NCBI GenBank assembly: GCA_951804945.1
Contig: OX638159.1
Location: forward strand, 45,880,001-45,944,000
Length of the DNA: 64,000 nt
Source: Podarcis cretensis
Lineage: Eukaryota
Direction of reading: 5' to 3'
Shown: positions 1 through 64,000 of the stretch, piece by piece
How the letters are laid out: every line of letters begins with the position of its first letter
Numbering within the stretch: position 1 is the first letter of the stretch
Notes under the pieces: generated by a model
The model's input: only the letters and a program-made list of their open reading frames with translations
Told to the model about the DNA's origin: nothing
The model's database searches: none
Position numbers and translations under genes: made by a program

Positions 1-1868
1 CAGCAGCACAGCCTGCTGGACTGGTTGTACATAAGAAGGCAAACAGGGCGATGGATGGCTGAAGGCAGACTGAGATTGGTTAGTTGGTGTCCCATTCACT
101 TTAATGGACCAGCCTCCTCTGTGGTAGGTGAGTCCTGCCTCAAGCAGAATCTGGATAGGTCTTGTTTTGGCGAGGAGTGCTCTAGCTCTGGATTTCCTGC
201 ACTGAGCAGGTTCTTGAACTAGATGGTCTACAACATTTGAATAAGACCATCAGTGGGTGGAATTCAGTGTAGCACACAGTGGGGTCTGTATACATGGAAT
301 AAGATCTGTTCACGCAATGTGACTTTTTCAACTTCTACTTCCCCTCACATGCCCACCATGTATCCCCTAAATGTGTTCTCCCAACCCCCCAGAGCAAATT
401 TAGGGGGCTGTAATGCTTTGAGCAAGTGAATCTTATTCCATGCACACATGAATCGCACACAATGGGTCTACTCTGACTATGAATTATTGGATCTAACCCA
501 TGGATACATTTCATCAAAGTCCCCCAAGATTCTCTTTTAGGTTCCAATATCCCTTTCTTCTCAGCCTTTTAATTGACCTCAGGGTGGGGCAGAGAAAAAC
601 TGAGGGTGGAGGAACCCTGGAGGCAGACAATCCCCAGGAGAAGGGAAGTCGTTTCACTTTTATTACTCACCACACTTGACCTTTTTTTTTTTTTTTTTTT
701 TTTGCAAACACATTGTAGTATATGAGTGGAGTGCCTCAACTGCTGAACAGTGCTGATTTTATTATATAAATATAGGGCTCTTCTTAAGAAATGGAAAGCT
801 TAGGCAATCGCTCGCTTTCCGGTCCACACACGCTGCCGCACTCAATGGTCCTGTTAACAGCTAGATTTTTCAATCCACCTTCCTTGATTCTGGTTAGATT
901 CAACCTGCAAGGCACACACAGAACATGATATGTGTTGATCCCACTTTACAAGCAGTCATTTGAAGCAGCCTCGAATTTGTTAACAGTGGGACAACAGGGA
1001 AGGTATCAGGTTTGCCGTGAACTTAACTCCCTCAAAGGGAGCTCTTTAAAAAAAAAGTTTTGGTTAATGAAATGTATCATAAAGAGGGAAAAGTTCAAAC
1101 ACTTGCTTCATGTGCGTGTTATACCCTGCAGGTATGGTATTTAACGCCCCTCTTAAACCATGTCTTTTGCTTTTCCACTTGAAACATAATGAGGAAGCCA
1201 AAGAATACTGTAGGCTGAGATTTCTATGGTTCTGATCACAGGGAAGGTTTACAAGAAGGCAATGCCGGAATACAGCAGCGTCTCTTTGCAACCCCACTGC
1301 AGGGGGCTTCATATTGTACTCCACTGAAGAGTACATTTTAGAGTCAGGAGGAGCGACAGATGAACACTGCCACCCCCCTCCACATCATGATATACTTTAA
1401 TAGAGGAGTCAATTTGCAGAGTTCACATGGTTCCATGGGGTCATTGTCCTAATACCACCCGATTTGTTGTACTTTTATGCTCTGGAGGAAATCTCTTGAG
1501 TAACAGTGAGTTTATTTAGCTGCATAAAGTTTGGCTGGCTCCAGTTCATTCAGAGGCCTGTGTGTGGAAGGCAGGAAAATCCCAGCTTGCAGCTTCAGAG
1601 GAGTCGGTGCTCAGTGACATTAATAAGATCCAGAGCCAAGAATTGGACAGCTGTGATCTTCTTTATCCTCTGCCCTGCAGGGTGAGTGTGTTTTAAAGCT
1701 TATCATCTTCTTTACAGTATTCCTCGCCCCGTACTGTTGCAGCATGAATGGGGCTGGGAAGGCTGGAATAACAAGAGAGCTGAGAATTGCTATTCTCACG
1801 TCGCTTAGTGAGCTATGCGAGAGCAGTGGGTACAAATGTATCTAAACAAGATTCTCTCTACAGTGGTA

Positions 1869-2230
1869 AAAGGTAAAGGTACCCCTGCCCGTACGGGCCA
1901 GTCTTGACAGACTCTAGGGTTGTGCGCTCATCTCACTCTAGAGGCCGGGAGCCAGCGCTGTCCGCAGACACTTCCGGGTCACGTGGCCAGCGTGACGAAG
2001 CTGCTCCGGCGAACCGGCACCAGAGCAGCACACGGAAACGCCATTTACCTTCCCGCTAGTAAGCGGTCCCTATTTATCTACTTGCACCCGGGGGTGCTTT
2101 CGAACTGCTAGGTTGGCAGGCGCTGGGACCGAGCAACGGGAGCGCACCCCGCCGCGGGGATTCGAACCGCCGACCATGCGATCAGCAAGTCCTAGGCGCT
2201 GAGGTTTTACCCACAGCGCCACCTGCGTCC
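1869..2230 (-). mobile_element. Sauria SINE, young, inserted at a MITE TIR
   Basis: Reverse complement of the SINE head and (ACCTTT)n tail. TSD CTACAGTGGTA at 1858-1868 and 2231-2241. Confidence 0.92.
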
Positions 2231-2256
2231 CTACAGTGGTACCTCTACAGTCTCTA

Positions 2257-2498
2257 TAGTGGTACCTCGGGTTAAGTACTTAATTCGTTCTGGAGGTCCA
2301 TACTTAACCTGAAACTGTTCTTAACCTGAAGCACCACTTTAGCTAATGGGGCCTCCTGCTGTTGCCGCGCCACCGGAGCCCAATTTCTGTTCTCATCCTG
2401 AAGCAAAGTTCTTAACCTGAAGCACTATTTCTGGGTTAGCGGAGTCTGTAACCTGAAGCATATGTAACCTGAAGCATATGTAACCCGAGGTACCACTG
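2257..2498. mobile_element. Tc1/mariner-superfamily (Tigger/pogo-like) MITE, family A
   Basis: TIRs (C)AGTGGTACCTCGGGTTA / TAACCCGAGGTACCACTG, TA TSD, internal TAACCTGAAG repeats. Four copies in the window. Confidence 0.9.
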
Positions 2499-5295
2499 TA
2501 TTTATAGTCACCTTGATGAGAACCGCTAAAGTAGGATCATTCTTACAAGGAATCATTGGGGGAGGGGGTAATAAACAGGCATTTGAAAGGAGTGGTGTAG
2601 TAGATTCTGTAGATAAAAGAAGATGGACTAAAGCTCTGAGGTGGTAAAATCCAGAGGCACAGCATGTTCAGTAAAAACTTTGGGAGAAATGTCTCCCCGC
2701 TCAAAAGTCTGCTTACACCGGATGTGGAATGCAGCTGCATGTTTTCTAATAACCAGGATGTTAGGAAGGTTCTTTCTGTGTGTGTGAAATGAAGGCTGTT
2801 AAATGGATGCAACAGGGTGATTATGTAATGCTATCTCTATCCCCATCCCAGCTCCTCTTATGAGAAAGCAATCCTGGATTTGTTCCCCCACCCCAAAAAG
2901 GTTTACTAGCAATTTAATAAAAGGGACTGTTTCACAAGTTATTTTAATTTTAAACATATGCAACTTAATGAATCACTCCACTCTTTTACATACAACGCTG
3001 AAAATAAGTTTCAGCTTGTATGACTATGTGGCCAGGTTCCTTTAGGGCAATGCATGTGACGGTGAAGGGTCTGAAATCTGGTGAATGCCAGGCATCCCAA
3101 ATAAATAATTGTAAATGTCTGAAATGTCAGGGATACACTGGTGCACATATTGTAGACCCTCATTTAATAGTGACTGTCTCTTTCAAATGCCCCCAAAGTG
3201 GGATAATTGGGGTCCTTCACAAAATTCCCCTGGGATTGTCAGCATGTCAACATTCACCAAATTTTGGACATCCAGTGAAATACATAACGTATAATTGTCA
3301 GGGGTCCCTTTACCTTTACCTTTACCTAATCTGCAGCAACTAGTGTCCTGTTAAGGGTAAAGCAACTTAGTGATCCTATATTTTCTGCCAAGCTGAGTCA
3401 ATGTCTTCAGGATTGTATCCTCCTGATGAGCATTTCCCATCAATCAAGAAGATAAAATCCTTGCAGGCAACAGATGCTGATTCTTAAACAGCTTAGATGC
3501 TCAGACCACATCAGAAATGTCAAGAAAAGCCCTTTTGAACTTTATTTATTGTCGTCAAAACGAAATTCACCTTTCATCTCCCTTAACATCATATCCTTTT
3601 CTGTAAATTTCTTAAACTGCTGCACCTGCTTCAGTAGGCTTTTAATTGGGATTTTTATGACTTTTATATTTGATGTCCAAATTCCACTATAACAGATGAA
3701 TATCACCAGACTAGATGTGCAATTAAGGTAAACAGCTGAAGGAGATTATATATTATACCAGAAAACTGTATTTTACTTATATAAGTTTCAGATTTATTTG
3801 TTTATTGCAGTTATGATCATTCAGTTTATCATTCCTAGACCAGCATCTCAATCTGAAAGTTGTAGGGTTTACGGTAGCTAGCAAAATTAGAAACAAAATC
3901 TATTTTCTAATGTGATCTATGGGATGAAAGACAGCCACACCTAACAGTCTGATCCTTAGCTTATCCTAGCATAACTTCCACTGAGTTCAGTGGGGCTGAT
4001 ATACAAATGAGTATTCACCGTACTGCAAACTTAATTCCATAATTAAGGGACTTAGTTAATAATTTATAAGTTTTGATGTCTCCATACATACAGAGAAATT
4101 GGTTTTTGCATATATAGTAGTTAGGAATACACAAATCAGTCTATTTGTGAACTGTGTCAATTTCCCAAATTCATTCTGTCACAATTTCCTCATTAATCTA
4201 TAGATATTTTTTTAAAGTACTTAAATACACGTTTAATTAATGTACAGACATCTGAATGTACACACTTCTAAATATATTTTATTTAATATACACACTTCTA
4301 TGCCTTTGGGGATATACTTTGAGCTGACAACCAGAACACAAAACTCAGAGAGGGCTATTACATTCTGACTTGTACATAAGTCTGGGAGGTGAAAAACAAG
4401 TCAGTTCCCTTTCAAAATGCAATCAAAGTGAAATGTTTATTCATTCCTAAAAAGTAGTTCAACTTGGGTGAGGTGCCACATGAATGAGCAGAGAACTGTT
4501 TATTAAAGATGGAGGACACCAGGTTGGGGAAGGTTGATCTAATCCAATGTTTGTAGAATGCTCCCCCAAGGGAGTAATCATCCGACTGTGACACTTGGCA
4601 TTGGATAGTCACTAGCACCAATGAAATTACTAGCAAGGTCAACAGGTGCAGGCAGTTGTGAACCCCACCTTTAAAACTGAACAATTTCCTCATTCACTTT
4701 ATTTAATAACCCAGATTGATTGACTGTGCAACCTTTGCATTTTCTCCACCAATATTTATCTTCTCTTCCACAATATTCCTATCCTACACAAAAATGTAAA
4801 CTAGCTGCAACACTGTTAACTACATTCGGAAATAAGTTATAACCCTGTGATGAAGAGTTGCAGGATTTGGACCTCTGATAAGTCTTTAAAATCTTTTTAT
4901 TCCCTGCTTCAGTAAAAAAAAATTGATGCTGTCAAAACAAAGAGCAGATTAAGCTATAAAAGTCTGGAATGCACAGTAGGCATGAGGTTTTAGGAGTTAC
5001 AGATATTGTGCATTGAACAGCTGATACATGGATCTATCAAAAAGTTAAATATTTACAGAATAATTTATTTGGGTATATTAAAGGCTTAATCATTTCTGGA
5101 AGGATCTTCCTAACCAAAGAAAGACGATAATGCTAGACATGGACAATCATTGACAAAAAAATGAATTTTGTTATGTAACTATTGCATCTCTGTGTAGAGC
5201 ACTAGGGTCCAAGATTCATTCTGCAACAAACATACTTCAGGGAAGAGCTGTAGCTCAGCGGTAGAGAATCTGTTTTGCATGCAGAAGGTCTCCTT

Positions 5296-5548
5296 GAGAG
5301 CCAGTGTGGTGTAGTGGTTAAGAGCAGCAGACTCGTAATCTGGTGAACTGGGTTCGCTTCCCCGCTCCTCCACATGCAGCTGCTGGGTGACCTTGGGCTA
5401 GTCACATTTCTCTGAAGTCTCTCAGCCCCACTCACCTCACAGAGTGTTTGTTGTGGGGGAGGAAGGGAAAAGGAGATTGCTAGCTGCTTTGAGACTCCTT
5501 CGGGTAGTGATAAAGCGGGATATCAAATCCAAACTCTTCTTCTTCTTC
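5296..5548 (+). mobile_element. tRNA-derived SINE family B with (CTT)n tail
   Basis: A box TGGTGTAGTGG, B-box-like GGTTCGCTTCC. Near-identical copies at 22028 and 57537. Interrupts an older SINE. Confidence 0.88.
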
Positions 5549-5659
5549 AGGTACAATCCCCAACATCTCCATGTGTAGGTCTGGGAGAGAACCCTGCCTG
5601 AAACCTTGGAGTGCTGCTGCCAGTCAGGGTAGAACAAATTGCGCTAGATAAGACCAGTG

Positions 5660-6347
5660 TTAAATAAGTTAGAGTTCTTGTTATTAAATATTCCAAGAAA
5701 AAAGCACACCAAGAACTCAGGCCAATGTAAGTTTCAATAGACTATGGACTAACATGAACCTACTGGTTTCTGTTCCATAATTGACTTCTGACTTCTGCTT
5801 AATGATTGAAACTAAGACCTCCACGTCGAATCTGACTATGGAATAGCATGAACTTATCTCTACTCACAAACTCTTACAGTGGTACCTCGGGTTAAGTACT
5901 TAATTCATTCCTGAGGTCCGTACTTAACATGAAACTGTTCTTAACCTGAAGCACCACTTTAGCTAATGGGGCCTCCAACTGCTGCCGCGCCGCCGGAGCA
6001 CGATTTCTGTTCTCATCCTGAAGTAAAGTTCTTAACTTGAAGCACTATTTCTGGGTTAGCAGAGTCTGTAACCTGAAGTGTATGTAACCTGAAGCGTATG
6101 TAACCGGAGGTACCACTGTATTTCTAATTCTGTAACCAATTATTGTGTTATACGTATCTTTATGAGTTTGAGTTTATAATCTCTGTTAGAGTTTATAAAC
6201 TCTATTTGAGTGTGTAATCCTTGTCAGAATACATACTTTTGAATGGATTAGTTTTTGTTACTATTGACTAGTGATTTGCGAGTAGGGACAACTCTCACTA
6301 TTGAAACCTACATTGGCCTGAGTTCTTGGTGTGCTTTTTTCTTGGTA
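5660..6347. mobile_element. Unclassified insertion with asymmetric 48-bp inverted repeats and 15-bp TSD (possibly Penelope-like)
   Basis: TSD TAGATAAGACCAGTG (5645-5659, 6348-6362). IR 5693-5740 / 6298-6345 with one mismatch. Confidence 0.7.
5877..6118. mobile_element. MITE family A copy
   Basis: Same TIRs and TA TSD as 2257-2498. Confidence 0.9.
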
Positions 6348-6699
6348 TAGATAAGACCAGTGGCCTCACTCATGATAAGGCAGCTTCTGGTGCCCCTATA
6401 TGTTTCCCAATAGAAGGGGAGGCTCTTTAAAGAATGGATGGACATACTACCTACTTAACAATATTAAAATCAAAGGAACTTTCTGCTTTATTTTGGTGAG
6501 GGTGGAATATATTTCAAAATGATATATGGGTCATTTAAAGAGCTAGTGTAGTGGAAAGTATGAGACTTCTGATAAGGAAACTGAATACAAATCTCTGTTA
6601 GCCATGAGTGAGGCCATAGCCACTCCATACATTTAAAGCACTTGTTGGCATCTGTCTGCTTTGAGAGACAGTGGAGTGCTGCTCTGGGTGTGAAGTCAA

Positions 6700-7050
6700 A
6701 CCAGTGCATTGCCAGCATCAAAGTGACCTCCCCAGGGCACAAGCCTGGACAGTGTGTGTGGACGTCCTGGGCTGCCCAGATGATAAGGCCCCTCTCTCAG
6801 CCTAGCTGATGTGGTCCAAAGGAAAGCAGAGCAATACGTTTGACACCAGATTAGCTGCAGGAGTTGCCAGAAGGAGGCATACAAGGTGCCATCCAACTGT
6901 CTTAGGAACTCACTAAGGATTTGTGTAGGGTTTGCTCCTTAACCTTTTCTTCTCCTGAAGATATTCCGCAAGGCAGTTGAAGTTTAGGACCACAGTTTTC
7001 CTTCTCCTTAGATGGGCTACCTTCCCAGGTTCATAAACCCCATTTGCTCC
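6700..7050 (-). mobile_element. Degraded RTE-like 5' region or derived short element
   Basis: Minus strand AACCTGGGAAGGTAGCCCATCTAAGGAGAAGGAAAACT resembles RTE-clade 5' UTR motifs. Recognition only. Confidence 0.4.
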
Positions 7051-7085
7051 CATTTAAAGCACTTTGATACCACTTTAACAGTCAT

Positions 7086-7733
7086 TTGTTGTTGTTTAGT
7101 CATTTAGTCGTGTCCGACTCTTCGTGACCCCATGAACAAGAGCATGCCAGGCACTCCTATTTTCCACTGCCTCCCGCAGTTTGGTCAGACTCATGCTGGT
7201 AGCTTCGAGAACACTGTCCAACCATCTCGTCCTCTGTCGTCCCCTTCTCCTTGTGCCCTCCATCTTTCCCAACATCAGGGTCTTTTCCAGGGAGTCTTCT
7301 CTTCTCATGAGGTGGCCAAAGTATTGGAGCCTCAGCTTCAGGATCTGTCCTTCGAGTGAGCACTCAGGGCTGATTTCCTTCAGAATGGATAGATTTGATC
7401 TTCTTGCAGTCCATGGGACTCTCAAGAGTCTCCTTCAGCACCATAATTCAAAAGCATCAATTCTTCGGCGATCAGCCTTCTTTATGGTCCAGCTCTCACT
7501 TCCATACATCACTACTGGGAAAACCATAGCTTTAACTATACAGACCTTTGTTGGCAAGGTGATGTCTCTGCTTTTTAAGATGCTGTCTAGGTTTGTCATT
7601 GCTTTTCTCCCAAGAAGCAGGCGTCTTTTAATTTCGTGACTGCTGTCACCATCTGCAGTGATCATGGAGCCCAAGAAAGTAAAATCTCTCACTGCCTCCA
7701 TTTCTTCCCCTTCTATTTGCCAGGAGGTGATGG
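7086..7733 (-). mobile_element. BovB (RTE clade) LINE, 5'-truncated 3' end
   Basis: Peptides DFTFLGSMITADGDSSHEIKRRLLLGRKAM...YGSESWT and RVPWTARRSN...YFGHLMRR...GVTKSRTRL in one frame with a single TGA (7435-7437). (CAA)n tail. Confidence 0.96.
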
Positions 7734-10081
7734 CTTCCCTCAAAGAATCCTGGAAACTGCACTTGCTTGGAGTTCCCTATCTTGCACACAGAGCTACAGT
7801 TTACCAAGTGGCTTAATCATTCCCTCTTCCTAGGGAGCTCTGGGAATTGTAGCTCCTCTTCCAGATCCCGCTTGCTCATGTGCATGTGCTAAACCTTGGT
7901 TTGGCTTACTGTGACACGTGAACCAAGCCAGTATGTGCATTCCTATCATGAAAACCCATCTAACATGAAAAGTATGCATCTTTGGTCAATTGTGCCTGCT
8001 TTATACCATGCTTTTTAAGAGCAAGTAGAGAAGTGCAAGGTTGTTCACTTTCGATTCATGGGATGGCTGTTTCCACTAGACCTACCTCTAAACCAACATA
8101 GAAAGTGTCCAGGTATTATTCGACTCTAGCTCCCATCAGCCTCAGCCAGCATGGCCAATGGTCAGGGGTGAAGGGAGTTTTAGTTCAGCAGCATCTGAAG
8201 GCAACTATGTTGACTACCACTGATCTTAACAGTCTTCTCTGTTTTAGGTTGGGAAAGCTAAAGTGATTTTGTTGATGCAACTATCAGGAATAGTGTTTTA
8301 TCTAATGTTCCTTTTTGTCTGGACTCAACAGGGTAATGTGCAGTCAAATTTGCATATAGTTAAACTCCAGGCAACAGGGCTGCAGGACACAAATGTATCT
8401 GTCAAAAGTTAATGAGCATCTGTTTACTATACTTGGGCTGCAGTGTTAAAAACATAAATTTAACTCAGCTCCCCCCCCCCCAAGTAAATATGCCTGCTTT
8501 GAACATGAAGGGGTTACCTGCAGACAAAAACAAAACAAAACAAAACAAAAAACCGTAACTTGAATATATAGAGAGACTAAAGCTGATCCCTGTAATTTAG
8601 CTCTTTTGTAGTACAGCAGTCTAAAGAAACAGATAGCTTAGTTGTTTCAGATGTTAGACTTCAATGAGCCAGGATGGATTTCTTTTAAGATGGCACCAAT
8701 TTTTATCTAATTTATTGGCTTTGTAGTCTTTATGAGTTTGCTTTCTTAATGTCAACAATTAAAGAGGGATTCACACTCATTTAGTGGTCACCTTCTTCTT
8801 TTTGGAGTCCATATATTCTTTTATATTTAATTCCCATGTGGATTATTGGTGTGTCTTTAAAAAATAATAATAATCACCTGTCTCACATGCTTCAGGGCCA
8901 GCTTTCAAGATTTAGTAACCACAAGTACAATACCTGAATATCATCTAAAGTTGATGAATAATGACAAGCTAGCTATATGGCTGGCTTCCTATGTGGCAAA
9001 GGAACTGCAGTGGCAGCAATGAGTTATTACAGGACACGAGAACCATTGCAAGAGAATCTATGAAGTGTCAAGCCTGCACTCTTCAGACAAGGGATCATTG
9101 CTCTGTAGTACAGACAGGATAGTGGAGAAATTAACTTCAGTTCACATTTAAAGACAAATTGACCTATTTTGCCATTTCTCTATCTATTTTCTCCATGCCA
9201 TGCATAATTTCATAAATTTCTACCATGTCACCTCTTATTGCCTTTTCTCTGAACTAAAAAGTCCCCATTACTGCAAACTTTTCTTGAAGAAGAGTCATAG
9301 CAAAAGGCAGAATAAACCCTCATAACAGGGCATCTGGGGGGCAGGATTGGGCTGCGCCAATGTAAGATCCACGGGATCCTGGACAGATCCTGCTGCCCTA
9401 AAATGATGGCATTGGGCTCAATTCGGACCTCTTTGCTATGCGTGCCCCTACAACTTCCATCATGGATGGCGCAAGTGTTAGTGCTCTGCATGCAGTGCTG
9501 GCTGTGCCACTTCATTAACTCCTGCCACAGACAGACAGGGGTAAGGATTGCACCCTAAGCCAATATGGCTCTCCTACTACCACTCTGTGTGCAGTACTGG
9601 TCAAATGGAGGCCACATTCACTCCATACATGTAAAACACTGTGATACCAAGAGTCATGGCTTCCTCTAAAGAATTCTGGGAGTTGTTGTTTTTTGCAGGG
9701 ATTAATGGGTTACTGCCTTTGGTTTGATTTTGTATGTTGTGGTCTTGTTGTGAACCGTCCTGAGACCTCTGTGTATAGGGAAGTGTATAAGTTGAATTAA
9801 TAAAACAAAAAATAAAATGGGGGTGTGGAGAGTTGTTAAGGGAATCCTATTCGCTTCCCAGAGCTACAGTTCCCAGAATAGGGAACTATGGGGTCTCCTA
9901 ACAACTCAGAACGCTTAACAAACCACAGCTCCCAGAATTCTTTGGTGGAAGCAATGATTGTTTATGGGACACAGGTGGCGCTGTGGGTTAAACCACAGAG
10001 CCTAGGACTTGCCGATCAGAAGGTCGGTGGTTCGAATCCCTGTGACGGGGTGAGCTCCCGTTGCTCGGTCCCTGCTCCTGC

Positions 10082-10785
10082 CAAAGCCACTCCCGATCTG
10101 GAGAGGGGGTGGGGTTGCGGGCTCACGACCCATCAGCAATCTCGTGGGGCTGGCATCAGCCCCGCGAGTAGCAGGGATTCCCCTAAACTCATTAGTATTC
10201 ACCGCCCTCAGCGGCAGCCAATCGGCTGCCGCTGGGGGCGGGACCTCAGGGATCATTTAAGGTCGGGGCAGCCCTGGCTCGCCCCTTTCGTCTCCGCAGC
10301 AGGCGACGCCCCCCGGAGTCCTTTAACGAACTACCCTTCAAGCTTTGGGGGAGGTGATAGCGTTCCTCCCCCCCCAACCTCATTTCCATAACAATACCCC
10401 TGCCAATGCCTAACCGCCAAAACCAGGAGTTGTGACGTTTTGCTACAAGGTAGGCGAAAAAACCAAGTGGCTATCAAATACAGCCAATTAAGCCAAATGG
10501 AAAAACTCCTACCCGGCCCCATGCGGCGACCAGCCGAAGCCCATAGCAAAGTCCAAATGCAGGCCTAAAGGGCGGGTGGGCGGGAAACCGCTGCTGCTGC
10601 GGAGACGAAAGGGGCGAGCCAGGGCTGCCCCGACCTTAAATGATCCCTGAGGTCCCGCCCCCAGCGGCAGCCGATTGAGTTTAGGGGAATCCCTGCTACT
10701 CGCGGGGCTGACGCCAGCCCCGCGAGATTGCTGATGGGTCGTGAGCCCGCAACCCCACCCCCTCTCCAGATCGGGAGTGGCTTTG
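10082..10785. repeat. Inverted repeat pair from the Ngaro A-type repeat (10082-10302 vs 10594-10785)
   Basis: Near-identical reverse complements. The left arm has 29 extra bp (10191-10219). Confidence 0.95.
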
Positions 10786-11200
10786 CGTGGCGATACCCTC
10801 CCCATCCCAAGAAGAACTAAATAAAGACACCGGACACCAAATTTAAGGTTAATGGGCGAAAATGGCCACAACTTTATTGATTACAGGTAAGAGCGGTATT
10901 GGCTTTAGGCATTGGCCCTACCAGACTATCCGGTCTAACCGGGAAGGGTTAAGCACCAGCCGGGAGAGCCCCCGAGATGCACATCCCTGGGCGCTCCCCA
11001 GGGGGTTACCGCTTGGGAGCGCGCTTTAGGCCCTAGCCTCCGTAGGTTTCGGACGAGGCAACGCCCCCCGGAGTCCTTTAACGAACTACCCTTCAAGCTT
11101 TGGGGGAGGTGATGGCGTTCCTCCCCCCCAACCTCATTTCCATAACAATACCCCTGCCAATGCCTAACCGCCACACGATCCAGGCTCGCCGCCAATACCC

Positions 11201-11775
11201 TCAAACCTGTAACCAATCCCTGATCCCATTAAAAATTTCGGCCAGCCACACATCATTACCATCATCAGAAAGATGCACGCCATCCCCGCGGTAGAGTGCC
11301 ACGCTGCTATAATGGATGCCAGGGTGTTCGATGACACTCCCCCCCATCGCAGTCACTCTACGTGCCACCGAGCGCTCAAGGATCCTCCTGGCTCTATTTA
11401 CCGCCACAGGGTTGGTGGCACCCCGCCAACAGTGCCTCACCAGCAAAGATGACCATATAATTGTAAGTTTTGGACAGGCGACCCGCAATGCCTCTAGGTC
11501 ATTGATAATATGCCACATAACGTCCACCCCCTTCCTGTAGGCCAGGTCATTCTCGCCCAGCTGGATGACCAGCGCCTCGGGTGGGCCCAGTATTGCCAGT
11601 TTATTCGATAACGTTGGGAGGAATTCCTCCCAGCGCATTCCGCGACGAGCGAACCAGGAGATTTTAACATTATTAGGGAGCTGCAGATCATGACAGCCAC
11701 CTCTGCTAAGCGCCCGCCGTCTTGCCCAGTAGACGATGCTATGACCGAGGATCCATAGGCGCACCACACCAACAC
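11201..11775 (-). CDS. SGNH/GDSL-type hydrolase (esterase) carried by the Ngaro element
   Basis: Block I WILGHSIV, block II RGMRW, block III QLGENDL, block V DGVHLS. Frame is open and preceded by a polypyrimidine-CAG acceptor at 11776-11800. Confidence 0.88.
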
Positions 11776-11844
11776 CTGGAAAGATAAGAAAGCAGGAGAG
11801 CCGGATCAGGGAGGGGTGCAAATGGGGGAGGAAAACAACGGGGT

Positions 11845-12723
11845 TTAACGTGATTTCCTTATGTAGCCCTTGTAGGCATTAGACTTCCATCTCCTCATGT
11901 CCATTATCCTTTCGGCCGGTAAGCCCATATGAGCAGCCGTGGTAGCAGCCCCAATGCGGAACGAGTGCGCGGCATAAGCCCTCGCTGGGAGCCCGATGGC
12001 ATCGATCGCCTTGCGCATCACCCCCGTGAACTGGTGTTTTGTAAGGGGGGAGCCATCAGCGTGTATGAAGAAGGAGCCAGGCGTTTTTTGCCTTAGGTTA
12101 AGGAACTTCCTGGCGTCCTTAACAGGGCATGGACCAGCCCTACCAGTAGCCTGCAGACGGACCAAAGCGCCTCTGCCAAGTTGGTCGGTCTTTGAGCTGC
12201 GGATTTTTAGTACAACCTCAGAACTGGACAATGACACATCCTCCAAGAGGAGCCCCCTAATGACGGTAAGCAGGTGGTTGTCGCAAACCACCTCACCTAT
12301 GCGTAGTGCGCTGAAGAAAGCGAAGGAAAATGCTGAAGAGAATAACCTGGTCTCATATCTGGACCAGCAGATGACTCTGAGCTCAGAACGTAATTGCATG
12401 AGAATGTCAAAAGTTATGGGTCTTCTGCTATCTCTAATAGGGGGGTGGGATCTTCGCCACCCCTCTAGCATTTTCCGCACCATGAAGTGTGCACAGGGGT
12501 CGACTGAGAACAGGGCTTTGGAGAAGAACGATATCGCTGCCGAGTGAATGTTAAGGGTTTTGGGGTCCCCGCCTAGGTCGTGAAGACGCACCAGGTACTC
12601 GATAACCTCTGACTTTGACGGGGGCTTGCCCGGTTTAAACCAATCTTTTTTCTGTCTAAACAGAGTGAAATCTAACCACGCCTTGTTGTAGGATCTTAGT
12701 GTAGAGGGTGCAACTGATGACAA
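11845..12723 (-). CDS. Ngaro tyrosine recombinase
   Basis: Catalytic set present: FSALRIGE (R), SKTDQ (K), HSFRIGAAT (HxxR), RWKSNAYKGYIR (W, Y). No ATG at the start (TTG). In-frame TGA just upstream at 12742-12744. Confidence 0.95.
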   Translation of the reverse strand: MSSVAPSTLRSYNKAWLDFTLFRQKKDWFKPGKPPSKSEVIEYLVRLHDLGGDPKTLNIHSAAISFFSKALFSVDPCAHFMVRKMLEGWRRSHPPIRDSRRPITFDILMQLRSELRVICWSRYETRLFSSAFSFAFFSALRIGEVVCDNHLLTVIRGLLLEDVSLSSSEVVLKIRSSKTDQLGRGALVRLQATGRAGPCPVKDARKFLNLRQKTPGSFFIHADGSPLTKHQFTGVMRKAIDAIGLPARAYAAHSFRIGAATTAAHMGLPAERIMDMRRWKSNAYKGYIRKSR

Positions 12724-12731
12724 TACTCCCT

Positions 12732-14314
12732 TTATTGCTTCTCATTGCCAATACTCCAGAGGTGTTCCGGAAACGGCTGCGGCAGCTGCTGCGCATCCGG
12801 CACCAATGAGCGAAACCGTTCCATCTGGAAACGAGACAGCGCATCCGCAATGTTGTTATCAATACCCGGTACAAATTTAGCAGAAGCATGTAAGTTAAGG
12901 CGAAGACAGGAGAGGACAAAGTATCGCAAGAGTGACGCCACTCTAGGGGAGCGAGCGGATTGCTTATTTAATACTGACACCACGGCCTGGTTGTCTGTCC
13001 AAAAGCAGATCCTCCGATCCTTAAACTGCTCTGCCCAGAGATGGATTGCGACCACGATAGGGAAGAATTCTAAGAATGTCAGGTCGCGAAGAATGGGCTT
13101 TCCCTGCCATGAAGAAGGCCAGCGCTGTGCGCACCATTGACCCCTGAAGTAGACGCCGAAGCCCAAAGACCCAGCTGCATCCGAATGTACCTGGAAGTCT
13201 GCACGCAGGGCCAAACTGTCTTGCCATAGTGAAATCCCATTGTAACCGTTTAAAAATTGGAGCCAAACTTGGAGATCGGATTTAACTGCTCTTGAAAGGC
13301 ACACCCTATGATGTGGCGACCTTAGACCTGCGGAGAGTTTAGCCAAACGACCACAAAAAGGCCTGCCAGGGGAAACTACCCGACAGGCGAAGTTGAGGTG
13401 ACCCAGGAGCGATTGGATTTGCCTTAGGGTCACCTTCTTTAGGGGCAGAAGCTGAGAGATGAGCTCTCTTAGGGCAATCAGCTTTTCGGCAGGTAAGCGG
13501 GAAGTTTGAGCGATAGTGTCAAGTTCAATGCCCAGGTAAGTCATCGTGGTAACCGGGCCCTCCGTCTTCTCCTCAGCTAACGGGACACCCAGTTCGTCGG
13601 CCAAGGACTTAAAGGCCTGCAGCAAGGCGTCACAATCATGTGCATTATTTGCTACCAAAATAAAGTCGTCCAAATAATTCCCCACCCCTTCGGAACCAGT
13701 TTTAAATTTTAGAGCCCATTCAAGGAAGGTGCTGAAGGTCTCAAAGGCAGCACAAGCGATCGAGCACCCCATGGGCATTGCTTTATCAATAAAATAGGAC
13801 CCCTGGAATTTAAACCCCAGCCAGCGATAATCCTCCGGGTGAACTGGAAGGAGGCGAAAGGCAGATTCAATGTCGCATTTCGCCATGAAGGCGCCCCTGC
13901 CAAAACCCCTGACCAACTTCACGGCTTGATCAAAAGAAGCGTACTTCACCATGCAGAGCTCCTGAGGGATAGCATCATTAACCGAGGTGCCCTTGGGGAA
14001 GGACAGGTTGTGTATTAGCCGGAATTCGCCAGGAGCCTTTTTTGGAACAATGCCCAGCGGTGAAATATGGAGCTGATCTATGGGAGGGGTTGTGAATGGG
14101 CCAGCAACCCTACCCGCCAAGATTTCCTTCTGGATCTTTTTTAAAGCAATGCCTGGTCTCTCTAAGACTGATTTTTGGTTAGGGGGGCAGCTAGAGTTGG
14201 GAGTGAATGCAACCGGAATTCTGAACCCTGAAGAAAACCCTTCCCCTAGAAGAAGGGCGGCCTGCTTATTGGGATATAATTGCAAAAGGGATCTCAAGGG
14301 TGGGAGTTTAATTG
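12732..14314 (-). CDS. Ngaro reverse transcriptase / RNase H (N-terminally truncated, frame open)
   Basis: Motifs ISPLGIVPKK, FRLIHNLS, KCDIESAFR, MPMGC, YLDDF; RNase H SDAAGSLGFG, LEFFPI, WTDN, NNIADALSR. Residues upstream of 14314 in the ORF track come from SINE/LTR sequence. Confidence 0.95.
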
Positions 14315-14360
14315 GTTGCTCGGTCCCTGCTCCTGCCAACCTAGCAGTTCGAAAACACGT

Positions 14361-15185
14361 TGTCAGAGCTGCCCGAGGTCCCAGCTCACAAAGGACCAAC
14401 GCCAGTTCGTTGTTATATACAAAAGTCTTTATTTAAGTTCAGTTTCGATTTCAAAAGCCGCGGCGCGCAGCTCTACATCTCAAACTCTAGACCGCTGAAG
14501 CTCCATCTGAATCTCCTCCCCCCAGACACCAGTTTAAGACTCTAGCCTTGCTCCACCTCTTCCTTTGCTCTTTCCTCCTCTGGGTCCGCCTGTCCGCTGG
14601 GGTCTTGCCCTTTCTAGACTCTTCTGACGCTGAGTCCCCTGAGTCTTCCCCCTCCCTCCGGCGGGCTTTAGGACCTGGTTCCCAATCCGGGTTTTCTGCC
14701 GTCCCGCGCGCCTGTACATTCAAACTTGGCGCGCGCGCCCAGCCGGCAACCTTTCTCCTGACCGTTACACTGCTCCTGTCACTGCTTCCCCCTTCGGGGA
14801 GGCTAGCTGGACCTGACTTCCCCTCCGTTCCCTCACTCTCCGATAGAGGCGTGGTCAGTCCTGACTCATCTTCTCTCCCTGCTGGAGGAGACGCTGGCCC
14901 TGATACATGGGACTCTTCCCCCCACTACGCTCTGGTGGGGGAGCTGGTCCTGATCTCCCGCTGCTGCTTTGGGAGTCCCCGCTGGCCCCTTGCTTCTGGT
15001 GCATCTCCCCTGGGACCCCCCTTGCCCTGGCCCTCGGCGCCCCCCTCTGGGAATCTTCTGATTCGCTGGAGAAGCTCATGGAATCTCTCGTGCCACTGTC
15101 ATACTCCCCTACGCTGCCCTCAGATTCTTCCCCTTCGCTCTCCATTTCCTCTCTCCCCTGTGCCTCTGCTCCTGAGCCCCTGACA
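14361..15185 (-). mobile_element. Solo LTR (825 bp), family undetermined
   Basis: Termini TGTCAG...CTGACA, perfect 5-bp TSD CACGT (14356-14360, 15186-15190), AATAAA on the minus strand near 14428-14433. Cleanly interrupts a Sauria SINE. Confidence 0.9.
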
Positions 15186-17971
15186 CACGTCAAAGTGCAA
15201 GTAGATAAATAGGTACCGCTCTGGCGGGAAGGTAAACGGCATTTCCGTGTGCTGCTCTGGTTCATCAGAAGCGGCTTAGTCATGCTGGCCACATGACCCG
15301 GAAGCTGTATGCCGGCTCCCTCGGCCAATAAAGCGAGATGAGCGCCGCAACCTCAGGGGTCCCTTTACCTTTACCTTTATGACTGTTTAAAGTGCCATTG
15401 TGGTGTTTTAAACGTGTGGAGTGAATGTAGCCTGATTCACTTCATATCGTGATTTAGCATGGTAACTCAATAGGACAGAGTCTCCACCTGTTGACATGTC
15501 CTAACATCTTGACCCTCCTTCCCTTCCCACTTCAGACAATATGGCCGAACTCTTGGCTCATATTTTTTGGATGAAATTGTTTGAAACACTTCCATAATTA
15601 GCTAGAGCTCTGCCTTGGAGAAAGCTGAGAGTAGGAATGAGTGTGTGTGGGAGAAGGGGAGCCTGCCATGTTCAAGACTGTAAAACTTCTGCAGTTTTAT
15701 AAGTAACACCAGAAAGCGCGAACTCCTGCATGCGGCCGTTCTCATGGCTTTCATTAGCGCAGGGAGTTAATCAAAAACACTTCGACCTCAGGCAAGTACC
15801 ACTCTGCAACGAGAATATTAAAAGGGGTATAAAAACATCATGCTCACTCTTGCATTAATTTGCTTAGTCCTTTTAAAAATAAAAATAATGAAGGAGTTTT
15901 GCCTTTAAGAGAGAGCACTGTAGGTGTCAGCTAACACCTGGCATGTCTTTGAATTTACTATGTTTGTGCAAACAAATGAAATCTGATCAGTCGCTCTAGA
16001 AGGAAGTTACAGAATATCCTCCGGATGGCTCATCCATTGGACAGAGAGATGGGGATGGTTGAAAAATATAGTAAATGGGAGTGGTGAGATGGTGGGAGCA
16101 GAGTGCATATATTCAGAGCTATTTTTCTAGAAAAAAAGAGAAGCCAGAACTCACCACAAACACCTCCCTTGTTCTCTTATAAGGGCAATGGTGCCTACCT
16201 GAGAGGTGCCAGAACTGAGCTCCAATGCATTGCAGCTGAACAAAGCCCTAGCATATATTGGTGCTGAATAGAGGGGAAGGGGATTCCAGAGGGAAAGGGA
16301 AACAAGACATTCCAATGAAAATAAAGGTGAAAAGTGGGGCTTGAAAGGATCTGGAATAGGTTCTTGCAGGGTATGCATAAAGGAGCAGAACTTTAAAAAT
16401 GGTCCCAGCCACCTGTGGGTTCTGGAACTTAAGTGGTGAGAAAGGGGGGCTTTAGTACTAGTCTGAGCATTTGAAAGACTAAAAGTCTGAGCAGAAGGAT
16501 GATAACAGAGGGTTGGAACTTCATCCCTGCTTTCACCTGCTGTTGCATGCTGGGAAGACTGGCTACTAAATGCCCAAGAGTGGTGATTCACTGGTTTGGT
16601 TTGTTTGTGTGGTTTTTTGGTTTGTTTGTTTGTTTTAAACTAAATGAAAGAACAAAAAATATTACCTTAAAAACAACAACACTTTATGCGTTGATTTCTT
16701 TAAAAGCAAAATAAAAAAAAAACCATTCACTTCAGAAAAAGAAAAGAAAAGTATCATGTGCTTAGGAGGCAGCTTCCCTACCACCTCACACTTAGAATAA
16801 AGCCAAGCCAAAGATATCACAAGGTTTTCAGGAAATGGGAGCACTCAGGAAGATGGCAGAATACAGACCACTGGAGAGATAACTTGGAGAATGGAAGAAA
16901 AGACTCTAACAAAATCTCTCCCCACTTGATAATTCTCAAATGCAATTACTTTTCTCTTTAATTGACGGTGGGGAAAACTGTGAAAGAACTTTTCATTGCA
17001 TTATTAATTGTACCTTCATAGCGGATTGTCTTCTGTTAGGGAAATCCCATTATCAACGTTAGGAGAGTTTAAATATTAGATTCATTTGTCCCAGATCTAA
17101 AGCTTTTGGAACTTTATGATGATGTGTGTCCATTATAAGTTATTCTGTTGCACTAATTAATAATAGAGCGGATGCTTTTGAGTATTTCTGTTTACTCAGC
17201 TTGCTCTTCTATGAAACTAATCCACACCTACATTATTTATGATTAATGAGCACCTCTCCAGTTTACAGCAAATAAATTATGCAGAATTAAAGGACAACAG
17301 ACAAATGAATTAGTGGAGCCACACCGATTCAGTCTGAGATTATTACATTTGTTTGCTCATGATTATCCACAAAATATACTGATTACAGCCAAACTGATAT
17401 AACTTCATGGATTTAAAAGAACAGACATTAGTTGAGTTAATGTCTGATGCGCATGAAAGATGGCTTTGGAAGGACAGCTGAGCACATCCTTATGATTTCA
17501 AATAATAATGATTTGCAGTAGTGAGCATGCAAATTTGCTCCCAGATTGCCTTAAATTAACTGCAAATCAGTGACAATGTTGAGTGATCATGTCCTGAAAC
17601 AAAAGGCATCTATTGCGTTTAGAATAAGCCCAGGCCTTCAAAATAAAGGTCCACAAAACACCAATATACAAATATAATTTCTGGAAAGCTGTGCTTATTT
17701 GTTCATTGGCTAAAGATAAATAACCTCTGAACAGGAAATCAGTATTCAGCATCAAATTCACTACAATACATCATTTATTCAACACCAGCAAAATGACAAT
17801 CACAGCTATCAAATCACAGTTCAAAGGGGCAGCGCTTGACAGTTCCCATAGTAGTGAAGAGCATTAATTTGTGTAGAATCAAATTAAAACACACACACAT
17901 GAAAAGAATGTGCTTGGTGATATTATTGTGCCAAGAGCTAATCCTCTACCCCTTACCTGTGTTGCCATGTA

Positions 17972-18338
17972 CCGCGTTTTTCGCTCTATAAGACGCACCA
18001 GACCATAAGACGCACCTAGTTTTTGGAGGAGGAAAACAAGAAATAATAATATTCTGCATCTCAGAAGCCAGAACGTGGTGCAGAAGGAATTGCCGTATTT
18101 TTCGCTCTATAAGATGCACCAGACCATACAACGCACCTAGTTTTTGGAGGAGGAAAACAAGAAAAAATAATATTCTGAATCTCAGAAGCCAGAACAGCAA
18201 GAGGGATCACTGTGCAGTGATCCCTCTTGCTGTTCTGGCTTCTGGGATAGCTGTGCAGCCTGTATTCGCTCCATAAGACGCACACACATTTCCCCTTACT
18301 TTTTGGAAGGGAAGAGTCTTATAGAGCAAAAAATACGG
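17972..18338. mobile_element. Tc1/mariner-superfamily MITE family D with tandemly duplicated left end
   Basis: TIR CCGTATTTTTCGCTCTATAAGAC, TA TSD. ~100-bp left end repeated at ~18093. Confidence 0.85.
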
Positions 18339-19753
18339 TAAGTTATCCTATTGCCTGCAACTGAAATACTTCCCACCCCCACAAAAAGAATAGACCCCTA
18401 GTTTTGGGAACCCGAATTTGCCCCTGAACATTGTGGGAAATTATTATTTTTTCAATTTTCAATTTTGGTTTTCAATTTAGTCATATGGGTTGTAGCCAAA
18501 TAAATTCTACTCAGAGTAGACCTTTTGATATTAATGAATCCAAGTTAGTCATGCCTGTTAACATAAATGGGTCTACTCTAAGTAGGACTAGCATTGGCTG
18601 CATCCCAATATTTATAAAATAGGTATCGGAGTCACAGCCACTACAATGCTACACCAAGTGAGAGAGACCAGGACCAGGTTATGCTGCTAAAGGGATAGAA
18701 TCAATAAGGACAAATTCTGCTTAGCACTGATAGTCCTGGATTCCAAATTTGCTAATGCCATAGCGGAAACATTTCCACAAGTGCATTGTAGCACTAGCTG
18801 TCAGGCTGAAATAATGCCTTACATGCCCTTTTGTAGCTTGCAGAATTAGCTTTATGAAATCCAGCTGTTTCATAGAAATCCCTGACTAGCAGTGCCATCT
18901 AGCATTTTACAAAATGCTGCAGTGTTCAGAATGGGTGGGTTAGCATTTATGAAACCGGCCATTTGGTGTAATGGATGCATTTATGGAGTTATTTGCCATC
19001 CTTGAATACATAATAGGATTTGCTTTCACAATCGGTGAATTACCCAGTGAAAAATCTGTACACACAAACCATACCGGCAATTAATGTGTCAGAAAGCTTG
19101 GAGTCTGATGTATCCTTTAAGAGAGCAGAGAAATAGGAAAGAAGAAAAGGATTGCATTCAATAGCTTCAGGTTGTATTGCAATGTAGCAAAAATGCTGTA
19201 AAGACAGAAATAAGGGATGGCAGGTCTTTAGGGTGTCCCACCCCCACCCCCACCCCCAGCTTTGTTTTAAAGAGCCCATACCAATGTGAAATGAACACAG
19301 GGGAGTGCAGCACAAAAAAATATGCCAATATATTAATGATCAACATCTGCCTCCCATGGCTGCGCAATTTAACTTCTCATAATTTACTGTCATTATAAAA
19401 TAAAAATGCTCTGTGTACATCTTAGGCACTTTTTAATGTGGTAGACCAGGTCCTGAACTTAGGTCCACTTTGGAGGGAAGTGACTGCAAATTTATAAGCA
19501 GTGGAGCCCAGAGTAGAGTTTTACCCCAATTCATCAGCAACCAAGCACTTTCTCTTACAACATGAAGACTCAAACAGTCCCCTGTTTTCAACCTTAAGTG
19601 GCACAGCCCAACAGGTGCCTGAGTGGGAGGAGTCCGTTCAGGACCTGAAAATGCTTCACTGTGAAGCTGCTACCTACAGTTGAAAGGCTCAGTAAATGAG
19701 GTAAACGACAAACAGATCTAGCTGTTCTTGACATTGAGGCAGGTCTCACAGGA

Positions 19754-19920
19754 AAGGGCCGTAGCTCAGTGTTAGAGCAGAAGGTCTCAGGTTCAACCAC
19801 TAGCATCTCCTGGCAGGGTTGGGATAGACCCCTGCCTGAAGTCATGGCGAACCGCTGCCAGCCAATGCAGACGGATGGACCTAATGGTCTGACTCAGTAG
19901 ACTGCAGCTTCCTAAGTTCC
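19754..19920 (+). mobile_element. Older tRNA-derived SINE family C
   Basis: GGGCCGTAGCTCAGTG...GGTTCAA...CCCTGCCTGAA...GCAGCTTCCTAAGTTCC. Confidence 0.7.
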
Positions 19921-19925
19921 TTTAT

Positions 19926-20223
19926 CAGGGATGTCCAACAGGTCGATCGTGATCTACTGGTAGGTCCCCAGGAAGGTTTTGGTAGATCGCAGTCGATCGC
20001 TGGGTCCCTTTTCTTAGCGTTGGCAAAACAGAATCCAGACCTGTTTGTTTCCCCTGTGATCTGTTGGTGAGTGGCTGTTCCCGTTTCACCCTATGAATGG
20101 CCAACAGCTTAGCCTAAAAAGCTCAACAACTTTGATCTGAACCCCCCAAAAAACAGGGGTAGATCAATGCCAGCTTTTAATTCTGTGAGTAGATCGCCAT
20201 CTCTTGGGAGTTGGCCACCCCTG
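19926..20223. mobile_element. hAT-type non-autonomous element
   Basis: TIRs CAGGGATGTCCAAC / GTTGGCCACCCCTG, degenerate 8-bp TSD, GATC-rich subterminal motifs. Confidence 0.75.
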
Positions 20224-22027
20224 CCCTATATGGCACAGGGTTAGAAGCACCAATGTTGCCCCTGCTGCCAGTCATGCCCACCACCCCACTTATCACCAGT
20301 GGTGGTTCTTTGGGCAATACTGGAGGACAAAGGGCCCCTCATTCAGAAGGATGCTTTTGCTTGGACCACAGCAGTCAGATCTGTGTTGGGAAAGCATCCA
20401 GCCAACGCCCCCATCTCTCCAAAAGAAACCCAAAGCATAGATGTCCCGAGGGAAGTTTATCAGCCTTCACCGTATCAGAGGAACAGATCAGCAAGCACAC
20501 ACGTTGGACACAGTGTACAGCATGATAGGAAGGTGCATTTGCCAAAAGCCATTTAACTGTGTGTGTCTCTATGTGTTTTTATAAACAGTGGAAAGCAAAC
20601 CTTAAAAAAAAAATTAAAACATACAACCCTGGAGGGAAGAGGGGCACCGCCACGCTACAAATTCTCTCTTATGAAGCTGATTAGATGCCAGAAGCCCTGA
20701 AAACACAATTACCATGAGCAAAGCCTGAAAACTGTGGACTTCTGTGACTGTCTGGCCCGATCCAACACTTCAAAGCACTGTGCCACAGTACAAAATACAT
20801 CTACAGCACAACTCACCCAAGTTCCACTATTAGAAGTCAGCTTGCCAGTTCTAAGTTTTAAAAGATACTGGACCTCTAGGTGGAGCTAGGAGGCAGAGAG
20901 AGGGGGGAACTTGGTGGATTATGGGCAAAGCATGGAAGAACGTGGTAGGGCATGGAAGAATATGGTGCCCTACAACCTGGTAAAACCTGGATTGTGTGAG
21001 TTTTCACTCCTGAATACTAGCAAACCAGCACAATGCAGGTTTACTGCTCAAACCAGTAAAATTCCAGCTGGTTAGTGTTTCAAAGTCCTGGGCTTTTTGC
21101 ACTTGGTTCTGTCTGTTTTGCCTAACAGGCCATGAGCACTTAAGACATGTTTTTGGCCTTGCTTTTTTGTGTGTTCTTTGTGGGAGAAAATTACATCTTC
21201 CAAAAGTAATATGTTATATTAAGCTTTTAGGCTTTGGACTCCAAAACATACAATGCGTTGAGACATCTCTTCTTTCTTTTTATAATTAAAATCAACTGTC
21301 GGAAACCCAATCCCTTCAGAAAGAACGTGGCACCACAATACCGCTTTTACTCTAAAGTTTCTTATTTTTTTTCCTCCCAGTTCAAGGAAGCAAAAATATG
21401 TGCTGACTAACTGAATGCCTGTTACAGGGAAATTTCACTCTTCGTCCGGGCAACCTCTGACATTTTTTTGCAACTCTAATAACCCAAAATGTAGTTTATG
21501 AAGCAATCAGTATTTCCACTGGAGCTGTAAAGGAAGAAGTCTTTCACGTGCCACAGAATAAACAAAAGGTGTTTCCTTCTTTTCTTAGCTGGAAGCTATG
21601 TTACTATAAGGCCGATGGAGCAGGAAGACTGAGCTAATAACTTTGCCATTTGTGGATGCATCAATTTGCTGTCACTGCCAGTGAAACTGATGAAAAGTGT
21701 TTTCCTATTGCAGGAAAAGTAGCAAAATTACAGAGGCTGCAATCCTACCACCTATTACTCATAAGGAAAATACTGCTCTGCCATCTAGTCAAGAACTTTT
21801 TCCTCAATGATCAGAGTAGACGTCACATTAAGCAACCTGAGGCAACCTATGACATTTTTCTCAGGTGGTGGACTGGGTGGGGTGGCAGAGTGGCGCCCCC
21901 ATGGCCTACACCCATGGCTCATCTCCACTTCCTGCCACCCCAATGCCTTAATTTTAGGAGGGGTGGTTTTTAGATTGAGGTATTGTGGGGCAAGATGGAC
22001 CCAGGGAGCTCCCATACTGCTCACACT

Positions 22028-22294
22028 GAGAGCCAGTGTGGTATAGTGGTTAAGAGCAGCAGACTCGTAATCTGGTGAACTGGGTTCGCTTCCCCGCTCC
22101 TCCACATGCAGCTGCTGGGTGACCTTGGGCTAGTCACACTTCTCTGAGGTCTCTCAGCCCCACTCACCTCACAGAGTGTTTGTTGTGGGGGAGGAAGGGA
22201 AAGGAGAATGTTAGCCGCTTTGAGACTCCTTAGGGTAGTGATAAAGCGGGATATCAAATCCAAACTCCTCCTCCTCCTCCTCTTCTTCTTTTTT
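22028..22294 (+). mobile_element. tRNA-derived SINE family B
   Basis: Near-identical to 5296-5548, short TSD ACACTG. Confidence 0.88.
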
Positions 22295-25044
22295 ACACTG
22301 TTACAATCTTAGTACTTGCTGTTGCAGCAATCTGACTGGTGCTGCTCTTATGGGGCTCTCTAAGGCCATTTCGCTCTGGTCACCCTAATGATTCAGTCTG
22401 AGGAAGGGCTGTCTGGACATAGGGTCCTTCCTCAGAGTGAGGCATTGTGGGGTGAGAGCCCATATTTTGCCTGTGTTGGTGCTATTGAAGCAGCAGCAAA
22501 AATATAGAGATGGTGGTGATGATGAGGCCAGGGGAGGGGGGAGGGTGTGTGTGGTGGAGACAGGCTCCCCCAGATGTCACCTTGGGGGGGGTGTGACAAA
22601 ATGCTGGGCGGCACTCACCATGGGGTCTGCAGCGCGCCCAAGCCATGCGTCTCTCCTGGGACAGGCTCCATGTTGCCCCAAACAGTCCACCCGCCGCCTC
22701 CCCCTCAGCTGTAGGGCAGCTGAGTGGGAGGAGGCAGGCAGACTCCTCAGAGGCCCCGCGGAGCGTCCTGCCCCAGCTGGCCCCCACCCCACGGGCGGCT
22801 GGCCCTGCCCCTGGGCACGGGCACGCATGCCGCCCCAGGCACCCAATCAGCTTGCTCCACCACTGGGTGAGGCACATTGATCTGGCATTTTGCTGCCTGA
22901 GTCAGAGTATCAAACTCTCCCCACTCAAGTCACGGTCCATAGTATCCAAGGCCGATAAAGGTTTATAAGCACCTACGGCAGAAAACCCCCAAAGCATATC
23001 TTCTCTTTCCTGGCAGTAAGAATACAACAATAATACATCAACAATTTGCTTCACTTTCATGACACTCAAAACCAGCTGCTTGATGTGGCTTCCTCATTCT
23101 ACCCAATGGTAGGGCTGGCTGATAAAGACGACACAATATCCCTCCCTTGTTGTAGTATTCAGAAGTATGCTGCCTTAGAACACAGAGGGTTCATTTACCC
23201 ATCACTGCTAACGTGCAGCCAAATCAGCCTCAAGTTTTCATATAAAGACAAATGCCTCAACCACAAAATCCCACAAATTCATATTTTTTTACTAACCTCA
23301 AATGAAAGAAGAGTTTAAGCCACTTAAAGAAGATACGGATTTGTGGCCCAAAACTGTCTGGTTTCCTTCTCCAGCTCTAAAATTATCCCGAGCATAGCGG
23401 ATGGGGTTTGGGCTGGGCTCTGGCTGGGAGATAGTTGTGGTGAGCCCTTTAGCCACAATGAAATGGATGGATTTCTGCGGGCTTATTGGTAGCACAAAAT
23501 GTCACACATTTCCCTTTAGTCTGGCAACATGAAATGTCAAAAGAATCAGGTTGCTTGATTGAAATGATTGTGTGGATGCACGGAAAAGCTTTGCTTATTG
23601 ATCCAGATATATCCAAAATGTTTGGAAAGTAGGATTTTGGATTCATGAAATTAAGATTCATGAAAGTAAAATTCTGGATTCATTCCAGTGTTGTTTGCTG
23701 CAGCCTGATGCATTTCAGGTTGGGGGGGGCAACAGAATGTGTCTTATCTAGCATTTGGGGGGGTTGATTCAGTTTGTATTTAAAGGCAAATCTATCAAAT
23801 CTGCACTTTTCAAAACAGCACGAGAACTGAAACACAGCCATTTGTTGAAATCCAAACTTACCTGAATTTTGTAATGGAGTTATCCAACCAACATTTACAA
23901 AAATGCACCTATTAATCAAAATAACATATCAAAATGCATTACATTGGAGGGGTGCTTGCAAAAATGCATACATTCATCAGAACTGCACACCCAAAGGTGT
24001 TTATTAGTAGAAATTTGCACTAAAATGCCAAAAAAAATATCATGAATTACAGAATTAACAAATTGCTGCAGTTGTCCCATGCACACAATGATTAAGTTGG
24101 ATATAATGCTATATTTCTGCAGCATAATTTTTTTAATATTAATACATAATAGATATACACTTTGTTGTATACATATATGCCATTTACATTACGAAACCTG
24201 GACTGAATATATGTGTGGCATCGCTGTAATAAAACAGGACTGTGTACATGTCATAATTGTGAAAACTGAATTGTTCCCCTGTCCTGGCCCACCCCATGCA
24301 TCTCTAGAATAACTCTGGAAAGATCCTACAGCTTTGACATGAGTGTAGACCTTTTCGGAAGTTGTGCTGACCATGCAACAGGGGCAGGCAGGCATGACTC
24401 TACTCTCCCACCATTGCCCTATGTGCATTCGGTGCACACAGTCAAAACATGTGCACAATCTTACTGCCAGCCTTATTTCCAGTCGTCTTTGAACAAGGCA
24501 CTGAGGCCAATACCTGCCCAGTCAAAGGAAGAACAATAAAAGGAACATAAATATAGGTGGAGAAGATTTTCGTTCTGGCCAGGATATCTTGGCAGGCTAA
24601 ATGTGAAGGTGTTCTGCATAACAAGCCTACGGAGGTCAGGAGGGCCCTGGTTTCCCCTGTGATCAGGAAGGCCCTGCCTCTCACAGCACAGTGCCGCCTG
24701 ATGCTGGTGCAGCTCCAAAGAGCTGTCGAACTAATTCTGTGAGCCCAAGAGGTCTTGACATTTGGTGTGGCCCTTATCACAAACAATTGCCCCCATGCCA
24801 CGGAGCCAGTTGTTTTTGAAATGGAAGGGAGGTTCGACATTAGTTTGTGATAAGAAATTTGGGTCTGGGGGTGGCGCTGCCATGCAAAGAGAAAGATTTA
24901 AAACATTATATCACCAGCTAAACATTGTGACACACCGATATATCGTGATGTCTGAAATAAGGGTGGAACTGTGTAGAGAAGAATGGAGTAATGTCCTGGC
25001 AATGGCTACTACTTAGGGGCCTAAAACCAATACATTTTTACTTA

Positions 25045-25468
25045 CCGTATTTTTCGCTCTATAAGACACACCAGACCATAAGGCGCACCTAGTTTTTGGA
25101 AGAGGAAAACAAGAAAAAAAAAATATTCTGAATCCCAGAAGCCAGAACAGCAAGAGGAATCTGGCTTCTGGGATAGCCTCTTGCTGTTCTGGCTTCTGGG
25201 ATAGCCATGCGAAGTCTCTTCAGGGCAGCAGTATGAAGGAAGAGGCTGTGTGTTCCCCCCTGCCTGGAAGAGGCTGTGTGTGGCTAAGGCAGAAGCCAGG
25301 GCATCAAGCGGTGCTCCGTTCCTCCTCCCGCTTCGCAGGAGAGGCGCTTCACTGAAGGGGTGCTTCGCAGCTCTCCCTCTCTGCGTACCGCCATTCGCTC
25401 TATAAGACGCACTCACATTTCCCCTTATTTTTTAGGAGGAAAAAAGTGCATCTTATGGAGAAATATGG
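25045..25468. mobile_element. MITE family D copy
   Basis: Same TIR and TA flanks. Nested in an older repeat (~24900-25706). Confidence 0.85.
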
Positions 25469-28400
25469 TACCTTTAACATATTGTTACAACTGTTATTTT
25501 ATTGTACAGAGGAACAGGGGCAGCAAGAATCACGAGAAAAGTGGTGACAGGCTTCACTATTTTCCCCATATCACAATTATTTACATAGCACACATGCTCA
25601 TTGTGATTTGAAATATATTTTTGCCATGTCAAATATGATGAAACCGTTATCATGATGTGGACTTCAAACCCATTTTGGATAATATATTGATACATTGTCC
25701 AGCCCTAGAGCTCAGTTCTAGCTGGCACACAGATGATGGCCTGTTTCCTAATTCAAATCAAAGTGGCCACATACAGTATGTATTATTTGTGGTTTGCATA
25801 AAATTTGCAAATACTAATTTATATTTAAAATTTGCAAATACTAATTTATATTAAATTTTAAGTACTATAATTTAAAGAGAAGTAAATGCTTCCTATATTC
25901 CCAAGACGGTGATCAGGTGAGTGTCCCTTCTCAGTCTTTCGTCCAGGGACTAAATGCTGGTGTGCAACTGAGGACCCCTGCTATCCTTTCTTATGATTCT
26001 TTTGTCTTTAAATTGCACTTGGAATAGACAGCTCTTCAAACAAGGATTTCCCCCCAAAAAAATATAAGAATGACCACTGAGATTCTATAGAACACAAAGA
26101 ATGTCCTCAGTGCTGTAGGACACATGACCACCCTATTGAAGCACCAGAGTCTCTGAGGCAGAGATTGGGTGGGAAGGTATGCTGGCTTCTCAGAGACATA
26201 CCAGGAGCTCAGTCAAACACAGGACATTGAACTAATACATTGGGTGAATCATCTTTCATAAAAACGATCTCAATAATAGAAGGGTGGCGTGCAAATAGTA
26301 AAGAGCAGAGCAGGGAGGGGCAGTGCGTGTTCTAGCAAAGACAAGGAAACACAGATATTTCCTTTCTTTATTTCTTTCCCGGAGCCCAGCCTGTTTTGGT
26401 GTAATGTGTTCGACCCCTTTGCTTCTGGGAAATGACCAGAGTGAGACCACTTTTGTAAGAAGTGGCTCCAACGCTCACAAACATGGGAGAAACGCCTTGT
26501 CTGTTGGCAAAGTAGGTTTGCTAGGACAGTCTGTGGCTAGCTGCTCTGTGGATTCTGGAAAAGCGCCCGTTGGGCTTTTCTAATATGCTGCAATTTTTCA
26601 GAAGAAGATGCCATTTTTTCACATGCAAATAGAAACGTAAGCAATTCAAATCCCATTGTTTGCATTGGGATGAGGTGCACATCAAACCTAGCGGCGTGTT
26701 TAGGGGGAGCTTAGCATGAGGCTGCAGTGATTTGGATCTGTGTGGCCAATTTCTCAAAGGGTTGTAAGATAGAATGACTAAACTTCAGACAGCTTACTAA
26801 ATCTAACTAACATGCTGGATGAATTTGAAATAATGCTCGAAAGAAGATACCGTATCATTAAGCTTTTGCTCATGCACTCTGATGTTTGTGAAAGCCTAAG
26901 CAATTTGCTAATAGCTCTAAATCCTGATTCATTTCAGTATTTAGAGGTTCTGATTTAATCTGACATTTCCCACAATTTAATTAGATTATTCTAACCAGAG
27001 CAAACTTGTAAAAGTACGGTCCATCCCAAGCCATGTGGCCTACAGCAATTGGCAGGTAATTTAGCTTCACAAAGATACAAAAAATAAAGTAAGAAAAATG
27101 ACAATAGCAATGCTGGGAATGAGCAGTGGCTTTTATATACACCTTAGCTCTCCCCTTCAAATTGAAGCTGGCTTGGGAGTCCATAAAAGAAAGACTGAAC
27201 CTGACTGACCAGTTGGCCTCCAGCAGTTTTTTTTTAGGAAATGAGGCACCATATTTCAACATTTTTTTCTCAAACCAGCAACCAGGTACCTGTTACCAAT
27301 TTCCAGAGGTCACTTGTTCAGGAGCCCTTCTTGGGGAAGCAAGATGGGTCACAATTCTGCAACAGCATGGTCTCCATACTGCTGAATGCAATTGCCAATT
27401 ACCTATGACCTTGCAATACATGTGCAGAACTGAGGAACAGAAAACTGAGTGCCTTATGCACAGATACCTGTTTTTCTCTCTTTCCCTTTCCTCATTGTAG
27501 CATGGTCTAATCTTCCTCTATGAATGATATAGAACAGATACTGAAACTTACAGCCCTCCCCTCCCAAACTCCTGATCTCTCTCATCCATTGGGATAGCTC
27601 TGAGGGAATACCCCAAAATATAAAGCTGGCCTCCATAGTAAAAATGAAATTAGTTATTGCAGTTATTCAATATTAGTCCAATTTTCAACGTTTGTATGTT
27701 GAAATTCTCCAGATTTTTGGCTTTTGAAGGCATTGAGTATAAAATATTACCAGCTGACAGCTGTCAAATATGAAACACGACTACATGTCAACTATCCTGT
27801 CAACATCAATCTTCAAATAAGTTTCAAATAATGAAATCAAATGCTACTGAGTTGATTATGCACTATCGTTGGGTAACAGTGATCTGGTGCACAGTCAACA
27901 TGAACTGTGGGTAAGATTTAACATTGAGATTTAAAGGTTCAAAGGAAGTTAAAACAACTCTTAACTCAGAATCTGAAATTACATTGAGACACACTGTGAA
28001 GAACAAATTAAGTTATTAAAAACTCATAAACTGAAGTATGGCTACTGAATAACATTGTTGCCCAAAACTATGAATGGGTCTAGCATCTTTCGGTTTGTTA
28101 TGTGGCTGTTCTAGATTAGCATTTTGTTTTCCACCTTTGGTTTATTTTAATCAAATCAGAATTAGATGGCTACCTATAGTGCCCACAGAGGTGGATTTTC
28201 AGGCAGTGTGATTAGTTTCCCTGCTCTGGGCACCAAGTTGGGGGGAAAGGCACCATAGGCTATCACAACTATTTTGTAGTGCACATGCAGCATGGAAGGT
28301 GAGAGGGCGCCAAATTTTGGCTTCCCACAGGGCACCACTGAAATTTGAAATACCCAAGTCCAATCCTGGGTGAAGACATGACTTTTTACGCAAACAATCC

Positions 28401-28521
28401 TGATTGTTTCCTTCCCATAGATAACCTAGTGTTAAATGTCTGAATCAGCAAAACATATGAAGGATATGCCTTGTACCTAAGGCACAAAAGCCAAATATGC
28501 TGCTAGCTAATACATCTTTGT

Positions 28522-28844
28522 GGGACGCAGGTGGCACTGTGGGTTAAACCACAGGGCCTAGGACTTGTGAATCAGAAGGTCGGCGGTTCGAATCCCTGCG
28601 ACGGGGTGAGCTCCCTGCTCCTGCCAACCTAGCAGTTCAAAAGCACGTCAAAGTGCAAGTAGATAAATAGATACCGCTCCAGCAGGAAGGTAAACGGTGT
28701 TTCCGTGCTCTGCTCTGGTTCGCCAGAAGTGGTTTATTCATGCTGGCCACATGATCCGGAAACTGTACGTCAGCTCCCTCGGCCAATAAAGCAAGATGAG
28801 CGCCGCAACCCCAGAGTCGGTCAGGGGTCCCTTTACCTTTACCT
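28522..28844 (+). mobile_element. Sauria SINE
   Basis: Head, B box, (ACCTTT)n tail, TSD TAATACATCT (28508-28517, 28845-28854). Confidence 0.92.
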
Positions 28845-29135
28845 TAATACATCTCTAAGAAAACCAGACAAATCAGAAAATTGGAGGGGGTGTTTTCGGC
28901 AAAACTATTGCTCGATGACATTTGCTTTCTACTTTCTTTCCTCATTCCCAAGGGGGGAAAGCAGCTCTTAGCATCATTAGCTAAAAAAGTATGGTAGCTA
29001 TGCTCACCCTTGGCATGCACACACTGAGAATATCAATTCTGATGTGTGCTTTAAGTGTTACTTTCCAAGATAATTAAGAGAACTGATATAAACACTGCCC
29101 CTGTGTTTCACATGGAGGGGGAAAATATTTTAGCT

Positions 29136-29271
29136 CAGGCATAGGCAAACTCCGGCCCTCCAGATGTTTGGGACTACAGTTCCCAGGATCCCTGACCACT
29201 GGTCCTGTTAGCTAGGGATGATGGGAACTGTAATCCCAAACATCTGGAGGGCCGGAGTTTGCCTATGCCTC
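29136..29271. mobile_element. hAT MITE (palindromic)
   Basis: Long TIRs, perfect 8-bp TSD TTTTAGCT. Confidence 0.9.
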
Positions 29272-30476
29272 TTTTAGCTCATTCTTTGCTGTGTTTAGTC
29301 CATAAAATTTCGTAAGTTTGGGCACTGGATTCTGTCCAACTTGTCACATAGTCTAGGCAACTGGACTTCATTCAATTCAACCTTAGACAATGATATGAAA
29401 ATGAAAAGACTTTCCATTCGCTCTGTAAATATGGGTTATATTCAACTTAGTAATATTCATAGCAACTCATTTAAATAATAGAGTTAAGGTAGTCTAATTT
29501 AATTCCATTGGGAAGGATGTGACCACTTAACCCAGTCCTGGCTGGCCGCTTGGAATGTTGGGTTTTCCCATCATTCATAATTCCAAACCAACCAATCCAG
29601 GCAGACTGGATGGGTGTGGCCTGGGAGAGGACTGAAGTGGAGCAGGCTTCACTCCAGTTTGCCCCCTGCCTATAAAGGCCAGCTGTACCTCATCTTGGGA
29701 CTGTGGTTGGTTAAAGAACAACCACCTGCCCTCCCTTTGTACTGCAATTTTCTATATGCTAACTTTTCTTCCTTCCCAGTGCACCACATTTTTTACCATG
29801 CTATGACAGCACTAAGCAGATCACTCCATCAGTGCAAGCATTTGTGCATCCCTGATGGAACGACAGTGCCAGATTTAGCATGGTGTGGGCTGTTCCCGCA
29901 CAGAATGCTGAGCCAAGGGGGTGCATAACACAATAGTAAAACCTCTATTTATACGGGTACATACAGAGAAGATCCATAAACAAGCAACTGTACCAAAATG
30001 AATTATTGTGAAAATAATAAATATTTAGGTAGAGGGGGAGACCAAATTTTGTCATCGCTCAGGGTGCCTTATTACCCAAGTGTACCCCTAAGCAATCTGC
30101 TTTTCCAGGGGCTCTCCTGACTCCACCAAGACAATTTTGCATAGGGGGTTTTGCAGGGAGAGGAGAGGCAGGGCATGCCCCATTGCACTTTTGGAAGTCC
30201 TTGCAGGGACCTCCGCTGGCAGAATCTGGCCTGGTTTTAATGGGTATGCCGTGACATAGGTGTGTGGCCTTTGGGTCATATACAACCCTTAGTTTTTAAA
30301 GTATAATCTTTATGTGTAATGGTTTCCATAAGAGAAACCACATGATCTCTCTAATGCAGGGATGGGAAACCTGTGGCCCTGCAGAAGTTGTGGGATTAAA
30401 ACTCCCATAATCTCTGACCAAAGTTTTCTCATTCCTGCTGTAATGCAAAAATTGGTGCCATGACTCAGTTTATCCA

Positions 30477-30477
<1 letters not shown>

Positions 30478-30518
<41 letters not shown>

Positions 30519-30532
30519 TGTGTATGTGTGTG
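30478..30532. repeat. Compound (TC)n(TG)n microsatellite
   Basis: Direct reading. Other simple repeats: poly-T 682-703, (GA)n ~55641-55671. Confidence 0.95.
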
Positions 30533-32030
30533 TTGTATACGACAGCTTCCTATGTCTGATAGCTAAAATAACATGGCAGGGGCTGGCTACTGCTTTGTTA
30601 TAAACTTTGGGTAAAGGTAATACTTTCAAGTGAAAAACAAAGTAGACAATAGGAATACAGTTTCATCATGTTACAAAATCATTTAAAATGGATTGAGCAT
30701 ATATCCTCTGCTGGGGTAGCCTATTGCTTCAATGTGAAAAGCTCAGGGTTTATTCTTTGCCCTGAAAAACAAAACAAAACACTGAGTTGATAAAGTGAAA
30801 TTGTGACACCTCTTTTCTGTTTTTTGAATTGCACCATGAGCCCGTTGCAGCACGGATGTGTCAGAGTTCACAAATGTTTGTAGGACTACATCAAGATGAA
30901 TAATTTGCAAATTTGCAAAGGTCTTGAAGGGGAGAGAGCGAGAGAGAGAATGAAACACAATTTTAGAGGTAGTAGGTACCTCTTCTAACCTAGGACCTGT
31001 ACTGAAGATAGCTCCCTTTCAAACCTAGTAGGGGGAACAATTAATAAAGGAACCCATTAAGGTCTGATTGTTGCTGCTAAAAAGGAAGGTTGAATTTCAG
31101 TCCTTTGAAGTAACTGAGAATGATTCAGGCCTCATTACAGAGATATAATCTACATTCATACATTTATGTTAGTGATTCAGATCTATTGGGGCAGATTGAA
31201 TTCCGTTAAATAGTGCATCTTTCCTCTGGAACTTTTCTCAGGCTTTTTCAGGCTAACCTAAGAGGGGGCCTAACAATACAAAGTAGTAGGGTACTTAGGG
31301 ATTCCACTGTGCTATAAAAGAAAGGCTATACAGAAAGTAGGAAAAAAGGAGTGAGATATAATCTAAAAAGCTATGTCAGCTTTTCATTGGGCCTCTGTTT
31401 TGTAAGTGCCCATCCTGTCATCACACAGTATACAGAAAAAAGGAGCCCATGAGTGTTTCTTCACCAAATATTGCACCTGCTGTAGCTGGATTTAATAGGA
31501 TAGTTTCTAAGATTATTTTTAAATAAAACATTTTGTTCATGCAATCAAACCAAAGCTGCAAAGAGGATCTAAGCAGAACTTTTAACAGCAGGAGCATTGT
31601 TGGGGGGTGGGGTGGCCCAAGGGGCTTTTAACCCAGGTCTTTTGCAAATGGCCCTGGATCTCCTACTCTTTCCTTTGCTCTTTTTTAAACTTTATAAATT
31701 TGCCGCATTATTTATTTAAAGCATTTATATACCACTTGCCCACTAGCATTTCGAAGAGTTGAATCGAAAATAACCATACAGAATAGAACATTAAGAATCA
31801 TCATAAAACTGAACAGAAACCTGAACCACTACCTGAAAATGCCTGAAAGCACAGATTCTAGGAGTTATGAGCCATGCATCCAAACCAACAGAAACCCCCC
31901 AAAAGTTCTCTTTGATCTACAAGTGATCAGGTGTTCCTTATCAAATATATACCCCACTATCCCCCCCCCAAAAGCAGCCCAGGGCAGGAAACATATCTGT
32001 AAAAAAATGCAATTGAAATAATAATAATAA

Positions 32031-33060
32031 AAAAAATGATAAAAAGGTAGGGTTCCAGGTGGAGAAATCGAAGTTGGAAACAGAATTGTTAGAACCAAAA
32101 ACTAAGGTATTATCAAGAATGTATAACTTGCTGCTGAAATGGAATACACAAGACGAAATGGTTAAATCGGTTATGATAAAGTGGGCTCAGGATATTGGGC
32201 ATAATATCATGTTTGAGGACTGGGAAAGGTTGTGGACCACTGGGCTGAACTTCACTGCATGTAATGCTTTGAAGGAAAATGTAATGAAAATGATATATAG
32301 ATGGTACATGACCCCAGTTAAACTTGCCAAAATATACCATTTGTCTGATAATAAATGTTGGAAATGTAAAGAACATGAAGGAACATTCTTTCACCTCTGG
32401 TGGACTTGCCCTAGAGTGAAGGCCTTCTGGGAAATGATATATAATGAGTTGAAAAAGGTATTTAAGTATACCTTCACTAAGAAACCAGAGGCCTTCCTTC
32501 TGGGCATTGTCGGCCAGAAGGTGTTAAAGAAGGACCGAACATTTTTTATGTATGCAACAACGGCATCAAGGATACTTATCGCTAAGAGTTGGAAAACTCA
32601 AGATCTACCCACACTGGAAGAGTGGCAGATGCAGCTGATGGACTATATGCAACTGGCCGAGATGACTGGTAGAATTCGAGACCTGGGAGAAGAGAGGGTT
32701 GAAGAAGACTGGAAGAAATTCAAGATTTATTTACAAAAGTATTGTAATTTGGTCGAATGCTAAGAAGGATGCTAGATCATAAATAATTGCCTACCATTGA
32801 ATTAGATTTGAATTTGACGATAAGTGAGATTGAGGAAAACATAAAACTTTTGGAGATTAGATTAAATTAATTGAACAAGATTTAAGAATATAAATAAGAT
32901 GATAAATTGCTGGAAAAAATTTACAATGATGTAAGTGGGAGTGGGAGACGTGAGGGAGCCCAAAGAAGTTTTGAAAAATGTGTTATGATATATGTTATAT
33001 TGTTTATTATTTTTGCAATTTGTATTTAAAAAAAATCTCAATAAATATTTATTAAAAAAA
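32031..33060 (+). mobile_element. L1-clade LINE, 5'-truncated (ORF2 C-terminus + 3' UTR)
   Basis: Open ORF to 32763 with CCHC knuckle CWKC-x8-HLWWTC, AATAAA and A tail. Apparent TSD TGAAATAATAATAATAA (32014-32030, 33061-33077). Confidence 0.92.
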
Positions 33061-33063
33061 TGA

Positions 33064-33117
<54 letters not shown>

Positions 33118-33200
33118 TTATTATTTATACCCCGCCCATCTGGCTGAGTTTCCCCAGCCACTCTGGGCGGCTCCCAATCAAGTGTTAAAAACAGTACAGA
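33061..33200 (-). mobile_element. L2-like 3' end with expanded (AAT)n microsatellite
   Basis: Reverse complement of the 56080-56182 sequence, about 18 AAT units. Confidence 0.8.
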
Positions 33201-34706
33201 GTTACAGTTAATATATATAATTGTTAAAAACATCTAAAAACAAGGAAACAGGTAACTAACCATGTGTCCGAATACTCGCCCAACCAGAAATGTTTTCAAC
33301 AGACATTTAGAAGAACACAAAGATGGCACCTGCCCAAACTGCAAGTCCTGCTAGACTAAGGCCATGACTGCAGAATGGACATTGCACCACACTTGTAGAA
33401 GTCAAGTTCTGTAGACTGATTGAGACAGCACATATAGGGTAAGACAATCCCTTAAGTAAACTGGTCCCAAGCCAGTCAGGGATGTATATACCAGTCGTAA
33501 CACTTTTAACTCAACCTGGTATTGAACTGGCAGCCAGAGCAGATGTTTGAGCACAGGTGCAACACGCTTACACTCCTGTAAGCAATTATGCTGTAGAATT
33601 TTGCACTAACATCAAGCAAAAGGGAAGCCCCATGCAGAGTGCATTGGAGTAGTCCGGTTCTGAAGTTACCGGTTCCTAAATCACTGTGGACAAGCAGCCC
33701 TGGTCCAGGAACAGCCGCAGTTGTCTAACCAGCTGAAGCCTGACACACACAAAATCTACTCACCCACAGAGCCTTTATCTTGCTGGGATTCAAGCTCAGC
33801 TTATTTGCCTTCATCTAGACACCAGTCCAAGACCTGCAGGAACTCTCCTCCTTCAGATGTCATGGAGGAAGAGACCCAAATACCCTAATGAGTACTTGCG
33901 CGTTATCCTGGGCCCAGGTTGCTAAGGGCCTTGTACATTACTACAAGAACTTTGAACCTGGATAGCTAGTACAACCTTTTAAGCACTGGTGTGCTGTGCT
34001 GGTGGTAGTCTGACCCCATCAATAGTCCAACCACAGCATTTTGCACCAGGTGGAGCTTCCAGACCAGGTGGAAGGGGAGACCCACATTGAGGCAACGTAA
34101 TAACCAAGTGGGTGCATGAGTTCCCAGCCGCTGCCACCCATCTTAATTTCCCAGGGGGAGCTATACAGATAAATTAGAGTATTTATATGCAATGTAACAT
34201 AACAAAACACTTGCACCATGGGCACGTGTCCCAGACCCTTAGAGTACGTAGCCATGCCCCCAACTGCTGCATATAATAAAGCCTTTATTATTTCTTTTTT
34301 TAAAAATGTAAGAACACTGTACATATCTTAAAAATATAACTGCCCTCCTCCCTCAAAAAAACCCACAAAACCAAAATCTGAAAGCGCATTGCACATTAAG
34401 GCTGCAGTCCTATATGTGCACTTATTAGGAGTAAGCCTCACTGAACTCAATGGGGCTTCATAGTTGTTGTTGTTTTTAAAAGATAAATAGGATTTGCCTG
34501 TAAAATTACTGAAGTAACAGTTAACGAATTAGCACTACTGAAAAATGGAACACTGCTTGCAATTTTCATCACTATTGTATCACAGATCTTGTTTAGATAA
34601 AGGCCACTGACCAGCTCTACTGATGTGCAACTAGACACACACATCATCTCTAGTTGCCTGAATCAGGATAAACATTCAAATTAGATGGCTTTAAGAGGGA
34701 TCAGAC

Positions 34707-34835
34707 CAAGCTTCCTCAACCTCGGCCCTCCAGATGTTTTGAGACTACAATTCCCATCACCACTGGTCCTGCTAGCTAGGGATCATGGGAGCTGTAGGCC
34801 AAAAACATCTGGAGGGCTGAGGTTGAGGAAGCCTG
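34707..34835. mobile_element. hAT MITE (palindromic)
   Basis: TIRs, 8-bp TSD GAT(C/T)AGAC. Confidence 0.85.
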
Positions 34836-34849
34836 GATTAGACAAAATC

Positions 34850-35080
34850 ATGAGGGATGAATCTATCAGCAGCTACTAACTCTGATGTGTGTGTTCTACC
34901 ACCATAGTCAGAGGCAGCATGCCTCTGAATACCATTTGCTGAAATCACAACTGGGGAGTGTACGGTCGCACTTAGGTCCTTCTCGTGGGCTTCCCATAGA
35001 CATCTGGTTGGCCACTGTAAGAACAAAATACTGGACCAGATGGGCCCATTGGCCTGATCCAACAGGACTCATCTTATGTA
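34850..35080 (+). mobile_element. CR1-like 3' UTR relic
   Basis: Ends CTGGACCAGATGGGCCCATTGGCCTGATCCAACAGG...CTTATG. Similar relic at ~42650-42975. Confidence 0.6.
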
Positions 35081-35299
35081 ATTGTCCATATCAAAGATCA
35101 CATTCAAGCCGTTCAATGGGCACAGATAAATGCCACCATGTACATGCACATAAACCGAAGCATGCGTCCCTTGGGTGGCTCTCTTTCTAGATTAGGGCAA
35201 AAGTATCTTTGTAAAGGGGGTCAACCTATCCATTGGGCTGAAATTTACCTCTACAAGGGCAAAATGTATCACAGGCAGGTGTATCTGGTTGGCCACTGT

Positions 35300-35983
35300 C
35301 AGGGCCGGATTTAGGTTGGATGAGGTCCTAAGCTACGAAAGGTAATGGGGCCCTTTATATGTCCAGCTGTCCTTTGACAACAACAAATTGTTGCTGTTTC
35401 TTTGTGTTGAATACAGTGGTACCTCGGGTTAAGTACTTAATTTGTTCCGGAGGTCCGTACCTAACCTGAAACTGTTCTTAACCTGAAGCACCACTTTAGC
35501 TAATGGTCCCTCCTGCTGCTTCCGCGCCGCCAGAGCACGATTTCTGTTCTCATCCTGAAGCAAAGTTCTTAACCTGAAGCATTATTTCTGGTTTAGCGGA
35601 GTCTGTAACCTGAAACATATGTAACCTGAAGCGTATGTACCACTGTATATGCTACATGGTAATTTATGGACCTAATAGGTATCTAAAGCCATTTGCACAT
35701 GTTGCCATGCCACCAGTCCATGCAGAATGTAGCCACCATATATATAGAATCGAGCAAACCAGTGATATTTTAGGAAGCCGGCTAGCAGGCGGCGCCCATT
35801 ACTTACATCATAGGAGCCTACACAATACACAACACTATTGCTGTATGTAGGTTTTATTTGTTTTTTAACTTATATTTTGGAAATGTACATCGGGGGTTTT
35901 TTTGCTTTGAATTTTTGGAGGGCCCCCAAGAGAGAGGGGCCCTAAACTAAAGCTTGTTTAGCTTATACGTAAATCCGGCACTG
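35300..35983. mobile_element. hAT non-autonomous element
   Basis: TIRs CAGGGCCGGATTTA / TAAATCCGGCACTG, perfect 8-bp TSD GCCACTGT. Confidence 0.88.
35414..35645. mobile_element. MITE family A copy nested in a hAT element
   Basis: Same sequence, right TIR partly deleted, TA flanks. Confidence 0.88.
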
Positions 35984-37299
35984 GCCACTGTGAGAACTAG
36001 ATGTGCCATTGGCCTGATTATCAGACATTTCATTCATAACCCTATTAAGCAGCTAGTTATATCACTGAGTGAGTTGGATTATAGTAGATATCCATAATTT
36101 CTGGGGCCTCTATGTAATTCCCCAATGTACACATTCCCCCTCCTGTATTATATAAACTTGCCAATTGAGGACTATGCAACTGATGTAGTAGTCCATGAAA
36201 ACTTATGCCATAATAAAATTGAAGAGGTGCCGCACAATTCTTTGTTGTTTTTACAGACAAACATGGCTATGCTTCTGTATGTTCCCAATAGCTTCCCCCC
36301 TTTTCTCTGTAAATAAAGACCTCAACCGTTCCCTAAATCAAATGCTACCCCACAACTTTCCAAAGCGTTTAGCGCGTGGATCAAACATTAAGAACAGCTA
36401 TTTCAGAATGGCACAAACAACGTAATAAAACACATGAATTCCAGAACTAGACTTTTCTTTTTCTTTTTCATTTTGAAGGCTGTTTAAATGTTTCCCCCAG
36501 AATCATAGCCCATAAATTTCAGAAATGAGTCTTTGGTAACAAAGTGCACATCATAATTAAAGAAAATAATTCCTAATTTTCTGCTGCAGCATTCCCAATA
36601 CACTCGAAAGCCCAAGCTAATGAATCAATCCAATCTGAGAACTATTTGTTCTGTACATATGTTCTGCTAGTCAAGGAAAAATTGATTCCAAATGCATATA
36701 ATATAAATGCCCTGGCTATTTTTCCATTGCATTCCATGGATCAGCATTTTATTCAGATCATGCTTTCTTCCAAGTAATCCGTATGTTTACATATGAGAGA
36801 ATTTCCTTCTTTCTGTCTTTTAATTTGGAAGGCTAATGTTGCAATAATTACTTTATGCTGGCGTATGCCAGCACAACACTGTCATGGCATGTAACTCTCT
36901 AACAGCAGAGTAATCTCACAGGTCCTTAGGAACTATCCAGAGGGGGGGGGCAGTCTCTGATTCCTTAACATCGAGGAAGGTATACAAATTTGGCACATCC
37001 CACTGGAAGCCTGTTAAGTGTTGGCAACAACAGAGTTCATCACAGGAAAAGCCTAGTATATCTGTCATGATAGCCCTTGTGGAACATGACAAATTCCCTG
37101 GGAGGGGTGGATAATAACAGCACCTTCTGTGGGAAATAAATCACTACTTGCCCTTCATAAACAATAGATGGTTACCCAAAAAAAAGTTTTCAAAATGGAA
37201 AATGTGCTTCTTTCTGGTAAAGGAAATTGCATTAATAATAAAAAAAACAGACAGATTTTATGGGCAAACCTTTGCAATGCCAATAAAAGTCCCCCCCCC

Positions 37300-39183
37300 C
37301 CATTTCCCCCTCTTATTTTCTTTTGAAGTCCAAGGCGTGATTTGGTAAGTCGAGTCATGTTAGCAATTAGAAATTGGCTCATTTAAGGGGGGCTTATTTC
37401 ACGGTGAGTTGGGGAGTGATAAATCTTGAGACGCTCAAAAGGAAGAGTAAGCTTTAAAAGTGCAGTCCCCCCCTTTTTTTGTTTCAGCAACGGAAGCCAG
37501 AAATCATTGATTCGTTAAAATAAATAGGAGAGGGAGTAAGAGAGAAAGAAAGAAAGAAAAAGAGAGAGCGAGAGCGCGCTGGAGACCTCCAGGGAAGTTA
37601 GCAGGAGGGGAAGCAAGGGGAGCTAATTATGGATATCTGTATTTCCCTCGGACCAGCTTATAAACTGCTTTCTTAGAATTTGTCTGCACTTATATCCTTT
37701 CTTCCAGATCTTACCCACACGGCCTCCTTTCTTTATAGAAGGGGTGCTTGGGGCGGGAGGAGGGAGAGAGAGAGTCCGTCAGCAAAGCAACAAGCACCAG
37801 GTGGCTCTCAACTACACACTGCCAAAAAAATAAAATAAAAATCCTTCTCTAGAAAACAAGTTTTAAAAAGAGGGGGAGAAGGAGGAGGGCTCCCTAGAGG
37901 GGATTGGCTGAGAGGGGAAGACAGGAAAATTAGTAAAGCATGAGTCTCTCAAGCCATGCTGGTGGCCAGAAGGACTGCTTGAGGAGCAATTAGCTGAAGG
38001 CTGCTGCTTGCTGCTGCTGCTGCTGCTATAGGAGAAGAAGCAAAAAAGAAAAAAAGAAAGGGAAAGGAAAAGGGAAAAGGGCAGATTCTGTTGGAGTCTC
38101 TCTCTCTCTCTCCCGCTCCCAGTAGGCGCTTGCTCATTGCAACTTGCAAAAGGGTTTCAGATGTCCCAGCACCGCTGCTTGACCCCCTGCAAATAAAACT
38201 TGACCACCAGAGGCACGTCCCACCTCTCTCCTTCCTAATCTCTAGCATTTAGGATACAGCTTCCAACCTGTTGGCAACCCTACGGAGAGAGAGGGGGAAA
38301 GGACTTGTTTTGCAATCTTTTTTTCTTTTTCTTTTTTCAGGAAATATATATATGCAGATATTTGAGATACAGATATCTATCTATTTCTGGAAGATTCAAG
38401 AGAGGGGGGTGCAAGCCCCTGTTTTCTGCTTCTGAGAAGGACTGCGTTTCTGGGCTTCGGTGAGAGGAAGGTGCAGAAGTTGTTCAGGGTGGGGGGGGGG
38501 CGCTGACCCCCCTCCCGTTTCGTTTTTGCTTTCTCCCGGATTTTTTTCCCCCTTGTCCACCACCAGCTCCGCTGCAAGTGTCGTCGCTCACCCGCCTTGT
38601 CATCTCTCTCTCTCTTTGCAGACTTTCCCTCCTTGCCTCTGCGAGAGATGGTGCACAGGGCGAAATAGCCTCGCGCGCTCGCAGCAGCAACAGCAGCAGC
38701 AGCAGCAAAGCGGCAAACCAGCCCCCAGGAGTTTGGTGATGGGGGGTTGAAAGGCCTGGGGGAAGAGAAAGAAAGAAGGAGGGAGAAAGAAAAAGGAAAA
38801 GATCGCCAAGAAAATCTGCAAGCCAAACAACCGCCTGAGCTCGCCCAGAAAACTGTAAGGCAACTTTGTGTGTGTGCGTGTGCGCGCTTGTGCGTTTTTG
38901 GAAAGGACTCGAAGGATTAATAAAAGGAGGGCGAAGGAAACCGAACCAAGGAGAGCGCGTGGAAGTGGGGGAACCCAAAGTGGAGCGAAGGCACCGTTTC
39001 CTGCGGAGCGCTTGGCCCCCTGAGGCATGGAAGTCGGCGCCCTCCCTCCAGGCCAGATCAGCGCGCCGAGGTCTGTGAGCAGGAGGGCTCTCCATCAGCT
39101 GTCCCCTCGCCTCTCCCCGGGGTTCCCCCTTCCAGTATGTTTCTTTTCATGAGGCATCTCCCCGCGCCCAGAGCTTCAGTACA
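37300..39183 (+). promoter_or_regulatory. FGF10: FGF10 promoter, CpG island and long 5' leader
   Basis: TE-free, CpG-rich (continuing to ~40.2 kb), GA-rich tracts, GC box GGGGCGGGA near 37750, (GCT)n near 38000-38027 and (CAG)n near 38682-38707, directly upstream of the ATG. TSS cannot be placed. Confidence 0.75.
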
Positions 39184-39202
39184 ATGTGCAAATGGAGACT
39201 GA
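39137..39202 (+). promoter_or_regulatory. Overlapping upstream ORF (21 aa, [21 protein letters not shown]) across the FGF10 start codon
   Basis: ATGs at 39137 and 39149 share a frame, are out of frame with 39184, and stop at TGA 39200-39202. Confidence 0.7.
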
Positions 39203-39577
39203 TACAGGGTGCCTCAGCCTTCGCCCACCTGCCTTCCTCCTCCTCCTCTTCTTCCTCCTCCTCCTCCTCCCGCCGCCGCCGCAGCTTCGTCTTCCTGCTG
39301 CTGCTCTGGATGTCGTCGTCCCTGGCTGCCCCCTGCCATGAGCACGGCCAAGACATGCTGCTCCTCAAGGCCACCAACTCTTCGTCGTCGTCGTCGCCAT
39401 CCTCCTCCTCCTCCTCTTCCTCCTCCTCGCCCGCCAGCGCGGGGAGACACGTGCGGAGCTACAACCATCTCCGAGGAGACGTGCGCTGGAGGAAGCTCTA
39501 CTCTTACAACAAGTTCTTCCTCCGGATTGAGAAGAACGGCAACGTCAGCGGCACCAAGAGGGAGAACTGCCCTTATA
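39184..39577 (+). CDS. FGF10: Fibroblast growth factor 10, coding exon 1 (131 codons + 1 nt, phase-1 donor)
   Basis: Translation MCKW...GQDM...ATNSSSS...[47 protein letters not shown] matches the FGF10 N-terminus. Donor A|GTAAGT at 39577/39578 lies where exon 1 ends in other vertebrates. The ORF-track extension to 39747 is intron read-through. Confidence 0.98.
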
Positions 39578-42500
39578 GTAAGTCTCTCTCTCTTTTCTTT
39601 TTTTCCTCCTCTTCGCCTTTCCCTCGAAACGCGGGGATGGTGGGGCGGGGAGGGTGGCGTCGCGCAAGGAAGGTTGGCGCTCTGCGCGCGCTCAGAGGCG
39701 CCCTCGCCCTTCTGAGGGGTTTGGAACCGAGCGCGCGAGAGGAATAGCGGAATTGCGCCCTGGTTTTATGTGTGTGAGCGAAGTTCTCTTCACAAACCAC
39801 TTCCCAGGCATTGTTGAAATGGCTTAGAGCGTTACCGTTACCGTCCTTTCCATCTCTCTCAGAGGTGGAATCACTGTGGGGAAGAGAGAGAGAAGCTTTC
39901 CTCGTGTAGCTTTCTCTCTCTCTCTCCCCCTGCCTCTCTCAGCATCCTTTCAGGTCAGCGCTGTCTCTCCCTCGTCACTGGAATAACCAGCCGGCCCTTT
40001 GCTGCGCCTCAGCCGGGGCAGGAAAGTGTGAGGTCTTCGGGAAAGGCGGCAAGAGCCAGGAAAGTTCCGAGCACAACTTAGAAAGTGTAAAAAATGAACT
40101 AATAAAACCGGTGCGCGCTAGTGTGTCTGCTCACACTCAGACTCGGCAGATCAAAAGGCTCGGCGAAGTGAAGGAAGGGGCTGGGGAGGAGGGAGCTCTG
40201 GCGGTATCCTGACACGAAGCAAATGCTCTCTTTTGACAGTGCTTTTTAAATTGAGGGGCGATCTCTTCAAAGGGAGGGGAGGGCAACTGGCAGATAAAAC
40301 TCTTTTATATGGCCAGTGGGTTCTTGAGGGCTCCCCTTCACTTCTCAATTTCCCCCTAAATTTCATTAGCTGGAAAAGCTGGTACCCTATGGAGTTTATA
40401 CCGTGACACTCATGGGTTTTGTGTGTGTGTGTGTGTGTGTTTTGTGTTGTCAAATTCTATGTGTGGCTTGGTGGCGTCCTGTCAGTCCTTTCTTTCTCCT
40501 CCTCGCCCTGCTTTAAACGGTCTCAAGTTGCATCCCTGAGAGAGCCTTGTAAACATCTGGGGCTGCATCAAGTCATCCAGACCTCACACACATCTCGCTG
40601 TCATTTTTTTGTCTTTTAAAAAAAGAAGTCATTCTCACATATATATCTCTTTCCAGACTGAAGTGGATATAAGTAGTTATTTTTTTAGTTGTTTCTCCCA
40701 GCCTGTTTCAGGATAGTTTTAAACGACTCTGTCCTGGTGGTTAGATAAATAAATAACTGCCAAGACAAATGTCTCTAGATAAGCTGATTTTAAAAAATAA
40801 TAATTAAAAATTGCCTCTTGATATTGGTTGGGAATCCAGCAAATTCATTTTATTCAATGTTTTGTTCACGCATGGCCCTTTCTCACTCACTCATCTCAGG
40901 TTTATCCTCACAACAACCTAGATTAGACCTACTGATGACATGGTGAGTGTGAGCAGGTTGATCCGGTTTGTTTCAGGGAGTGTGTGAAGGTGTGAATACT
41001 GATCTTTCCTGGCCAAATCAGTCTACCACACTAGCTTCAGGAGACAGTCAAGGGAGAAACAGGTACACTTCTTTTCTTTTTAAGTACACTGCTCTACACA
41101 CACACACACACACGGCCTATAAATAGTGTGTGATTAACTCTGTGCCTCACAGCTATAGCTGGACAGAGCAGTGCCAATTTAATCCAAACAAGAAGCATAG
41201 CTAATGGGGGACTTCTTTAAACAGAAGGCAATGTGCAGTTTTGAGAAGTGTGGACAATGTTGCATCTTGCAGAAGATAACTACTATATAACTCTCACCAA
41301 CCCATTTATTTGTGCTTAGTTGGTTAAAGCAGCTGTGCTTTTAACAACTCATGCATTCCTCTGCTGTGGCCCCTGCTGGCTGGCTACACTTGACTTTCCG
41401 TCTGCTTTCACAGGCTTGTGTTATTTATTATCACATGTGTCAATGTGTGCAGCGGGAAATGCTTGCTCCGTTGAAGAACCACTGTATATGCCAGAGACAT
41501 TGTTTAGTTCAGGCTTTGTGAAACAGTAATGCCAGAAAGCAATCATATGACACAGAGCATTCTGGGATGTCTGAGGACTGCTTCATGAGTTCCAGGAGAA
41601 GCAGGTACATATTAAATATTGTACAGTGCAGCATATTGTATTGGTGCACTGATAAACTGGGAGTTCAGACAATGGAGACCTGGGTCCAAATGACTAGAGC
41701 AGTCATCTTCGCTCAGCTTCACCTACTTTGCAGGGCTGTTGTGACACAGAAACTGGACAACCACCTTGAGATCCATGGAAATGATATTATTAATATTGTT
41801 TTGTTTTCAAATATATAATAATAATATCCAACAGGCTCAAAGCATTAGGAGTGGTGACAGCTTAAGTGGTTATGCTTGTGACAAAGGTGCAGCAAGCAAA
41901 CTCAGGAGTTTTCTAATACTGCCTCTGAACAGAGCTGTCCAGACAACAAACCCGTTTTCATGTGTTCAGTGAATGTGCAAATGTTAGAATGGGATTGGCC
42001 AGGGTTCCTGCTCAGAGCCTTGCATTCACAGTCATGCCAAACAAATACGGACTGTCAGTAGCTGGTGGCATGAACCCCTTTCACAGATCTGTATGAACAG
42101 CCAGCCAAACCTCCTTGAGAGCTTTGTGCACAGTGAGAATGCAGTATGGTTGAGGCCATGAGCCTCTATTCTCTAAAGACAGCCTTAGCTCTGCATATTC
42201 GTCCTGCTGTGTTCGTGAAAGCACATTGCAGGGCACCAGAGTTGCTCCCCAGGTGTGTGCTGGGTATGCCATTTGAGGAACTGAGCACATACAGATGCCC
42301 CTGTTTTATGTGTTGGTAGTATTAAATTCTGCATGCTAAATATTTACTGTGTACTTGTGTCAAGCCGGCGTTGACATATGAAGCAGACCTTTGTTTTCGA
42401 CTGGCTGTTATCTTTATTCATGTAGGCATCTCCTCTTACAAAGCTGGCTCATTGTGTTTACGGAAAGTGCAGTTCTTAGGGCTTGTGCTTTTCTTTTTTC

Positions 42501-45500
42501 TTTTTTCGCCTTTGCAGGATTTTCTCTAGGGTATATTAGTTTTATCCTAGAGATGTTGCCATCTGTCGTCACCTTATGTTAGAAGTAGGCTGCATGTATT
42601 CTGATCAGAAGTTCCCCTCTGCTCCTTCTCTGTCTCACAACCCTAGAATTAAGATTTACCAAATGAAGCTGACAGGACAGCCCTTTTCAAGGCAGGCTTC
42701 TTTGCGTAACTTGCAGAATTCAACCGCTGCAAGATATAGTGATAGCTGACAGCTTAAACTGCTTTGAAAAGGATTATTAGACTCCTGGAGGTCTGTCAAC
42801 AGCTATTAGCCATGATAGCTTAATGGAACCTCCACAAACAAGTAGAGTATACCCCTTAGTACCAGGTGCTGGACAAACATGCTAGAGAAGGCTATTGGTT
42901 TCATGCCCTGCCTATTAGCTTCCCATAGCCATCTGGATAGTGTTTGGGTCAGATCCAACAGGGCAATTCTCATTCTTTCCCATTCTGAATTTGCTGCCCT
43001 CTCAGTCACAGTGCATTCTGTCTTCCTATGCATTTTGCTTTTGGAAATAGAATTTTGTTTGGTCATAATTCTGACCTTGGAAAATAACATGGTGATATGG
43101 TTGCCACCTGGCTCTCTGCCTCTCTGCCTCTGCAGCTTTTTAACATGATCCACAACTTGACACAGAGGTGTGTAGGGTGGTAGTACTGTCGTTGCAACCC
43201 ACTTTAGATCTGGCTGTGGTGAAGGAGTGGGTCCCGACTCATGAGTTGATGACCAATGTGGGTGCAAATAGTCTGAATGCACCATTAGTCTATGCTTCTC
43301 ATAGGAAGATATCTGTTAGATACATCTCCCATTAAAATTAATTTGTGACTTTATGTTAACAGGAGATGTATCTAACAGAAAACCCTGCAGGCTATTTCTC
43401 AGTGTGGCCACAGAAGAAGACCTCTGAACAGATATTCACAAAAATAAAACCCACATTTTATTTTCAGCCCTTTGGGACACATTCTCTTTTGTTTTGGGAT
43501 TCATTTTGGATGCTCTTCAGGTTTTTGAGTTTTTGCATTTCTTGCAAGTAGCATTCACGTGGAACGTTTGCCACATGAGTAAGCTGGGATGCAGAGGACT
43601 TCAGGCGACAGATAATGGCTGCACCTAATGGCAGCAAATCGCCAGTTGTCCATTTGTTTGCAATCTGAGCTTTCTACTGCAGGTGCCATTATCGTGGGCA
43701 GATGCTGGAGATGAACATAATGACAGCAGTTTAAAGATTGGTGCTTGGGAGCAAAATTCAGAGTGATGTGGGTGAACAAGGAGGACATAACTTGGAGCCT
43801 TATTTAAACTGATTTTCCTTGTCTGTGTATGCAGCACTAGCACAGCAGAGTTCAGGGCAGGCTGCTATATCAGTTGCTGCTTTTGCGCACATAGTGGGTA
43901 AGTATCTGTTTTGACAAGGCATGGGGCATGTGCAATGCCACCTGGGCTAATTCTTCGTGCCAATTCTGGAGTCATGCATTTAAATGGGTCCTGACTTCAC
44001 TGGGCCTGATTTCCTAGGTTATGCTTAGGGTTTGAGGGGGTGGGGTGGGGAGAATAAACAGAAAGTTGGGGAGAGTAACCAGCACCCGCTGATTAAAGTA
44101 GCTTCAACAAGATTCATTTCCATAGCAGGTTCGCTCTATAAATACTGTATATTAAGCACTAAATAAAGGTTTACTTTGGCAGATGTTTTCCAACTTGATT
44201 ACACAGAGCTATTACCTCAGCTTTTTCTATACCTTTAGGATAATGGGAATTGGGGGTGAATTATGGTGGTTCTGTCAAAAGTCTGGGACAGCTTGCATAA
44301 TTTAGCATTGCTGGAGTATATCTGTCACTAGATACGCGTAGGATGGCTTGGGTTTTGTTTTATTTTCTTTGCAGTTAGAGCTTTGCCCTGAAACTTGACC
44401 ACTCAGCACTCCTTCTTACCTCAGTGTTGCAGCTGCAAAAGTCCCCCTGAAAAGCTGCTCTTGAGAAGCTGATTTCCAGGCATGAACAAAGCAGCTGTAA
44501 GTCTCTCTCTGATGATGATGACTTATAACATGTGTGAAATAATAGTTAGGAGTAAGCACTCCAACTTCACTCCAGAGACGGCCCATGAAAAGTTTGAGGA
44601 TTGGGTCTCTCTCATCTGTAGTAGATTGCAAAATAGAGGACCAAATTTTGGGATGTTTGCAATTCTGTCCTAAACATGATTACTCAGAATTAAGCCCTAA
44701 AGAGTTTAATCTGTCTTACTTTCATTCTGGATAAGTTTGTATAGGATTGCAACCCCAGTATTGGTCTAACGATGGGATATGTAGACCCATGTGAATTTCA
44801 CAGTGATAAGCTACTGATGGGGGGGAATAGGTGCTTGTTTTTGTAGTTGCAATCTTGGGGTTGCATTAGGAATATCATAGAATCATAGAATCATAGAGTT
44901 GGAAGAGACCACAAGGGCCATTGAGCAATTTGAAACTGGGGAGCAAAACGAGTCAATAGCCTAAGGATGCATTACATATAAACCTTGACAGCTGCTTTTT
45001 CCTAGGGAAAAGCCAATTTGGTAGGGGACAGTTTCGAGCAGAGAAGTGCAGGGGAGGGGTGCGTAAGCCATTCTCCTCCTGCCGCTCTTCTTCAGTGATT
45101 TTTCCTCTTGCCACTTTTGTCCTGCAGCTATCCTTTCCCAAGCTGATACATACACCCAGTCTTGTGAGTTCCAGTTAAATTGTAGCCCCTAGGAAGAAAA
45201 GCATCAAGGGGAGAAGGAGCTGCAGTGGGAGAAATGACAGCCACCTAAAAGGTTAAACACACACATGCACACATTATGGATTCACCAGTGTTAACAAGGT
45301 TCTTTAAGACCAGGATCCAAATCCTCACTCAGCCATGCATCTCATGGGGAAATGTGGAACATAAACACAATATTAAATAATTTCACAAAAAGGAGGTTGC
45401 ATATTCACAGGGGTATGGGCTATTGAACAGCATAGCTGTCAACCTTTCCCTTTTTTAAAGGGAAATTCCCTTATTCTGAATAGGATTCCTCGCAAGAAAA

Positions 45501-45698
45501 GGGAAAAGTTAACAGCTCTGTTGAACAGCGGTTTCCAAACTTCTCCTTAAATAATCACTTTCAACTTCAGCCTGTTTACTGAAGAGACGCTTCCTGCCTG
45601 CTGTGGAAGCCCTCTGTTTACTTGCAGAGGATTCTGGGACATATTGTAGGCTAGGGCTAAGAAACCTGCAGCCCTCCATTGCTGTGGTACTGCACTTC

Positions 45699-47833
45699 TC
45701 TTTTTTAAAAAAACAAATATAATATTTATTACTTTTAAACCTTACAAAAAAGAAGAAAAAGAAAAGAAAAGAAGCAAAAGAAAGAAAAAAACAATACAAT
45801 ACAATATATAAACAATACACAACGCAACATTAACACATTAGACTAAACAACACAGAGCAAAAACAATTTAAAAACATACATCATACCATTTCAATGCCTT
45901 ATCTTCCATTCCCTTTATTCATCGACCTCCTCTCACCTTCCTTTTTGTATTCCACTTCTATTAATTGTTTCAGCAATTCCTTTCCATCTTTCTCTATTTT
46001 CTGTCATATGATTATCTTAACTTATTTTAACCTTATTTTCCATTAATACTATAATACTTATTTATGCTTAACTCCTTATAACATTTCTACTAAAGCCATA
46101 TAATTTCATTCCAACATTTTTCTGACACTCATTAATTTTACAGTATTTCTATAAATAGACTTTAAACTTTTTCCAATCTTCTTCCACCGTCTCTTCTCCC
46201 TGGTCTCGGATTCTGCCAGTCATTTCCATCAATTTGATATAGTCCATCAACCTGGTGATCTTCTGTCCGAGGCTCTTAACTCTTTTCCAAGTCCCTTCTG
46301 CAGATCTTCTTCATATTTATACATGCACTTTACTTTGTCTTCTTCTGATCTTGTTCTTAATTTCCTTCCTTTGATACTGAAGAGTAGATCTCGGGGAAGC
46401 TCCGACCTAGCAATGTTTTTATTCCTTCTTGACAGGTCAGCCAAATCTCCGTAGTTAAAACTAAAATCCAAAAGATATTTCAGGACGTGTTTCAAAATCC
46501 TTCCAAATCTGAAAGTCCCCACAGCTCCAATCTCCTCCTGACCCAGGTCCAGGTCCCAAAGGTCGGTAAATCCCTGCATGAGGTGATCTATCCAACTTTC
46601 CTTCTCCAGTCCAAGCAGGGCTCCAATCCTCAAAATCTGACTTTCTCTGAATTCAATCATAGAAGGCAACAACTTATAGTCATCAGATTGCCTCTGTAAG
46701 GCTGGGGCTCTCTCCCTCTCCACTTGTATTACTTTAGGTTCAACAACAACAACTTTCTCCCTCATCTTCCCCTCAGTTTGCCATGTCAAAGTAGATTCCT
46801 GTATCGATTCCTGAATAGTTTCTGTATAGATGTTCACTTTTTGTCCCAAGTTATCAATTTTGATAGTCATCAGATCCGTCTTCTTGGGGAGCTGTTCCAA
46901 TGAATCACTTATCTTACATAATGCAATCACTAAGGCTTCTTCTGTCGACATTCTTAACTGATCCAAGGTCAATACCTGGTTCTCACGGTTTTTTATCTTG
47001 CAGCTGGAGATTCCACCAGCTCAACTCTTGTAACAGTTTCAAAGGCTCCCTCTAGAGGGAAACAATTTCTATTTGTATCAATCCTTTTAAGCACAGTTCA
47101 AACAATAAAATTAGTTTCAATTTTCAGTTGCTTTTACTCCTTTTTAAACGCAGAAGGAGACAATGGAAACAATGTATTTCTCTTATTTAACTAGCTGTCA
47201 ACAGTCAGTCTTACTAGCAGCCCGTTTCCAGGTTCAGAGCGGTGGTAACTTAACTTTCTTCACTCTCTCCTGCAGGCTTACGCGATCCAAAATTTCCCCC
47301 CTCTTCTCCTGCTTCCAAGGCGGGTTTAATGATTTTAGCCGATGGAGGTTTAATCCTTTACAGAGGACTTTCCAAGACTTTAGCTTGCAAGCTCTTTGCT
47401 TCAACCTATTTACAAAAGGGGAAGGCGGACTTCCTGTTTGAAACCTCCCTGTTTTGGTGCCAAATTAAGACGTTTAAAAATCCAATTTTCTGTTCTACTC
47501 ACGGGTGGTTGTTTAGGATCAAATTGTCCACAGGAAAAAGTCAGCGCTCTCCGGCAACAGCAGTGCGGCTTCACTCTGTGAAAGAAGCAGTCAATTTGAA
47601 GCACCGTGCCGCTCACCCCACGTTGCTCCGGATCCCCGAAACCGGGTCTCCCTGCGAGTAGGGGAGGCGCAAAAGGTGCCAGCCGAATCCCACATTCACA
47701 GGCTTCTCCCGTCTGTGATTTTTAGTGGGTCTCCGCCTTCGCCGTGGCAGCCAGACCCTGATTTCCACGGAGCAAATTCCTCCTGATCAGAGGAATTCCA
47801 CCATTGTCGGAGGTGCCAACCCGGAAGTCCCAC
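45699..47833 (-). mobile_element. Full-length non-autonomous L1 derivative (HAL1-like), inserted in a hAT MITE
   Basis: 13-bp TSD GGTACTGCACTTC (45686-45698, 47834-47846), CpG-rich 5' end GGACTTCCGGGTTGG, ORF1-like ORF 46247-46972, last ~40 codons of ORF2 (~46125-46250), 3' UTR, AATAAA and A tail. Confidence 0.88.
46247..46951 (-). CDS. Diverged L1 ORF1p-like protein (coiled coil plus partial RRM/CTD)
   Basis: Heptad-like N-terminal half, then LRIGALLGLEKES, ELPRDLL and FSIKGRK motifs reminiscent of L1 ORF1p. First ATG at 46951. Confidence 0.6.
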   Translation of the reverse strand: MSTEEALVIALCKISDSLEQLPKKTDLMTIKIDNLGQKVNIYTETIQESIQESTLTWQTEGKMREKVVVVEPKVIQVERERAPALQRQSDDYKLLPSMIEFRESQILRIGALLGLEKESWIDHLMQGFTDLWDLDLGQEEIGAVGTFRFGRILKHVLKYLLDFSFNYGDLADLSRRNKNIARSELPRDLLFSIKGRKLRTRSEEDKVKCMYKYEEDLQKGLGKELRASDRRSPG

Positions 47834-48784
47834 GGTACTGCACTTCCCATCATCCCTTGGCCATTGGCCATGCTGGTTGGGACTGATGGGAATTGGAAGT
47901 CCCACCTCATCTGGAGAGCCACTGATTCCTCATCCCTGTTCTTCTGCTTTGAACAAAGTTGACTTCTGTTGCACCTACGCCCTAGAACATACCCATTGTT
48001 CTCCACATGGCTGCACAAACTGTCTTTCTCGGAAGTTTGTCTGCCATTGCTCTTGTCATTGACAAACTCTGATGGGTTCCTGAAGATCCCTAGTATTTAG
48101 TTTGAAAGCTACTGCTATGTAGCATAATTCCTATCACAGGGAGTTTATTCCCAACATAGCCTGAGTCCAGCTCCTCAGTTTTAAAACCATCAAACAATAG
48201 TATGGCCAGTTTGCACTTGCTGAAGAGGCTTTGCAGTGTCTGGTTACATAAAAACATTGAGTCTTTGCTGGCCATTATATTAACTTGAAGGACTGTTGGA
48301 AAGGTTAAAATGGAAATAAGAATGTGACGAACAACAGGTGACCATGAGAAGGAATGAATCTTTTGGATTAGGCAGCAGTTCTTGGATGCTTTATAGGAGA
48401 AGGATAAGTGGACAGGTCAATCCACTTGCTGAAATACTGTTACGGTGCTTCCTACACCAGAGTAGCATTCTGTTCCTGGATTCGTTGTGAAGGTTATTAC
48501 ACACCACTGACGCAGGGATGCATCATTTAGGGTTGACCCGAGTTAACATTCTCTAAGCAATAAATGTTAAATGCAGCCTGAATGCAATAAATTAGGCATT
48601 TATTTGTTTTTTAATAGTACGCATGTCCAATTCAATATCCTTCTGCCTTCCAATCCACTCTCCATTTGCGTTGCATCTTTAGATTGTAATCCTGAGGCCA
48701 GGGACCATCTTTTCCTTTATTGGTCTTTAAGCTGCTCTGGGAGCCTTCTTCGAATGAAGAGAGGGATAAAATTATTAAATAAAT

Positions 48785-49000
48785 GGACTTCCGGGTTGGC
48801 GCCCCCGGCAATGGCGGAGCTCCTCCGATTGGGAGGAACTTGCTCTGTGGAAAGTTGGGTCTGAACCGCCACGGCGAAGGCGGAGACCCATTGAAATCAC
48901 AGGTGGAAGAAGCTTGTGAACCTGGGATTCGGATGGCACCTTTTGCGCCTCCCCTACTCGTGGGGAAACCCTGTTTTGGGGATCCGGAGCGACGTGGGGA
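48785..49000 (+). mobile_element. Isolated 5' end of the same L1-related family
   Basis: Aligns by eye to the reverse complement of 47616-47830. Followed by (TA)n at ~49036-49066. Confidence 0.85.
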
Positions 49001-49032
49001 ACTGCTTACTTTCTTTCATTTTGGAGGAGGAC

Positions 49033-49071
<39 letters not shown>

Positions 49072-50066
49072 TGATGTTTTGAAAAATGTATGTGGCAAAA
49101 CTGCTATTTGGTTATTTTCTTTCAGTAGTTTCCACATTAAGAGACAGATCTTACTTGCTGTCAAGAGTAATTAAATCATTTCAACAATTTTATAAAATAA
49201 GTGAGATAACGGCACGTTAAATTCAGAGCTAAAACCTTAAACAGAATAAAAGCAGAATTAGCAATGTGTGCTGTTTTATACTGAATGAAAATGCTTCTGT
49301 AAAATCACATTTAATGTTCCTTCAAAGTCTTGTCTTACATGTTAAACAAGTAAATTGGTTTTTCTTAGAAATAAGTCTTCACAATATTACTGTTTTTCAC
49401 TTTCTAATAAAGGTTAGTTCATGTTGCTGATAGATAAAACAAACAAACAAACAAACATGACATCCAGAAAATAGAAAATTATATACGGCCTTCTAATAGA
49501 TACTGCTGTTTCCTAGGTAGGGAAGTTGTTGCTTTTTATTATACCAACTGCTTTCTCATTTAAGCCTGGACCCAGGTTACATAATTTATAACCAGTGACT
49601 TACAACTGTGGGCATTTAGGATTTATGAATGCGGAAGGGATTGTATTCTTTAGTGTCTACATGACACTCTCCTGTTACCTTTACCACATTCCCATAGGGT
49701 AGACCCTCCACACACATCACCAAAGCTTTATCATAAATCTATTAAAAATATACAGTTGCAAGGAGCCTTTGTCTTCATAAATCTGATTTATAGCCACCTG
49801 CTAAAGATGACTATGAAAACATTTGGTAGGAATCACCCTGACAACCTGAGAGGAGTACAACACAAAGGCCAAAGGAGCTTGAGTGTCCCACGCTATTTCA
49901 ACAGGGCTAATCTTACGGCCTTACATAAGCAAAAAACACATGCTCTGGTGGGGATTTTGCACAGGGAGATGGAGCATCACATAGGAACATAAAGTAGGGG
50001 AAATGGGTCATGGCCCCACCAACCTCAATCTGTCCTCAGCCAGCACCAGTACCACCCCTTACCTGC

Positions 50067-50406
50067 TGTCAGAAACTGGATGGACGCAAAGGAATGCTGG
50101 AGGAACCAGCTGGGGAACCCCCAAGGGAAGCAGGCTCAGTGCCCAGGGAGAGGTGGTGGGATGATGACGAGTAGTCAGAGGGAGAAGACTGGGAGGAGGA
50201 GGAGGTATCAGAAGCTGAAGAGGTTACAGGGCTTAGTGAGAGGAGAAGGTAGTTTCATGCGGCCACAGTCTCAGATTGCTTTGGGAAAACCTTGGAGAGA
50301 GGGGGACTTAAGCAGCTGTGGAGAGGCAGGGACCTTCAGTCTTAGCAACTGCTTCATAGGGGAAAGACTTACCAAAGATGAGTTGCTGTGCCCATTAGGC
50401 CTGACA
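50067..50406. mobile_element. Possible degraded solo LTR
   Basis: TGTCAG...CTGACA termini, purine-rich body, imperfect flank duplication CTGC/CTCC. Confidence 0.4.
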
Positions 50407-53400
50407 CTCCTGTGCAGATCCTGTTTTTGCTAACTCCACTTGCTTGGTGCAATTTACTGCAGGTTTGCTCCTGTCACCTGCCTTCATACTTACAACCAGC
50501 TTGGTGGGTGACACTGCCTGTCAGCTTCCCCCTCCTTAATCTCATCATCACCGTGTTGGAACAAGTTCTCAACCTCAAGAAAACTGATTATAAAAAGTGG
50601 AGAACTACAAACTGACAATTGCAGCTGGTCTAAGAGCTCTGACAAAGGTTTAAAAATGGTGCCACCTGCTCAGTGATAAAGGGCCTCTCTACAGGTGGTT
50701 TAGGTGGACCCTCGGTGATACTGTGATGATCAGGGATGGTTAATATATCTTCAACATTTCGTGAAGATCTGCATATCTGAGTCATCAGATATTAAATTGC
50801 CATCAGGTAAAACTTTCATATTCAGCCACTGAACTTCAAGTCACCCATTCAGCCACTGAAGGGTTGAGAAGCCAAGTGTACATGTGACTCTCTCTTTGTG
50901 TGTATCGGTCTTACGTTGCACCTTTAGCTTAGAAATAAATATTTTTGTATGCAAAGCACTCACATCTAAAGTACTCCCACTAGAGACTTGTTTAAGCCTT
51001 TGGGAGTTAATACGTTAGGGAATTGCATTTTTTAAACCTTTGAAACAACAAGTTTAACAAGCTCTACAAATACTGTGTAGTTTTCCATTGGCTTCAGTGA
51101 AAAGTTTGATGGGGACCATAGTCTACCTTCACTCTTGTACTTAAGGCACAACAGTCTACAGTAGAGCTGGGTGATGAGAGCTTGTACACGTACCCCACTG
51201 TAATATGAATAACATAATTATTAACCCCCCAAAATGTGTGTGGATTCACACATGTACATGAACTGGACACCCACCCACCCCTGCTTCTCAATCTATGGTG
51301 AAATGGATAGGGCAGCTTTGGATTACTTCAGTTTTGGGATCTAATTTGTTTAGGGATAACTTTTACTACAAAATCTTAAAATCATAAACCTTTTTACACT
51401 TACTCCCCCCCCCTTTTTTTTTTTTACTTATCATGCTCCAATCTTCTTTGGAATAAATCAGGATACATTCTAAAGCACACACAAAAAGAAAGTACAAACT
51501 ATTTCTCAGAATTCTGTATTCTCCTTCTCCAGTGGATTGGTTATTAAAGCAAGGTTAATTATATTTGGTCCAGATTTTTATTTTTATTTTTACTCAAATG
51601 TGATCTAGGAGATATGAGGACCTTTAAAATGTGACTTGGGTCACACATTTAAATAACAGCTTTACAGGCATTCTTTGCTTTTAAATTAGGTCACTGGTGT
51701 TCTTTCTTTGAACACTCTGTTCTAATTGGAACAATAAATCATTGACGATATGCAGAATAGATTCCCTTCTAAGGTGGACAACTGGACTGTGCCTTATTAC
51801 TGCTCCTAACATGTGCAGTGCATTCTGTTATTGCCTGTTAAGAGACATGGTGTCAGTATGAAAGCATTGCCTTGTTTCATTGTTCAGCTAAAGCCAATCT
51901 CCTCCTGCATTTAGTTGACGTTAATTAATGAATTGAGGCATACCTTCTACATGCCTTTTGCTGGAAGAAGAGCTTAGGGTGCCCTAAGATATGTTAAATC
52001 AGGGTCATAGATGACATAAGAGATATCACACTTGCAGATAAGCATTTGTGTTCTCAAGCTTAGATATTTGCGAAAGCAAAAACAAAAAACAGTAGCAAAT
52101 AGATTTTTCCCTTATCCCTTTGCATAGGTCATGACTCACCTATCCCATACATACCTGCAAAGGATTCTCTTTATTCCACTTCCATTGATTGATCACTGTA
52201 TCATTCTGGGTTTCTTGTTCAGAAAATGTATTTCCTTTTGGTATATCACAGTCCTATGCTTATTTACCTGGGAAGAATTCTCACTGAACTCAGTGGGGCT
52301 TATGACTGAGTAGGCATGAATAGGACTAGACTGTTAAATGTAGTTTATTAATTCTATCTCAATTTTCTCCAGCTTTTCAGTTCTCCCAACCCAGCCAGGG
52401 GGAAAAAAAATTCAGCTAAGCGAATTGCAAATTTGTAATACAGCCAAATTCTTCACATCCTTCTGGTTATTACTCTAATATACGAACATGACATATGCAA
52501 ATGGTGCAGAAGCTAGCTATATCTAACATGTCCATACCTCAGAGTTTTGCATTCAGGCCAAGGCAGAGTGCGTTCATCAACTGGGTTTGCTTTATAGGCA
52601 AATCACACTGGTGGAAAGTAATAGCCTTTGATTGTTCTTCTTCTAGCCATTTGAATCTATGACATTCAAGTCCATTTATTTTCAGTTTGTAGTGTTGATT
52701 CCTACCCTTTTATTGCCTCAATCCATGAGATGATTCAAATCCTCTTAATCTAGTGTACGTCTATTTAGGAGTAGGTTACATCGAAGTCAACTTGCATTAC
52801 TTCTGACTGAATTCTGCATTGGATTTGACTGTACACATCTGGACAGAGAAATGAGTGTTTCTTCTGTCCCCCACCCCAAGTGGAAACAGCTCCAGATTGC
52901 ACCTGGAAAAGCTGTGTTTTCCATAATCAGAGTTGAAAGCTTGTTAAATATGGGCAATTCTTATTGGTAGCTGCACACCCTAGTTGGACTTGATGGTTCT
53001 TCTCCCTATACAACTACTGGAGCTAGCGTACATAGCTTGGTTAGAAAACTAGCTTTGATCAAGTAACACGACTGCAGGAGGGGATGGGAAAATTTACTGA
53101 CTCCTGTGTGCATACACGTTTAGATCAGGCTGCTCAAATGGATTCTGAAATGCGAGCAGATTTGTCCTCACATGTCAGATGTTGTGGTGCAAGACCCAGA
53201 GGTGGACTTAGCCTATAAAAGAAAACAGGCTTTTAGTGCTGGAGGTGCAGCTTCACTGCCTTGATGTTTTTATGCTATGAAGCGGTTTATAAGTGTGTTT
53301 AATAGGTAATGAATAAATATTTGTCTACCCTGGTGTAAAATCGATACATGTTTGCTGCATAGCCTTGCATGGCTTTCCAAGCCCTGTTCATGCAGCAGCA

Positions 53401-55636
53401 AATAGAAACGTTTTCTGTTTACCACTCTGTTGGGTGGTAAATCAGAAACAAAAGCATGGGACAATGGATTAGGATAGGGTCACTGAGTAGCTATAGGCCA
53501 AGAAAACTACATGTTGTAGCCATGGTGTTTGTGTTAAGAAGCCTATTTTCACATTCCCGCCTCTCAGATGTTCTGATGATAGGTGTTGGCAGAACATTGT
53601 CACGGTATAAATCTGTGAATTCCTTCGGAGTTGTTGTGGATATTTAGTTAATCTACAGTGATTAGTATATTGGAAAGCTTCTTTTTGGACTTAATTTTTG
53701 TTATAGGAAAGAGAAGTTCTGTTCACATGCTGAGATCTTAGATGCATCAGGTTTCTGGTGGAAATATCATTGTTTCCTCTTCGCTTCACTTTCTAATCTA
53801 TCTTCTCTTCTTCAGCCTATCCAGAATTCTCTTTCTGAGGTTTCCTGGCATTTACTCTTGGCTGATGATTGGCAGTCATTATTTCATCCTTTTAAGGGGC
53901 CACATAATTAGACTGTTGTCACTTACTTGTCTCAATAGAAGTTTCTATAGGGATTGGGGAATTTTCAGCACCTCTTCAAACTTTATTTCCCAGGATCCTT
54001 GGGCCATGACAGTTTAAGTAACAGAAGCCTATGAACACTTTGGATATAGATAAACGCTCAGTTTCGAGAAATCATTTTAGAGCTAATCACAACCCTTTTT
54101 AAAAAAAATAATTGAGTGTTACCATCAATCATCACCACCCCACTGATGCAGGCATCTTCAACCTTTTCAGAGCCAGGACACAGTTTTTACCCAAACATGC
54201 ACTTGGGGATCCATTTCTTAACCATTTACTATATATTTGCATGGTGCTCGTGCTCCTCTTGTGACCTACATTGGATCAGACCACAGCCCACTAGTGGGCC
54301 CTGACCCACAAGTTGAAAACCAGTGCTCTAATGAATTTGTTATGACTTGCATTTTTCACATTCAAATGCTACATTTTTAGGTGTATGCATGTGTGAAGAG
54401 TGGGAATGAGGAAGAATTTTGATTCAGCATTTAAAGGCGAACCTAACACAAGTCACACTCTTCACAACAATATGCAAACTTCACACTTCTCCAAATTTTG
54501 CAGTGCAGAATTTATCCAGACAAGCAATAAGTACCGAAATGCATGTAATAGGTTAAAGTGAGCACATAAAGGTATATATTAGTGAAACTAACATATTAAA
54601 AATGCATTATATTCAGGAAAATGGCTTTACAAACCTATCTGTGTTAGGCAAAAATGTGTCTATAAGGAGAAACATGCAGTAAAATGCTGGTTAATTTTCA
54701 TGAGGACTAAAAAATACCACATAATTTCATTTCCCAAGGTTAGAAAAATGAAAAACTTAGAGAAATCAAAATTGTCAGATCCACCCATCCCCAGTGAAGA
54801 AGACTACAATTCATAGCCATTTAAAATGGCTGAGAAGAACCTCGGAATGTGTTGCTACTTCTGGTTAAATTGTCCAAATTGGCCTTGCAACTTGAAATAT
54901 ATACTTTGTGAATGTGTTAAGTTAGCTTTTTAAAAATGGTGAGACTTTGTAACAGGGCTGGGGAACCTGTGACCCCTCTGAAGTTGCTAGACTAGGCTTT
55001 CTTCATGCCTGACAATTGACCATGCTTGTAGTTGGAGTTGAAGAACATCTGGAACTCTAAGGCTCACTACCTTTGCTTTCTAGAAACGAATTAAGTAAAG
55101 CAAACGAAAGAAATGTTATGATAATTCAGCATGTTATATGCTTCCCTGAGCTACCCTGCAATTAAACTCAGACATTTCAAATACTGAGGTGAAATATTAC
55201 CTTATGCCTTTTAGTTAATATTAAGATATTATATACACTTGTTCAAAAGTAGTATCCACAACTTTTGTGTTGTGCATAGTAATTGGCAAGTTGAGAGAGA
55301 GAAACTTCAGTGTCTCCTGCCAAACACAGAAGCCTGTGAGATGCCAAAATAACAATGTTTGACATAGCCTTGTCCAGTTCTGGCACTAAGTGATGATATT
55401 TCAGCATGGCGTAGGTTGGAATTGGTCTGGAAACTGTGCTGAGGGGAAAGGCAGGCACAGTTCATCCCCCAGCTAAATCCTTTCTTAGGCAGCATGCTAG
55501 GGGAAGTCGCACAGGCTTAAAATCTGTTGGCCTACTTATTTTATTGGCTCTCAATACAGCTTACAAAAATTAAAGTAAAACATAAAGACACAACTGAAGA
55601 TATCAGGAATGCCTTTAATTTAAGTTACAACTTTTA

Positions 55637-55673
<37 letters not shown>

Positions 55674-55837
55674 TAGTGCACAAATGCATTTCTTCCTTTA
55701 CTTGATTCTTCAGTGCCCGATGACTCTCGGTTAATGTGGGTACTGTCTCAATTGAAAAGTATTATTTGAGATGAGATTCAAGTACAGTGGTACCTCTGGT
55801 TACATACTTAATTCGTTCCAGAGGTCCATTCTTAATG

Positions 55838-56182
55838 TTCTGAAGGAGCATCTCCACCCCCATCATTCAGCCCGGATACTGAGATCCAGCGCCAAGGGCC
55901 TTCTCTTCATTGCGAGAAGTGAGGTTACAGGGAACCAGACAGAGGGCCTTCTCGGTAGTGGCGCCTGCCCTGTAGAATGCCCTCCCTTCAGATGTGAAGG
56001 AAATAAGCAGCTATCTTCTCTTAAAAAGACATCTGAAGGCAGCCCTGTTTAGGGAAGTTCTTAATATTTGATGCTGTGTTGTTTTTAACACTTGATTGGA
56101 AGCTGCCCAGAGTGGCTGGGGAAACTCAGCCAGATGGGCGGGGTATAAATAATAAATTTATTATTATTATTATTATTATTAT
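55838..56182 (+). mobile_element. LINE (L2-like) 3' fragment with (ATT)n tail
   Basis: Ends GCCCAGAGTGGCTGGGGAAACTCAGCCAGATGGGCGGGGTATAAATAATAAA(TTA)n. The same 3' end occurs on the minus strand at ~33061-33200. Confidence 0.75.
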
Positions 56183-56359
56183 TAACCTGAAACTGTTCTT
56201 AACCTGAAGCACCACTTTAGCTAATGGGGCCTCCTGCCGCCGCTGCGCAATTTCTGTTCTCATCCTGAAGCAAAGTTTTTAATCTGAGGTACTATTTCTG
56301 GGTTAGCAGAGTCTGTAACATGAAGCGTCTGTAACCTGAAGCGTATGTAACCCAAGGTA

Positions 56360-56732
56360 AAAGGTAAAGGTAAAGGTACCCCTGCCCATACGGGCCAGTC
56401 TTGACAGACTCTGGGGTTGTGCGCCCATCTCACTTAAGAGGCCAGGGGCCAGCGCTGTCCGGAGACACTTCCGGGTCACGCGGCCAGCGTGACATTGCTG
56501 CTCTGGCCAGAGCCAGAGCCAGAGCCGCACACGGAAACGCCGTTTACCTTCCCGCTGGTAAGCGGTCCCTATTTATCTACTTGCACCCGGAGGTGCTTTC
56601 GAACTGCTAGGTTGGCAGGCGCTGGGACCGAGCAGCGGGAGCGCACCCCGCCGCAGGGATTCGAACCGCCGACCTTTCGATCGGCAAGCCCTAGGCGCTG
56701 AGGCTTTAACCCACAGCGCCACCTGCGTCCCC
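56360..56732 (-). mobile_element. Sauria SINE, young, inserted in a MITE TIR
   Basis: Same subfamily as 1869-2230. TSD TAACCCAAGGTA at 56348-56359 and 56733-56744. Confidence 0.93.
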
Positions 56733-57536
56733 TAACCCAAGGTACCACTGTATAAAAAATAAGGAAAAACAGACTGGGGTCTGCTCCAATGACCAGCAAT
56801 TTCTGTGTCCCTTCCATGAAGAACTATCATATAGACATAGCCTCCACTACTGGGCTAAACAATCTGACAAAGGTGCCTGAATAACTTTACAATCCCCAGC
56901 CCCCCTTTTCAAATGTCCATAGAAGTGAAGTGCTGCCCTTTAAGATACCTATTTCACATGAGTTTTTGGTTCAAAAATGTGTGGTATGCAAGAAAAGGAA
57001 TGAATTAATAACATCTTCCTGGTAGTTACCTTCCCTTGGGCAGCTGTTGTTTTCTCTTTATGCTTTCCAGAGAGAATATTGCAAAGTCATGTTGTGTCAT
57101 CAGAAAGAAATAAAATAAAATTCAGTTCTGCCCAGTATATTCTTTGGCTGTGGCGTGGAAGCATCTTTCTAGGCACGTACGCATGCATTTAGCCAAATGT
57201 TTCTGGAGGTTTGGCAGCCACTGGTATACATGCATTCATCTGGAGAGCCAGTCATCTGTGGCAATGTCGTATGGTGGACTTGATCCTATCACAACCTTTT
57301 TTGCTCGGGTTCTGATCAGTGGTGTGTATGTGGAAGAAATTGTTTTGCCATGCAGCCAGATGCAACGTATTGGACCAGGTGCCAAGTAGTGTAGGCTTCC
57401 TGTTAACCACAGTTAAAGGACTGGGAGTGGACTGTAGCAATCTGATCATGCAGCGCCTTATCTTCTTGGGAGCAATGTGTGAGCGACCTGCACACCTGAC
57501 CTGTATGCCACCATCAAGGTATTGGGTACTAAGTCA

Positions 57537-57783
57537 GAAGAAGAAGAAGAGTTTGGACTTGATATCCCGCCTTTCACTCCCCTTAAGGAGTCTCAAAGCA
57601 GCTAACAATCTCCTTTCCCTTCCTCCCTCACAACAAACACTCTGTGAGGTGAGTGGGCCTGAGAGACTTCAGAGAAGTGTGAGTAGCCCAAGGTCACCCA
57701 GCAGCTGCATGTAGAGGAGTGGGGAAGTGAACCCAGTTCACCAGATTATGAGTCCACCACTCTTAATCTCCACGCTGGCTCTC
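57537..57783 (-). mobile_element. tRNA-derived SINE family B
   Basis: Reverse complement of family B with (GAA)n tail. Confidence 0.87.
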
Positions 57784-57872
57784 TTTATGCAACATTTCAT
57801 TGTCAAAATTAGGCAGCCCTTGAAGCACTGAGAATCTATGCCTCTTATGGATGGGTGGATTTGTCTCTTTGT

Positions 57873-58257
57873 AAAGGTAAAGGTAAAGGACCCCTGACAG
57901 TTAAGTCCAGTTGCAGTTGACTCTGGGGTTGCAGCCCTCATCTCGCTTTACAGGCTGAGGGAGCTGGCATTTGTCTGCAGACAGTTTTTCCAGATCATGT
58001 GGCCGGCATGACTAAGCCACTTCTGGTACAACGGAACACCGAAACCAGAGCAGTGCACAGAAATGCTGTTTACATTCCCACCAGAGTGGTACCTATTTAT
58101 CTACTTGCACTTTTTGGCATGCTTTTGAACTGCTAGGTTGGCAGGAGCTGGGACCAAGCAACGGGAGCTCACCCTGTTGTGGGGATTCGAACCACTGACC
58201 TTCTGATTGGCAAGCCCAAGAGGCTCAGTGGTTTAGACCACAGTGCCACCCGCGTCC
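57873..58257 (-). mobile_element. Sauria SINE (older subfamily)
   Basis: (AAAGGT)n at the left, reverse-complement head at the right. Confidence 0.9.
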
Positions 58258-61200
58258 TTTTTGTACTCCATGTCAATTTTACCATATGTACATTCATAAA
58301 TCCATTCAGTCCCATTTCTGCATAAACCTGCATTTTTTTAAAAAAAGAAAACCAACCACCATGAAAAGTAATATTTAGATACACACCTGAATAATATTGA
58401 AATAGATATATTATCTTAATGTATACATTTCTTTGAGCTGAAAACTCTGTTGAAAAATTCAGATAAGTGTGAAATCTGAAGGATAATAGCATCCTCATCT
58501 ATGCATTAGACTGGGACTTGTGAGTTAGGTTACTTCCTTAAAAACATGGACTGAAAGAAATTCACCTCCATGCTTAAAGCATCTAAGTTACTATCTGTAT
58601 CATACACAAATCAATAACTGTAGCACAAAATTAAAAGATCCCAATATACTCTGGCAAAATGCAGGAAAATCAATCATTTCGTAGTAAAAGCACCAGTTGG
58701 AAACCGAGTGCTCCTAGTGGTAGATTTCCAGTATGATTTGAGTTAATGTGGTTTGATATTTGGCACCATTTGTAACCTTGAACATTATCATAATTGTTTC
58801 TCTCTCCTGCAGACGCAATCCTCTGTGAATATGGTTTCACACAAAACCAGCAATTGCAAGATAAACAGCAGTTGATTGTGGTACTTTGGAAAGCCTATCT
58901 TGGCCCTAAAAGTCCTGTCTCTCTGTCTCTCTCTCTGGCAGGAAGGAGGGAAACATATCAAATAACATCTGCATTTAACATCTGAATATGGGTTTTCACC
59001 ACTTGCCCCTGATTTTCCTCCCTTCCCATGCGTTCTCTCAAAAATATGTTTTTTATTCTTCTTTTCTTTCTTGATTTCACCCCACCTCCTTTCTGGAGAA
59101 GACAGCAGAATGTGTGTACACTACCTCGTGTAATAGATTTGGAAAGGGGGCATTACACACCCGGTTGTCTTTTTTACCTGCAGCAACACAATTGCATGTA
59201 TTTCTGCACTTGTGGGGTTTTAAATGTGTTTAAGGGGTTCGATGATGACATAGTTCAATAGCTTTAAACCTTTTTGGATCCAGCTTGGAGTTACATTTAT
59301 TTTTATTTTTGAGCAAATATTCCTGTCCTCGGTTTTCTGTCTTTCTTCTTCCTATTCCCTTTCACTCGATGCCTGTTTTGGCACCCATTGATACTGCACT
59401 TTTATTTATTAAATTTCACTTTTATCCTGCCTTGCCTCCAAGAAACTCAAGGTGGCATACATAGTTATGATCATTGCCTCCTCATAAACAGCCTTGGACA
59501 CTAGATTAAGCTGAGAGATAGTGACTTTGCCCAGAGTCACCCCGAAACCTTCATGGCTGAGTGGGGATTTGAATCTGGGACTCCCCAGTTTGAGTCTGAC
59601 ACTATGATTCAGGGATGGGAAGAGCTCTCCAGATGTTGTTGAACTCCAAATCACATCAGCCTCAGCCAACATGGCCAGTGACCAGGACTGATAGGAGCTG
59701 GAGGAGTCCATCGACATCTGGACCAACACAGGTCCCCTATCCCTACTATAAATGCTAACTCAGACTTGACCCACTTTACTCATCAGGAGAATAATATTTC
59801 TGGTTTTGAATTTTTTTTTATTTTTTTTTTGATGCTACAATTTGTTTTTCTGCACAAGCATTTCAAGAATGTAAAAAAAAGTATGTTCAACAAGGGGAAA
59901 GGAGAAACAAAAGACCACTGAGAGTGAAGGGTGGAGATGTAATCTATATTGGATAATTACCTCAAGGAATACAACAGAACATAGTGGAGAAATTTCACTC
60001 ACCAGTGAGGCCCCTATGGTAAGGTTATATAAGGTTCATTAATAAATCTAACTTGGAGATCAAATAAAAGCTGAATCGTTTGCGTAGAACAGTGCTGCAA
60101 GCCAAAGAACCTCATTAGTTTGAGAATGGAACTGCGTAAAACTTCTTGAAGGTCATTTATATGCCGAACGGACATATACCAGGACCAGCATTTTTTTTTT
60201 ATCATGTGCCCACATAAATCAGAGAAAGTAAAGCAAAATCAAATCAACACTGGGGTAGAATAAAGAATGTAAGCAGACGGATGCTGCCATGTTCCCTTGC
60301 AGGTTCTCATTCATCATCCCACAGGCTATTTAGCAGGCAAGCTGCAAACTGGATTAACCTGCACAGCATACCTTAGCAAGGGATCTGCCAATTTGGACAG
60401 GTGCAGCCCAGGATAGCTTGCTCTCCTACGTAGCTTTGGATTCTGGGGTGCAACTTTAAGCTGAATCTTTTACAGGGGATCCCGAGGAAGGCATCCCTCT
60501 CAGATCATGTGATGCCTTCATCGGCACCCCTAAAAAGATTTCTGCATCAAGGAACAACTTTGATTAGCCACCCCCAAGTTTGCATCAACCAGCACAGCCA
60601 GTGGTCAGGTAGAATGGTAGTTGTAGCCCAACTTCGCTGGAGGGCACCAGGTTGAGGAAGCCTGGCTTAGGTTGATTTTGTAATCTAGCCAGCCATGAGT
60701 TTGGAACTATCTACCAAAGTGGTATCTCCTTATAACACAACTATTGCTTACTAAACAGTTCTGCCTGATAAAGCCTGAAGGAATAAATAACGCAGCTTCA
60801 GTGCTTTTTTGGCAACTTTCCCATCACCTCTCCTATAGGGGACAGTTTTTTCCCCTCCTTCTCCCAACCTGGAGAGAAGTTGGTTATTCCAAAGATAGAC
60901 ATTGGGATGAGCTACAGATATTACAGAATACTTCTCTCTTCAGACCCAGTCAGCATGGTCAGTGGAGGGCACCAGGTTGCTTATCCCTGGTTTATTCCAT
61001 TACCAACTGCACCATCCTGAAGTCCTGATTATATAATAAAACAGCATCTGGAAGTGTTCAAAAATTCAGAAAGGAATTGATCTAGTCTGGTATTAGATGT
61101 GTAACGAGCCCCTCCTATCTGTATGGTCACTTCTCCATGACCTGACTTAAGGGAATATGTGAAATTCATTTCAGTTAGTAAACGGTATTCTGTGGCTTTG

Positions 61201-61679
61201 CGCCTCAGACCACACACCCAGAAAGAAGCATCCTGATTTTTGCTCAGAATTTACCGTATTGGCTTTGCTTCTCACATTTTGCCACATATACACTTGCAGA
61301 CAGACCTCACAGCTGATTCTGCTTATGGAACAGGAAGTGTTTTGCAATGGCAAAAGGTTCACAAAGGGAGGAGGAGTAGGAAAGAGAACGAGGGCTTCTA
61401 CAAAGAGATTATTTTGAAAAAGGCAATGTTCCCTTCACCACCGGTTCTGTGCATGCGTTATGACGGTGAATAAGACTCAGACAGGATGGCCTGTCTTGGG
61501 GTAATAATAATAAAAAACAACATTCTGACGTGGCAAAGGGGTTTGAATAGGAATGTGTTTCCAAACTATTTCCAGTGTACCTTAAGAATCTTTTTTCATA
61601 CTAAGCCATAGGCCATGCTGTTAACATGAGAAGTCAGCATATTCATCATTCGTTCACTGCATTACAGCAATTCACAATG

Positions 61680-62060
61680 GTGAATCCTGGAGCTGGAAGC
61701 AACCTCAGAGCTCATCTAGTCCAACCCTCTGCTGATATAGTGTATCTGCTGCTACAGCATTTCTGATTGGTAGCCCCCTGGGCTCTGCTTAACAGTCTCC
61801 AAAGGAGGATGGTCCATCATCTTCCAAGGCAATCTGTTCTATTGTCAAACAGTCCATACCGTCAGGACATTCCTCCTAATCCCCTCTCTCACAATTTCAA
61901 CCTTTGTTCAGGTCTTAGAGTTACAGAAGACAAACTAGCTCCATCATTTTTTGTGACAGATCTTCAAATATTTGAACATGGCCATCATATCACCCTGTAA
62001 TGGAGCCTTATTCAGGCTAGACATACACAGGCATACCTTATAGAAGTCAGTCTCCAGGAC
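61680..62060 (-). mobile_element. CR1 LINE 3' relic
   Basis: GAATCCTGGAGCTGGAAG...TCATCTAGTCCAACCC pattern. A short (ATCATAGA)n CR1 tail also lies at ~44874-44925. Confidence 0.6.
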
Positions 62061-64000
62061 CTCCAGTCCCACACCATGATGGTGACATAAATGGCCTCTC
62101 ACCACCTTTCTTGCAATCATTCAGTACTGATGACGCTTGTTTTCTGAGCAAACCTTCGTACTAAAAACGTAACACGAATGAGGGCAGAGATACACCAGAG
62201 AAAGAACAAAGCATGCCTGTTCAGCCTTCAAATGGGTATAGGATCTAGAACTGGCAGCAAGTAGGAGCCAGTGTGTGTATGTTTATAGGGGAAGCAAAAT
62301 ACATGTGCATGGGATGAATTCGAAATATAATATCATGTTGACCAGAGCTGGGAACTTGTGGCTTTTCAGATGTTCCTGGCTTTCAGCTCCCATAATCTCT
62401 GACCAATGGCCATGCTGGGTGGAGCTGATGGGAGCTGGCATCCTTCAAAATCTGAGGGCCACAACCCTGACTTAAAACACAGCACCAGAAAATACACTGC
62501 TTGTGAAACTGCCCAAAACATGGTCACTACCAGCCCTAATGTGTTTTCCCCCTTGCTTGTATCAAAATATTCTTGCCAAGTAATCATGCTCACTTTGTAA
62601 GGCTACATGGGATATAAGAAAACCAGACATGCTTGCCTCACAGCCAGCCAGATCCTTACTGCTGCCTGAAGGATGTCTTGTTTGAAGGAAAGTTTTGCAA
62701 TCCTGGTTCAGTTGATCTCAGCAAACTGGCTATCCAGCAACTTGAGTTGGCCAATGATTATGAGCAGCTGCAGGACCTCTTGCGAAGAGGCCATCTGGGA
62801 ACTTAGATTTGTGTTGGACTAACAGTGGTCAAATAATCTGGGGCTAGAGAGACGGTGTTGTTGAGCAGGTGCAGATTATCCTCTCCAAAATTCTTCAAGA
62901 CTGGATTGATTGTGCACACAAAAATTGTTCATGTTATGCTTTTAATGTAAAAGGTGAGCCATAAGAATGTTACTATATAATTCCTGTTTGCTGTGTAATA
63001 TTATTACCCGCTTTGAAGGCAGGTTGAAATTTTCTTTTGCAAATATTGTTTTGTACAGCTCCAGTTACGCAATAAAATTAATCAGATATGCTTAAGGGCC
63101 TTTGGCTGTTTACAGCACTTGCTGTTAACTACAATCTGCAGAGTATTAAGGGATGTGGTGGGGTGATCAATCTAATAAACTAAATGTGGCTGGGCACATG
63201 AATGTTAAAAGTTTTCTTTGGTGTGTGTTTTTGTTTTTTGTTATGGAGCTTGGGAAGACAATTTGTTATATCCTGTGAAGTTACATCTAATGCTATAATT
63301 GGCACAGTGCCTCTCTATGATGCCATTTTGGGTTACTTCCTAGCAGCCAATTCATAAAATTGACAAAAAGCAGGAGATTTTTTTCACCACAGTTTGGCAC
63401 AATCCAGCAACAGCAAGCTGCATTTGGAAGCAGTCTCTTTTGTTCATGGAACCACTTATTGACCACACTCTGCACATGTACAGAGAGTGATGCAAAGGGG
63501 AAACAGCAATAAATAAATAGAACTGAGTGCTATTCGTGAGTGGTAAACATGGAACAAGCATTTGTGGGGTTAATTTTCCAAGACTTTTTTTTTTCAAAGA
63601 AAGAAATAAAGAATCTCTGAGAGATTTTGGCTCAGTTGATGCTGTTTAAAACTCTGTTGCTATTTCATATTGATGAATAATGGAATTAATGAGCTGAAAG
63701 TGGAGGACTGGGAGGATTAGGAGACAGTCCCATTGCTTCCTTCAAGAATATTAATATAAACAATATTAAAACTGGACCCGCAGTTACACCCAAAATTCAT
63801 GGGTAGTGAAAGTCAGAAGGCTGTGTTGCAAAAAATAATAATTTTCCAGACAAGGACTGAAGTTTCCCAACAATTGAAAAAGAGCTCATGAAGGAAGAAA
63901 ATTCATGTGTGTGTGTATTGTATTCAGTCCACAGAGTTGTGTGCTCAACCAAAACACAGCCTTGTCTGTAGCACCTACTCCTATAAGTCTGACAGCTTTT

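Follow-up and report, generated by a model that had tools for sequence, protein, structure and literature searches.

The window analysed here, a stretch of 64,000 nucleotides, contains a rearranged copy of what its sequence identifies as a Ngaro retrotransposon (order DIRS), and this copy is probably the product of a one-ended integration: the recombinase would have joined one end of the element, likely of minus-strand cDNA, to the host, and host end joining would have completed the other. Set against a canonical two-ended integration, the insertion has a native 5′ end, no 3′ end and a 25-bp duplication of host sequence.

Structure of the insertion

An earlier note on this DNA described an exact 25-bp duplication enclosing two inward-facing fragments, and both features are confirmed. 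The same 25-mer occurs twice in the window sequence (Table 1), and the insert consists of an A-repeat piece on the plus strand and a 4-kb block on the minus strand, their sense 3′ ends pointing inward and no poly(A) tail being present. It is the 4-kb block, and not the A-repeat arm, that is inverted. As had been proposed, the RT ORF is where the block begins, its first base corresponding to position 3598 in a natural Ngaro copy of 7132 bp, and it stops early in B2 (after 117 bp, or 119 bp counting the AG microhomology, which was also seen as described); the accompanying statement that neither native terminus is present fails, the arm starting at base 1 of the A repeat. Missing from the insert are 3.4 kb (the gag region and the start of RT) and 274 bp of B2. 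Arm and A2 differ at 2 of 189 aligned bases, as against 9 of 218 between the arm and the nearest other copy, and thus belong to one element. Two features went unmentioned in the earlier note. At the right junction there is a microhomology, AC, and A2 has lost 29 bp near 10677/10678, a deletion that removes one hairpin arm and is absent from the A-repeat arm (10085-10302).

Assignment to Ngaro follows from the layout A1-[ORFs]-B1-A2-B2, with its split direct repeats, of which the window keeps the 5′ end of A and B1-A2-spacer-B2 (the last in part); the arrangement of repeats and ORFs is that given for Ngaro in excerpts of PMC8547959 and PMC9210276. The RNase H match within the RT ORF is weak (E=0.23). 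So too is the PF00589 match of the recombinase ORF, yet this ORF lies in the expected place. Among the window ORFs, Pfam found no methyltransferase domain at E<=1 and no rve domain (DDE integrase), and a PDB sequence search gave no match of note. A hydrolase ORF in the absence of a methyltransferase is what sets Ngaro apart from PAT and DIRS elements; the hydrolase match here is the weak one listed in Table 1.

Table 1. Features of the insertion and of its host SINE (window positions)
Feature	Position	Strand	Remarks
Left target duplication of host SINE	9954..9964	+	11 bp, 1 mismatch to right copy
Host SINE, 5′ part	9966..10084	+	
First copy of 25-bp duplication	10060..10084	+	Ends on CAA target core
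Ngaro target core (C)AA	10082..10084	+	Native recombinase junction 10084/10085
Native 5′ end of element, A repeat	10085..10302	+	Bases 1-218 of about 226
AG microhomology	10301..10302	+	Inversion junction
Truncated B2 repeat	10303..10419	-	117 of 391 bp kept
A2-B2 spacer	10420..10585	-	
A2 repeat	10586..10782	-	Private 29-bp deletion
B1 repeat	10783..11173	-	391 bp; B1 end + A2 start = internal B/A junction
Last ORF, stop to stop	11201..11878	-	Weak GDSL/SGNH-hydrolase match, PF13472 E=0.008, below cut-off
Predicted tyrosine recombinase ORF	11845..12741	-	PF00589 E=2.1e-4, 21.6 bits, below curated cut-off 27.1
RT/RNase H ORF	12732..14314	-	5′ end cut at element position 3598; PF00078 E=1.8e-13
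2-bp microhomology, right junction	14315..14316	-	AC on element sense strand
Second copy of 25-bp duplication	14315..14339	+	Continues into original right flank
Unrelated nested insertion in same SINE	14361..15185	.	Solo-LTR-like; TG...CA ends, 5-bp target duplication
Host SINE 3′ part, last segment	15186..15378	+	
Right target duplication of host SINE	15379..15389	+	

The insert splits a single host SINE into a 5′ part and two 3′ parts (14315-14360 and 15186-15378). We take this SINE to be of the Squam1/Sauria SINE family and the host to be a lizard. Since the halves are in register on single SINE copies elsewhere in the window, and one common target duplication frames the whole, the possibility that the flanks are two SINE copies joined by deletion is ruled out.

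The left junction

At the left junction the arm follows host AA directly, exactly as in other copies; outer 5′ junctions end in AA in 90 of 97 cases, and of 104 outer 3′ ends, 97 have a B end reading ...CACGCAA or ...CACACAA. Because the native 5′ end sits at the usual AA target core of the family, we take this junction to be recombinase-made. The CAA previously read as a microhomology is the recombination core of the family, and the arm itself is nothing other than the family's normal 5′ end, a finding that the earlier note itself had listed as one that would refute its model.

In that model a staggered break presents two 3′ overhangs that capture minus-strand Ngaro cDNA, the recombinase being uninvolved. 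The geometry of two sense-direction extensions and the 2-bp microhomologies at two junctions are in its favour, but it gives no reason for an exact native terminus at the consensus target site, nor for a duplication that ends on the core, as happens here and in ten other insertions – that is, in all 11 members of the class described below. A natural 7132-bp copy contains 116 CAA words, so random priming exactly at the terminus is unlikely. Capture without the recombinase is largely refuted by these observations, and we give it almost no credence.

A class of one-ended relatives

Among 116 Ngaro insertions examined, 91 have two native ends without a long duplication, while 11 combine one native end, one truncated end and a flank duplication of 8-334 bp that stops exactly at the core. 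Long duplications are found in 11 of the 19 one-end-truncated copies, the other 8 having none, compared to 0 of the 91 two-ended copies (Fisher p=1.8e-10). Eight duplicate the left flank (the window copy, 25 bp; L003, 28; L025, 260; L078, 115; L063, 16; L068, 96; L136, 11; L142, 108) and three are mirror cases with right duplications (L096, 49; L027, 8; L209/L210, 334 bp, all counted with the core), a ratio of 8:3 (p=0.23); given that both polarities occur, the strand exchanged is not fixed by class. At the non-native ends there are 2-bp microhomologies (the window copy, L063 and L068) or filler copied from nearby sequence (60 nt in L025, 10 nt in L142, 36 nt in L136), both of which are signs of end joining. 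Truncated copies with long duplications, which the earlier note had proposed counting together with inward inversions, recur in this set; inversion is seen in the window copy only (1 of 116). In L097 the core plus three right-flank bases recur near the truncated end, possibly a very short duplication, and this copy is not among the 11.

Several candidates were rejected. L063 had appeared to be a second inverted case, but its 'inverted' piece is an older element that served as target, and the copy is a plain 16-bp left duplication. The 3′ truncations of L028, L030 and L070 are later nested insertions, with the native 3′ end further on. Duplication calls in L083/L084/L087 and L076 proved to be A1/A2 repeats and that in L139 an internal match; in L028 and L070 the calls made for a second element came from distant repeats.

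Two-ended relatives (n=86) comprise 47 with A2-B2, 28 ending at B1 and 11 solo-like copies, and bear on the position of the exchange. The host base at -3 on the left is not C in 51 of the 86, and no right end (0 of 86) deviates from the C of the element; the crossover lies 3′ of position -3 in every one. This position fits a one-strand exchange, or two cuts within AA. The stagger of tyrosine recombinases is 6-8 bp. Were a wide staggered two-strand exchange responsible, two products would be expected, of which only one is seen in these sequences.

Later repair as an alternative

The main rival explanation is that the end structure arose after integration. A two-ended copy would have inserted first; while it was heterozygous, a break inside it would have been mended with the empty homologue as template, copying on one side beyond the insertion point and closing by end joining, so that 25 bases were duplicated, and a further break would have turned the inner block round. 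Repair by one-sided invasion and end joining is well established, and this explanation predicts the same end structure – one native end, a duplication that stops at the core, both polarities – together with the same signs of end joining. At the window locus, two deletions (of 3.4 kb and 274 bp) would have to be combined with an inversion and an invasion of the homologue, and in our judgement about one copy in ten seems a high rate for chance breaks. Four young-subfamily duplications, with 1 difference in 798 bases, also count against later repair, albeit weakly, as such a figure has to be read against host diversity.

The two explanations could not be told apart with a control set of Copia elements, the best 40 among 763 candidates. 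Clean 5-bp duplications are present in 34 of the 40; long duplications, in accord with later repair, occur occasionally (L274, whose LTR ends are both intact, 110 bp; L280, within tandem repeats, 674 bp; L254, ambiguous), and a comparison of 11/116 Ngaro with 0-3/40 Copia copies gives p=0.07 to 1.0, values that do not carry specificity of the class to the recombinase. The strict pattern of a native end, a truncated other end and a duplication abutting the native end is found in only 0-1 of 40 Copia copies, which goes against later repair. On balance we regard later repair as unlikely, while treating it as a serious competitor.

Evidence from read contigs

Read contigs from 4 of 23 listed runs were compared with the window, SINE copies swamping the junction and empty-site signal. 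Contigs identical to the window copy extend 284 (X15) and 163 (X16) letters past 14316, off the window. Such extensions would fit either an intact allele, as later repair allows, or a graph chimera with a paralogue having the same first 33 bases; against the former, the X16 contig depth of 20.8 is that of a mix of the window copy and a half-depth paralogue.

The same extensions could be taken to mean that a normal copy resides here and that inversion and duplication stem from chimeric reads or mis-joining, the three junctions being known from the assembly alone. An assembly error is nonetheless very improbable. There is no N in the window, all three junctions are exact to the base and carry biological signatures, and X16 contigs are identical to the inner block, with no other letters at the private variants of the arm. 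Furthermore, duplication at the core recurs in ten insertions on different contigs, some with diverged copies (L078, 4 mismatches in 115; L003, 1 in 28), which an assembler would not create. In X1 and X19, which carry other species labels, contigs of the flanks were found, and those of the element are all of paralogue type, a hint that the insertion is missing from these runs, although contigs are no proof of absence.

Discussion

One-ended integration, our preferred reading, can be laid out as a series of steps, all of them read back from end products. The recombinase would exchange a single strand: at the core, the minus-strand cDNA would become joined to the host by its A end, the other host strand being left empty. 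Were the host DNA then nicked, or a strand displaced, 25 nt upstream of this point, both sides would retain those 25 bases. Sense-strand synthesis from the left would halt at A base 218; the right host end would be linked, via AC, to a point within the RT gene of the element; and the sense stretch running from the RT gene to B2 base 117 would meet the left product via AG. For DIRS-1, excerpts of PMC7192593 describe a single-stranded cDNA of antisense polarity that is linear for the most part.

From either host end the element is read in the sense direction, as would be expected with a minus-strand template, and both repair junctions have 2-bp microhomology (chance about 0.024 for the pair). 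The mirror-image priming of the earlier note therefore survives in its geometry – two sense extensions on a minus-strand template – and not in its recombinase-free origin. A mirror-image second priming downstream of the recombinase-made first junction is a plausible source of the inversion. Whether it took place at the repair step, or a reverse-transcriptase jump at the A-repeat end had already occurred just before, is about even; the arm ends within A bases 185-230, a zone that also holds the first break of 13 of 24 internally deleted copies. For an analogue of twin priming, a gap of 3.4 kb between the two products is large, and this counts against the reading that we prefer, as do the occurrence of both polarities, the eight truncated copies that have no long duplication, the single case of inversion and the long duplications among the Copia copies. 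Complementarity between A and B does not explain the inversion point, the longest perfect complements being 7-8 nt and lying away from A218/B117.

More tentatively, and going further than the evidence obliges, Ngaro elements – perhaps all DIRS-order elements – may integrate in the manner of integron cassettes and CTXphi: the exchange at the AA core would involve a single-stranded cDNA and its minus strand alone, after which the element would be copied in by host synthesis. Such integration would abort in about one case in ten, giving a one-ended copy with a core-anchored flank duplication, and the window locus would be such an intermediate primed from both host ends. We think this generalisation possible rather than probable.

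The available text of PMC7192593 (2020) calls the circle-and-recombine model of DIRS-order integration largely untested and recombinase specificity unstudied. Our literature search, in mostly open-access papers, found no description of one-ended products for DIRS/Ngaro, and there is nothing on them in excerpts of PMC9940879 and PMC6681497. If the class is what we suggest, these common, easily scored half-finished insertions offer a genomic read-out of the integration step, countable in any assembly rich in DIRS-order elements, that annotators would misread as repair captures. Should later repair be the true cause, the class would represent a frequent repair outcome at heterozygous insertions, and be less surprising. 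DIRS-order elements are said, as a rule, to make no target duplication; this needs qualifying, since 11 of 116 insertions have 8-334 bp of host DNA duplicated and are thus a source of small host duplications.

There are parallels with several known systems. The window copy has the split direct repeats, the RT and the tyrosine recombinase of Ngaro elements, and its last ORF may be their hydrolase; from other Ngaro it differs in having one native end only, a 25-bp host duplication, a 4-kb inversion and the loss of 3.4 kb and 274 bp. DIRS1-like elements, as described in part of PMC3266345, recombine at 3-bp junctions without target site duplications, and the native junction in the window likewise lies at a 2-3-bp core. 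Retroviruses provide a second parallel: HIV-1 under sub-optimal integrase inhibitors or with a weak integrase, and ASLV with one bad end, give one-ended integrations that, in excerpts of PMC5041404, combine a normal enzyme-made end, a host-joined and often truncated end, either element orientation and long host duplications. Those events arise in cultured cells perturbed by drugs or mutation, where a DDE integrase acts on double-stranded linear DNA, whereas here a tyrosine recombinase would have acted in natural germline insertions, in about 1 in 10 copies examined. Integron attC x attI recombination (PMC3458562, in part) and CTXphi integration by XerCD (PMC3442271, in part) resemble the mechanism proposed here in using a tyrosine recombinase, one strand of a single-stranded substrate and host synthesis afterwards; they are bacterial, use folded hairpin sites and have been shown experimentally, while for Ngaro both the single-stranded substrate and the one-strand exchange are hypothetical. 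Finally, L1 twin priming, to judge from excerpts of PMC2837659, likewise leaves one element in two opposite fragments enclosed by a target duplication, with some internal sequence deleted and with microhomology, but the window insert lacks poly(A), its 3′ ends point inward rather than outward, its first junction is recombinase-made, and the template would be minus-strand DNA and not mRNA.

The left junction is a native terminus

We mapped the ends of the window's element against natural copies from the same genome (1.5 Gb in 51 contigs). In these copies the A repeat – part of the split direct repeats of Ngaro, A1-[ORFs]-B1A2B2 – starts directly after host AA and B terminates in ...CAC(G/A)CAA. 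The AA is present at 90 of the 97 outer 5′ junctions, with A at position −3 in 2%; on the right, 78% of 104 flanks open with C or T. The window's site matches this target pattern and its A-repeat piece, the arm, begins at A base 1. The arm is thus the element's 5′ terminus, still oriented as it was originally, CAA is the recombination core, and it is the 4-kb block that has been inverted. The earlier note was right about the exact 25-bp host duplication, the strands of the two pieces and the AG at the internal junction; its CAA microhomology, absent native termini and inverted A fragment give way to this reading. With a native terminus at the target core, its headline claim – capture without the recombinase – is scarcely credible.

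Coordinates of features in the window and at loci elsewhere in the genome
Feature	Position	Strand
25-mer, left copy	10060-10084	
A-repeat piece (arm), between the 25-mers	10085-10302	+
Hairpin in A repeat	10202-10241	
Inverted block: RT, recombinase, weak hydrolase match, then B1, A2, spacer, 117 bp of B2	14314 to 10303	-
29-bp deletion in A2	~10677	
25-mer, right copy (exact)	14315-14339	
Solo-LTR-like insertion	14361-15185	
~410-bp repeat with A repeat (example)	L111:1400-1815	
Copia copy with long duplication	L274:1079-6404	
Copia copy nested in Ngaro	L005:4795-9686	

Both 25-mers lie within a single host SINE, of a kind that points to a lizard host, rather than two joined by deletion: aligned to single SINE copies from other parts of the window, its halves stay in register, and the whole is enclosed by one 11-bp target duplication (1 mismatch). 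The same SINE carries, 21 bases from the Ngaro site, an 825-bp solo-LTR-like insertion with TG...CA ends and a 5-bp target duplication. The block matches reverse transcriptase (PF00078, E=1.8e-13), recombinase (PF00589, E=2e-4, below cut-off) and, weakly, hydrolase (PF13472, E=0.008).

The arm spans 218 of the ~226 bases of A. Arm and block derive from one element, since the arm is closer to A2 (2 differences in 189 aligned bases, and a 29-bp deletion found in A2 only) than to the closest other copy (9 in 218). Two substitutions and one indel separate B1 from B2. The 29-bp deletion, between short CA repeats, removed one arm of a hairpin (18-bp arms) found in the A repeat. The right breakpoint falls at position 3598 of the nearest copy (7132 bp), so that the element lacks ~3.4 kb, as well as the final 274 bp of B2. 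Microhomologies are AG at the internal and AC at the right junction; the chance of two such is ~0.024.

A class of one-ended insertions

Regions were fetched around part of the matches of seven genome searches, each scoring the best 40 of 56 to 4020 candidates (for one search, the copies fetched were those also returned by others). The 250 stretches merge into 136 loci, window included; leaving out L111-L130 (20 loci with one A repeat carried within another small repeat), counting the segmental pair L209/L210 once and adding a second element in L028 gives 116 insertions. In this sample, biased toward long, young copies and classified by hand, 91 insertions are two-ended, eight combine a native 5′ end with a truncated 3′ end and a left-flank duplication, and three are mirror cases with a right-flank duplication; one end is truncated without long duplication in two and six, both ends are truncated in two, and four have an ambiguous 5′ end. 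L209 and L210 (G000:C8, ~93 kb apart) hold the same one-ended insertion twice, within a near-identical segmental duplication.

All 11 flank duplications (left: window 25, L003 28, L025 260, L078 115, L063 16, L068 96, L136 11, L142 108 bp; right: L096 49, L027 8, L209/L210 334 bp) stop precisely at the core. Core-anchored duplication marks 11 of 19 one-end-truncated versus none of 91 two-ended insertions (p=1.8e-10); left outnumber right duplications 8:3, not a significant bias (p=0.23). Non-native ends of the class show 2-bp microhomologies or filler copied from neighbouring sequence, both typical marks of end joining. In the count that the earlier note called for, long duplications accompany truncation in 11 of 116 insertions; among these 116, inversion is confined to the window's copy.

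Among young Copia copies (the best 40 of 763 candidates), 34 of 40 have clean 5-bp duplications. In L280, a truncated copy, a duplication of 674 bp lies in a tandem-repeat region; L258, L268 and L287 lack duplication, and L254 is ambiguous. Long duplications in 11 of 116 Ngaro versus 0-3 of 40 Copia copies give p=0.07 to 1.0, depending on the count used. One young Copia, L274, retains both of its LTR ends intact within a perfect target duplication of 110 bp, and looks like a natural one-ended integrase event. A young Copia family is nested in the Ngaro copy at L005; the best 40 of its 763 candidates share 99% identity, and it has a single ORF of 1311 aa.

Crossover position and a probable template-switch zone

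Among 86 two-ended copies with both ends located, the host base at left position −3 is other than C in 51, and every right end keeps the C at −3 and the A at −2 of the element; the end-finding pattern demanded both bases, and inspection of all failing copies revealed none near-complete with a variant core. Since left −3 varies and right ends never deviate, crossover always falls within or just after AA, which is compatible with one-strand exchange or with two cuts very close together. In 28 of the 86, A1-ORFs-B1 has native ends without A2-spacer-B2; recombination between B1 and B2 could have produced these copies, as could integration through the inner B/A junction.

The first break lies at A bases 185-230, a zone chosen after the data were seen, in 13 of 24 internally deleted copies (L029, L030, L035, L039, L043, L052, L076, L109, L204, L211, L220, L244 and the second element in L028). 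The arm's end, A base 218, falls inside it; L025 and L039 end at A2's end. The zone likely marks a change of template by reverse transcriptase (strand transfer). It lies just downstream of a TTTAA and pyrimidine tract in A.

Two further observations concern related repeats. A whole A repeat sits within the ~410-bp repeat of L111-L130. Near-identical copies of this repeat, at least 20 in number, match at their outer ends and have inner flanks in common; it is a small element that captured and amplified the Ngaro 5′ repeat. Many young copies (L132-L191) match L067 at both terminal regions (89-99%) with a diverged middle, which suggests recombinant subfamilies swapping coding regions between common ends.

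Discussion

The probable explanation is one-ended integration, begun by the recombinase and finished by host repair. The recombinase would join the element's A end to the host at the core, probably by exchanging a single strand with minus-strand cDNA as substrate, and leave the other host strand empty; with a nick or displacement 25 bases upstream, those bases would be kept on either side, and the gap would be filled by host synthesis and closed by end joining.

The main alternative, less probable in our view, is that a normal insertion was repaired later, while heterozygous, from the empty homologue. The end structure it predicts is the same, and the Copia counts fit either reading. Contigs from sequencing runs X15 and X16, identical to the window's copy, run 284 and 163 letters past 14316, misfitting the window, and could represent an intact allele; however, the first 33 bases past 14316 match the nearest paralogue exactly and differences (17 in 304 bases) are closely spaced, so a merged path is equally possible, and the depth of the X16 contig fits a mix of the window's copy and paralogue. 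Short-read contigs (4 of 23 listed runs), where matches are swamped by SINE copies, show none of the junctions. Assembly error is very improbable given ten other cases, some with diverged duplicate copies.

Under one-ended integration, the inversion could arise if the right host end primed second on the same minus strand, so that the earlier note's mirror-image twin priming survives as one option, only following a recombinase step; or reverse transcriptase could have jumped at the A end before integration. The data do not separate the two.

The window's element shares the layout and coding content of Ngaro as given in PMC8547959 and PMC9210276, and on these grounds would be identified as Ngaro. 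Elements of the DIRS order are described as integrating by recombination at a 3-bp junction, with no duplication of the target (PMC3266345), and minus-strand cDNA is the form shown to accumulate for DIRS-1 (PMC7192593). In the main texts of mostly open-access papers, our searches turned up no description of such one-ended, long-duplication copies for the DIRS order. With this class, a so far untested step in the biology of retrotransposons can be counted and put to the test. The nearest precedent is one-ended retroviral integration, in which one end is normal, the other is truncated, element sequence may occur in either orientation and a long host duplication adjoins (PMC5041404). In integrons, according to PMC3458562, one-strand exchange with replicative resolution has been shown, whereas for Ngaro we propose it from end products.

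Follow-up and report, generated by a model that had tools for sequence, protein, structure and literature searches.

An SGNH hydrolase frame in a Ngaro retrotransposon copy of Podarcis cretensis as a candidate spliced exon of ORF1

The window analysed here, a stretch of 64,000 nucleotides from Podarcis cretensis (contig OX638159.1, positions 45,880,001 to 45,944,000), contains a minus-strand copy of a tyrosine recombinase (YR) retrotransposon of the Ngaro type. According to the open reading frame list, its frames follow one another in the order reverse transcriptase/RNase H (RT/RH), tyrosine recombinase, and SGNH hydrolase. The RT/RH frame is open from 12732 to 14314 (Pfam RVT_1, E=2e-13), is cut at its natural N-terminal end, and carries YLDDF and HSFRIG motifs, which we take to fit Ngaro. 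It ends inside the start of the YR frame, as in Ngaro elements, and the YR frame is itself open (11845-12741; Phage_integrase, E=2e-4) down to a stop codon at 11845-11847. This copy has a substitution at one residue of a conserved YR motif, near 11895, that most other copies lack (408/432 in depth, X1). RVT_1 is the only Pfam match in the RT/RH frame, there is no room for a methylase, and the methylase that follows RNase H in DIRS-like and PAT-like elements is absent. The combination found here, a hydrolase after the YR and no methylase, is the one given for Ngaro in the available text of a published description (PMC7192593).

Downstream of the hydrolase frame lies a set of split direct repeats. 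The matched part of B1 (11056-11173, minus strand) and a cut-short B2 (10301-10419, minus) agree at 97.5% over 119 columns, with two mismatches and one gap, and flank an A-type segment (10420-10880, minus) that has an AATAAA at 10878 and an approximate border with B1; it is labelled A2 from the B-A-B order. A1 is gone with the 5' end, and an extra, inverted part of the A repeat (10085-10302, plus strand) is joined to the cut B2 at the 3' end. This piece aligns with 10594-10785 of A2, apart from two mismatches and a 29-nt indel. The inverted 3' repeat could be read as DIRS-like (an ITR plus an ICR), but this was rejected because B1/B2 direct repeats and a hydrolase are present and a methylase is absent. 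The inverted piece and B2 share a few bases where they join (within 10085-10419), and this 3' end could be a fold-back or mis-primed cDNA with a bearing on Ngaro first-strand priming.

The insert is bounded by exact 25-nt target duplications on the plus strand (10060-10084 and 14315-14339). The left copy lies inside a SINE whose 5' part is 9961-10084; the SINE runs on to 14360 and resumes at 15186-15356. RT begins right at the insert edge, the 5' repeat is missing, and tblastn found no match in the window to ORF1, which is present as a gag-like frame in a sister family. The long duplication, truncated 5' end, and inverted 3' piece suggest that a cDNA fragment was captured by repair and not integrated by the recombinase. 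A candidate empty site, drawn from contig joints across the element, was rejected, as the joints derive from other SINE copies.

Judged by its repeats, which differ at only 2/192 and 2/118 bases, the copy is young, and with ORF1 lost it is also a relic; its open frames therefore reflect youth rather than present selection. Because the donor exon has been lost, this copy is probably unable to make the enzyme itself. Among 40 listed differences from other copies, a biased sample of about 1,500, 17 fall in coding frames (8 silent, 9 changing), and of the six listed in the SGNH exon three change a residue. In runs X5 and X6, which are RNA by our guess, coverage is mainly over the SINE. Contigs on the terminal repeats (10362-11285) are up to ~31,000 deep, against ~90-1,000 on 11286-14211 (X1, X2); depth does not equal copy number here, and the contrast hints at many short derivatives that keep only the ends.

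The surroundings include several unrelated features. Twenty bases separate the Ngaro fragment from a solo LTR of 825 bp (14361-15185), which lies in the same SINE, has inverted ends of 6 bp, and is flanked by a 5-bp target duplication. A fibroblast growth factor gene (Pfam FGF, E=5e-4), which we take to be FGF10, has its first coding exon at 39160-39570 on the plus strand; the Ngaro fragment is ~25 kb upstream of it, on the other strand. Exonisation of the window copy by a host gene was considered and set aside, as this FGF-like exon, 25 kb off and on the opposite strand, was the only host exon found by a search whose range lay above small exons. Open frames at 32017-32763 (plus) and 46247-47020 (minus) have no Pfam match and are presumably the 3' end of a LINE ORF2 and ORF1 remnants.

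The SGNH frame is free of stops for 225 codons (11201-11878, minus) and directly follows the YR frame with a slight overlap. Its proposed exon (11201-11775) comprises two bases of a split Gly codon and 190 codons, followed by a stop. Blocks I, II, III, and V are all present: a GHS block (Gly codon at 11746, catalytic Ser at 11740-11738), an RRGM block (11647, with the block II Gly at 11641-11639), a GEND block (11557, with its Asn at 11551-11549), and a DGVH block that supplies Asp-x-x-His (Asp at 11284-11282, catalytic His at 11275-11273). The frame list and motif positions thus bear out the initial annotation, which had described an open frame of about 190 codons with four SGNH blocks after the YR.

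Pfam Lipase_GDSL_2 matches the frame at E=0.012 and 16.6 bits, below its curated cut-off of 32.9, and a single-sequence phmmer search of the domain against the PDB gave no real match. The domain, as modelled from 16 sequences (pLDDT 90), has a flavodoxin-like alpha/beta/alpha fold; Foldseek returned 160 SGNH hydrolase matches to the model at E<=0.001, and the best VIA-align match has a Z of 18.9 (rmsd 2.9, 175 aligned). A profile of 32 sequences finds its best solved relative in the ORF1 esterase of the LINE element ZfL2-1 (PDB 4c1b, E=5e-11; next match 5e-7), and bacterial GDSL enzymes and PAF-AH rank behind it. The SGNH identity and the kinship with LINE ORF1 esterases that had been proposed from the letters alone both hold. 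The domain is strongly basic, with a pI of 9.8.

How such a domain could be translated is less obvious. The first in-frame Met is that of block II, past the catalytic Ser. The sole in-frame ATG upstream, at 11890 inside the YR Arg-Trp codons (11879-11890), runs into a stop three codons on (11881-11879). A candidate 3' splice site (11776-11811, minus) lies exactly at the domain start, before the first strand. It consists of a heptamer at 11811-11805 that resembles the branch-point consensus, a tract with 18/20 pyrimidines, and a CAG whose AG is at 11777-11776, so that the junction reads CAG/G and the exon would begin at 11775 in phase 1. None of the other minus-strand AGs of the element, which total 241 with this one, has as high a pyrimidine count, and across the window 14 of 4512 attain it. 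With no usable ATG ahead of the Ser, and with the most pyrimidine-rich acceptor at the domain start, the frame is probably not a free-standing gene and most likely a spliced 3' exon. The initial annotation had placed an intact gene at 11201-11821. Its SGNH part stands at 11201-11775, and 11776-11821, with the pyrimidine tract and acceptor, looks like intron; "intact" does not survive, given the lack of a start codon before the nucleophile and the 5' truncation of a copy without ORF1.

The domain belongs to a large family (1590 representatives at E<=1e-10). Its closest proteins are from Podarcis, Zootoca, and Lacerta, at up to 78% identity, and this lacertid proximity, together with the RT/RH-YR-SGNH order, upholds the earlier assignment to a squamate Ngaro element. 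Named members come from lizards, geckos, frogs, salamanders, caecilians, mussels, oysters, and abalone. The family is thus neither reptile-specific nor young, contrary to the first reading of it as a young reptile family. Scans of viral and metagenome contigs found no relatives. Six gene models contain both domains; measured against the window, their SGNH/YR identities are 51/55, 52/62, 35/38, 38/31, 35/33, and 36/34%. Among 159 element-type SGNH domains, a class defined by exclusion that includes a few host fragments, 150 are scorable; 134 of these keep the S, G, N, D, and H residues and 139 keep the triad. Since SGNH and YR have diverged about equally and 134/150 keep the catalytic residues, long-term constraint on the family is supported at the sequence level. 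The lipid binding and particle assembly suggested at the outset are candidate roles by analogy with ZfL2-1. Element-type domains are also basic as a class (median pI 10.0; above 9 in 89% of 158).

Relatives of the element suggest where the missing start might come from. We searched with the N-terminal 222 residues of P0056, a gene model of the sister family, and obtained 26 matches whose common sequence extends through an Arg/Lys-rich motif and a Ser run to a Gly. After the shared Gly, 16 of the 26 continue toward a Gag core and a CCCH finger (one of them, P0213, stops early), and the other 10, all annotation models and not assembled transcripts, run straight into the SGNH domain. In the shared part, the N-termini of SGNH forms are each 65-89% identical to their own best Gag form. 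The residue after the switch Gly in Gag forms, inside the Ser tract, is Thr in 15/16 and Met in 1/16, both with A-initial codons, and the residue before it is Ser, Thr, or Ala in 29/29 forms listed. Read from protein residues and not from DNA, these positions would spell a CAG/GTA donor, although the 16/16 Gag forms are not 16 independent cases because sister-family members are related.

Three states can be seen at one junction: unspliced in P0235 (...CLFIS-G), spliced in P0203, and Gag in P0209. In P0235, which clusters with P0203, the intron end is translated as LILFCLFIS and leads into the domain at the shared Gly. The family that contains the paired P0203 and P0209 types is sister to that of the window, with 44-45% SGNH identity. 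P0003, the model closest to the window (78%), joins at the same Gly. Mussel P0091 and P0029 have the same kind of switch at Gly, where the Gag side reads Gly-Met, and oyster P0237, a protein called on a 1136-base Logan contig, reads through an ORF1-SGNH-type junction. More broadly, a YR, RT, or Gag-core match is missing from 59/72 element-type proteins that carry long N-extensions, and residues with T-rich codons make up 0.24 of short leaders (n=20) versus 0.12 of long ones (n=71; p=0.003).

We therefore consider it likely that alternative splicing yields an ORF1-esterase protein, of which the SGNH frame would be the esterase exon. In a complete element, the genomic RNA would give ORF1 (Gag), RT/RH, and YR. 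A spliced RNA would use a phase-1 donor inside ORF1, just past the Arg/Lys-rich motif, skip the Gag core, RT/RH, and YR, and join the ORF1 N-terminus to the SGNH domain. The product would run from a short helical hairpin through a disordered linker to the basic motif and the basic esterase. The predicted model of a spliced sister protein agrees: two helices (35-68) precede a long disordered linker, after which come the basic motif and the esterase. A complex prediction for the shared ORF1 helices scored 0.09 against a mark of 0.34. The ORF1-SGNH junction rests mainly on gene models and the window acceptor, and some observations count against splicing. Annotation junctions are noisy: in P0006, P0008, P0009, P0018, P0019, P0029, and P0058 the same acceptor is joined to a piece of YR or RT or to an unrelated exon. 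P0237 may come from an element that is a deletion derivative. Among 59 fusions just 15, of which 14 are lacertid, have the basic motif no more than 45 residues from the domain.

The same domain also appears in host proteins. Ngaro-type SGNH domains end long ZNF318-like and matrin-like proteins; the protein names are source annotations, and the grouping is by motifs shared in the sequences. In the ZNF318-like group (P0031-P0034, P0037, P0038, P0023, and P0118, from teleosts, a gecko, and an anguid lizard), the SGNH C-terminus mostly keeps catalysis, with all five residues intact in 14/16 domains. The matrin/ZNF638-like group (P0020-P0022, P0024, P0062, P0043, P0044, P0057, and P0068, from lacertids and geckos) carries a single SGNH domain or up to six in tandem; these are nearly all catalytically dead (0/15 with all five residues), and one His-to-Asn change is common to the Podarcis and Zootoca proteins. 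The host proteins that end in SGNH include teleost si:dkeyp-121d4.3, which has cold-shock domains (one member comes from a Logan contig), gecko and anguid "ZNF318-like" proteins, and lacertid "ZNF638-like" proteins. Gecko and herring-family proteins carry two to six SGNH copies. Herring-family P0048 and P0054 combine cold-shock domains with four degenerate SGNH domains, and P0048 also has a PRY-SPRY end, which recalls immune receptors.

In a tree of a 51-row subset of 213 domains, squamate fusion domains group among squamate element domains, and a single clade for ZNF318-like domains is rejected (p-AU 4e-10). Host genes seem, from these sequences, to have gained the SGNH exon independently, several times. 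Some fusions may instead be read-through into a nearby element; the SGNH domain of P0024 is nearly the same as that of element model P0055. A portable phase-1 terminal exon would account for repeated capture by host nuclear RNA-binding genes, and the captured domains may track or counter retroelement ribonucleoproteins.

As to what the ORF1-esterase does, analogy with ZfL2-1 suggests that the basic motif would bind element RNA, that the esterase would bind acidic membrane lipids, and that it would dock or release the ribonucleoprotein through a slow hydrolysis step. Membrane docking or release of this kind is the most likely function, though a tentative choice with a nearly even chance of being right. 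A real if lesser possibility is deacylation of a host factor or lipid signal, or non-catalytic RNA binding in the manner of the OSK domain of Oskar, in place of membrane targeting. The retention of catalytic residues in 134/150 scorable element-type domains suggests real turnover, and the basic charge of the domain (pI 9.8; family median 10.0) is in keeping with this alternative, as it is with binding to acidic phospholipids. The matrin-like host fusions have lost catalysis throughout (0/15), which points to a non-catalytic use of the domain. The match to OSK itself is good (Z 16.7, rmsd 2.4, 159 aligned), but OSK is one among many generic SGNH matches.

Other routes of expression fare less well than splicing. 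The domain might be a stand-alone, overlapping ORF4, begun by reinitiation or an internal promoter at the ATG inside the YR Arg-Trp codons and giving a single-domain esterase with a leader of 25-40 residues; on that reading, the leader of the window copy would have been interrupted by a nonsense change. In its favour, the ATG at 11890 is in frame, and P0001, P0148, and P0235 start at the equivalent ATG, are open from there, and have leaders compatible with the YR tail in that frame, an observation that also counts against splicing. Of the short-leader rows scored, 4/25 are hits, with a background of 4/123, and the available text of the Xenopus study has all four ORFs overlapping (10.1101/2021.08.05.455354). 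However, the frame is closed in the window copy, ORF callers take any available ATG, and leaders vary in length and sequence. The leader of P0053 fits the YR tail in the other frame, so the frame relation between YR and SGNH is not fixed. A stand-alone ORF would also leave the Gag/SGNH switch and the pyrimidine tract unexplained, and we regard it as unlikely. Less probable again is that a frameshift, read-through, or a short intron fuses SGNH to YR, so that the esterase would travel with the recombinase: gene models P0018, P0047, P0006, P0009, and P0058 do join YR to SGNH, but their junctions vary, some cut the YR before its catalytic residues, and the YR of the window ends in the stop at 11845-11847. 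Finally, a neutral passenger whose frame is open only because the copy is young would suit the window copy alone (repeat differences of 2/192 and 2/118; 3/6 listed exon differences residue-changing) and is scarcely credible for the family, where it is contradicted by kept catalytic residues and by SGNH and YR identities that fall in step between lizards (51 vs 55%) and molluscs (38 vs 31%).

Taken as a whole, the splicing reading would mean that Ngaro elements from molluscs to lizards make Gag and an ORF1-esterase by alternative splicing, in convergence on the esterase ORF1p of LINEs, and that host RNA-binding genes repeatedly captured the exon. We hold this full combination as plausible, with somewhat less than an even chance of being correct in all its parts. 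The Ngaro hydrolase ORF is on record with neither a function nor a mode of expression assigned to it, and the splice junction would name the protein as an ORF1 N-terminus plus esterase. If true, YR retrotransposons would gain a retrovirus-like spliced RNA and a link to lipid-binding LINE ORF1p, and the presence of one domain at the end of several unrelated ZNF318-like and matrin-like proteins, which looks like repeated domestication, would be explained. The window copy itself is an ordinary relic.

The SGNH cargo is real and of a kind already known from amphibian Ngaro elements. Xenopus DIRS-53_XT and DIRS-54_XT carry an SGNH ORF after the YR, with no proven function in the available text of the source (10.1101/2021.08.05.455354), and similar amphibian ORFs appear in the accessible parts of two further reports (PMC7192593; PMC6681497), in agreement with the initial annotation. 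As far as these sources are available, the Xenopus elements resemble the lacertid one in RT/RH, YR, SGNH order, in B1-A2-B2 split direct repeats, and in the lack of a methylase (10.1101/2021.08.05.455354; PMC7192593). They differ in that the Xenopus hydrolase is described there as a fourth overlapping ORF, whereas the lacertid one reads as a spliced ORF1 exon; the string "splic" is absent from the main text of the Xenopus study (10.1101/2021.08.05.455354). In the mostly open-access literature searched, with Repbase Reports outside its scope, we found neither splicing or ORF1 fusion of YR-element hydrolases nor host SGNH fusions, and the spliced ORF1-esterase form and the repeated host captures are likely new within that literature. 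SGNH cargo is likewise found, in the consulted parts of the sources, as a GDSL ORF3 in bdelloid LTR and Athena elements (PMC5408684) and as texim genes in fish Helitrons (PMC4021074), but these are other element classes, likened by type of cargo alone.

ZfL2-1, the best solved profile match (4c1b), offers a closer parallel. Its ORF1p is ordered as coiled coil, arginine-rich motif, and esterase (PMC3905857), and the same order of helix, basic motif, and esterase is predicted for the Ngaro product. Two positions are specific to transposon esterases of this type. The equivalent of ZfL2-1 Ser228 is Ser in 139/159 domains and Thr in 18/159, and Ser in the window; that of His191 is His in 104/159 and Gln in 54/159, and Gln in the window. 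The two would differ in how the esterase is reached: in the LINE it is part of a constitutive ORF1p, whereas in Ngaro it would be an alternative ending to a Gag-type ORF1, encoded ~3.5 kb or more downstream. Retroviral env is expressed from a spliced subgenomic RNA, and the proposed Ngaro arrangement is similar in that a 3' ORF would be reached by splicing out the pol region. The product would differ from env, being not a transmembrane or fusion protein but a cytosolic esterase joined to ~220 residues of ORF1.

Follow-up and report, generated by a model that had tools for sequence, protein, structure and literature searches.

Ngaro-like retrotransposons (order DIRS) with a tyrosine recombinase (YR) comprise, in the amphibian type, a gag-like ORF followed by RT/RNase H, YR and an SGNH hydrolase; they have split repeats in the arrangement A1...B1 A2 B2 and a short -1 overlap between RT and YR (PMC9210276, which outlines the layout with the hydrolase for Xenopus). 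The element reported here has the same organisation. The accessible portions of PMC9210276 and PMC3783388 contain no mention of introns or splicing, and a 2026 paper still invokes frameshifting for the Ngaro recombinase (PMC13003380). Whereas the literature proposes a frameshift for YR, both YR and the hydrolase look here like spliced Gag fusions, and the candidate frameshift is at the gag-RT junction.

Retroviruses and gypsy-type elements express env from subgenomic mRNAs, in which one donor is joined to alternative downstream acceptors. As in those systems, a weak donor would leave unspliced RNA here as the genome and as the Gag and Gag-Pol type of message; the element differs in that gag is read for about 210 codons before the donor, which would give large Gag fusions, and in that the spliced products would include the integrating enzyme. 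Goodwin and Poulter are said to have described spliceosomal introns in some YR retrotransposons in 2004. Protein amounts are set by alternative splicing also in plant Ty1/Copia, by means of a short-GAG subgenomic RNA (PMC5580714); splicing there yields Gag alone through early termination, whereas here it would skip RT to reach the downstream enzymes. UUU_CGN, read in the upstream frame and followed by a downstream frame at +1, is the frameshift motif of influenza PA-X and of amalgaviruses (PMC5052127 and PMC5009743, both in part) and recurs here as a candidate, with the differences that it stands in the gag-RT overlap of a retrotransposon and mostly reads CCC_UUU_CGN. The first 300,000 characters of PMC5009743 do not mention DIRS or Ngaro, and full-text literature searches, at the level of titles and abstract openings, turned up neither a published account of splicing to the Ngaro YR or hydrolase nor one of a +1 shift between Ngaro gag and RT.

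The window, i.e. the whole stretch of DNA that was analysed, comprises 64,000 nucleotides of Podarcis cretensis (contig OX638159.1, positions 45,880,001 to 45,944,000). An element on its minus strand extends from about 14314 to 10085 and contains, in this order, RT/RNase H, YR, an SGNH-like hydrolase, B1, A2, part of B2 and an inverted piece of A (Table 1). It is a dead, 5'-truncated copy of a Ngaro-type retrotransposon that has lost gag and the donor: its 5' break is located just inside the RT start, and it is colinear with full-length copies from position 4185 of locus L038. Full-length relatives consist of A1, a 1.8-kb leader, gag (500 aa, with its own ATG and a weak CCCH finger match), RT, YR, hydrolase, B1, A2 and B2; the A and B repeat pairs are 100% identical in L038 and L046. 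The assignment to the Ngaro type is based on ORF order (RT/RNase H before YR, and a gag-like first ORF in the relatives), frame overlap, the split repeats (A1-ORFs-B1 A2 B2) and motifs, the Pfam match of the hydrolase being weak. No methyltransferase follows RNase H, as the RT frame ends 30 codons past ADALSRFQ, and the SGNH hydrolase after YR marks the vertebrate type.

Table 1. Features of the Ngaro-type element and its flanks (positions in the window)
Feature	Position	Strand	Remarks
RT/RNase H frame	12732..14314	-	Pfam RVT_1 E 2e-13; 527 codons, YLDD at 213
YR splice acceptor (putative), pyrimidine stretch + CAG, phase 1	12825..12847	-	inside RNase H codons ADALSRFQ
Tyrosine recombinase exon, 326 codons incl. 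stop	11845..12824	-	Pfam Phage_integrase E 2e-4, below curated cut-off
In-frame stop, YR exon codon 27	12742..12744	-	this and one other aligned copy
Non-coding spacer with hydrolase acceptor (putative), phase 1	11776..11844	-	branch-point-like CTGAT 11809-11805, polypyrimidine tract, CAG
SGNH/GDSL-like hydrolase exon, 190 codons	11201..11775	-	Pfam Lipase_GDSL_2 E 0.007, below curated cut-off; GHS, GEND, DGVH motifs
Split direct repeat B1	10783..11173	-	AATAAA at 10878
Split direct repeat A2	10586..10784	-	repeat comparison
Repeat B2, beginning only (truncated)	10301..10419	-	repeat comparison
Repeat A piece, inverted; rearranged 3' end of window copy	10083..10302	+	repeat comparison
SINE-like target duplication, 25 bp, left copy	14315..14339	.	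flanks element
SINE-like target duplication, 25 bp, right copy	10060..10084	.	flanks element

The YR exon lies in the -1 frame relative to RT and overlaps its final 30 codons, and catalytic-type R, HSFR and Y motifs are all found. Its stop at codon 27 reflects decay of the window copy, because the position is a sense codon in 27 of the 29 aligned copies spanning it, and the window copy itself cannot make a YR product; the preliminary description had overlooked this stop.

Relatives were obtained by a DNA search of the same genome (43 matches listed, 40 of 129 candidates scored) and a protein search (best 150 of 1913 candidates scored), from which 79 stretches of 8.5-10 kb, picked by rank or odd structure, were taken for comparison. 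The closest named proteins among the matches listed are those of lacertid lizards; no relatives were found in viral contigs.

The preliminary description had placed a phase-1 splice acceptor at the head of each of the two downstream ORFs and had noted that neither begins with ATG; both points were verified directly on the minus strand of the window. At ...CTGTCTCGTTTCCAG|ATGG, with CAG at 12827-12825, entry in phase 1 opens the YR frame from 12824, and at ...CTTTCTTATCTTTCCAG|GTG, with CAG at 11778-11776, entry in the same phase opens the hydrolase frame from 11775. The frames reach their first ATG at YR codon 114 and hydrolase codon 46, the latter past the GHS motif at codon 10; the ATG immediately 3' of the YR acceptor belongs to the RT frame. 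When AGs are ranked by a simple pyrimidine score, the hydrolase acceptor comes first among the 238 of the element, and across the window 23 of 8917 AGs reach its score; taken alone, the YR acceptor does not stand out (score reached by 19/238 and 455/8917, respectively; top 5%). Since the latter also lies within conserved RNase H codons, the case for it depends on comparative tests.

Of 49 loci, 46 retain CAG at the YR acceptor, and the other three are decayed copies. After thinning of 43 loci at 90% identity to 29 lizard representatives (mean identity 70%), the Gln codon is CAG in 29/29, against a background usage of 47%, and the Ser codon is TCY in 29/29, against 0/15 control Ser columns; none of 9 control Gln columns is uniformly CAG, and invariance among the representatives is seen in 1 of 239 degenerate columns. 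The metagenome set (79 loci kept of 288 relatives, 59 of which cover the site) gave 39 representatives with a mean nucleotide identity of 51%, of which 36 have Gln at this position, encoded by CAG in 36/36 (usage 43%); a YR match lies in the phase-1 frame in 27/29, and an in-frame YR ATG occurs near codon 22 in 8/39. All these counts come from related copies and are not independent events, so that nominal probabilities overstate the case. The YR frame is shut 7-18 codons upstream of the acceptor in 48 of the 49 loci, and an in-frame Met ahead of the conserved YR core is found in 2/49. The YR-frame residue that begins at the G of CAG varies (D, V, G, E, A) while Gln is always CAG, and protein coding therefore fails to explain the CAG.

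These data bear directly on the frameshift of the literature, according to which a -1 ribosomal shift in the RT/YR overlap makes YR and the AG arises incidentally from the coding of RNase H. Poulter and Butler (2015) called such a shift "probable", as quoted in PMC13003380, and the overlap of about 30 codons in the -1 frame is indeed stop-free downstream of the acceptor in 46/49 loci. We nevertheless regard this explanation as very improbable, because a canonical -1 slippery heptamer (X_XXY_YYZ) is present in the overlap of 0/49 loci, the Gln codon stays CAG under a changing YR-frame residue, gene models enter YR at the AG (see below), and the hydrolase, which is preceded by a non-coding spacer, would be left unaccounted for.

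The hydrolase acceptor was compared in 58 loci with a hydrolase start (L031-L090), two of which are spliced copies and which include divergent families with 46-70% hydrolase identity. All 56 unspliced loci have a YAG in phase 1, exactly 20 nt before a conserved Trp codon, with at least 14 pyrimidines in 20, and a branch-like CT(A/G/T)A(C/T) is located 18-44 nt upstream in 53/58 loci. The remaining spacer is indel-rich and of variable length, and the first bases of the exon vary (GT, GC, GA, AA, CT, CC). The site thus shows the full U2-type set of branch motif, polypyrimidine tract and YAG; the YR acceptor combines a YAG with codons biased towards pyrimidines, but lacertid copies share no single branch motif there. 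Among distant relatives with a hydrolase, a phase-1 YAG stands 14-32 nt ahead of the GxS motif in 12/13, with an upstream in-frame ATG in 7. The conservation of both acceptors among relatives, proposed earlier as a check on the splicing hypothesis, is therefore borne out. ATGs at the head of the ORFs, whose presence in a consensus would have spoken against the hypothesis, are absent before the catalytic motifs in most loci and present in some families (in-frame hydrolase ATGs upstream of the acceptor, at scattered positions, in 17/58 loci, and between acceptor and GH motif in 11/58, mostly of one family).

Three phase-1 GT sites are prominent in gag of the full-length copies. The mid-gag donor, CAG|GTA after codon 210, follows closely on a cluster of basic residues, KRKAKKK, and an acidic stretch, deviates from the consensus at +4 and +5, and is kept in all 29 loci displayed, in one of them as TG|GTA. 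Of 20 representatives, 18 align at the column of its Gly codon and all of these use GGT, the other two carrying it at an offset of one or two codons, and 0/11 control Gly columns are uniformly GGT. A second site, CTG|GTAAG, is kept in the family of the window copy and absent from divergent families. A third, T|GTAAGT at codons 444-445, equals the mid-gag donor in invariance (TGT in 19/20, AAG in 20/20), and no splice partner was found for it. On L038, the mid-gag donor falls at 3288|3289, the two later ones at 3918 and 3987, and the acceptors of YR and hydrolase at 5676|5677 and 6719|6720. Together, these comparisons show conservation of the putative mid-gag donor and of both putative acceptors beyond coding need.

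The invariance of T|GTAAGT, which is also in phase 1, and the retention of CTG|GTAAG in the family of the window copy raise the question of whether the acceptors are used mainly with another 5' exon (a later gag donor, a non-coding leader from the 1.8-kb region, or host exons), the mid-gag donor being secondary. One gene model (P0001) does have host exons on the hydrolase, and an ATG just past the acceptor is found in some families. A non-coding leader would provide no start codon ahead of the catalytic motifs in most loci; joining the T| donor to the hydrolase exons of L071, L072 and L075, which begin with AA, would produce a stop codon; CTG|GTAAG is missing from divergent families; and only the mid-gag donor appears in intron-less copies and well-mapped models. 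We therefore consider a different main partner very unlikely and retain the mid-gag donor.

Splice-like deletions were found in the genomic copies themselves. Four of the 10 internal deletions longer than 100 nt among the fetched copies, a count that excludes A-joined truncations and small indels, are exact GT..AG cuts, against an expected share of 0.6% at random and 2.2% given microhomology. In L039 and L095, the deletion begins exactly at the mid-gag donor and ends at two different cryptic AGs in gag, whereas in L051 and L052, which belong to subfamilies about 80% alike, it runs from a donor in YR, called cryptic because it is not conserved, to the exact hydrolase acceptor. All four intron-less copies thus pair one main site with a cryptic site, and their products are out of frame. 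Searches with exact degenerate patterns of limited reach (positive counts of 31 and 30; one search without a positive count) detected no genomic copy that joins the mid-gag donor to YR or hydrolase; a single match was the normal acceptor of a divergent family and not a spliced copy. DNA copies of the main joins could be absent because the spliced RNAs are not packaged, as is the case for retroviral env mRNA, or are rare.

Microhomology of 3-5 nt is present at all four GT-AG cuts, as would be expected if the deletions were template switches and the sites not splice sites at all, with the gene models being ab initio artefacts and the ORFs being translated by reinitiation or from non-AUG starts. 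The rank of the YR acceptor, only among the top 5% of AGs, fits with such an account. It conflicts with the cross-family retention of branch motif, pyrimidine tract, YAG and phase within a spacer that is non-coding, with a synonymous invariance far above the controls, and with the cuts themselves, as GT..AG is expected in just 2.2% of microhomology deletions and two pairs of cuts have a common end point. We give this account hardly any credence, and splicing at the conserved sites is the reading followed below.

Public gene models contain both predicted joins. Five proteins longer than 334 aa match the hydrolase: two join the gag half to the hydrolase (XP_077790728.1 of P. muralis and XP_034965332.2), two run from YR into the hydrolase, and one is a chimera (P0001) in which host exons are spliced onto the hydrolase. 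Among 24 proteins longer than 523 aa that match YR, all 7 lacertid ones enter at the residue of the YR acceptor; the leader ends after a basic and an acidic or Ser-rich stretch in 4 of them, and the remaining 3 use other donors. Isoforms X1 and X2 of Zootoca LOC118082278 have 207 residues in common and then continue with D-GPLPL (YR) or E-KLVNIW (hydrolase); their leaders match gag weakly (27%, E ~1e-4), and the leader of XP_028586321.1 gave no match to gag. The P. raffonei model XP_053243402.1 maps to L073 with 87% and 96% identity, leaves at TCA G|GTACCT and resumes at TTTCAG|AT, i.e. at the mid-gag donor and the YR acceptor. Frog models show a similar D-G entry into YR at the protein level. 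An alternative-frame test on the protein models, which was loose and prone to chance hits, agrees for the lacertid models and one frog model.

RefSeq alternative isoforms are generally based on transcript alignments. The NCBI joins used here are annotation output, and the YR models with other donors, together with the 3 of 5 long hydrolase models that have other N-termini, show that the models are in part ab initio. Two read sets presumed to be RNA covered 2/30 and 1/30 bins, and none of the 15 joints listed (of 53) corresponds to the predicted joins.

The preliminary description had offered splicing as the way in which the downstream ORFs are translated, and this is supported for YR and hydrolase and does not extend to RT. 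A third phase-1 acceptor ahead of RT, convincing in 16 close copies, was rejected, since an AG in phase 1 is missing from both candidate positions in 8 of 32 loci and none of 7 lacertid RT models followed over their full length uses it. Near the end of gag, 30 of 32 loci have CCC_TTT_CG, and the RT frame is +1 to gag. The +1 frame is open from this motif to RT in 30/30 loci, compared with 20/30 over the same length upstream and 2/30 for the third frame, and CCC and TTT are invariant in 19/19 representatives. Distant relatives have TTTCG in the phase of gag in 24/42, versus 1 and 3 in the other phases. Both elements of the viral signal are thus found, a zero-frame UUU_CGN and a +1 frame open to the downstream ORF, and a Gag-RT/RNase H protein of about 1035 aa is probably made by +1 ribosomal frameshifting at CCC_UUU_CGN. 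Its rival is the reading of RT from an upstream ATG in the RT frame, which is present in 29/42 distant relatives and used by several models.

We conclude that intact relatives very probably splice one phase-1 donor in the middle of gag to either acceptor, as judged from the comparison of genomic copies and from gene models, which would give fusions of the Gag half with YR and with the hydrolase. The shared upstream leader of the preliminary description can be recognised in this donor, which is cut in L039 and L095 and which models join to both acceptors; it has to be amended in that the leader is coding. It consists of the N-terminal ~210 gag codons, and the products would therefore be Gag fusions. 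We infer that YR (~535 aa) and hydrolase (~400 aa) are made mainly from mRNAs with these two joins. In the proposed mechanism, unspliced RNA would serve as genome and as message for Gag (500 aa) and Gag-RT, and splicing at the weak mid-gag donor would fuse Gag(1-210) to either YR or hydrolase. The shared Gag half might take the two enzymes into nucleus or particle, a guess prompted by its basic KRKAKKK cluster. On balance, we favour the view that Ngaro elements across animals follow a hitherto undescribed programme of retroviral grade, with a +1 frameshift of PA-X type for Gag-RT and fusions from the mid-gag donor, in which the acceptor would be the reason for the conservation of Gln after ADALSR.

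If this is true, splicing replaces the published guess of a frameshift for Ngaro YR. The translation of AUG-less downstream ORFs in YR retrotransposons has been an open question, for which exact junctions are now proposed, and UUU_CGN gains a candidate case of +1 frameshifting beyond RNA viruses. The true proteins are likely to be Gag-half fusions and not the bare ORFs of repeat libraries, which matters for studies of the recombinase and of the unexplained hydrolase. Spliced Ngaro transcripts may account for many of the 'uncharacterized' RefSeq genes in lizards and frogs.

At the junction of gag and the reverse transcriptase (RT) frame, the full-length Ngaro reference copy (L038) and its homologues carry the motif CCC_TTT_CGN, which is also found in distant relatives. 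Among the copies compared its synonymous sites are invariant, and from this motif onward the RT frame, which lies at +1 relative to gag, is open. The motif is a candidate +1 frameshift site of the PA-X type. The GTAAGT site in the gag CCCH finger is near-invariant among families and matches a splice donor perfectly from +1 to +6; a search for its splice partner found none, and it may serve as a second donor or bind U1. The cryptic donor inside the tyrosine recombinase (YR) ORF used by two intron-less copies (L051 and L052) corresponds to window positions 12357-12360, where the window copy has no GT.

Features of the reference copy and of the window
Feature	Position	Remarks
5' region of full-length copy	L038:836-2657	1.8 kb
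T|GTAAGT	L038:3987-3993	gag CCCH finger, Cys-Lys codons
CCC_TTT_CGN	L038:4062-4070 and homologues	near gag end; not in window copy
Inverted piece of repeat A	window 10083-10302	end of truncated Ngaro copy
25-bp duplication	window 14315-14339 and 10060-10084	flanks truncated Ngaro copy
Solo-LTR-like insert	window 14361-15185	825 bp; TG...CA ends, ACGTG duplication, AATAAA at 14433

The SGNH hydrolase also follows the YR in distant metagenome relatives (13 distinct loci, L111-L181) and is therefore not confined to amphibians and lizards. In Lacerta agilis, one NCBI gene model for an immunoglobulin-superfamily protein (XP_033024283.1) contains the Ngaro hydrolase as an internal segment, which represents either exon capture or a modelling artefact.

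The flanking duplication and the inverted repeat A end suggest that the truncated window copy was inserted by repair and not by its own recombinase. The SINE-like repeat that was the target of this copy also holds the solo-LTR-like insert, roughly 20 bp away from the 25-bp duplication.

The 5' region of the reference copy is poorly conserved between subfamilies and contains AT-rich microsatellites, SINE insertions and repeated, YY1-like GCCGCCATTTT motifs. In L045, L053, L054, L065, L098, L099, L100 and L102, repeat A is fused directly to internal sequence at differing points; these are 5'-shortened copies that have regained the A end, and they are relevant to the model of reverse transcription.
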